DNA from: a virus | Lineage: Duplodnaviria; Caudoviricetes | Reading direction: 5' to 3' (one strand) | IMG/VR virus record: IMGVR_UViG_3300025608_000075 | Location: 1-27,820 of that record | Length of the DNA stretch: 27,820 nt | Shown: piece by piece, positions 1 to 27,820 of the stretch | How positions within the stretch are numbered: the first letter of the stretch is position 1 | Layout: each line of letters opens with the position of its first letter | Notes under the pieces: generated by a model | Database searches by the model: none | Seen by the model: the letters and a program-made list of their open reading frames with translations, nothing else | What the model was told of the DNA's origin: nothing | Translations under genes and position numbers: made by a program

Positions 1-4
1 GCCA

Positions 5-160
5 TTACTTTTCTTTTTTAATATGTATCCACTTGGATACAGTATATCCTATTGTAATTACAAGTAGTAATATTTTCAAACTGTCTTCTATTTGTGCAAA
101 CGTTGTTACGCCTAACGTTCCGGCGTTCATAGCGTATAGTTTAATATCTGATAAGCTCAT
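5..160 (-). CDS. Small membrane protein, putative holin (51 aa)
   Basis: The ATG at 160 lies just after the stop of the upstream ORF (ends 162), so it is a better start than the track's 217. The product has hydrophobic segments (LYAMNAGTLGVTTFA; ILLLVITIGYTV) and a basic C-terminal tail (KWIHIKKEK). Its stop overlaps another ATG (TAATG) that runs off the window edge. Holin function is inference. Confidence 0.55.
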   Translation of the reverse strand: MSLSDIKLYAMNAGTLGVTTFAQIEDSLKILLLVITIGYTVSKWIHIKKEK

Positions 161-161
161 T

Positions 162-440
162 TTATTCTCCGCATTTTTTTGATGGATCATCAACTCTTCT
201 CCAGTCTTCTTTTTCAAACCAGTCTCTAAGTGTAGCTCCTTTTTTACGAGCGCCTTTAACGTTTGTTTTAGACGATCTTTTATATTTACCTTTTGCGCCA
301 GCAGATTTTTTAGAGTTTACTAGCTTTTCTCTTTGCTCTTTACTCATACTTCTTATTTTAGAAGCAGGTAAGCATGTTTTAGTTGTACCACCACCTTTTT
401 GTTTATGCAAAGGCGTATTACCTGGTTGTACGTAAGCCAT
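162..440 (-). CDS. Small basic phage protein (92 aa)
   Basis: Very Lys-rich, with CLPASK and LRDWFEKEDW...CG motifs reminiscent of small basic proteins in aquatic phages. It is coupled to the upstream ORF by a 1-nt overlap at 440. Confidence 0.75.
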   Translation of the reverse strand: MAYVQPGNTPLHKQKGGGTTKTCLPASKIRSMSKEQREKLVNSKKSAGAKGKYKRSSKTNVKGARKKGATLRDWFEKEDWRRVDDPSKKCGE

Positions 441-811
441 TATTTTTTACCTCCAAATTTACTAGGTCCACCAGCTTTAGTACATCTTACACCCCAACCT
501 GAAGCATAAGCACTAGGCCAAACCTTAAATTTTCTTTTTGCAGCAGCCTTACAACCTGCGCTAATTTTAGCGTATAAAGGCGAACCCATGTTTATAGGAT
601 TCTTAGTTACATATGGTCCTTTTTTATCTACTTGTATTGTAGAGTAATCTTCAACAGATAACTGAGGAAAAGTAGTGGCATCACCTTCTTTTTTTGAAAA
701 CTGCTTTTCAAAATCATCTTCAGTAACATAATCACCTTTTTTATAAATCTTGCTAGGCTTGTTAATTCTAATAGTATCTCTATGTACTTTTTTATTTTTT
801 GGATCCGGCAT
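440..811 (-). CDS. Small basic phage protein with WPSAYASG motif (123 aa)
   Basis: The C-terminal CKAAAKRKFKVWPSAYASGWGVRC resembles a motif I recall from cyanophage and giant-virus hypothetical proteins (DUF5872-like, unverified). It overlaps the giant ORF by 20 nt. Confidence 0.75.
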   Translation of the reverse strand: MPDPKNKKVHRDTIRINKPSKIYKKGDYVTEDDFEKQFSKKEGDATTFPQLSVEDYSTIQVDKKGPYVTKNPINMGSPLYAKISAGCKAAAKRKFKVWPSAYASGWGVRCTKAGGPSKFGGKK

Positions 812-3800
812 CTTTCTTTTTATTTTGTAATTTTATAATTTCTTTTACTCTATCTTCTTCTTTAGTTAAAGCTCTAATTTGTTTTTTAGTTAAACCTAAA
901 TTTAAAAGCTTTTTAACTTGATCTGATTTATTAAGATCAAATAGTTTTTTAGTTTGCTTTTCAGTTTCAGTCAACACTGGTTTGTCTTCAGCTAAACCAA
1001 AATAAGGTAGTCCAACATCCCAACCTGACCAACCTAAAGCTAGCGCAACTTTTTGCCAGTTTTCTGTAGAAGGATTTAATATATTACGCATGTTATTCAT
1101 CTTCATAACCGCTCTATCTAAAGGTATGTTTAGTATTGATGAAACAACTTGCGCACCTGCTAAATAAGCCGGATTGTCCATGCTAAAACCTTTTTCTTTT
1201 ATTTCTTTACGATTCCAAGAAACAGTTCTTGCAGCTGATTTTAATTTTCTAATCTTAGATCCAAGTGCTGGGGCTGTAGAAAGTAAGTCATCAAGAGCTT
1301 CTTCAAACTTAGGTGACTTCTTATCTGCTTGCTCAGCTATAGTCATTAAAGCATTTTTAATACCTGAAACTACAGCGCCTTGTATACCAAGACCTTTAAG
1401 CTGAGAATCAATAGCACCATTTAAAGTTCTTTGTAGTTTTTGCTCTTTATTTTTTTCTGTTAGCTTTTCATCTTCTTCATCATCATCGAATAACGCCCAG
1501 GCTAAACCGCTTTGCATAGCATTAAACATTAAGTTTTGTATAGCGCCGTAGTAAACTATTTTAGATACATTGCTTTTCCAATCACCTCTCTTGTTTACTA
1601 GATCTTGCACAGCTCTTTTTTGTATACGTACATACTGTAATTGAGTGTTACCAAACTGAAGTATAATACGACCAATTAAAGATCTTTGCTGTTGGCTAAT
1701 TTTAGATGGACTACTAGACTGCTGGTTTTCTTCAGCTATAGCTCTAAAGTCATTAAAAGCTTGTTCTTCAGCTGCTTTTCTATCCATGCCTTGTTCAACC
1801 AAAGCTTCAGTTCTATTTCTATAAAATGTAGCACCACCAGAAGCTATAGCAAAACTATCTGCATATCTTGTAAATACAAAACCTTTATTAAGTAAAAATG
1901 ATATAGCAGAGTTAACTTTGTTTTTACTACCTTGTACAGCATCAGCTATTTCAGATTCACTTACGTTTATTTTAAGACCATCACGTCTTTCAAGTAAGTA
2001 ATCAGAGTTCATAAGAGTTAAAAAGTCACCCCAAAATTGTTTTTGATTAGCAAACGCTTTACCCGCCTTTAATATATTATTATCACCCCAATTTACAAAA
2101 TTTACCGCAGATATGGTCTGTAGCACTGCAGATCTTGTGTTTAAGAACATTATAGCACCAACAGAGTTGTTTAGCCAGTCTAGTATACCGTCTGATACTC
2201 TATCGCCGCCTAATGGTCTATTGCTGCCACTTTTCATTGCTCTTAAAGAGTCTTTTAATGCCTCGACATACTTAGCGCCAAAAGCAGCTTCTAGCTTATT
2301 TATGTTCTTTTCAGAAAATATAATATCTACATTTTCTTGCCACTCTTGCAAATACTCTTTTCTATTAACTTTATTAATACCACCTATAACGTCTGTGGTT
2401 ATAGTGCCAGCTGTCCAGTCTTTACTAGGTTCCGGATATGGCTTGTCTTTTTGTATTGTTATTAAGTTATCAGCAAATACACTAAGCTCTGCATCGTTAG
2501 TTATAAAATCAGTTAATCTTTTTTGATCACGCTTAGAAAGTCCTGGAACTTCAATGCCTTGTTTATTCCATATGTAGGTTCTAATAGCATGCTGGTATGT
2601 ATACTTAGCAATACCAGTTTCTTTTTCTAAAGTTTTCGGTATGTTTTTAAATTGCTTTTTTAACGCTTTGTAATCTCTACCAGCTGACACTTTAGCCTGT
2701 GATAAAGCTATTTCAGCTCTATTATAAGGATCTAGTAGATTTGTTTTGTAAAATGCCATTTGAGCATCACCAACTTTACCTTTACCTAATGTTTTGTAAA
2801 GTAAGCCTAAAAAGTCTTCAGCAGATGGTGTTGTAAAGAAAGTAAATTTACCTTTACTTGATCCGACTGTTTTAGCTTTAGCAGCAGAAAACTGTTTATA
2901 AGATTCAATACCTACTTTTTGTTCTATAATATCATTGAACACTTTGTCAAACACTATACGTTTGCTAGCTTTAGCTTGCTGTACCTTTGATTTAACATCA
3001 ACTTGACTTAATACGTTTTTAACAGCTTTAACATTTTTAATAGCATCATCAGCAAAATAAAAATCGTTATAACCCTCAGCGGCTTTACCCATAATCCAAC
3101 CTGCTTTTGCTTCAGCAGTGCCATCGCCTAACCCTGTTATGTTCGCTAAAGGTATGTCAATACCATTTGCTTTCATAAACTCTTGTATCGGACCAGCAGC
3201 GTTAGCAGGTCTTGCCGTTAATATAAATACATCATCAGTACCTCTTGCTGCAGCTATTTTTTCAGCAACACTAAATAATGGTCCTTTTTTACCTTCAATA
3301 ACTTTACTAAACTCTCTAAAGTCAAACTCTGCACCTTGACTTTCTAAAACATCATAATTTTCAGCAAAACTAGTTGCATCAACTTTACCAACTTTGTTAG
3401 CATTTACACCAGCGTAAACTTGCTGTAGAAAATCATTAGGCAAAGGCTTGCCGTACTCTATAGTCTCTGTGTTTATCTCGTATAAGCGATCACCAAAGTC
3501 TTCTCTATATTTAGCTAAACTTTCTTGAACTTGATCATAGGTTTTCTTTACAACAAAATCAGGTAACGATCTTTCTGTTCTAGCTTTGTTTCTAGCTATA
3601 GCAGTTTCAAGAGGCGTTGTAGCCACAACCATATGTACTTCAAAACCTTTATCTTGTAAAGCTTTTATTTTCTTAGTAGTAGCATTGTAAGAAGCGCCTG
3701 TGCCATCTATAACCATGCCATTACCTGCAGCGGCGTATTTATCGAATTTAGCTACAGCAGCTTTTCTAGCAGCAGCACCAAGCTTTGATCTAGTAGATCT

Positions 3801-6800
3801 TTGCTCTGCTGTATAATCAGATTCTTTAGCTGGTAATCCAGCTTCTTCTTTCATAGCTTCTAATGCTATATCTTGATTAACTACTTTATAACCACGTCTG
3901 CCGAGTTGTAATCCTTTACCAACATTTGTTTTACCAGCACCAGGACCACCAACCATGAATATAGCTTTTAGCTTTGTAGCGCCTTCACTAAAACCGCCTT
4001 CAACATTTGGTACAGTATATAATACTTTACTTTTAGATCTGGCTAATGTATCATCAAAGTCAAATACTCTAATCTTTTTAATAGGAGCATCTGGTCTTCT
4101 AGCGTTATTTAAAGCTTTGTCTGACTTAGCTAAAGCGTTAACGCCTGTTTGTACCGAAATAGTTTTGCTGTATTTTATTTCACTAGGCATTAGCTCATTA
4201 ATGCGTTTAGAGGCTTTTGCTTTATCGTTAGAAAGCTTGCTTTCATCTTTAGCGTATTCTTTTACTTGCTCTAATGTTTTTTCGCCTGAAAAATAATCTC
4301 TTATTAACTCAGCTTGAGTATTTTGCTGTAAACCTTTAACGCCAAAAAAGTACTCGCTAATAGTTTGACCTGTAGGTATATAAAGTAAATTATCTAAGTT
4401 TATTCCAGCTTCCGTAAAACGTATAGTAGATAATAAACCTCTATCAACTTTTATTTTACCTTCTTTAAGAAGCTCAACTGCTTTCCAAAATAAATCTGGC
4501 ATAGATGATTTAAAATCTACATCTAATAAATCATTATTATTTAAAGTAATCCAGCCTTGCATATAAGAAGCCTCTATAACAGGCCAAACCTCATTGATTC
4601 TACCTTCTTTTGCCGCGTTTGTTAAAGTAGTCCCTATATTATTTTGTGGTTCAGAGTGTTCTTCAATACCTTTTTCATTTCTAATAACTTTACCATTAGA
4701 ATCTACTTCAATTATTAAAGCGGGTGCTAAAGCTCTTAATGGAGCATTTTGAGAATTTGTAGCAGCAGACGCTATACCGTCAAAAACCCAAGTGTCTTTA
4801 GGATTGTTTTTTAAATATGCTTCTGCAGCTAAATAAAAATCTTTCAGTAAATCTAATTTAGCATTTTCTTTAGCAACGTAGCCAGGTTTTGATATAGCTT
4901 CTGCGTAAGAATTAGTGACCATTCTGTCTTTAGTCATAGGTGTTCTTCGTATATCAGCTTGTTCTCCAGTCTTATCTAAACGCTCATTGAATCTACTTAC
5001 TATACCGTATGGTGATCTTGATTCTCCGAAAACTAAAGAAAATTTAAGATAGTTATTAAACTTAGGGTTTTTCTTTAAAAATTTATTTAATACTCTATCA
5101 AATCCTTGTATAACAGTTTCACCGTCTACAGCTTTTACACTATCACTTAAAAGTTTGTTTCTATCGTAGTCTCGTTTTTTACTATCTGGCCTACGCTTTG
5201 TCCCTTCCTGCTTTTCGTCAACTCTAGTTTTACCAGCCGCATCCTGCATAAACTTAGAGGTCTGTTTTGGCGTTTTAATTTTTTTACTAAACTTAGCGCC
5301 ACCAACAGCTCTTTCGGCTGATGTAGTCACTAAATCTTCAAACATGCGGTTTCTAATATGCAAGTTTAATAAACCACGTATTGTTTGACCTACGGCGTCT
5401 CTATATATCGGCTTAACAGGTTTTTGTCTAATAAGACCTATATAGTCTTTTAAATTACCTGTAAGTTTGCCATTTGTATATAAAGCATTCATTACGTTTC
5501 TAGGTAAAAAAGTACCTTTACCAAAACCATCTTTAGTCTTTGGTAATCTAGCAAAATCGTTATTAGCGTTTTTAAGTAAAAACTGTTTAGCTGTTGTTAA
5601 TCCTTCAGCGTCTGTTTTCTGATAGTTTCTAGTTTTATCAGTTATAGTTTGAGGATTTAAACCAAACATACCAGCGTATATATCTGCTACAGCTTTTGGC
5701 ACGTTTCTAGTTTGACCAAAAGTTTTAATATCTTGGCCTTTAAAAGAGTCTTTAGTAGCTTTGGTTATTTTAGTTTCAACTTCAGCTTTATCTTTAGCGC
5801 CAATTTTTTCTATTTGAACTTGTGAAAACTCAACCGTTTCTGTAGGTTTTTTAGCTATTGGCTTTTCTTTAGTTTCTACCTCAGTGGTTTCTTCAGCCAT
5901 AACGCCTTTAGCCTCTGTTACATCACTAGTAAACTCTTCACCTAAAACTCTTTGAGAAGCTTCGATTGCTCTAGCTGGTAAAAACTTATTTATATAAGCG
6001 GCTAATGGCACGCCTGATTCAGGATTATACTCTCTAATTAAATCGAATATACCACGCTTACCTGTTTCAATTTCATCAGTTAGTAACTGACGATCAAAAT
6101 TAGGTGCGTCTCTTCTTTTATCTACTATTCTATTTACTATAGGCTTGAATTGATCTATAATATCAAAAGCGCCAGCTTCACCTTGAGTGTCGTATATCTC
6201 TTGCACTTTAGTAGATGCTATAGCTCCAGTATCTTTTTTGCTTTCTTTAGCTACGATATCTGTAACCTCAGCTTCTATATCTGTTGTAGGTTTTATATCT
6301 ACTTCAGCTCCTTTTTTGGCTACTTTTTCAAGACCTTTAGAAAGACCTTTACCTTTTTGCACGCTTCTGTTGTAATCTCTAACAAAGTTTAATACATCTC
6401 TTCCAGTTTTAAACTTAACGTTTAGACCCATAGCGCTTAAAGCTCTACGTATAAAATCACCTATTTTAGTTGTAGCTTTTTCGTTAAAAACAATGTCACC
6501 ACTTTCTAGTCCTTCACTAGCAAGAGTTAATACCTCTTCCATAGTATCTGCTTTAGATATATCAGCATCTTCAACGTACTGGTTAAATCTATCTAAAAAC
6601 TTAGAACTATTAAACGTTATGTCTTTACTATTTTTTAATTCTTCTAAAAGAGATGCACCTAAAGCTATTGCAGCTTCAGGTTTGTTTTTAACAGTTTCAA
6701 ACAAAACAGCATGACCAACCTCGTGTTGAGCAGTTGTCATTACATTATCTTGAGCTGCAGATTCTTTGTTTAAAATTATAATTCTTTTACCATCAGGCAT

Positions 6801-8540
6801 TACTACAAATGTACCGTAGTCTTCAGAGCTTTTAGTATCAATGTTTCCACCTTGCTCTTTTAAAGTTTCTATAGCAGAAGCTACATCAGCTTCATTTTCA
6901 AAAGTTTCAAATCCAGTTTCAATTTGCTCAGCTATAACTTTAGCTCCTTTTTCTACTTTAGCCGTTTTATCAGCTACAATTATATCGTTTAGTTCTTTGT
7001 CTATCTCGCTAAGTCTTTCTGACTCTGCTTTTGTTAGACTGGAATTATCTACTTGCTTTATTTTGTTCTTTAATTTTTTTTGCTCAATAACTAGGTCAAC
7101 TACTGGTTTTGTGTTTTCAACGCTAATACCTAATGGTTTTACAGTATTTAAAGCTCCTTGTATATCTCTAAAGTTACTTCTAACATTGTCGGCTTGCTCT
7201 ATAGTAAATACACCATCTCCAACTTTTTGTTTTAGCTCAGCCTCAAGTTTATTTTGAGTAAATTTATTTTCACTAAGCTTGGGTAATCCCTCGGTTACAT
7301 CAGGAGTTTCATAAGCGTCAACGACGTTATCGTATTCAGTGCCTTCTAAGTCTCTTTGTACGCTATTATCTTGTATAGTGTTTTTAATTAATCTAGATCC
7401 AGCTGCGCTAGCTCCGACTGAGCTCATTCCACCACCCATCATACCGCCAACTAAAAAAGTGTCTACTAAATCTCTAAGGTGATTATCAAATGTATCTTTT
7501 TTGCCAAGTTGAGCAGCGTCGACCATTTTGTTTATAACTTCAGTAGCAGTTTCAGACAAACCTTCAGCGCCATAGTCTTTACTTATACCTAAAGCAATTT
7601 TAGTAATTGACTCAGTTGCTTCTTTTTTACCTTTACCTGCAAGGTTTTTAAACATTCCTCCGCCAATTTTTTTAGTTACAACTTCTAAAAGACCTTCCGC
7701 AGCGCCTCTTACGGTAGAATAACCAAGTGTTTTTAAACTTAAATCTTCACCTTCTTTTTGAGCTTCGGATGAAGCACCAGCGGTTTCGCCAGCTACTATT
7801 GAGGCTATACCAACGTATGGTATCATAGACTGAACAACAGAAGGTAACGAACCTAAAGCGTCAGAGGCTGTTCTAACAGTAGCTTCTACAAAGTTACCTT
7901 TAGCGTATTCCTCTCCTATACTAGTTTCAAACTGTGTTAAATCTTGTCTTATTTTATCAGCTTTTACAACAGAGTCTTCATAAGTCTCTAAACCAATATT
8001 AGCTAAAGCAGTCATACCGGGTTGAGATCCAATATTAGCTAAAGTTTGCTTAACAAGAGGATCTAAAGCGTCGTATCTAGCTTTTTCTTCGTCACTCATA
8101 AACTCTCTATCAACAGCCATTTTAAACTCATTTAATAGAGTTGGTACTCTTGCTAACTTTCCTAAAGCATCCACAGTAGCTGCTTTTATTTTAGTACCTG
8201 TTTCTGCCCAAAAATCCCAATCACTTCCTTCTTTAGCTGCTCTTTGATAGCTTTCCCATAAAATATTCTCAGCTTCTCTATCTAATTCTTTTATTTTATC
8301 TTCTGGTGATACCGAAAAAGTATCTTCCAAAGCGAATACCGTAGGCTTTGGTGCCTGTTGTGGTCCTACCGACGGAGCACTTGCACCCACTACACCGTCT
8401 CCTGTCTTTACTGATTCGACAGAGGTTTCAACAACTTCTTTTTTGTTATTTTTTTTCCACTCTATTACTTTAGCTTTAATCTCATCTGCAGATAAACCTT
8501 GATCTTGTAATGAAGCTACGTAAGTTTCTAATTCATTCAT
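792..8540 (-). CDS. Giant polyvalent, probably virion-packaged/ejected protein (2582 aa): zincin peptidase motif, sigma-70 region-2-like segment, HAD phosphatase with inserted P-loop kinase, helical C-terminal region
   Basis: Uninterrupted 7.7-kb ORF. Motifs: HEVGH at 6725-6711; sigma-like GIFDLIREYNPESGVPLAAYINKFL at about 6055-5980; DFDDT from 4061; Walker A GGPGAGKT at 3950-3927; ILTARP near 3218; FADD near 3050. It follows the tail and ejection-like genes, as podovirus internal virion proteins do. Confidence 0.85.
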   Translation of the reverse strand: MNELETYVASLQDQGLSADEIKAKVIEWKKNNKKEVVETSVESVKTGDGVVGASAPSVGPQQAPKPTVFALEDTFSVSPEDKIKELDREAENILWESYQRAAKEGSDWDFWAETGTKIKAATVDALGKLARVPTLLNEFKMAVDREFMSDEEKARYDALDPLVKQTLANIGSQPGMTALANIGLETYEDSVVKADKIRQDLTQFETSIGEEYAKGNFVEATVRTASDALGSLPSVVQSMIPYVGIASIVAGETAGASSEAQKEGEDLSLKTLGYSTVRGAAEGLLEVVTKKIGGGMFKNLAGKGKKEATESITKIALGISKDYGAEGLSETATEVINKMVDAAQLGKKDTFDNHLRDLVDTFLVGGMMGGGMSSVGASAAGSRLIKNTIQDNSVQRDLEGTEYDNVVDAYETPDVTEGLPKLSENKFTQNKLEAELKQKVGDGVFTIEQADNVRSNFRDIQGALNTVKPLGISVENTKPVVDLVIEQKKLKNKIKQVDNSSLTKAESERLSEIDKELNDIIVADKTAKVEKGAKVIAEQIETGFETFENEADVASAIETLKEQGGNIDTKSSEDYGTFVVMPDGKRIIILNKESAAQDNVMTTAQHEVGHAVLFETVKNKPEAAIALGASLLEELKNSKDITFNSSKFLDRFNQYVEDADISKADTMEEVLTLASEGLESGDIVFNEKATTKIGDFIRRALSAMGLNVKFKTGRDVLNFVRDYNRSVQKGKGLSKGLEKVAKKGAEVDIKPTTDIEAEVTDIVAKESKKDTGAIASTKVQEIYDTQGEAGAFDIIDQFKPIVNRIVDKRRDAPNFDRQLLTDEIETGKRGIFDLIREYNPESGVPLAAYINKFLPARAIEASQRVLGEEFTSDVTEAKGVMAEETTEVETKEKPIAKKPTETVEFSQVQIEKIGAKDKAEVETKITKATKDSFKGQDIKTFGQTRNVPKAVADIYAGMFGLNPQTITDKTRNYQKTDAEGLTTAKQFLLKNANNDFARLPKTKDGFGKGTFLPRNVMNALYTNGKLTGNLKDYIGLIRQKPVKPIYRDAVGQTIRGLLNLHIRNRMFEDLVTTSAERAVGGAKFSKKIKTPKQTSKFMQDAAGKTRVDEKQEGTKRRPDSKKRDYDRNKLLSDSVKAVDGETVIQGFDRVLNKFLKKNPKFNNYLKFSLVFGESRSPYGIVSRFNERLDKTGEQADIRRTPMTKDRMVTNSYAEAISKPGYVAKENAKLDLLKDFYLAAEAYLKNNPKDTWVFDGIASAATNSQNAPLRALAPALIIEVDSNGKVIRNEKGIEEHSEPQNNIGTTLTNAAKEGRINEVWPVIEASYMQGWITLNNNDLLDVDFKSSMPDLFWKAVELLKEGKIKVDRGLLSTIRFTEAGINLDNLLYIPTGQTISEYFFGVKGLQQNTQAELIRDYFSGEKTLEQVKEYAKDESKLSNDKAKASKRINELMPSEIKYSKTISVQTGVNALAKSDKALNNARRPDAPIKKIRVFDFDDTLARSKSKVLYTVPNVEGGFSEGATKLKAIFMVGGPGAGKTNVGKGLQLGRRGYKVVNQDIALEAMKEEAGLPAKESDYTAEQRSTRSKLGAAARKAAVAKFDKYAAAGNGMVIDGTGASYNATTKKIKALQDKGFEVHMVVATTPLETAIARNKARTERSLPDFVVKKTYDQVQESLAKYREDFGDRLYEINTETIEYGKPLPNDFLQQVYAGVNANKVGKVDATSFAENYDVLESQGAEFDFREFSKVIEGKKGPLFSVAEKIAAARGTDDVFILTARPANAAGPIQEFMKANGIDIPLANITGLGDGTAEAKAGWIMGKAAEGYNDFYFADDAIKNVKAVKNVLSQVDVKSKVQQAKASKRIVFDKVFNDIIEQKVGIESYKQFSAAKAKTVGSSKGKFTFFTTPSAEDFLGLLYKTLGKGKVGDAQMAFYKTNLLDPYNRAEIALSQAKVSAGRDYKALKKQFKNIPKTLEKETGIAKYTYQHAIRTYIWNKQGIEVPGLSKRDQKRLTDFITNDAELSVFADNLITIQKDKPYPEPSKDWTAGTITTDVIGGINKVNRKEYLQEWQENVDIIFSEKNINKLEAAFGAKYVEALKDSLRAMKSGSNRPLGGDRVSDGILDWLNNSVGAIMFLNTRSAVLQTISAVNFVNWGDNNILKAGKAFANQKQFWGDFLTLMNSDYLLERRDGLKINVSESEIADAVQGSKNKVNSAISFLLNKGFVFTRYADSFAIASGGATFYRNRTEALVEQGMDRKAAEEQAFNDFRAIAEENQQSSSPSKISQQQRSLIGRIILQFGNTQLQYVRIQKRAVQDLVNKRGDWKSNVSKIVYYGAIQNLMFNAMQSGLAWALFDDDEEDEKLTEKNKEQKLQRTLNGAIDSQLKGLGIQGAVVSGIKNALMTIAEQADKKSPKFEEALDDLLSTAPALGSKIRKLKSAARTVSWNRKEIKEKGFSMDNPAYLAGAQVVSSILNIPLDRAVMKMNNMRNILNPSTENWQKVALALGWSGWDVGLPYFGLAEDKPVLTETEKQTKKLFDLNKSDQVKKLLNLGLTKKQIRALTKEEDRVKEIIKLQNKKKDAGSKK

Positions 8541-8545
8541 TTAAT

Positions 8546-9595
8546 TTAATTTAAATTATTTTCCTGTAAAAATTTTTGTGCTTTTGCTTTTTTAGCTTCT
8601 TGTAAATCAAAAATATTAGCGTCTTCAGGGTTTGTAGGTAATTGATTTTCTACAAATTGCTTAAGATAGTTATTCATAAAGTAGTCTTTGTATTTTTTAT
8701 CAAACTCTTTTTGTTTGTCAGGATATAATGGCAAGTCTTCAGTGTAAGACCAGTATTTACCTTCAGATAAGTAAACATTCCAAGCAGCTATAGCCTGTTG
8801 TTCTAAGTTTAGTAAACCAGCAACTTCAGCAGATATAAATGGACTAGCTTTTCTTTCAATTTTATCCATGTCATACTTTAGTATGTTTCTACCTTTACCA
8901 TTACCGATGTCTATAATTTCATAATCAAAACTACCATCTGGGTTTTTAAGCACAAACTCTTCAGATATTTGAGCGCTTGGAGATAACTGTCCATTTTCCA
9001 TAACACTTTCAGAAGCAAACAAACCAATCTTAGTAAGCAGAGACATCATTTCTGATGGTATATCTGGTGTTTCTGCAACTATAGTTGTACCAACATTACT
9101 TAACGCCTGTAGTGATACGCTATTGATTATTAACGGGTACTCAAACATTGGACCGTAAAATGATATCTGTTGCGAACCATCTTGTAGCAGATCTAAATAA
9201 ACATCATAGCCATCAGACTTAGAAAAACCAGGTTTTTCGTTAAGTATACAATTAGCTACGGTATATTCAAAATTATTATTAGGATCAAAACTTTGATTTT
9301 CAGTTATCTGAAGTTGAGATAAAAGTAAAGATAAAAAGTCTAGAGAAGCTTGTGGGGCTTGCTCTAGCATTTTTAATTGATTAATCTCGTATACGCAGCT
9401 GTCTGACTCACAAGTGTTGTTTTCTATAGCTATTTTTAATTTAGCATAAGTTCTAGCTGTGTTAGCAAAAGCTTTGCCTAAAAGATCAAAATTAACATCA
9501 TGACCTTTTGATATAAAATCTTTACTAAAACCAAGCGCATCACTTTGGTTTATTTGCTTTATAGTAAGGTTGTTAATTATATTTTTGTTTTCCAT
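8546..9595 (-). CDS. Acidic hypothetical protein (349 aa), possibly internal virion/ejection protein
   Basis: Clean ORF tightly packed between the pilot-like gene and the giant gene. No recognisable motif; the role is inferred from position only. Confidence 0.6.
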   Translation of the reverse strand: MENKNIINNLTIKQINQSDALGFSKDFISKGHDVNFDLLGKAFANTARTYAKLKIAIENNTCESDSCVYEINQLKMLEQAPQASLDFLSLLLSQLQITENQSFDPNNNFEYTVANCILNEKPGFSKSDGYDVYLDLLQDGSQQISFYGPMFEYPLIINSVSLQALSNVGTTIVAETPDIPSEMMSLLTKIGLFASESVMENGQLSPSAQISEEFVLKNPDGSFDYEIIDIGNGKGRNILKYDMDKIERKASPFISAEVAGLLNLEQQAIAAWNVYLSEGKYWSYTEDLPLYPDKQKEFDKKYKDYFMNNYLKQFVENQLPTNPEDANIFDLQEAKKAKAQKFLQENNLN

Positions 9596-9608
9596 TTTTT
9601 AATATTTA

Positions 9609-10331
9609 TTAATCACCTCCACCGAAAAGAGCTCCAGCCATGCTACCAATACCACCAATTGCACCCATAGTTGCAGATGTTGCATCTGCTTGTGCTTTAG
9701 CTTGATCTTGTCTAGCAGCTTCTAATTGACCTCTAACATAGTTTATTTGATCTTGCTCTCTATTTTCTGTCATTTGCATCTCAATAGTCTTACCTTGGGC
9801 TTGAGCCATTTGAGCTCTACCACCTTCAGATATTTGTATGTTTTGCAGTCTTGCTTGTTGAGCAACTTGAGCTTGCTCCATTTGCTGCTCTCCTTGCGCT
9901 CTCATTTTTTCATTTTGAGCTTCTTGAGATTCAATACTAGCAGAAACACCTTGTTTGCTTTTTAAAGCTGCATTAGCTAAAGCGGTTGCACCACCAGCAC
10001 CTGCGCCAGTAGCTCTTAACGTGTCTAATGTGTTAGCTAAAGATATATCAGCTTGTTCTATTTGCATTTCAGCCGCTTGAGTAGCAACACTTAGGTTTGC
10101 AAATGGATTAGATATTTGATCAGACAAATCAGTTGCTAAGCCTGCTAAACTAGTTACACCGGCATAAGGATTAACAATCTCTTGTCTGTTTTTTTCTAAA
10201 CTTCTAAGTTGGCCTTGAAGCCTGCGTCTTTCTGCTTCAGCGGCTCTAGCGGCAGCTTTAGCTTTTGATCCGCCAAACAAGCTACCAATTATTTTGGTAC
10301 CTGCGCCTATTACTGCTCCTGTTATTGGCAT
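9609..10331 (-). CDS. Putative DNA ejection/pilot protein (240 aa)
   Basis: Gly/Ala-rich hydrophobic termini (GAVIGAGTKIIGSLFGG; MGAIGGIGSMAGALFGG) flank a Gln/Ala-rich coiled coil. This is typical of podovirus ejection proteins of the P22 gp7 / T7 gp14 type. Confidence 0.7.
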   Translation of the reverse strand: MPITGAVIGAGTKIIGSLFGGSKAKAAARAAEAERRRLQGQLRSLEKNRQEIVNPYAGVTSLAGLATDLSDQISNPFANLSVATQAAEMQIEQADISLANTLDTLRATGAGAGGATALANAALKSKQGVSASIESQEAQNEKMRAQGEQQMEQAQVAQQARLQNIQISEGGRAQMAQAQGKTIEMQMTENREQDQINYVRGQLEAARQDQAKAQADATSATMGAIGGIGSMAGALFGGGD

Positions 10332-10349
10332 AATTTTATATTTTTAATT

Positions 10350-11807
10350 TTAATATCCATTTGAAAATGTATAATTTGATCCTACCATAAATAATTCTTT
10401 ATATCTACCTGGTTCTGTGACTGTATCTGTAGACATTTTAACTACAGCATAATAACCTTTTATACCAGATATTTGATTTCCAAAAACTATTTCACCTTCA
10501 GAAACCGGCGTATTATTAACTACATTTGCACAATATTTATTTTCTTTTCTATCAAAACCTACTCTAAATATAGGTTGAACCGTTGCTGAAGTACCTGTGT
10601 TTGGAGGTACAGCAGAATCATAAGCGCCTTCAGTATAACTCAGTACGTTATTTGTTTTGTCAAAAACATAAGGATTTATAATGTTTGAAGAGCTTGGCCC
10701 TGTTTCATCTGAAACAAAAGAGTCAACTTGCCAACCATTAGTACCTTCGTAAGATATTGTGTTAAACACTTTAGAGTTTCCAGGTCTTGGATTAAAAACA
10801 AATGTTACTTCAGAAGCATTGCTTGTGTTGTAAAATTGGTTATAAGGAACGTTTGTAGAGTTGTGCAAATATAAACCATCTCCGAACGTTGTATAATGAT
10901 TATTCTTTAAGCTAAAAGATTGACTTGGTTTGTAAGAGTACCTACTTATCCAGCCTCTAGCAGATTCATCGTAAGATAAAGTGTTGTAAGAAATATTTGG
11001 ACTAGAAGGTTGTATAGAAACAATGTAATCTTTATTGTATATATCAAAGCCTCCTAGTATTTTTCCTTTACCAAAATTAACAGAATCAACACTTACTATT
11101 TTATTTCTAAAGAAAGATCTCATACCAGTAGCTGATATTTCTGTCAAACCATCAGCGCCTAATCTCATGACACTGTTTTGATATGAGTCTACAAAATATT
11201 TATTATAACCATATACAGCAAAACTTTCAGGGTGATTACCAATACCGTAATTTCCACCATATGGTACTATTTGACCAATTACAGTCGTAAAAGAACTAAC
11301 AGGCAAGCCTCCACCTTCAGCTGAATATATAGCGTCTTTATCTATCAATGCTCTACTAACTTTAGATTCTTGAAATATAATTAAGTTAGTATCTTCAGCA
11401 TAAAGCTTTTGTATAGAACCATTTGCTGGGTCTAAGCTTTTTGTTATATTCTCGCTAACGCTGAATACATTAGTTTGATTTATACCTGTTCTAGAGTTGT
11501 ATATACCTGAGTATATCATAGAGTTTAACCTAAAATTAGCATTAGGTTCTTCTTCTACTAAATAAGCTCTAACGCCATAATCCGTAGAAGTATTATTGTA
11601 ACCGCCTCTAATTCTAGCTTCTTCAACAAACCAACTAGTATCCCGATCTACAGGGTTGCTAACATCGTCATAAGCAGGAAAACCACCTATTGATTCAGGT
11701 ATACCAAAAGAGCCATTCCATACTGGTTTTGTAGTAGTAGAAGCTGCTGTTGCAGATTTTTTTAAAACAAAACTGTTAAAGTATTTTACTTCAATTATAG
11801 CTGCCAT
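10350..11807 (-). CDS. Tail tubular/stabilization-type structural protein (485 aa)
   Basis: Beta-rich, propeller-like sequence (SIQKLYAEDTNLIIFQESKV; YGIGNHPESFAVYG; GWISRYSYKP) in the tail module. It resembles the P22 gp10 / T7 gp12-like proteins of crAss-like phages. Confidence 0.65.
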   Translation of the reverse strand: MAAIIEVKYFNSFVLKKSATAASTTTKPVWNGSFGIPESIGGFPAYDDVSNPVDRDTSWFVEEARIRGGYNNTSTDYGVRAYLVEEEPNANFRLNSMIYSGIYNSRTGINQTNVFSVSENITKSLDPANGSIQKLYAEDTNLIIFQESKVSRALIDKDAIYSAEGGGLPVSSFTTVIGQIVPYGGNYGIGNHPESFAVYGYNKYFVDSYQNSVMRLGADGLTEISATGMRSFFRNKIVSVDSVNFGKGKILGGFDIYNKDYIVSIQPSSPNISYNTLSYDESARGWISRYSYKPSQSFSLKNNHYTTFGDGLYLHNSTNVPYNQFYNTSNASEVTFVFNPRPGNSKVFNTISYEGTNGWQVDSFVSDETGPSSSNIINPYVFDKTNNVLSYTEGAYDSAVPPNTGTSATVQPIFRVGFDRKENKYCANVVNNTPVSEGEIVFGNQISGIKGYYAVVKMSTDTVTEPGRYKELFMVGSNYTFSNGY

Positions 11808-11841
11808 ATATATTATTACTTTTTTTTATTAAATTTTACTA

Positions 11842-14800
11842 TTAACTAGGATCACAAAATCTAATTTGAACTTTCGCTGTAGCTGTTTGCAGCGGAAGAA
11901 CGTCTGCATTTATTTGTAGTGTTATTTTATAGTTGCTAAAATATCCTTGATTAAATATATAATCATTTAAATCATAAGTATTAGTTTGTGGTATATTTCC
12001 AAAACCAGTAAAATTTTCTACATTAAAAATTTGAGAATTTGTTTGACCAGTGTTAGGGTCTGTAGCGTTTATTCTACATTTAATAGTAACTAAGCCTGTA
12101 TAAGTACCTGCAATTCTATCTAATATAACTTGCATTTTAGCGTCGTTAGATGGAGAAGCAAAACTACCTTCCCATTCAACTATATAATCATCTTCTTGAT
12201 ATACTTGTGATGGCTCTGGTGATGAAAATATTTGTTGTCCATAATTAATTGGATTCGAATTAAAAGGCGTCGCGCTTGGCGGGTAGGTTGGACAAAAATC
12301 TATTATAGAAATTTGATTGTCCCATTCTATTTCTGGACTATCTCTAAAAACAAAAGTAGCATAGCAATACGCGCTTTGACCAGCTCCATCATAAGCTCTA
12401 ATTTGAACCTGATAAGGAACCATTGTTACAACATTATTTTCAGCTATTAAAAGTCTATCAACTGATGTTCCAGTTGTGTTTTGCTCAGGCGTGCTTAACG
12501 TAAAATAAGAATTTATTTGGTTTTCAGGTATTTCAACCCAACCTTCGCTACCACCTGTAGAGTAAGAAGGAAGATTAAATACACTTACTATTTCAATATC
12601 TAAATCAACTTTTTGTAAATCAATAGTTGAAGATCCATTAGCTCCGCTTATAGTGGCTATCTCTCTAGTATCTCCAATAACTCCAGTAGTTGATAAATAG
12701 CTAGTATCAATTGACTCGCCAACAAAAGACGTTTCACCGCTTGTAACGGCTGGGCCACATAAATCTGTTGTTGTTTTATTTACAAAAACACCTAAAGGCG
12801 CTGGTGATAATGCTGGTGGTATATTTTCTAAATCTCTATTTAAAGGTATAATAACATCCGCTCCTGCGTTTGTGTTTCCAAAAACAAGATTAAATATAAA
12901 ATCATTTTTAGGGCTACCTGGAGGTCCTAAGTATACTAGACCTGGAGCGTCATTACCTGCAGGTTTTTTAAGTTTTATTCTAAAACTACCTAGTGTTATA
13001 GTAGGATCTATACTATTGTCTACTATTTCAAATATATCCGTAAAAGGAACTCCATCAGGGTTTGAATCTATAACAATACCGTTTTCATCTATAGTTATTA
13101 TACTATTATCTTGAGCAAAAACACATGTATTATCAGCAATAGGCAGTATAGGTGTTCCATCTAGTTTAACTGGTCTAAACTCCTCAGTAATGTAAGATCC
13201 AGCTGCTAAACCTTCTGTCATAAGGTTAGCACCGCCTTTTATGCTGTAAAACTGATTAGGAGCTCCACCTTCGTCTATAGCCTTGTTTAAATCTTCTATC
13301 GTACCGCTTGTTGAAGTTTCGTAGTATATATCTAAGGCAGACACTACTGGTTCTATTTCATAAACATTTAAAGCTGGCAAACCTTGGTATTGAGCCTCAT
13401 ATGTTCCTGACGCATCTATCTGAACACCAAATTTTTTCTGCGTAGTTATTCTAGCTACTAAAGAACTCGAGTCTGGAAAAGAACTTGAAGTTCCACTAAC
13501 ATAATCAAAGTTGTAAAATAAATAACCTGGACTAGTACCTGTAACAAGTGTTTTAAATTGCTCGTAATTAAACAAATCTTTTATAGTTGCTACATTAGAA
13601 GCTATATCAGCTGTTTTTGAAGGATAAAATATTTCATTTGTTGTATTGAAAGCAGTAACTCCACTTAATTCATAAACCCCGTCTGAACTAGATGTAACTC
13701 TACCAAACAATCTAACACTACTTCTAAAATCTCTTTGAGCTGGACCAACTTCTGTTAAATCTCTAGGTATTTTATTTATATTATCATTTGTTAATATAAT
13801 ATGAGATGTAACCTCTAATTCTTTCTCTCTATCTTCTAGCACTGGATAACAAGCCATTGAAGACGGAATATAAGCATTATAATATTCTTGCTGCGTTTGT
13901 TTTACTACAACTTTAAAAGAATACCAACCTAACGGGTTATAACTAGATGACGATGCATCTCCATTGTATAAACCAGGCGTTCCTAGTAAATCGTTTTTAG
14001 TACTTTGTATAAAATCATTAAACTGTATTTTTAATGAGTTTCCATCAAAGTTTCCTGTACCACCTATTGGAGCATTTTCATTAGGACCTCTATAAGGTGA
14101 ATATATACTAGACGCTAAAAAAGGGTTAAAACTATATAAACTTTGTTTAGAAAACAATATAGTTGATTGTCTACCGAATCTATCAGCTAAAACAACACCT
14201 ACTTCAAAGTCTCTATTTTGTTTTAAAGTAGAGTTTGGATATTCTACTATACTAGTTTTAGAGTCTACGTTGTTATCAGATATAAAAAAAGTATCATTTT
14301 TAGGAGATGCACCTAAAGTAAAATCTAAAAAACTAGGTGGAGTATGCTTGTCTTGGTAATTACCATATATAACTCTATTGCTAGAAACTTCTTGGCTTAA
14401 TGCTTTTACTGGAACTTTATCAAAAACTCTTGTTGTTTCTTTTTCTGGTAAAGTTTTAAATGGCGCTTTAGAACCATACTCATACTCATAATTGAATTGA
14501 TCACCTGTTATATTGTTCGCTACGGGTATTGTTTCTACAACTTTAATAGCGGTCTTATCAGATTCTCTATATACTATTTCTAATTCTGTTATTTTGTATT
14601 CTGAAGTTAAGTCATTAGCTTTACAAGGCAATGGTATATTTAAATATATCTTATTAGCCTTATTTTCCATAAAAGAAACTTCTGTACTTTTATATGTGTT
14701 CTGCTCGTCACTTATGTCGTTATCATCGCCTCCAGATTTTTCACCAACAAGTCTGTCTAAAAAATAACCATCTTGCTTTGGTATAAAACAAGGTTGTGTA

Positions 14801-16533
14801 AAAGGAGCAATTAAAGAATATTCACCGTCGTCTAGTTTATACCTATACGAAAACCTAACAAATTTATCAGATAAAAAGTCAATACTTGAGTTGCTTGCAA
14901 AATCTGCATCATAGTATGGATTAGCTATAGCGAAGCGAACTTTGTCTGTAGCGCTTAAAGTAGGAGTAGTAGTAGTACATGTTATATCAAAAGAGTTTGC
15001 GTTTTCAACAACTGAAGAAACTACGCCACCTGTTGGATTAAAGGTTCCTGCTGGATCTTCTATATATATAGTATGACCTATTATATCAGTGGTTCCATTA
15101 TATCCAACTTTAGCAACCGTAAAGCTAGTTGGTGTGGGTGCAGGTAAACCTACAACTTTAGAATCTGCAAAACTAGGTAAAAATTCACTAGCAGCATCTT
15201 GCATAGACGACTCAGCTTGAACAAACTCTATAGCTGTGCCAGCGGTTAATGTTTGAGGCTGGTTAACAGTTATGCTTGTAGGCCAGTTTATTTCTGTAAC
15301 AAAAGTTCCAGGTAAAACACCAGTACCAATAATACCTAGTGTCTGTGTTAAAGTCCCAGATGTGGTTGCTAATGTTATTATTTGGCTATTATTAATAGCA
15401 TCTGTTGTAGCTGAAACAGGTGTAGTAGTTAAATCTGCTTCGGCTTGACTTGGTCTATATAATTGTATTGACTGGTAAGGATAGTACTTAGCTACAGAAA
15501 TTTGATCTTCTGTAGTGTAGTAACCAGGATTTCTATTTACGTTTACTTTTCTAGGTTGATTTCTATTATCTGTAAAAAATAAAAGTTGTTCTATTATGTT
15601 AACACCAGTTATAGACGCTTGAGTAGAGAAATTAAGCCAAGAACCTTCGGCTATTATTTTAAAGCTACTAGATATGTTAGGATTTAAAGAAACAATAGCA
15701 CTATATGAAGGTAGTAAAGAGTCTATTGTAAACTCACAAGATGTTGTGCCTCCGTCTACTGATAAAACATCTCCAATTTCATAACCTCCGCCAAAGTTTG
15801 TTATTCTAAGAAAAGTTATTTGACCTCCACTTACAACAGCGGAAACAGTCATTTCTTTTCCATTACCGCTACCAGATACATAGCTAGTAGTTCCAACTAT
15901 TGGAGCTGTATAACCAGCGCCTTGATTAGTTATAGTTATAGGTCCTTGTACAGATGATACTCGTATGCTAGCGTTATTATCACCGCCATTGATCTGAAGT
16001 TGATCACCTACTACATAGCCAGTTCCTGGGTTAGTTATGACAACATTTGTTATAACGCCAGCCACAGCAGTTGTAGTTAATCTCATTCCAGTACCAACAC
16101 CACCTAAAGAAGTTGTTGTTACATTTGTATCAGAAGTATAACCTGTTCCACCTCCTATAATAGTAGCGCCAATATTATCGCTATCTTGATCGCTTGGATA
16201 AGAGCTAGCTTTTCCTACAGCTCCAGTAGGCACATACGGCTGCAATGTATTGTTTGTTATAAAAGCAAAAATAGTATTAGTATTGTCATCTGGTAATGCG
16301 CCTATAACGTTTAAACCTTTTAAATTGCCAGGTATAATAGAAGAAAAATCAGCAATTTTTTCATTACCTAAAACATTTTGAATTGTTCCAACGTTTCCTT
16401 CAGCTGAACCATCTCCTTGAGATTTATTTATAGAAACATTAACAGCGTCCCTGTATTCACCATTAGGCACTAATCTATCATCAAGATCTTTATTCATCTT
16501 GGATTTTAGAAAACTATTTTTAACTTCTGCCAT
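11842..16533 (-). CDS. Large tail structural (nozzle/stabilization-like) protein with inserted repeat domains (1563 aa)
   Basis: N-terminal MNKDLDDRLVPNGEYRDAVNV, LLFFTDNRNQPRKVN and NRVIYGNY are motifs I associate with crAss-like tail stabilization proteins. It also has Thr/Gly-rich inserted beta domains. Confidence 0.7.
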   Translation of the reverse strand: MAEVKNSFLKSKMNKDLDDRLVPNGEYRDAVNVSINKSQGDGSAEGNVGTIQNVLGNEKIADFSSIIPGNLKGLNVIGALPDDNTNTIFAFITNNTLQPYVPTGAVGKASSYPSDQDSDNIGATIIGGGTGYTSDTNVTTTSLGGVGTGMRLTTTAVAGVITNVVITNPGTGYVVGDQLQINGGDNNASIRVSSVQGPITITNQGAGYTAPIVGTTSYVSGSGNGKEMTVSAVVSGGQITFLRITNFGGGYEIGDVLSVDGGTTSCEFTIDSLLPSYSAIVSLNPNISSSFKIIAEGSWLNFSTQASITGVNIIEQLLFFTDNRNQPRKVNVNRNPGYYTTEDQISVAKYYPYQSIQLYRPSQAEADLTTTPVSATTDAINNSQIITLATTSGTLTQTLGIIGTGVLPGTFVTEINWPTSITVNQPQTLTAGTAIEFVQAESSMQDAASEFLPSFADSKVVGLPAPTPTSFTVAKVGYNGTTDIIGHTIYIEDPAGTFNPTGGVVSSVVENANSFDITCTTTTPTLSATDKVRFAIANPYYDADFASNSSIDFLSDKFVRFSYRYKLDDGEYSLIAPFTQPCFIPKQDGYFLDRLVGEKSGGDDNDISDEQNTYKSTEVSFMENKANKIYLNIPLPCKANDLTSEYKITELEIVYRESDKTAIKVVETIPVANNITGDQFNYEYEYGSKAPFKTLPEKETTRVFDKVPVKALSQEVSSNRVIYGNYQDKHTPPSFLDFTLGASPKNDTFFISDNNVDSKTSIVEYPNSTLKQNRDFEVGVVLADRFGRQSTILFSKQSLYSFNPFLASSIYSPYRGPNENAPIGGTGNFDGNSLKIQFNDFIQSTKNDLLGTPGLYNGDASSSSYNPLGWYSFKVVVKQTQQEYYNAYIPSSMACYPVLEDREKELEVTSHIILTNDNINKIPRDLTEVGPAQRDFRSSVRLFGRVTSSSDGVYELSGVTAFNTTNEIFYPSKTADIASNVATIKDLFNYEQFKTLVTGTSPGYLFYNFDYVSGTSSSFPDSSSLVARITTQKKFGVQIDASGTYEAQYQGLPALNVYEIEPVVSALDIYYETSTSGTIEDLNKAIDEGGAPNQFYSIKGGANLMTEGLAAGSYITEEFRPVKLDGTPILPIADNTCVFAQDNSIITIDENGIVIDSNPDGVPFTDIFEIVDNSIDPTITLGSFRIKLKKPAGNDAPGLVYLGPPGSPKNDFIFNLVFGNTNAGADVIIPLNRDLENIPPALSPAPLGVFVNKTTTDLCGPAVTSGETSFVGESIDTSYLSTTGVIGDTREIATISGANGSSTIDLQKVDLDIEIVSVFNLPSYSTGGSEGWVEIPENQINSYFTLSTPEQNTTGTSVDRLLIAENNVVTMVPYQVQIRAYDGAGQSAYCYATFVFRDSPEIEWDNQISIIDFCPTYPPSATPFNSNPINYGQQIFSSPEPSQVYQEDDYIVEWEGSFASPSNDAKMQVILDRIAGTYTGLVTIKCRINATDPNTGQTNSQIFNVENFTGFGNIPQTNTYDLNDYIFNQGYFSNYKITLQINADVLPLQTATAKVQIRFCDPS

Positions 16534-16539
16534 TTAATT

Positions 16540-17754
16540 TTAGTGTTTTATCCATTTAGATTTACCTCGCATAACTTGAACTATTTCAGTAAGTTTAATG
16601 TTAGATAATCTAATTTTAGCATTTCTTAGTTTAGAGCTTTTATCTCTTCTTAGTCTTTGTACTAAATACTCTGGTTGATTTGCTCTAGTAGATACTATGT
16701 AATGTAGTATAGAAGCGTATAGAGCTTCTTCTGCAAGCTTAGGCACTTTAGTGTCTTTATCGTAAGCTAAACCATCAGATATATACTCTAAAACAATTAA
16801 CTTATCTACTAAATCACTAGAAAAAGACATCTTGCCTTCTCTCTCGTCTATTGTAAAATAACCATTAACGTTAGCATACTGCGGGTCTGTTCCGTAAAAC
16901 TGACCTAAGTTCCAGTTGCCGTTATAACCATAAGCTTCGCTAAAGTATGCCCAATCATCTAAATCAAAATCATTATTTAGAATATCGGTGTTCATGCTAT
17001 CAAATCTTTCTTTTGTTATAGAAGTACCTTCTATATTTTCACCAAAGTTATCTTGAGTAGGAATACCTTTGTTGTCTTGTATAGGTGTATTGTAAGGTAT
17101 GGTTGTTAAGTTGTTTGTAGGAAATATAGGTCTTTTTACACCATACTGGTCAATCCAAGATACTTTAACATAATTAACGTAATCTTGAGGTAAAACTATA
17201 TTTAAACTAGCTGGTATTGTAAGCTCTTGAGAGTGTATGCTTTTAAGTGTATCGTAGCTAAATTCTTGTAGAGATCTTTTAGCAAAAAACAATACATCTG
17301 ATTTTTTAGCTTTCTGTATAATTTTTCCATCACCGACATAACCAACCATAAAGTTATCTATAACATCGTTTAATGTTATATAACTATAACTACCGTAGTT
17401 ATCTTCAACAGTATCACCTACAGCTTCTTCACTTGGCGTGTTAGCGTAGTTTCCACCGTCTAATTTTTTAAGTTGAACAACAATAAAGTCTAAATCATCT
17501 GGAGCTGTTACAAACGTTATAATATTATTTTTTACAGAATACTCAGAAGTATACTCGCTCCAAGAACCTGGTAGACCAGTTGAGCTAGTGTATATTTTAA
17601 AGTTATTTAAAGTATAATTTATATCATTAGGGTCATAACTTCCAAAAACTAAATTAGTATCAAAAGTAGTAGTAAAGTTTACTTCTGATCCATCACCTCT
17701 AAAGCCTTGAGCGCCTTGATAATATTGTTGGTTTGTTTCTGTTATTAGACTCAT
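16540..17754 (-). CDS. Putative tail ring/adaptor structural protein (404 aa)
   Basis: LPQDYVNYVKVSW and LEYISDG motifs and a basic helical C-terminus. It lies between the head and tail genes. Confidence 0.6.
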   Translation of the reverse strand: MSLITETNQQYYQGAQGFRGDGSEVNFTTTFDTNLVFGSYDPNDINYTLNNFKIYTSSTGLPGSWSEYTSEYSVKNNIITFVTAPDDLDFIVVQLKKLDGGNYANTPSEEAVGDTVEDNYGSYSYITLNDVIDNFMVGYVGDGKIIQKAKKSDVLFFAKRSLQEFSYDTLKSIHSQELTIPASLNIVLPQDYVNYVKVSWIDQYGVKRPIFPTNNLTTIPYNTPIQDNKGIPTQDNFGENIEGTSITKERFDSMNTDILNNDFDLDDWAYFSEAYGYNGNWNLGQFYGTDPQYANVNGYFTIDEREGKMSFSSDLVDKLIVLEYISDGLAYDKDTKVPKLAEEALYASILHYIVSTRANQPEYLVQRLRRDKSSKLRNAKIRLSNIKLTEIVQVMRGKSKWIKH

Positions 17755-17758
17755 TTAG

Positions 17759-18523
17759 TTATGATTTTTCGTTTATTTGAACAGCTTGACTTTCTTGTTC
17801 AGCTACTTGAATTATAGTAGGATCATTTACAACAATACCAAAATATTTCAATATGTTAATTATTAAATTTGTTTGTTCTGATATATCTAATTGAAAATCT
17901 ACTGAGTTATTTGCTGAATATATATATTGACCAACAGAGCCAACAGTAAAATTCCAATTTGGAGAAGTTGGGTTTAATAAACAACTAGCCACAACATTTC
18001 CAGAAGTTGAAGATGTCCAAGGCGATACTTTTAAAGCTAACCTATTAGTTAAAGATGTAGGTGTTGCGTTTGTAGTTATAAAAAGTGGGTATTGTTTAGT
18101 TGGAGTTGTAAGCTTTGATCTTGTTATTTTTTCAAAATCTCTTTTATCAGATAATTGAGCTATAGACTCATATTTAGGCTGACCATCGTAAGTTACCACA
18201 ACTTCACCTATTTTATATATGCTTGAAGAGGTTGCGTTATAAAAAGAATTATTAGCGACGTCATATGTAAATGTTATATCCTTTTTAAAAGGGAATAACT
18301 TATATTCTACATCTTCATACATATTAAAAAACTCTGTGTCGTTTTCAGAGTTATTTTGATTTTTTCTATTCTGTTGGTTTCCATTTGGAAAGTAAGAATT
18401 GAATATTTCTTTTTGCACTAAATCAGCAATACTGTTAAACTCAGAAGGAGTTACATAACCTCTTTGCTCTTTGTTTAATATGTACAAGACTGTTGTGTAT
18501 ACTGTGTTTACGCTTACTGCCAT
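17759..18523 (-). CDS. Putative head-tail connector/ring protein (254 aa)
   Basis: N-terminal LNKEQRGYVTPSEFN motif; first gene after the head-module terminator. Function is inferred from synteny. Confidence 0.6.
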   Translation of the reverse strand: MAVSVNTVYTTVLYILNKEQRGYVTPSEFNSIADLVQKEIFNSYFPNGNQQNRKNQNNSENDTEFFNMYEDVEYKLFPFKKDITFTYDVANNSFYNATSSSIYKIGEVVVTYDGQPKYESIAQLSDKRDFEKITRSKLTTPTKQYPLFITTNATPTSLTNRLALKVSPWTSSTSGNVVASCLLNPTSPNWNFTVGSVGQYIYSANNSVDFQLDISEQTNLIINILKYFGIVVNDPTIIQVAEQESQAVQINEKS

Positions 18524-18545
18524 TTTATATTTTTATATAAATACT

Positions 18546-18567
18546 AAAAAGGCGGCCGAAACCGCCT
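18546..18567 (-). terminator. Rho-independent terminator
   Basis: The minus strand reads AGGCGGT-TTCG-GCCGCCT-TTTT: a GC-rich stem with a UUCG loop followed by a U-tract, about 20 nt after the stop of 18589..19419. Confidence 0.85.
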
Positions 18568-18588
18568 GTATATTAGTATCACTTGTTT

Positions 18589-19419
18589 TTATAGTTTTTT
18601 CTCTATAGATTTAAAAACCTCTACGCCTTCATCTGTCTTTAAAAAAGCAGCAAACGCTGAGTATGGATTTTCATCAAATGGTACGTTCATTAATTTTCTA
18701 CCATTTGCTCCCCATGTAAATGTTCTTTGATCTTGAGATAATTTTATAACACCAGCTTCAGAAGCTCTTATAGCTAAGTTTCTAAGCTGAACATTATCAT
18801 CATTTGCTAATTCAATAAACAACTGTGGGTTATTTCTAGCGAACAAAAGTAAGTCTCTTTTAAGTTCTTTAGAGCTCATTTTTGTAACAGTCGAACCTAA
18901 CTCAACCCTTAGTATAGCCTCAGCGAAATCAATATCCATTTCTCTAGCTAAATTAAGCGCGTCGATCTGCATATCTAAAATACCTAATTCATCTTGAGCA
19001 ACTACAACAGGGTTGTATTCTATATATAGTTTGTCTTTAGCTGGATGGTAAATAGATAATAGCTTTTGTAAATTTTGTTTTTCTTTAGGAACGAATAAAG
19101 TTCCTTCTTTAAATATAACATGCCCAAGCGTTGCTTCTCCTTTTTGTTCACTTTTAAGTGGAGAAGTTTGGTTAGTAGCATATCTTATTTCATACTGTTG
19201 ACCACTATCTTTATCAAACCAAAGTAAAGGATGTTTTGAAGTGTGTTTACAGTTTAATGTATGAGTTAAAGGTGTTTTTCTACCTTTTAAAAAATAAGTT
19301 CTATCTTTTATTTCCCAGCTTGGTTTTGCTGGCTTTACTTCTTTTTTTGGCGCAGCTTTTAATGCTACTTCTTGAGGTGCAACCTCAACAGTTTCTTCTG
19401 CTTTAGCTTTTTTAGCCAT
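18589..19419 (-). CDS. Conserved phage protein downstream of major capsid, probably head-associated (276 aa)
   Basis: Clean ORF with a Lys/Ala/Glu/Pro-rich N-terminus, lying between the capsid gene and the terminator. Confidence 0.7.
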   Translation of the reverse strand: MAKKAKAEETVEVAPQEVALKAAPKKEVKPAKPSWEIKDRTYFLKGRKTPLTHTLNCKHTSKHPLLWFDKDSGQQYEIRYATNQTSPLKSEQKGEATLGHVIFKEGTLFVPKEKQNLQKLLSIYHPAKDKLYIEYNPVVVAQDELGILDMQIDALNLAREMDIDFAEAILRVELGSTVTKMSSKELKRDLLLFARNNPQLFIELANDDNVQLRNLAIRASEAGVIKLSQDQRTFTWGANGRKLMNVPFDENPYSAFAAFLKTDEGVEVFKSIEKKL

Positions 19420-19447
19420 AATATAATAAAATTAAATAGTTAATAAT

Positions 19448-19486
19448 AAAATTCTTGAGGCCGCAAAATGCGACCTCAAAAATTTT
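19448..19486 (-). terminator. Long stem-loop after capsid gene (terminator/attenuator or mRNA-stabilising hairpin)
   Basis: The minus strand reads AAAATTTTTGAGGTCGCA-TTT-TGCGGCCTCAAGAATTTT, an 18-bp stem with two G-U pairs, followed by U/A-rich sequence. Confidence 0.7.
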
Positions 19487-19496
19487 AAGTTTTGAA

Positions 19497-20969
19497 TTAT
19501 GCTCCTTTAAACAATACGAAGTTATTCGCAGCTTGCACACAAAGACATCTTTCAGATAGGAAGTTTACTTCCATAGCATCTAAATCAGATGTGAAAGCTC
19601 CTCCAGCAGAACCAGTCAACCATTGCTTCATTCTACGGTCGTCAGCTTGTGAAGCTCTGTAACGCACGTGTAAAAATGGACGACGGATATTAGTTCCTAA
19701 AATTTGATCGTAAACTGTAGAAGTTCCAGCAGGTACTAAAACACCTTCGATACTTGCAGTTGCTCCACCGTAAGCTCCACGTGTTGAAGCATCATTTAAG
19801 TATTTCCAGTCAGTTTTGTAGAAATCATAAGATCCTCTACGGAAACCACTAAAACCTAAGTTTAATGCCATGTCTTCAGAATTTTCAAATAATCCAAAAG
19901 AACTACCACCTTGGTAAACTCCAGTAGCAGGTGATCCAACTCCAGCTAACATATCATCAAAATCTAAAGCAGTTTGGCGATTTAAGAAAAGCATGTTTTC
20001 TTCAATAGCTCCTTGAGTATCTAGATTTTTAAGTATTTCATCAAAAGCAGCTAAACCTGTAGCGGCTGTAAAACCAGTGTTTACGTTACCACGATCTTCG
20101 ATAGCAGCGAATAAACCTTGAGTACCTTTGTACCCAGCATCAGCAGCAGATCCAGTACCAGTTCCAGTAGCTAGCTCACCTTCAACTACAGACATTTCCA
20201 AGTAATCTTCAAAACGCAAGCGAGTTTCAGATTCAGCTTTTAAATACCATAAGTATCCAGAAGTACCATCTTCAGTAGCAACTTCAACCCAACCAATTTG
20301 AGCCATATCAGATCCATTTACAACGTATTTGTCTCTAATGATTACTGGTGAGTTAGAAAATTGAGTAAAAGAAGGAGTAATACTTCTTCTTCCATCAGTA
20401 TCTGTTAAACCTGTAGAGTTAGCAATAGAAACACCTTTAGAGTATTCAGATCCATATACAAATATCTTTAGACCAGTAGCAGCAACTCCAGATAAATCTG
20501 CAGAAGCGTAAGGAGCTACAACAACAGTAGCTACAGCACCAGTTTGACTTGAAGCAGTTACAACAGCTTTTGTATCTGAATTATTAGTATCATCTAAAAT
20601 TACAATAGTGTCTCCTTTTGAAATAACATTTTCAACAAAAGTATCGTTAGCACCACCAACAGTAAAAGTTAAAGTGTTTGCTAAATCGTTAGAAACATCA
20701 TTGTATGCAATATGCAAACGGTTTTGCTCAGACCAAATAACTTGATCAGATGTCATTGGCATTTCAGCGCCAACCATGCGTAAAAAGCCAGATAACGTAC
20801 GGTTTCCGTAGCGCTCTACTTCTTGTTCATAAATTTCCGGTAAATACTGTTGTGCGAAAGTATCTGTATCGCCAGCAGCAGCGCCGTCGTTAAACTTTAG
20901 CCAGTTGCTATCGTTTAATTGTTGTTTTTGACTTGGTTTTATAGAACCAAATGTAGGACTTAAAGCCAT
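19497..20969 (-). CDS. Major capsid protein (490 aa)
   Basis: It follows portal and scaffold and has capsid-like size. Codon usage suggests high expression (GGT, GCT, CGT, TTC, AAC). Motifs include QQYLPEIYEQEVERYGNR and GTQGLFAAIEDRGN, and a hairpin follows the gene. Confidence 0.88.
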   Translation of the reverse strand: MALSPTFGSIKPSQKQQLNDSNWLKFNDGAAAGDTDTFAQQYLPEIYEQEVERYGNRTLSGFLRMVGAEMPMTSDQVIWSEQNRLHIAYNDVSNDLANTLTFTVGGANDTFVENVISKGDTIVILDDTNNSDTKAVVTASSQTGAVATVVVAPYASADLSGVAATGLKIFVYGSEYSKGVSIANSTGLTDTDGRRSITPSFTQFSNSPVIIRDKYVVNGSDMAQIGWVEVATEDGTSGYLWYLKAESETRLRFEDYLEMSVVEGELATGTGTGSAADAGYKGTQGLFAAIEDRGNVNTGFTAATGLAAFDEILKNLDTQGAIEENMLFLNRQTALDFDDMLAGVGSPATGVYQGGSSFGLFENSEDMALNLGFSGFRRGSYDFYKTDWKYLNDASTRGAYGGATASIEGVLVPAGTSTVYDQILGTNIRRPFLHVRYRASQADDRRMKQWLTGSAGGAFTSDLDAMEVNFLSERCLCVQAANNFVLFKGA

Positions 20970-20983
20970 AATTTTTAATTTTT

Positions 20984-22177
20984 TTAGTTAAATTTTTTTG
21001 TTTTTACTTTTAATTTTGTAGAATCAGCACCGCTAATAGCTCTAACTTTAAAACCATTTACAAAAACATCGCCATTACTAGACTGCCTTGCTTTTGCGTC
21101 GCTTAAATTTCTAGAGCCATCAACCACATTTTTAACTGCATCAGCTTTGCCTTGCTCGTAAAAATGCGCTGCAATACGATCTACATTTTCAGCAGCGTAC
21201 ATAGCTTTGTGATAACCTTTGTAGTCACTAACAGATCCGTTTTTATCAAGGAACTTCCCGATAAGGTTGTTAATGTTTGATTGTTTATCTGCTACAGACT
21301 CTGTGTTTTGTATTTTATACCTATACTTCTTTTCACCAACATTGATATCGAAACCTTCGAAATCTTCAGTAAAAAGCTTTTTAGTATTGTTTTTAAACTC
21401 TTCGTGCTGTTGCTTAGTAGCTTCTTGCTGCTTATTATATCTATTGAAAAAGTCCATAGCTTTCTGAGCATCGGGATTTACGTTTGATTTCAACTTGATA
21501 TCAGCGTAATATTTTTCCTTAGTTTGCTCTAAAAAGTTTTTGGCTTTTGCAACTTCTTCTTTAAATGCAAGTTTTTTCTTGCGTATATCTCTATCTTCGT
21601 CTAAATCTTCATCGTATTGAAAATCTTCTAATAATAAATCAATATCTGAATTATCAAGATATGGTTTTTCTTTTCTGTAATATTCTTTTAATAATGTATT
21701 ATCGTCTACACTAGAGTAATCGGCATTTAGCCTAACGTAGTCTTCAACACTGCCTCCAGTTTCTTCCATAAAAGAAACAAGCTTTTCTACGTTTTCAGGT
21801 AACTGCTTACCTAAAACTCTCTCATCTCTTATTGCTTCTTTTAATTCTTTTTCAGCTTCAACTGTTTCTTCAATTATCTGTATTGGAGAATCTACTGTTT
21901 CTTCGGTGGTCCGTACTTCTTCAACCACTGCTTCGCTGTTGCTACTGTTTTCGGGTTTTTCGACAACATCATTGCTATCATTTGTCTCTTGTGTTTGAAC
22001 GGCATTTTCTTTTTCTTCGCTTATAGTTACTTTTGTTACATCAGGAATAACTTCTCCCTGTGCTTCTGGTTTTGTTAAGTCAACCTTAGTAACTTCATCT
22101 TTTTTTGATAACTTTTTTGGTGTTTTTTTGTTTTTATTTTTTAATGAAAACTCACCTTCTGTTTTTACTTCTGACAT
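20984..22177 (-). CDS. Capsid scaffolding protein (397 aa)
   Basis: Highly acidic, low-complexity N-terminal half with coiled coils and a HFYEQGKADA motif. It sits between portal and capsid. Confidence 0.75.
   Translation of the reverse strand: MSEVKTEGEFSLKNKNKKTPKKLSKKDEVTKVDLTKPEAQGEVIPDVTKVTISEEKENAVQTQETNDSNDVVEKPENSSNSEAVVEEVRTTEETVDSPIQIIEETVEAEKELKEAIRDERVLGKQLPENVEKLVSFMEETGGSVEDYVRLNADYSSVDDNTLLKEYYRKEKPYLDNSDIDLLLEDFQYDEDLDEDRDIRKKKLAFKEEVAKAKNFLEQTKEKYYADIKLKSNVNPDAQKAMDFFNRYNKQQEATKQQHEEFKNNTKKLFTEDFEGFDINVGEKKYRYKIQNTESVADKQSNINNLIGKFLDKNGSVSDYKGYHKAMYAAENVDRIAAHFYEQGKADAVKNVVDGSRNLSDAKARQSSNGDVFVNGFKVRAISGADSTKLKVKTKKFN
21892..22005 (-). CDS. Overprinted small basic protein in +1 frame of scaffold gene (37 aa, MPFKHKRQMIAMMLSKNPKTVATAKQWLKKYGPPKKQ)
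   Basis: Hand-translated from ATG 22005 to TAG 21894-21892, with an A-rich upstream (GAAAAAGAAA). It resembles small phage proteins of the MPFKS.KQ...P...K.W.KKYG type, recalled from memory. Confidence 0.55.
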   Translation of the reverse strand: MPFKHKRQMIAMMLSKNPKTVATAKQWLKKYGPPKKQ

Positions 22178-22208
22178 AATATAATATAATTTAAAAAATG
22201 TTATAGCA

Positions 22209-24596
22209 TTACATAAATGCTCCTAAGCCTTGATCGGCTTGATTTTCAAAGTCAATTGGTAAACCATCGTTTTTTCTTTGGCTTATCATTTCACTTTGCT
22301 GTGTTGCTTGTATTTTTGTTCTTTTATCTTTACGATCTTCTTTAAAAGTTTCTTTTTGATTAACAACCTGCATTTCCATTTGCTTAAGCTGCATATCATA
22401 TTGAAACTGTCTTTCCATTTCTTGCTGCTTTATAAACGAGGCTTGTTCCATTTTCTTAATGTCCATAGCTGTTTTAGCTTGTTCTAGCTGAACTTTAGAA
22501 CCAGATATAGCTTCTTGTTTTTGAACTTCTGCCATAGCTGTTCTTTCAGCTGTTTGAGCTTGTGCATCTGCTTGTGCAGCAATATTAGCTTGTTGGTTAG
22601 CTTGATCTCTTTCCATTTTAACCTTACGCTTAATTTTAAGCATTTGATTAGCTAATTTTAAATTTTTAATTTGACGTATATCAATAGCGTCTTCAAGATC
22701 AATACCACCTGATTGTAAAGCAACTTGTATGTTTTGCTCTAATTGAGCTTTTTCTTCTTCATCTGGTTCTAGCTCTAAGAAAATACCAAAATCGTGTAAA
22801 TTTAAATCTACAATTTCATCTAGTGATTTTATATTGTAATTAGATATAGAGTTTTGTAACGATGCTCTTGTTAGTGGAAATCTTAAAGCGTCAGCTATTT
22901 TAAGAGAAACGTTCTCTGCTAGTTTAAGAGTTAAAAACAAACTAGACTGAACAATATGTCTAGTAGCTACGTTAGATGCGTTAGCGGCTAACTTCTGTAA
23001 TCCTACGAGAGTAGATTTATCAGGAGTACTACCATCTCTAGCTTCATTAAGCCCTGTTACATCACGTATCATTTGTAAATAGTATTGATACGTTTGTATT
23101 AAGCTTTGTATTTTACCATAACCATTAGAGCTACTAAGCTCTTGTATAGGTACTTTACCATGGTTCATTTCACCATCTTGCGTCAATGATCTACCAACTA
23201 TAGAACCAGTTTGAAAATACATATTTAACGCCTCAGCTGGATTGTAGTTTGTACCATTACCAAGATCAACTTCAGCTAAACCGTCCATGTCAAGATAAAC
23301 ACCATCTGGAACCATTCTTGATAATACCTGTTGTAGTTTTAAGTGTGTTATTTGTATCATATCAGCAAAACCAATACATTTACTAACAACTGACTCTATT
23401 CTACCCTTGTACATTCTAGGCGCACAAATAGCATAATTCATAGCTACTTTAGTCGTGTCAGCGTAAGGTCTTGACATATTTTCTGCCAACTCCCACTTCA
23501 AAAGCGTGTCTGTACCTAAAACAACTGCTCCACTATATAGTACTTCTATAGTTCTTGACACTCTTTCAAACATATCACTTTCTGGTGGATTAAATGTATC
23601 AGGCTTTTCAATCGCCTTCATTAGTCCTTGATCTGTTTGTTTTATTTTAAAAACTTGATTGTGATAAGTTTTATAATCAAAGTACATAACCTGTACAGTG
23701 TTTTCATCGTAATCACCCCATCCAGTTATATATGATTTATTACCTGGCATATTTTGAATACGCTCAAGTTCTTTTTGAGATATATTTGGAAATTCTTTTT
23801 TTAACTCTGGAATTGTTATAGCCTTTACTTCTCCTACGTAATATACATCTTCAAAATTAGGATCTTCTGTGTATGAATAAACCATATAAGCAGGGTCAAC
23901 ATAATCAACTTTAATTCCTTCTGATATATTAAAACTAGTTTTAGCAGCAGCAATACCTAGTACAGTTAAATCCATATTAAGTCTGCGTCTAACTAGATCA
24001 TATTTGTTTTGGGCAAAAACAGTAGATATACTTTCTTCTTCTGCTATTTCTATAGACTGCTTGTAACTTAATTGCATTTTAAGTTCTAGCTCTTCTTTAG
24101 ATTCTGGAACGCTGCCAGGATCTGATGATTGGTGTAGATTTATACCTAACACCTCATTAACGCTTTGTATGTAGTCTTTAGCTACCATATCTTCATATAG
24201 CTTAGCAGCGTAATCAGTTCTTTTCTTTACTGACTGAGGATCTTGAGCATATGCTTTTATGTCATAGCTTTTCTTAGATATACCATTAACTACAATATCT
24301 ACAAATTTAGATAAAATAGGTACTGGTTTCCAGTCTAAATTAAGATAAGATAAATCACCATTTATAGATAATTCATCTTTATATTTTTGTATTGATTGCT
24401 CACCTCGAGCATAAAGTCTTAAATTATGAAAGTTATTCCAGTTAGTTAAATATCTATTACCGTTAGTTCTACCTTGTCTAAACCACTCATACTCTATAGC
24501 TTGAGCAACCTGCTTTCCATATTCAAATGTGTCTTTTTCTTCGTTACTTACAACTTGACTAGGAAAAGAGCTGTTATTATTAGTATAAACGTTCAT
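22209..24596 (-). CDS. Portal protein (795 aa)
   Basis: Directly downstream of terL, with YLNLDWKPVPILSKFVDIVVNG and RDVTGLNEARDGS motifs. The long Gln-rich C-terminal coiled coil is typical of podovirus portals. Confidence 0.88.
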   Translation of the reverse strand: MNVYTNNNSSFPSQVVSNEEKDTFEYGKQVAQAIEYEWFRQGRTNGNRYLTNWNNFHNLRLYARGEQSIQKYKDELSINGDLSYLNLDWKPVPILSKFVDIVVNGISKKSYDIKAYAQDPQSVKKRTDYAAKLYEDMVAKDYIQSVNEVLGINLHQSSDPGSVPESKEELELKMQLSYKQSIEIAEEESISTVFAQNKYDLVRRRLNMDLTVLGIAAAKTSFNISEGIKVDYVDPAYMVYSYTEDPNFEDVYYVGEVKAITIPELKKEFPNISQKELERIQNMPGNKSYITGWGDYDENTVQVMYFDYKTYHNQVFKIKQTDQGLMKAIEKPDTFNPPESDMFERVSRTIEVLYSGAVVLGTDTLLKWELAENMSRPYADTTKVAMNYAICAPRMYKGRIESVVSKCIGFADMIQITHLKLQQVLSRMVPDGVYLDMDGLAEVDLGNGTNYNPAEALNMYFQTGSIVGRSLTQDGEMNHGKVPIQELSSSNGYGKIQSLIQTYQYYLQMIRDVTGLNEARDGSTPDKSTLVGLQKLAANASNVATRHIVQSSLFLTLKLAENVSLKIADALRFPLTRASLQNSISNYNIKSLDEIVDLNLHDFGIFLELEPDEEEKAQLEQNIQVALQSGGIDLEDAIDIRQIKNLKLANQMLKIKRKVKMERDQANQQANIAAQADAQAQTAERTAMAEVQKQEAISGSKVQLEQAKTAMDIKKMEQASFIKQQEMERQFQYDMQLKQMEMQVVNQKETFKEDRKDKRTKIQATQQSEMISQRKNDGLPIDFENQADQGLGAFM

Positions 24597-26807
24597 TTAA
24601 CTTATTATTTTTGATGTATAACCTCTGTTATCGTATCTTTTGATACCTATATCAACCGGTTCTGTTTTTCTTCTATTTACTGGCGCATACCTATGTTTAT
24701 TACAAGCCATTAAAGCTAATCCCGAGCTAATAGACGCATCGTGAGAAGTTCTATTATTTATATTAAATTTAGCCCAGTCCTCTAATGTTCTTTGAAAATA
24801 CATGTCACCATAACCTGTTTCTTTTAAACCTACAAATGTTTCTATGTAAGATTCAATAGCTGCAGCGTGCGCTTGTTTTATATCTTCACTTGAGTTAGGT
24901 ATACCACCTATTTCTCTTTCTGTTACAGATAATTTGTTTCTACTTCTATCTGGTCTATTCATTGCAAAACCTCTATAACCTCTTTTTTTAAAATAATATA
25001 AAAGTCTTGGTTTGTTATTTTCAGCTAATATTGGCATACCATAAAAAGCACAAGCCATTAAAACATCTTCAAAAAATATTTCAGCTGTTTGTGGTCTTGC
25101 TATATATTCTAAGAAAAAATGATTAGGCGGTGCGTCTTCCATTGAAAACTTAGTTAAACCATGTAGAGATCCATTGGAACCTCTTTTGTCTACTGTACCT
25201 GATATATCATATGGATCACATCCAAATGCTCCAATATGATCATTTCCTGGATAAAACCTACCGTTTTTAGAATATTTTTTATTTTGCAAATTAATTGGTG
25301 GAACCCAAGACACTAAAAACCTACCGTTTTTGTTTGGGTTAAATATAACCCTTGTATCTTGTTGACCATTCTCCCATTGAAATGATCCTTGCGTAACATT
25401 AATAGAGTTACGCATATCTTCATTAAAATCAATTTGCTCGTATATTTTAGTTAGATTAAACAAAGACTGTTTTGTCTCATCTCTAAAAGCATGCTTTTCT
25501 GTACGTGGAAACTGTCTGTAGAATTCATTTAAAGCATCTTGATCTTCTTTTAATCCTTCTACTTCGTTCTCCCAGTATTCTATTACACCTATTTTTATCT
25601 TTTCACCCTGTGGACCTTCTACCGGTTTTTCTGGAGTGTCGAATACAGGTAGTCCATAAGAATCAATGTATCCTTCGTAATTCCATTCCATAGGTATAAA
25701 CAAAGAATATAATCCTGAACGAGTCTGTCCATTGGCGTTTCGCTTCGTAACATCTGAGTCGTCATAGAGTTTTTTAAAATTTTTGCCTCCTTTATCATGG
25801 GAATTTGATGTTGAGCCCATCATGCATTTACCTATAATTTTACTACCTAATCGTAAACAGGTTTTAGTAACGCGCCAATTATTTAATATATTATTAGGTT
25901 TTTCCCACTTTCCACTTTCATCGTGTACTAGTAGTTTTAGTTTTTCACCATCGTACGAGTTATCCCCCGTGTTCTTCCAGTCGATTGTGGTATCAAGACC
26001 GTCGAGCTCTTGAAGCTTTTCATTGGTTTCAAGTTTTTTTCTAGTGTATTTTGTAGCCGGTACTCTGTATGCAAGTTCGGTTTTCGGCCTGTCCATACCG
26101 TCTTGGATCGGTTTGAAAAAGAACGGGTAGTTGACCGAGATCGGTACGACCTTATCTGTGAACATCTTCTTAGCATCGGGACCAGACTTTGACAAGATAC
26201 CGAACCGTGCATCACTAGAAATCGTTGCAGCATTGACCGTTTCAGCTGAGGACATAAACGAGAATCCTGAACGGCGGTTCTTAAGATAACACATTCCGTA
26301 ACATCGTGAGTCTGCCCTGCAAGCCTCCCAGAATATAAAGAATAATCTGTTTGACTCTCTAAAGTCTGGCTGCCCAACGTCAATTTTGCTCCACTGCAGG
26401 TACATAAAGTGAGTACCAGTAATGTAAGTAGCCACGCCCTTATTATAGAACCAAAACCCTTGTTCTCTTTTATTAAATTCGTTATCAATATAATCATACC
26501 ATTTTTCTTTAAAGTCTACTGGGTATTCTTCCCAATCAAAAACAGACTTTATTTTTTTAAGCTCTCGAGGGTATTCAGTGTGTTCCCATTTATTACTTTT
26601 AAATTTATGAACCTTACTAGCTTTGGGTAATCCTATTTTAAGGTTTTGTATTTCGTATATTTCACCTACCTCGCCAGTCTTGCTTATAACTACTAAGTCA
26701 TAATCCTCGTTATAACCATATTTCCACTTTTTGGCTTTGTTCATTTTAGCCATTGCGTGAGGTTTTATATAGTCTTCGACTACTTTATATAGTGTTTGCT
26801 CGTACAT
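24597..26807 (-). CDS. terL: Terminase large subunit (736 aa)
   Basis: Variant Walker A LKNRRSGFS, Walker B LLVHDESGKW and coupling motif GST. RNase H-like nuclease motifs FGCDPYD and HDASISSG. Confidence 0.93.
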   Translation of the reverse strand: MYEQTLYKVVEDYIKPHAMAKMNKAKKWKYGYNEDYDLVVISKTGEVGEIYEIQNLKIGLPKASKVHKFKSNKWEHTEYPRELKKIKSVFDWEEYPVDFKEKWYDYIDNEFNKREQGFWFYNKGVATYITGTHFMYLQWSKIDVGQPDFRESNRLFFIFWEACRADSRCYGMCYLKNRRSGFSFMSSAETVNAATISSDARFGILSKSGPDAKKMFTDKVVPISVNYPFFFKPIQDGMDRPKTELAYRVPATKYTRKKLETNEKLQELDGLDTTIDWKNTGDNSYDGEKLKLLVHDESGKWEKPNNILNNWRVTKTCLRLGSKIIGKCMMGSTSNSHDKGGKNFKKLYDDSDVTKRNANGQTRSGLYSLFIPMEWNYEGYIDSYGLPVFDTPEKPVEGPQGEKIKIGVIEYWENEVEGLKEDQDALNEFYRQFPRTEKHAFRDETKQSLFNLTKIYEQIDFNEDMRNSINVTQGSFQWENGQQDTRVIFNPNKNGRFLVSWVPPINLQNKKYSKNGRFYPGNDHIGAFGCDPYDISGTVDKRGSNGSLHGLTKFSMEDAPPNHFFLEYIARPQTAEIFFEDVLMACAFYGMPILAENNKPRLLYYFKKRGYRGFAMNRPDRSRNKLSVTEREIGGIPNSSEDIKQAHAAAIESYIETFVGLKETGYGDMYFQRTLEDWAKFNINNRTSHDASISSGLALMACNKHRYAPVNRRKTEPVDIGIKRYDNRGYTSKIIS
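25619..25798 (-). CDS. Candidate overprinted ORF in +1 frame of terL (59 aa)
   Basis: Hand-translated as MIKEAKILKNSMTTQMLRSETPMDRLVQDYILCLYLWNGITKDTLILMDYLYSTLQKNR*. It coincides with terL codons unusual for this genome (CTC, GAC GAC, ACG AAG CGA AAC GCC, CCG). Confidence 0.35.
   Translation of the reverse strand: MIKEAKILKNSMTTQMLRSETPMDRLVQDYILCLYLWNGITKDTLILMDYLYSTLQKNR
25937..26497 (-). CDS. Candidate overprinted lipoprotein/membrane protein in +1 frame of terL (186 aa)
   Basis: A same-strand 186-codon open frame in an AT-rich gene. It has a hydrophobic stretch ending in Cys (RAWLLTLLVLTLCTCSG), and GC is locally raised over most of the overlap. Confidence 0.55.
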   Translation of the reverse strand: MIILITNLIKENKGFGSIIRAWLLTLLVLTLCTCSGAKLTLGSQTLESQTDYSLYSGRLAGQTHDVTECVILRTAVQDSRLCPQLKRSMLQRFLVMHGSVSCQSLVPMLRRCSQIRSYRSRSTTRSFSNRSKTVWTGRKPNLHTEYRLQNTLEKNLKPMKSFKSSTVLIPQSTGRTRGITRTMVKN

Positions 26808-27082
26808 TACTTAGATCTTCCTTCAGCAAAACCTTTAAAAGTTTTTTCTTTCTTAACTTCTTTTGGTTTATCGTTTAATAGCTCTTCTTCGTTTTCTATT
26901 CTAGTAAGTATCTCAAAAGCATCAAATATAGCTAGCTTTTTTGTAGCCGCAGCATTTTTAAGTCTATCGGCAGATATATCATCATCTGAGTCTACAATTG
27001 GTTCTTTAGCTACCTTTATTAGCTCTTCAACTGCCTTTCGCCCAGCTTGGATTATATTCTTCTTCGTTTCCTTTACACTCAT
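26807..27082 (-). CDS. Putative terminase small subunit (91 aa)
   Basis: Small helical protein immediately upstream of terL with a TAATG stop/start overlap. The assignment rests on position. Confidence 0.55.
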   Translation of the reverse strand: MSVKETKKNIIQAGRKAVEELIKVAKEPIVDSDDDISADRLKNAAATKKLAIFDAFEILTRIENEEELLNDKPKEVKKEKTFKGFAEGRSK

Positions 27083-27629
27083 ATTTAATTACAATATCAT
27101 TAGATTTCATACAATAAAGAAGTTCGCCTTCAACAACAAACTCCCATTCACTGTTTGGTTTAAACCCTACAATGTCACCTGGAGTTATTTTTAAAGCTTC
27201 TAGTGAGCTATTGCCGTATTTTAATATACCAACAAGGCTTAACTCTTTTTTAGTTTCTAATTCGTCTTTATTTTTAATAGGCTTAATAAAACACCTGTCA
27301 CCAACGGTATTCCATAAACCATTGTTATAAAGGTATATTTGATCGAAAGCGCAAAGATGTAAATCATCTTTTAAAAACGATCTACTCTTTTTCTTTTCAC
27401 CTCTCATATCGTAAAAAGTTCTAAATACATTTTGATGTACTATAACTTTGTCACCTTTTTTTATTCCAGCGTTAAAAGCTAAAGGAGTTTGCACTACTTC
27501 AGCTAGTCTATTTACGAACTTCCAGTTTTCTATTTTAGTGTTTACAATTAAATCTTTATTTTCAATTTTAATCGTATTATTATATTTTTCCCCAACTGGT
27601 TTTACTATAAAGTCGAATAAACAATTCAT
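27027..27629 (-). CDS. Co-chaperonin GroES-like protein with two tandem GroES-like domains (200 aa)
   Basis: Two GroES-like units: DFIVKP...AEVVQTP...IKKGDKVIV and GDRCFIKP...GILKYG...ITPGDIVGF...EFVVEGELLYCMKSNDIV. Confidence 0.65.
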   Translation of the reverse strand: MNCLFDFIVKPVGEKYNNTIKIENKDLIVNTKIENWKFVNRLAEVVQTPLAFNAGIKKGDKVIVHQNVFRTFYDMRGEKKKSRSFLKDDLHLCAFDQIYLYNNGLWNTVGDRCFIKPIKNKDELETKKELSLVGILKYGNSSLEALKITPGDIVGFKPNSEWEFVVEGELLYCMKSNDIVIKYECKGNEEEYNPSWAKGS

Positions 27630-27820
27630 TAATACTCTAAATCATATTCTATAGATACAGCCATATTCTTATTAAACTTTTTCCAAGGTAAAACCTCGTT
27701 GTTTTTCTTAATGTAAATACTGTAAGATGTATCTTCTTCTTTAAATAAAATATAAGCTATTTCGTGACCACCGTAAACTTGCTGACCAACAGAGTAGTGC
27801 ATTGCGTCGTTTTTGTAGTC
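27629..27820 (-). CDS. Small hypothetical phage protein, 5'-truncated by window edge
   Basis: Hand-translated as DYKNDAMHYSVGQQVYGGHEIAYILFKEEDTSYSIYIKKNNEVLPWKKFNKNMAVSIEYDLEY*. Its TAA overlaps the ATG of the GroES-like gene. It is absent from the ORF track. Confidence 0.7.
   Translation of the reverse strand, partial: DYKNDAMHYSVGQQVYGGHEIAYILFKEEDTSYSIYIKKNNEVLPWKKFNKNMAVSIEYDLEY

Follow-up and report, generated by a model that had tools for sequence, protein, structure and literature searches.

The window analysed here, the whole 27,820-nt stretch of IMG/VR record IMGVR_UViG_3300025608_000075, is the structural operon of a marine Bacteroidota podovirus. Its best terminase and capsid matches were Elemovirus, Panino, Pachyviridae, and Pervagoviridae; these closest relatives lie outside Crassvirales, and Pfam and PHROG scans gave no RNA polymerase match within the window, which argues against Crassvirales membership. 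All features described below are on the minus strand. A gene with a crassvirus muzzle C-terminal domain (10350..11807; PF25729, E 4e-13) is followed by a conserved 240-aa gene (9609..10331), a 349-aa gene (8546..9595), both cargo-type by position only, and a virion/ejection-type giant ORF encoding 2582 aa in the 0 frame (792..8540). The giant protein carries a P-loop kinase domain at approximately residues 1525-1690 (Pfam AAA_33/Zeta_toxin and PHROG polynucleotide kinase matches), and synteny with phi18:3 gp123, which is annotated as seen by MS/MS, suggests that it is located in the virion. The order of a muzzle gene, cargo-type genes, and a giant gene resembles that described for Crassvirales (crAss001 gp45-47/49/50 and phi14:2 g065-067) in PMC10136315, but the window's giant differs from Crassvirales cargo in its kinase domain and in showing no RNA polymerase family match.

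Codons 1-44 of the giant gene (8409..8540) encode a small N-terminal domain and linker, common to the giant protein and a predicted transframe product. Codons 44-45 (V44-K45) are GTA AAG (8411-8406), which gives an A_AAG tetramer behind the Val codon GTA; when the A ahead of GTA is counted, the candidate slip site reads A_GTA_AAG (8406..8412). The 6-nt spacer ACAGGA (8400..8405) separates this site from pseudoknot stem 1, in which GACGG (8395..8399; identical in relatives L003 and L027) pairs with CCGTC (8371..8375). In stem 2, GGTGC (8383..8387; family consensus GGRTGC) pairs with GCACC (8350..8354; family consensus GCAYCC), giving H-type geometry with stem 1. A preliminary description of this DNA had the coordinates, codons, spacer, and stem 1 right, as well as the GC-rich patch around them (50-60% GC in 40-nt windows vs about 30-40% in the surroundings). 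It had offered two pairings for the stem 1 loop, one of which, GGTGC/GCACC, aligns with the family's stem 2 columns; related contigs list no variant in its 3' arm (8350..8354), whereas the preceding loop varies. The other pairing, TGTAGTGG/CCACAACA, is not conserved: L003 and L027, the two nearest relatives that carry the cassette, do not keep it intact, and variants at 8356-8360 disrupt it in contigs from other samples. A rival stem 2 register, GTGGGT (8390-8385) with GCCTAC (8346-8341), scores equally in the window (-21.4 vs -21.3).

The -1 frame is closed upstream by a TGA (8430-8428), contains no ATG, and ends at a TAA (8298-8296), in agreement with the earlier reading. Beyond the slip site it comprises 37 codons plus TAA (8296..8409) encoding a basic, Cys-bearing peptide, for which a profile built from the opposite half of the loci gave 46.8 bits. 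The predicted transframe product would have 44 + 37 = 81 aa and would include the conserved tail YGIRFGRYFFGI (8308..8343), which codon analysis shows to be conserved and which, from AlphaFold2 strands, is a predicted amphipathic beta-hairpin. By stacking score, which is a sum of stacking terms and not a pseudoknot free energy, the 8406-8412 site was the best of the 58 in-frame A_AAG sites in the window, and the cassette was the only one of 966 in-frame Z_ZZN sites to combine a score of at most -20 with a -1 frame open for at least 30 codons. On structure alone, five of the 966 sites outscored it, and at -21.4 its pseudoknot is among the weaker ones of the family (median -25.8). Nested folding of the stretch, by a program that cannot model pseudoknots, gave no signal over shuffles (MFE z = -0.2 to +0.6), Rfam gave no match at the gathering threshold for this stretch or five strong homologous loci, and no upstream Shine-Dalgarno-like stimulator, an optional feature, was evident in the window sequence.

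Giant-gene 5' ends of relatives were fetched through neighbouring genes and thus independently of the motif, with the 240-aa gene as the main bait and the 349-aa gene also in use; tblastn of the 240-aa gene against cultured phages gave no match. Of 258 loci, 9 that had been chosen by the motif were set aside; a third gene of at least 150 codons was in view in 180, and 152 were left after near-duplicate removal. The cassette was found in 117 of these 152 non-redundant 5' ends: 112 reached at least 10 bits in the -1 frame with a profile built from the opposite half of the loci, and 5 more matched the full profile. The same tail profile scored in the 0 or +1 frame of none of the 152 5' ends and in no frame of 1239 interior windows. 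The -1 frame was open for at least 30 codons in 123 of 152 5' ends vs 169 of 1166 interior windows, with the +1 frame also more open at 5' ends (84/152 vs 426/1166), a point against a frameshift reading. The 35 relatives without the cassette are scattered over the tree (16 changes, 7 of them forced by well-supported branches), and the cassette is therefore dispensable or replaced in many lineages; no stand-alone copy of the tail was found within the fetched flanks of cassette-less loci. N-termini related to codons 1-44 of the window occurred in 52 of the 152 loci. Literature searches turned up no published description of the cassette.

Cassettes in the family combine an in-frame Z_ZZN site (several lineages have U_UUU in place of A_AAG) with a spacer that is usually 5-7 nt long, a pseudoknot of the H type, and a tail encoded in the -1 frame. 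When the best pseudoknot was located with no slip site demanded, it began 4-9 nt past an in-phase Z_ZZN in 99 of 117 cassettes, compared with 30 and 15 for the other two phases and a background of 22%; this structure search covered only the -1 stretch that is open, a restriction that biases it towards structures close to the slip site. The spacer was 5-7 nt in 89 of these 99 cassettes. A caution in the preliminary description, that the window site is a tetramer and not a full slippery heptamer, is answered in part: NNA_AAG after four-codon-box codons was commonest (A_GTA_AAG 21, G_GTA_AAG 9, and A_GCA_AAG 7; n = 99), and full heptamers (G_GGA_AAG 18 and G_GAT_TTT 14 of the 99) alternate with it at the same distance from stem 1. 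The site swaps between A-type and U-type while staying slippery, with 19 U-type loci and 5 changes on the tree. A stacking score of at most -20 was reached by 106 of 117 cassettes, each the best of several sites, vs 18 of 1332 interior sites, each a single site. In a sequence-only alignment of 50 sequences that we chose from the 110 of the tail alignment, 86.7% of cells in both stems paired, with two-sided changes in 15 of 17 pairs; none of 500 shuffles reached this level, and slid registers paired at most 54%. Homologues, to which the preliminary description had looked for a check, have thus kept the slip site, a covarying pseudoknot, and a YG..xG..FFG peptide in the -1 frame. As in bacterial -1 frameshift signals, a slippery tetramer or heptamer lies in the 0 frame, a 3' structure follows about 5-9 nt downstream, and the shifted frame is under selection. 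A host without tRNA-Lys(CUU) would favour slippage on A_AAG; the search pattern for tRNA-Lys matched the UUU form in 0 of 101 genomes and the CUU form in 1 of 101, and failed its positive control.

The family tail has the motif CC/GCxC...YGhxhG[RK][WY]FhG in the -1 frame; 110 of the 117 cassettes entered the tail alignment and 84 the selection test. The median open length of the -1 frame is 38 codons; a 12-residue motif past the pseudoknot forms its end, and the tail glycines use all four codons when read in this frame. Downstream of the pseudoknot, dN/dS was 0.47 in the -1 frame vs 1.16 in the 0 frame (35 non-overlapping pairs); without four anchor codons, the values were 0.63 (p 0.02) and 0.98, a modest signal. 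Purifying selection acts on the -1 frame tail past the pseudoknot and not on the 0 frame. This bears on the reading that no frameshift occurs, in which the pseudoknot serves the RNA in some other way (a folding pause or mRNA processing) and the -1 peptide either mirrors a linker motif of the 0 frame or arises by internal non-AUG initiation. The 0 frame of the region does have a recurrent DT/DG-S-S/L pattern, a pause after a small N-terminal domain is plausible, and the cassette is known from sequence alone; yet the 0 frame has a dN/dS of about 1, its Ser/Leu alternation is explained by the third positions of the -1 frame, the slip site is phase-specific with fixed spacing, and the -1 frame opens just 6 codons before the site and lacks an ATG. 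We regard this reading as very unlikely.

In the AlphaFold2 model of the 43-aa frame, residues 27-33 and 36-42 form strands, with a pLDDT of about 82 for residues 31-40, and the tail is predicted to be a beta-hairpin of no known family. Scanning 72 tails with Pfam and PHROG produced nothing at E <= 0.02, and ESM Atlas returned either nothing or leads below its threshold (0.75-0.76). Compared with viral structures by Foldseek, the P0002 model had no hit at E <= 0.001, and the tail query against cultured phages gave three chance-level matches only. No longer in-frame fusions of the tail occurred among 1796 candidates, which is weak evidence. The preliminary description had pointed to both a Cys pattern and an aromatic tail; the aromatic hairpin is the firmer protein-level signal because the Cys pattern coincides in position with the stems and 5 of 110 tails lack it. 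These cysteine features would also fit a frameshift that merely throttles the giant protein, with the tail as a disposal signal or a by-product without a role of its own, as would the site's closeness to the 5' end, where aborting is cheap, and the diversity of the N-terminal domains, which belong to many mutually unrelated groups (37 BLAST clusters among 152). For throttling, however, a stop codon alone would suffice, and a -1 frame of this median length whose end motif is under selection and predicted to form a hairpin makes that account unlikely.

The frameshift reading is supported by these comparisons. On the transcript side, RNA run X8 yielded no contig here, a result that does not imply absence. 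Very probably, the slippery A_AAG and the conserved H-type pseudoknot 6 nt later shift some ribosomes into the -1 frame at codon 45, yielding the 2582-aa protein and an 81-aa transframe protein that ends in a predicted basic, aromatic beta-hairpin. By analogy with bacterial frameshifting, the pseudoknot would hold the ribosome back while tRNA-Lys moves from AAG to re-pair with AAA, a slip that the Val tRNA may aid by pairing loosely with the third base of GUA. Ribosomes diverted in this way would also reduce output of the giant protein. We tentatively propose that the shared N-terminal domain is a capsid-targeting module, that the ratio of small to giant protein is thereby fixed, with the small one co-packaged or taking part in loading or ejection, and that the hairpin binds a membrane or a partner surface; Pfam, PHROG, ESM Atlas, and Foldseek searches returned no structural or family support for this role.

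The copA frameshift uses an A_AAG-type site and a pseudoknot, and the shift stops translation almost at once. As described in PMC5009743 and PMC6771820, an early -1 shift in this long E. coli gene gives a short 70-aa N-terminal product, CopA(Z), beside the full-length protein. The likeness lies in an early -1 shift in a long gene giving a short N-terminal product, whereas here about 37 residues, selected in their own right, would be added from the -1 frame, and the gene is a phage virion gene and not a transporter. In lambda gpG/gpGT, the tail assembly chaperone, a conserved -1 shift in a morphogenesis operon sets the ratio of two products with a common N-terminus (PMC5009743). That shift lies near the 3' end of a short gene of long-tailed phages, placed between the major tail and tape measure genes, and gives the longer product, whereas ours lies at codon 45 of a 2582-codon podovirus gene and gives the short one; with a podovirus-type operon, a giant gene truncated by the shift, and no chaperone family match (Pfam, PHROG), a tail assembly chaperone is not indicated. 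Frameshifting also yields a second virion protein from one structural gene in T7/T3 gene 10, Lactobacillus A2, and Listeria A118 (PMC5009743), but those shifts extend a near-complete protein, often by an Ig-like domain, whereas the cassette would cut the product of a giant gene short and append a small tail with Cys and aromatic residues. Bacterial signals of the IS3 family pair a Lys site, tetramer or heptamer, with an RNA structure on its 3' side (PMC5009743); they fuse orfA to the long transposase orfB, whereas the window site has no mobile element or long -1 ORF.

Among GenBank relatives with a traceable giant gene, all nine carry an A9-A11 run at the same junction in place of the cassette, and in five of them the giant ORF sits in the -1 frame of its ATG; the presence of these runs at the junction counts in favour of the frameshift reading. 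Such runs have the length at which bacterial polymerases slip, according to PMC5009743, and could suggest that RNA polymerase rather than the ribosome changes the frame. For the window phage, this is exceedingly unlikely: its site contains no more than three As, and a pseudoknot placed 6 nt away on the 3' side is the mark of ribosomal slippage. Polymerase slippage is plausible for the A-run relatives. An A-run of at least 8 was present in none of the seven 5' ends of Crassvirales cargo genes examined, and the tail profile had no match in those loci. These findings also suggest that the split small-plus-giant gene annotations of cultured Cellulophaga and Maribacter phages represent one recoded gene. 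A broader and more speculative possibility is that in a large aquatic lineage of Bacteroidota podoviruses, recoding at the junction that follows the N-terminal domain of the giant ejection protein yields a new small protein for the virion or its assembly, with a beta-hairpin that binds a membrane or a partner. The lineage would have swapped mechanisms in the course of evolution, with ribosomal slippage driven by the pseudoknot in its uncultured clade and slippage on poly-A in the cultured phages, where phi13:2, phi18:3, phi19:3, phi46:3, and Panino could make a complete giant protein only by recoding.

Known phage frameshifts are mostly in tail chaperone and capsid genes, and few natural bacterial frameshift pseudoknots are known. 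More than 100 natural variants of one candidate frameshift pseudoknot with interchangeable slip sites would form a ready set for studies of Bacteroidota ribosomes, and the recoding idea is testable in available Cellulophaga and Maribacter phage-host pairs. The cassette predicts that widespread aquatic phages encode a small protein, under selection but absent from annotations, which may point to a missing component in the loading or delivery of giant ejection proteins.

The window holds a minus-strand phage structural operon, as judged by gene calls and family searches, with genes for a GroES-like protein, large terminase, portal, capsid-type and other virion proteins, the 240-aa (9609..10331) and 349-aa (8546..9595) proteins and the 2582-aa giant protein (792..8540); one operon gene carries a crassvirus muzzle C-terminal domain. 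The muzzle-type protein is apparently split into two genes at 10350-16533 (1563 aa and 485 aa), each matching parts of phrog_14478; in cultured relatives it is seemingly a single gene. The capsid-type protein and terminase were closest in GenBank to uncultured spring virus, Maribacter phage Panino, Flavobacterium elemo phages, and Cellulophaga phages of Pachyviridae and Pervagoviridae, and these matches place the phage among Bacteroidota podoviruses, outside Crassvirales proper. The samples best matching the sequence were marine metagenomes. Synteny suggests that the giant is a virion cargo protein, its phi18:3 counterpart being annotated as seen by MS/MS. At residues of about 1495-1850 of the giant (about 4060-2990, minus strand) a DFDDT motif, resembling HAD phosphatase motif I, comes ahead of a P-loop kinase domain (Pfam AAA_33, PHROG polynucleotide kinase); the region is possibly an injected kinase-phosphatase module.

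The preliminary description had proposed a -1 frameshift cassette early in the giant gene, and its slip site (A_GTA_AAG, minus strand 8412-8406), spacer, stems, open -1 frame and 81-aa product length were all confirmed on the sequence. Two pairings had been offered for stem 2 of the pseudoknot: GGTGC (8387-8383) with GCACC (8354-8350) proved to be the family stem 2, GGRTGC/GCAYCC, and the other, containing one mismatch, is broken in L003 and L027, the closest cassette relatives, and in related contigs. A third stem 2 register scored equally in the window. The cassette stretch, folded alone, was no better than shuffles. Its pseudoknot score was the best among the 58 in-frame A_AAG sites of the window, and only the cassette, among 966 Z_ZZN sites, paired a strong pseudoknot score with a long open -1 frame.

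Relatives were fetched through the two upstream genes, independently of the motif; in 180 loci this supplied the 5' end of the third gene downstream, and 152 of these remained once near-duplicates were removed. A -1 frame peptide profile trained on one half of the loci and applied to the other (cut-off 10 bits) detected the tail, the -1 frame peptide, in 112 of the 152 5' ends, with no match in their 0 or +1 frames and none among 1239 interior windows per frame; lowering the cut-off to 8 bits gave one interior match, in the 0 frame. The full profile added five loci, for a total of 117/152. Homologues were found to keep the slip site, covarying stems and tail peptide, the features that the preliminary description had named for checking. 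In a tree of the 240-aa protein built with FastTree, the 35 loci lacking the cassette were dispersed, with 16 changes of which 7 were forced, and the cassette is kept across many unrelated N-terminal domain types of the giant.

In 99 of 117 cassettes, a pseudoknot search confined to the open -1 stretch and blind to slip sites placed the start of stem 1 4-9 nt past an in-phase A_AAN or U_UUN (30 and 15 in the other phases; background 22%); the spacer was 5-7 nt in 89 of these 99. The commonest slip sites were A_GTA_AAG (21), G_GGA_AAG (18), G_GAT_TTT (14), G_GTA_AAG (9), and A_GCA_AAG (7), alongside rarer forms, and U-type sites had five separate origins on the tree. The stacking score reached -20 in 106/117 cassettes versus 18/1332 interior sites, a comparison somewhat favouring the cassettes because the best of several sites was taken for each. 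When 50 chosen loci were aligned on sequence alone and the structure was taken from one row, 86.7% of cells were paired and 15 of 17 pairs showed two-sided changes; none of 500 shuffles scored as high, and slid registers reached at most 54% paired. A compact variant was observed in seven loci (L088, L100, L102, L107, L147, L153, and L177), where the codons for the tail's YGI double as the 3' arm of stem 2, so that a single stretch of DNA is used by the RNA and by two reading frames.

Past the pseudoknot, the tail has the consensus Y-G-h-x-h-G-[RK]-[WY]-F-h-G-[IF]. The glycines of this motif, read in the -1 frame, use all four codons, and most conserved columns varied less when read in the -1 frame than when read in the 0 frame. 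A set of 35 non-overlapping close pairs gave dN/dS values of 0.47 for the -1 frame versus 1.16 for the 0 frame, or 0.63 (p 0.02) and 0.98 without the four anchor codons. The median net charge of the tail is +6; cysteines mostly number 3-5 (none in 5/110) and may partly be a by-product of the stems, which encode them. AlphaFold2 predicted a beta-hairpin, leaving the Cys part without resolved structure, and searches of Pfam, PHROG, ESM Atlas, and Foldseek against viral structures returned no family or fold match for the tail. One subgroup (L009, L014, L016, L017, L019, L026, L044, L056, and L183) retains the site and pseudoknot with few or no cysteines and has a different hairpin, of FRFWKWKI type or YRVRxGKWIF. 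Two singleton called proteins, P0001 and P0002 (70 and 74 aa), join the N-terminal domain and tail within one frame; compared with L274-L276, its relatives with an intact cassette, P0002 is shorter by a few codons, and such single-frame forms would reflect either natural deletion or assembly error.

In nine GenBank genomes whose giant gene could be traced, an A-run at codon 33-66 takes the place of the cassette; A or T runs of at least 8 occurred in 78/1166 interior windows. The run is A11 in spring virus and A10 in elemo, phi38:1, and Calle. At these A10-A11 junctions (L259:33384, L261:29954, L279:27423, and L286) the giant is in frame, and the -1 frame past the run is basic/aromatic (YCIKLGRYSICI in L259). 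The run is A9, reading A_AAA_AAG in the Cellulophaga phages, in phi13:2 (L280:28119-28400), phi18:3 (L281:5310-5640), phi19:3 (L282), phi46:3 (L283), and Panino (L260:31586-31900). Here the ATG is followed by a giant ORF in its -1 frame, and a WFFG-type peptide lies one frame beyond that ORF. A small ORF and the giant one carry separate gene annotations but are linked by a -1 frame change at the run. The two ORFs are probably one recoded gene, the alternative being a homopolymer sequencing error shared by these genomes; phi46:3 and the three Baltivirus genomes, which hardly differ at the junction, were counted as one case. Against the profile, the tails scored 13 bits in Panino, 7 in spring virus, and below 5 in the others, so that homology to the cassette tails is only suggested, by position and motif. 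Panino also has two tandem copies of a WF(I/F)G-type motif in the tail frame (L260:31730-31850). No equivalent of the giant gene was found in Gundel, and crAss001 and phi14:2 showed neither cassette nor A-run signal at seven cargo 5' ends.

According to PMC5009743, a minimal -1 site is Z_ZZN; A_AAG is prone to shift where both codons are read by a single tRNA-Lys, and a codon given to wobble 5' of the site aids the shift. The codons preceding AAG in the family (GTA, GCA, GGA) agree with this rule. Passages of PMC10136315, PMC5009743, PMC6771820, PMC5512222, PMC10885494, and bioRxiv 10.1101/2025.10.02.679949 do not mention the cassette, and no description was found among the open-access papers searched.

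The conserved cassette very probably directs programmed -1 ribosomal frameshifting to give a small second protein, and we have high confidence in such a frameshift with a product under selection. Some ribosomes would shift at Lys45 and terminate after 81 residues, with lower output of the giant as a side effect. Tentatively, the shared N-terminal domain might send both products to the capsid, and the hairpin could bind a membrane or a partner in loading or ejection.

Follow-up and report, generated by a model that had tools for sequence, protein, structure and literature searches.

The locus

The window (the whole 27,820-base record) is a late-region phage fragment in which the genes described here lie on the minus strand (Table 1). 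This region carries a GroES-like gene, a 91-aa gene, the terminase large subunit gene (terL), and the portal and structural genes. A second open reading frame (ORF) is nested in the +1 frame of terL. It overlaps the TerL motif KNRRSGFS, which we take to be Walker A-like, and stops directly ahead of LLVHDE, presumably the Walker B-like motif. In some relatives, the small holin-like gene of the window edge precedes the endolysin gene; the record ends there, and any lysis cassette past it is cut off.

Table 1. Features of the terL locus and of the window edge
Feature	Positions	Strand	Basis or remark
Host-frame gene terL, encoding the 736-aa large terminase subunit	24597..26807	-	phrog_6681, E 8e-167
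Overprinted gene, +1 frame of terL, 186 aa, TAA stop	25937..26497	-	Open in 49/63 terminase-selected sequences
Start codon ATG	26495-26497	-	Sequence; alternative TTG at 26486-26488
Start and basic N-region of predicted signal peptide	26435..26497	-	ATG retention, folding energy
Hydrophobic region and lipobox-like end, WLLTLLVLTLCTC	26396..26434	-	Conserved residues, AlphaFold helix
Predicted lipidated Cys34	26396-26398	-	Alternative residue, Cys32
Basic mature part rich in Ser, Thr, and Arg; fold confidence low	25940..26395	-	Composition, AlphaFold
KNRRSGFS, Walker A-like motif of TerL within the overlap	26259..26282	-	Sequence
TerL Walker B-like motif LLVHDE, directly past nested stop	25917..25934	-	Sequence, ORF ends
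51-aa hydrophobic, holin-like gene at window edge	8..160	-	Function inferred from position and hydrophobicity

The window TerL was 44%, 39%, and 36% identical to the TerLs of Elemovirus, Baltivirus, and Callevirus, respectively, and 32 to 39% identical to those of Cellulophaga and Tenacibaculum phages. Because of the similarity to the Elemovirus, Cellulophaga, and Tenacibaculum phages, we infer a host within the Flavobacteriia and a placement among the marine Flavobacteriaceae phages of "group 2," as delineated in the available part of PMC5332604. A host search in genome bins matched phage contigs in MAGs of mixed taxa, several of them Bacteroidota, and supported no host assignment. As far as group 2 and the Pachyviridae/Pervagoviridae are covered by the accessible portions of PMC5332604 and PMC8776804, the window shares with them phi38:1-like structural genes, GroES/GroEL, and a related TerL and portal. 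Unlike the window, all four named outgroups (the cultured phages elemoE 6-9C, phi38:1, and phi19:3, and MW202828) lack the nested frame.

An open +1 frame in the terminase gene

The 186-codon +1-frame ORF that an earlier note on this DNA had reported over the Walker A region is present as described, and its hand-counted GC values were exact on recount (28, 30, 17, and 13 per 60 bases). In the window, the terL codon usage outside the overlap predicts 9.2 stops (probability of no stop, 3e-7); under the GC-enriched codon usage of the region itself, this probability was still 0.014. The longest stop-free +1 stretch spans 192 codons in terL versus 29 to 61 codons in each of the 11 remaining long genes.

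The earlier note had proposed a check for +1-frame stops in close homologs, and most have none. A codon alignment of terL was built from 80 viral loci picked by TerL alone; collapsing at 95% identity left 68 sequences including the window, 63 of which span the ORF region. Among these 63, 43 are open over codons 110 to 289, 6 have a shorter open frame (i.e., 49 open in total), and 14 contain 5 to 9 stops. Each of the 43 long-ORF sequences has no stop versus 7.4 to 10.6 expected. Two more samples, neither selected through the ORF, gave a similar picture. The genome-bin sample comprised 41 loci, of which 8 were partial and 33 were scored: 10 contain several stops and 23 keep the ORF, 21 of them open and 2 ending early (at codons 191 and 220) but retaining an intact signal. 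Selection via the window-edge gene yielded 19 loci (2 partial), and 16 of the other 17 retain it. In a pool of 155 nonredundant sequences from the loci gathered before these two samples, 121 lacked stops, 34 had 2 to 8, and none had exactly one; this pool is biased, since it takes in scans queried with the ORF protein. In the longest ORF class among the relatives, the frame continues through the TerL Walker B-like motif.

Family searches gave no Pfam, PHROG, or Atlas match to the nested protein. A protein search returned 45 similar proteins, and the 18 examined seem to represent either this frame or TerL fusions produced by a frameshift. The overprinted gene is absent from the four named outgroups and has no homolog in these family databases, which suggests that it is younger than the terL frame. 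Translation as a frameshift fusion to TerL was considered and appears unlikely: in 22 of 24 sequences, an ATG comes after the stop at codon 107, which favors independent initiation. RNA structure is not conserved in the overlap (the SCI does not exceed 0.25), and a promoter/terminator scan (4 promoter-like sites versus 2.3 +/- 1.2 in shuffles) gave nothing usable. Sequencing runs matched as contigs, at small shares, and carried no information on frame, strand, or habitat.

Base composition and synonymous sites

GC3 is raised inside the ORF only and falls at the ORF end of each lineage, at three stop positions. At codons 291 to 318, it was 0.71 in the 28 sequences whose ORF extends to about codon 320 and 0.30 in the 15 sequences whose ORF ends near codon 290; in the short-ORF class, it decreased to 0.21 past codon 258. 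The ORF-less lineages had a GC3 of 0.20 to 0.32 throughout, and high-GC relatives (GC3, 0.55) nonetheless carry +1 stops. Recombination from a higher-GC donor, which the earlier note had named as an explanation that would undo its reading, was rejected as the source of the GC patch because GC3 follows the different ORF ends and not a fixed tract. Recombination does occur at this locus: the tree of the overlap DNA conflicts with that of the C-terminal part of terL and, unlike the latter, sets the ORF-bearing sequences together.

Synonymous-site suppression, which the earlier note had suggested as a test, was found in the N-terminal third of the ORF and not over the rest. The four-fold p-distance was 0.33 to 0.36 at terL codons 100 to 180 versus 0.50 to 0.52 outside the ORF and 0.51 to 0.59 in ORF-less lineages. 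Beyond codon 180 within the ORF it was 0.63, which exceeds the outside level, because codon choice moves to triplets that read as Ser, Thr, Pro, and Arg when shifted into the +1 frame. The synonymous constraint on the host gene is thus bounded by the ORF, with suppression at codons 100 to 180 and a composition shift past them. Stop avoidance, the limits of the raised GC3, and the N-terminal codon constraint together support the dual coding postulated for terL, and it is very probable, judging from the sequence comparison, that a second gene in the +1 frame is kept by selection.

Start codon and N-terminal signal

An ATG is present at terL codons 100 to 115 in 69 of 72 ORF-bearing sequences versus 8 of 24 ORF-less ones, and the local folding energy around the nested start is 0.0. 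The only start codons ahead of the hydrophobic helix in the window are ATG1 and TTG4. The suspicion that the true start lies further downstream was not borne out, as the stretch from residue 4 to the helix lacks a start codon. The predicted signal peptide is long (28 to 33 aa), with a basic N-region followed by an uncharged region whose hydropathy (KD, codons 122 to 137) is 2.1 to 2.5 in ORF-bearing sequences versus 1.1 in ORF-less lineages. A 19-residue window of this helix scores as a transmembrane (TM) segment and is the sole hydrophobic segment of the nested protein; AlphaFold predicts it as the only helix above pLDDT 70, and the model as a whole (pLDDT, 44.7) is uninformative.

The nested protein is fixed at Met1, Leu24, Leu27, Thr33, Cys34, and Ser35 and at a small number of sites further on. 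Across the 49 ORFs, Thr33 and Cys34 are invariant (49/49 each), and Leu27 (48/49) and Ser35 (47/49) are nearly so, via synonymous terL choices. The TerL Tyr136 codon is TAC in 49/49 (background, 0.32), the Leu137 codon ends in G in 49/49 (background, 0.11), and the Gln138 codon is CAG in 47/49 (background, 0.18). The first base of the Leu137 codon is free (TTG/CTG, 38/11), as protein-level selection on the nested frame allows. At the level of sequence, comparison among relatives shows the frame, the start codon, the hydrophobic helix, and Thr-Cys-Ser to be under selection.

The interpretation of this signal as a lipoprotein signal was supported in one respect and weakened in another: the product carries a Cys under selection in its N-terminal signal, but the Thr at -1 lies outside the G/A/S consensus. 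The window motif L-C-T-C (Thr at -1, Cys at -2) fails the lipobox [LVI][ASTVI][GAS]C, whose G/A/S at -1 we take as quoted in the available part of PMC6139136. Thr occurs at -1 in 0/117 u-spanin-family proteins and 0/117 PF28492 Bacteroidota lipoproteins; one control lipoprotein family accepts Tyr, Asn, His, or Lys there in some members. A literature search found no paper on Thr at -1 in lipoboxes, and the part of 10.1101/2023.03.17.533168 covered was uninformative on this point; the search covered the SpaninDB tables in part, and their remainder may hold such cases. TerL Tyr136 permits only Thr or Ile/Met at the nested -1 position, and Thr is used. At three loci with an altered TerL (L404, L500, and L512), the motif is C-S-C, with Ser at -1. 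In a distant clade (six nonredundant sequences and L408), the usual helix and motif are lost, and 16 codons further upstream lies a hydrophobic segment, free of charged residues, that ends in [TI]-G-S-C, a canonical lipobox; TerL in this clade reads YWFMCN (6/6). This relocated G-S-C signal with its TerL changes is the strongest argument that the product is likely a lipoprotein.

Thr-Cys is present at one of the two sites in 113 of 115 ORF-bearing sequences (2/115 have neither) versus 20 of 34 ORF-less ones. Cys34 is missing in several ORF-bearing lineages (TCTS, TCIS, and CTYS), most of which retain Thr31-Cys32, and L383 and L502 are further exceptions. On balance, the nested product is probably lipid anchored. 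The residues following the Cys (C-S-G-A-K-L-T-L-G) contain neither of the acidic Bacteroidetes surface-export signals, K-(D/E)2 and Q-A-(D/E)2, given in the accessible part of PMC5080379, so that the product would face the periplasm.

The mature part of the window product (152 residues) contains 26 K+R, 7 D+E, and 43 S+T+P. Tail length varies widely among relatives, and the frame can end at terL codons 191 to 225; the nested product has 112 to 220 aa and its mature part about 55 to 185 aa. The tail is under selection only for a polar, basic composition. A u-spanin identity was considered for the nested product and rejected, as it has a polar basic C terminus and no C-terminal TM segment.

Distribution relative to stand-alone u-spanin-family genes

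ORF-less records often have, beside the endolysin or holin genes, a stand-alone gene for a lipoprotein whose C terminus carries a TM segment. These lipoproteins match phrog_5885 and by eye look similar to the u-spanin that SpaninDB lists for phage 11b. The phrog_5885 lipoprotein was detected in 14 of 45 records, and all 13 that were scored lack the ORF (G055 was unscored); it occurred in 0 of 27 ORF-bearing records, many of which are fragments. The gene is also missing from four ORF-less records. Other spanin-like genes are present in ORF-less G044, L388, L400, MW202828, elemoE, and phi19:3. No stand-alone lipoprotein was found in ORF-less G020 and G022 up to GroEL or in ORF-less L382, L391, L392, and L396 within 8 kb.

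A TerL tree with 41 rows shows two u-spanin changes, each matched by the opposite change of the ORF: the u-spanin is lost where the ORF arises and is regained in one nested clade in which the ORF was lost. Two further ORF losses (G020 and G022) occurred without replacement. A count of independent pairs gave one concordant, none discordant, and two uninformative (p = 1). The pattern is a coherent history from about two independent events and not a statistical result. The lysis role that the earlier note had put forward is supported indirectly by this mutual exclusion, but the exclusion is not statistically independent.

An i-spanin-like gene without an adjoining lipoprotein gene

Many ORF-bearing genomes carry, directly after the endolysin gene, a gene for a 90- to 150-aa i-spanin-like protein with a predicted N-terminal TM helix, a linker, and a long acidic helix (pLDDT, 81). 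Its mean net charge is -8.6 versus +11.1 for the mature nested product. No lipoprotein-like ORF lies beside this gene at 78 of 80 i-spanin-like loci. The nested ORF is kept in all 40 of the loci that also hold terL and in all 24 further scored loci (from 30 records), although most i-spanin-like loci are close kin. Candidates are present in G001 to G005 and in the complete G062 and G075, and a distant homolog is found in G111, whose TerL C-terminal half is 94% identical to that of the window. The gene is absent from all four complete u-spanin genomes and matched in 3 of 30 records picked via the window-edge gene; L393 has it without the ORF. The nested gene is neither embedded in, overlapping, nor adjacent to the i-spanin candidate, being inside terL at least 4 kb away. 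In the near-complete ORF-bearing genomes G096, G099, and G109, no i-spanin candidate was found and the nested gene is the sole predicted lipoprotein, and the o-spanin function suggested in the earlier note was not established.

Proposed role and alternative explanations

The nested gene behaves like an embedded lysis lipoprotein that is not a u-spanin and whose o-spanin status is not established. It would be translated from a late transcript shared with terL, and its product would be exported, processed by Lgt/LspA, and lipid anchored at Cys34, facing the periplasm. The target of the tethered polycationic tail may then be the outer membrane, on which it would act either by itself or, in some lineages, jointly with the acidic, i-spanin-like product of the orphan gene that follows the endolysin gene. 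Loss of the u-spanin and birth of the nested gene by overprinting probably fall on the same branch. We rate the chance that the nested lipoprotein replaces a stand-alone spanin in outer membrane disruption at lysis as a little short of even: Thr at -1, the losses of Cys34, the long signal, the variable tail, the single informative pair, and the ORF-less lineages without a stand-alone lipoprotein all speak against it. A fuller version is offered tentatively. In it, a lysis lipoprotein that arose de novo within the best-conserved region of the packaging motor took the place of the ancestral u-spanin in an abundant marine phage lineage, serving as a tethered polycationic disruptor or with a distant i-spanin partner, and its signal was built at two places in one frame with terminase residues changed to fit.

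An exported, lipid-anchored protein could instead have a non-lysis envelope role (for instance, receptor masking or superinfection exclusion, the latter being the other role named in the earlier note; lysis timing; or protection of released virions), the spanin pattern then reflecting shared ancestry. The repeated ORF losses without visible replacement in G020 and G022, the absence of the ORF from about a fifth of the lineages (14/63), as expected of an accessory gene, the three near-complete genomes without an i-spanin candidate, and the variable tail fit such a role; we nevertheless consider it rather unlikely, given that the gene never occurs together with the u-spanin family (0/27 versus 13/13), lies in a late operon, and lacks the acidic export signals described in the accessible part of PMC5080379. 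A stricter form of spanin replacement, scored separately, is a true o-spanin in a widely separated pair, binding the TM-helix-linker-helix protein 4 to 9 kb or further away. The Rz-like architecture and slot of that partner, the opposite charges, the 78/80 partner loci without an adjoining lipoprotein-like ORF, the retention of the nested ORF (40/40 and 24/24), and the partner's absence from 4/4 complete u-spanin genomes are consistent with pairing, but the partner is missing in G099, G096, and G109, is present without the ORF in L393, and comes mostly from close kin, and the largest separation given in the available part of the spanin survey is about 1 kb; pairing of this kind therefore seems improbable.

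A real gene whose N-terminal helix is an uncleaved inner membrane anchor or an SPI-type signal, with the Cys unlipidated (an antiholin-like or packaging-associated tether), would account for the noncanonical Thr at -1, the loss of Cys34 in some lineages, and the 19-residue TM score. We regard this as highly improbable: the relocated signal ends in a canonical G-S-C and needed TerL substitutions, Ser is used at -1 when TerL permits, and Thr-Cys marks ORF-bearing over ORF-less sequences (113/115 versus 20/34). That there is no second protein, with the open frame and GC patch stemming from a high-GC donor, an RNA/DNA element, or TerL codon constraints, is scarcely credible. The conflict between the overlap and C-terminal trees does show recombination, and the coding case is one of sequence comparison; against this, ORF-less lineages with the same TerL have 5 to 9 stops, GC3 tracks three stop positions, relatives with a GC3 of 0.55 still have stops, starts are kept directly past upstream stops (22/24), and no conserved fold was detected. 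Spanin replacement at lysis, as set out above, is the preferred reading.

Relation to known systems

As described in the available parts of PMC6139136 (Kongari et al. 2018), lambda Rz1 and other embedded o-spanins share with the nested gene its nature as a lipoprotein gene in a +1 frame with a largely unstructured mature part. Relative to Rz1 in that source, the host gene here is a terminase ATPase gene and not an i-spanin gene, the partner is absent in some genomes, the mature part is basic with about 55 to 185 aa (Rz1, 40 aa and Pro rich), and the lipobox has Thr at -1. T7-like genes 19.2 and 19.3 are likewise small ORFs inside a large terminase gene (ORF46.2 and ORF46.3 in ORF46), according to the portion of PMC4925675 available; they encode 42 to 56 aa, are listed there without function, and belong to an unrelated phage family, whereas the gene described here encodes 112 to 220 aa with a selected export signal. 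The flavobacterial u-spanins (phrog_5885/phage 11b gp49, a prediction in the part of SpaninDB covered) are alike in their N-terminal lipoprotein signal and phage group, and their distribution is complementary. They come from stand-alone genes, end in a TM segment, and have Ser at -1 in 117/117; the nested product has neither a TM end nor sequence similarity to them. The phiKT gp28 disruptin is also a cationic outer membrane disruptor in a spanin-less phage, but, in the part of 10.1101/515445 available, it is a 56-aa amphipathic peptide with no lipid anchor, encoded by a stand-alone gene, unlike the nested gene.

The literature search, whose coverage left out most subscription journals, returned no prior description of a nested terL lipoprotein gene. 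In the sources as far as available, terL overprinting (T7-like 19.2/19.3) and +1-frame lipoproteins (Rz1) are known separately, but no case was found that unites the two and has a relocated signal. The locus offers a natural experiment in gene birth, with lineages with and without the gene, several lengths, and two signal positions; because all variants share one essential host frame, each step is readable from the sequences. If the lysis role is true, the gene provides a testable answer to part of the question of how the outer membrane is breached by "spanin-less" phages, and spanin searches must cover alternative frames of genes far from the lysis cassette. The nested gene is usually missed by gene callers, yet it is common, with 49/63 and 23/33 in the two terminase-selected samples.

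The second open stretch of terL

The +1 frame of the terminase large subunit gene contains a second stop-free stretch (Table), which lacks stops in 95 of 104 homologs and is open both in lineages that carry the 186-codon ORF and in those that do not. Given that only ~1.2 stops are expected over this length and that no conserved start was found among the terL homologs, the stretch is unlikely to be a gene. Codons 360 to 382 of terL showed a consensus RNA fold, albeit a weak one (structure conservation index [SCI], 0.42 to 0.47).

Membrane and lipoprotein genes of related phages

ORF-less phages carry, within their lysis region, a family of 180- to 217-aa proteins (L173:24391-25014, L261:7159-7704, and L400 from 4080 onward) with an N-terminal hydrophobic helix, a Cys, and a beta-rich body; the usual C-terminal transmembrane (TM) helix is missing in at least two of these three loci. 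We regard this family as a spanin-like candidate. A second family (L264 to L343, alignment A5; e.g., L181:9223-9498), which is abundant and lacks annotation, consists of a TM helix, a linker, and an acidic helix. Its gene lies 3' of the endolysin in some genomes, is flanked by two exported-protein genes in L341, L343, and the related phage G005, and is also present in records without the TerL of this phage group. Among homologs of a Bacteroidota lipoprotein family (P0183 to P0287), some members have Tyr, Asn, His, or Lys directly preceding the first Cys, suggesting that the lipobox is relaxed in Bacteroidota.

Host signals and other genes

The lipoprotein of the related phage G001, which may be an auxiliary gene product, supports a putative flavobacterial host on the basis of its homologs. 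TerL of this phage group was also found in metagenome-assembled genomes (MAGs) whose labels include archaea, Clostridium, and Aliivibrio, among others (L400 [CP070801.1] and further MAG loci), one of them a 1.05-Mb "chromosome"; these loci are probably mis-binned phage DNA. The 2,582-aa protein is predicted to be a large polyvalent-type protein at the structural module's end. The cluster of small basic genes recurs in relatives (e.g., G003, L181:9498-10906), and its products are possible DNA-binding core proteins.

Table. Features of the window and of one related phage
Feature	Position	Strand	Remarks
Small gene cluster	8-811	-	Very Lys/Arg-rich; adjoins holin-like gene
2,582-aa protein	792-8540	-	Internal P-loop kinase domain (AAA_33/zeta-toxin-like; residues about 1525-1675); weak LPD14 match
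Crassvirus muzzle C-terminal domain match	10350-11807	-	PF25729; E, 4e-13
Second +1-frame stop-free stretch in terL	25619-25798	-	59 codons
Phage-borne PF28492 lipoprotein (G001)	L175:7823-8995		390 aa; close Flavobacteriaceae homologs
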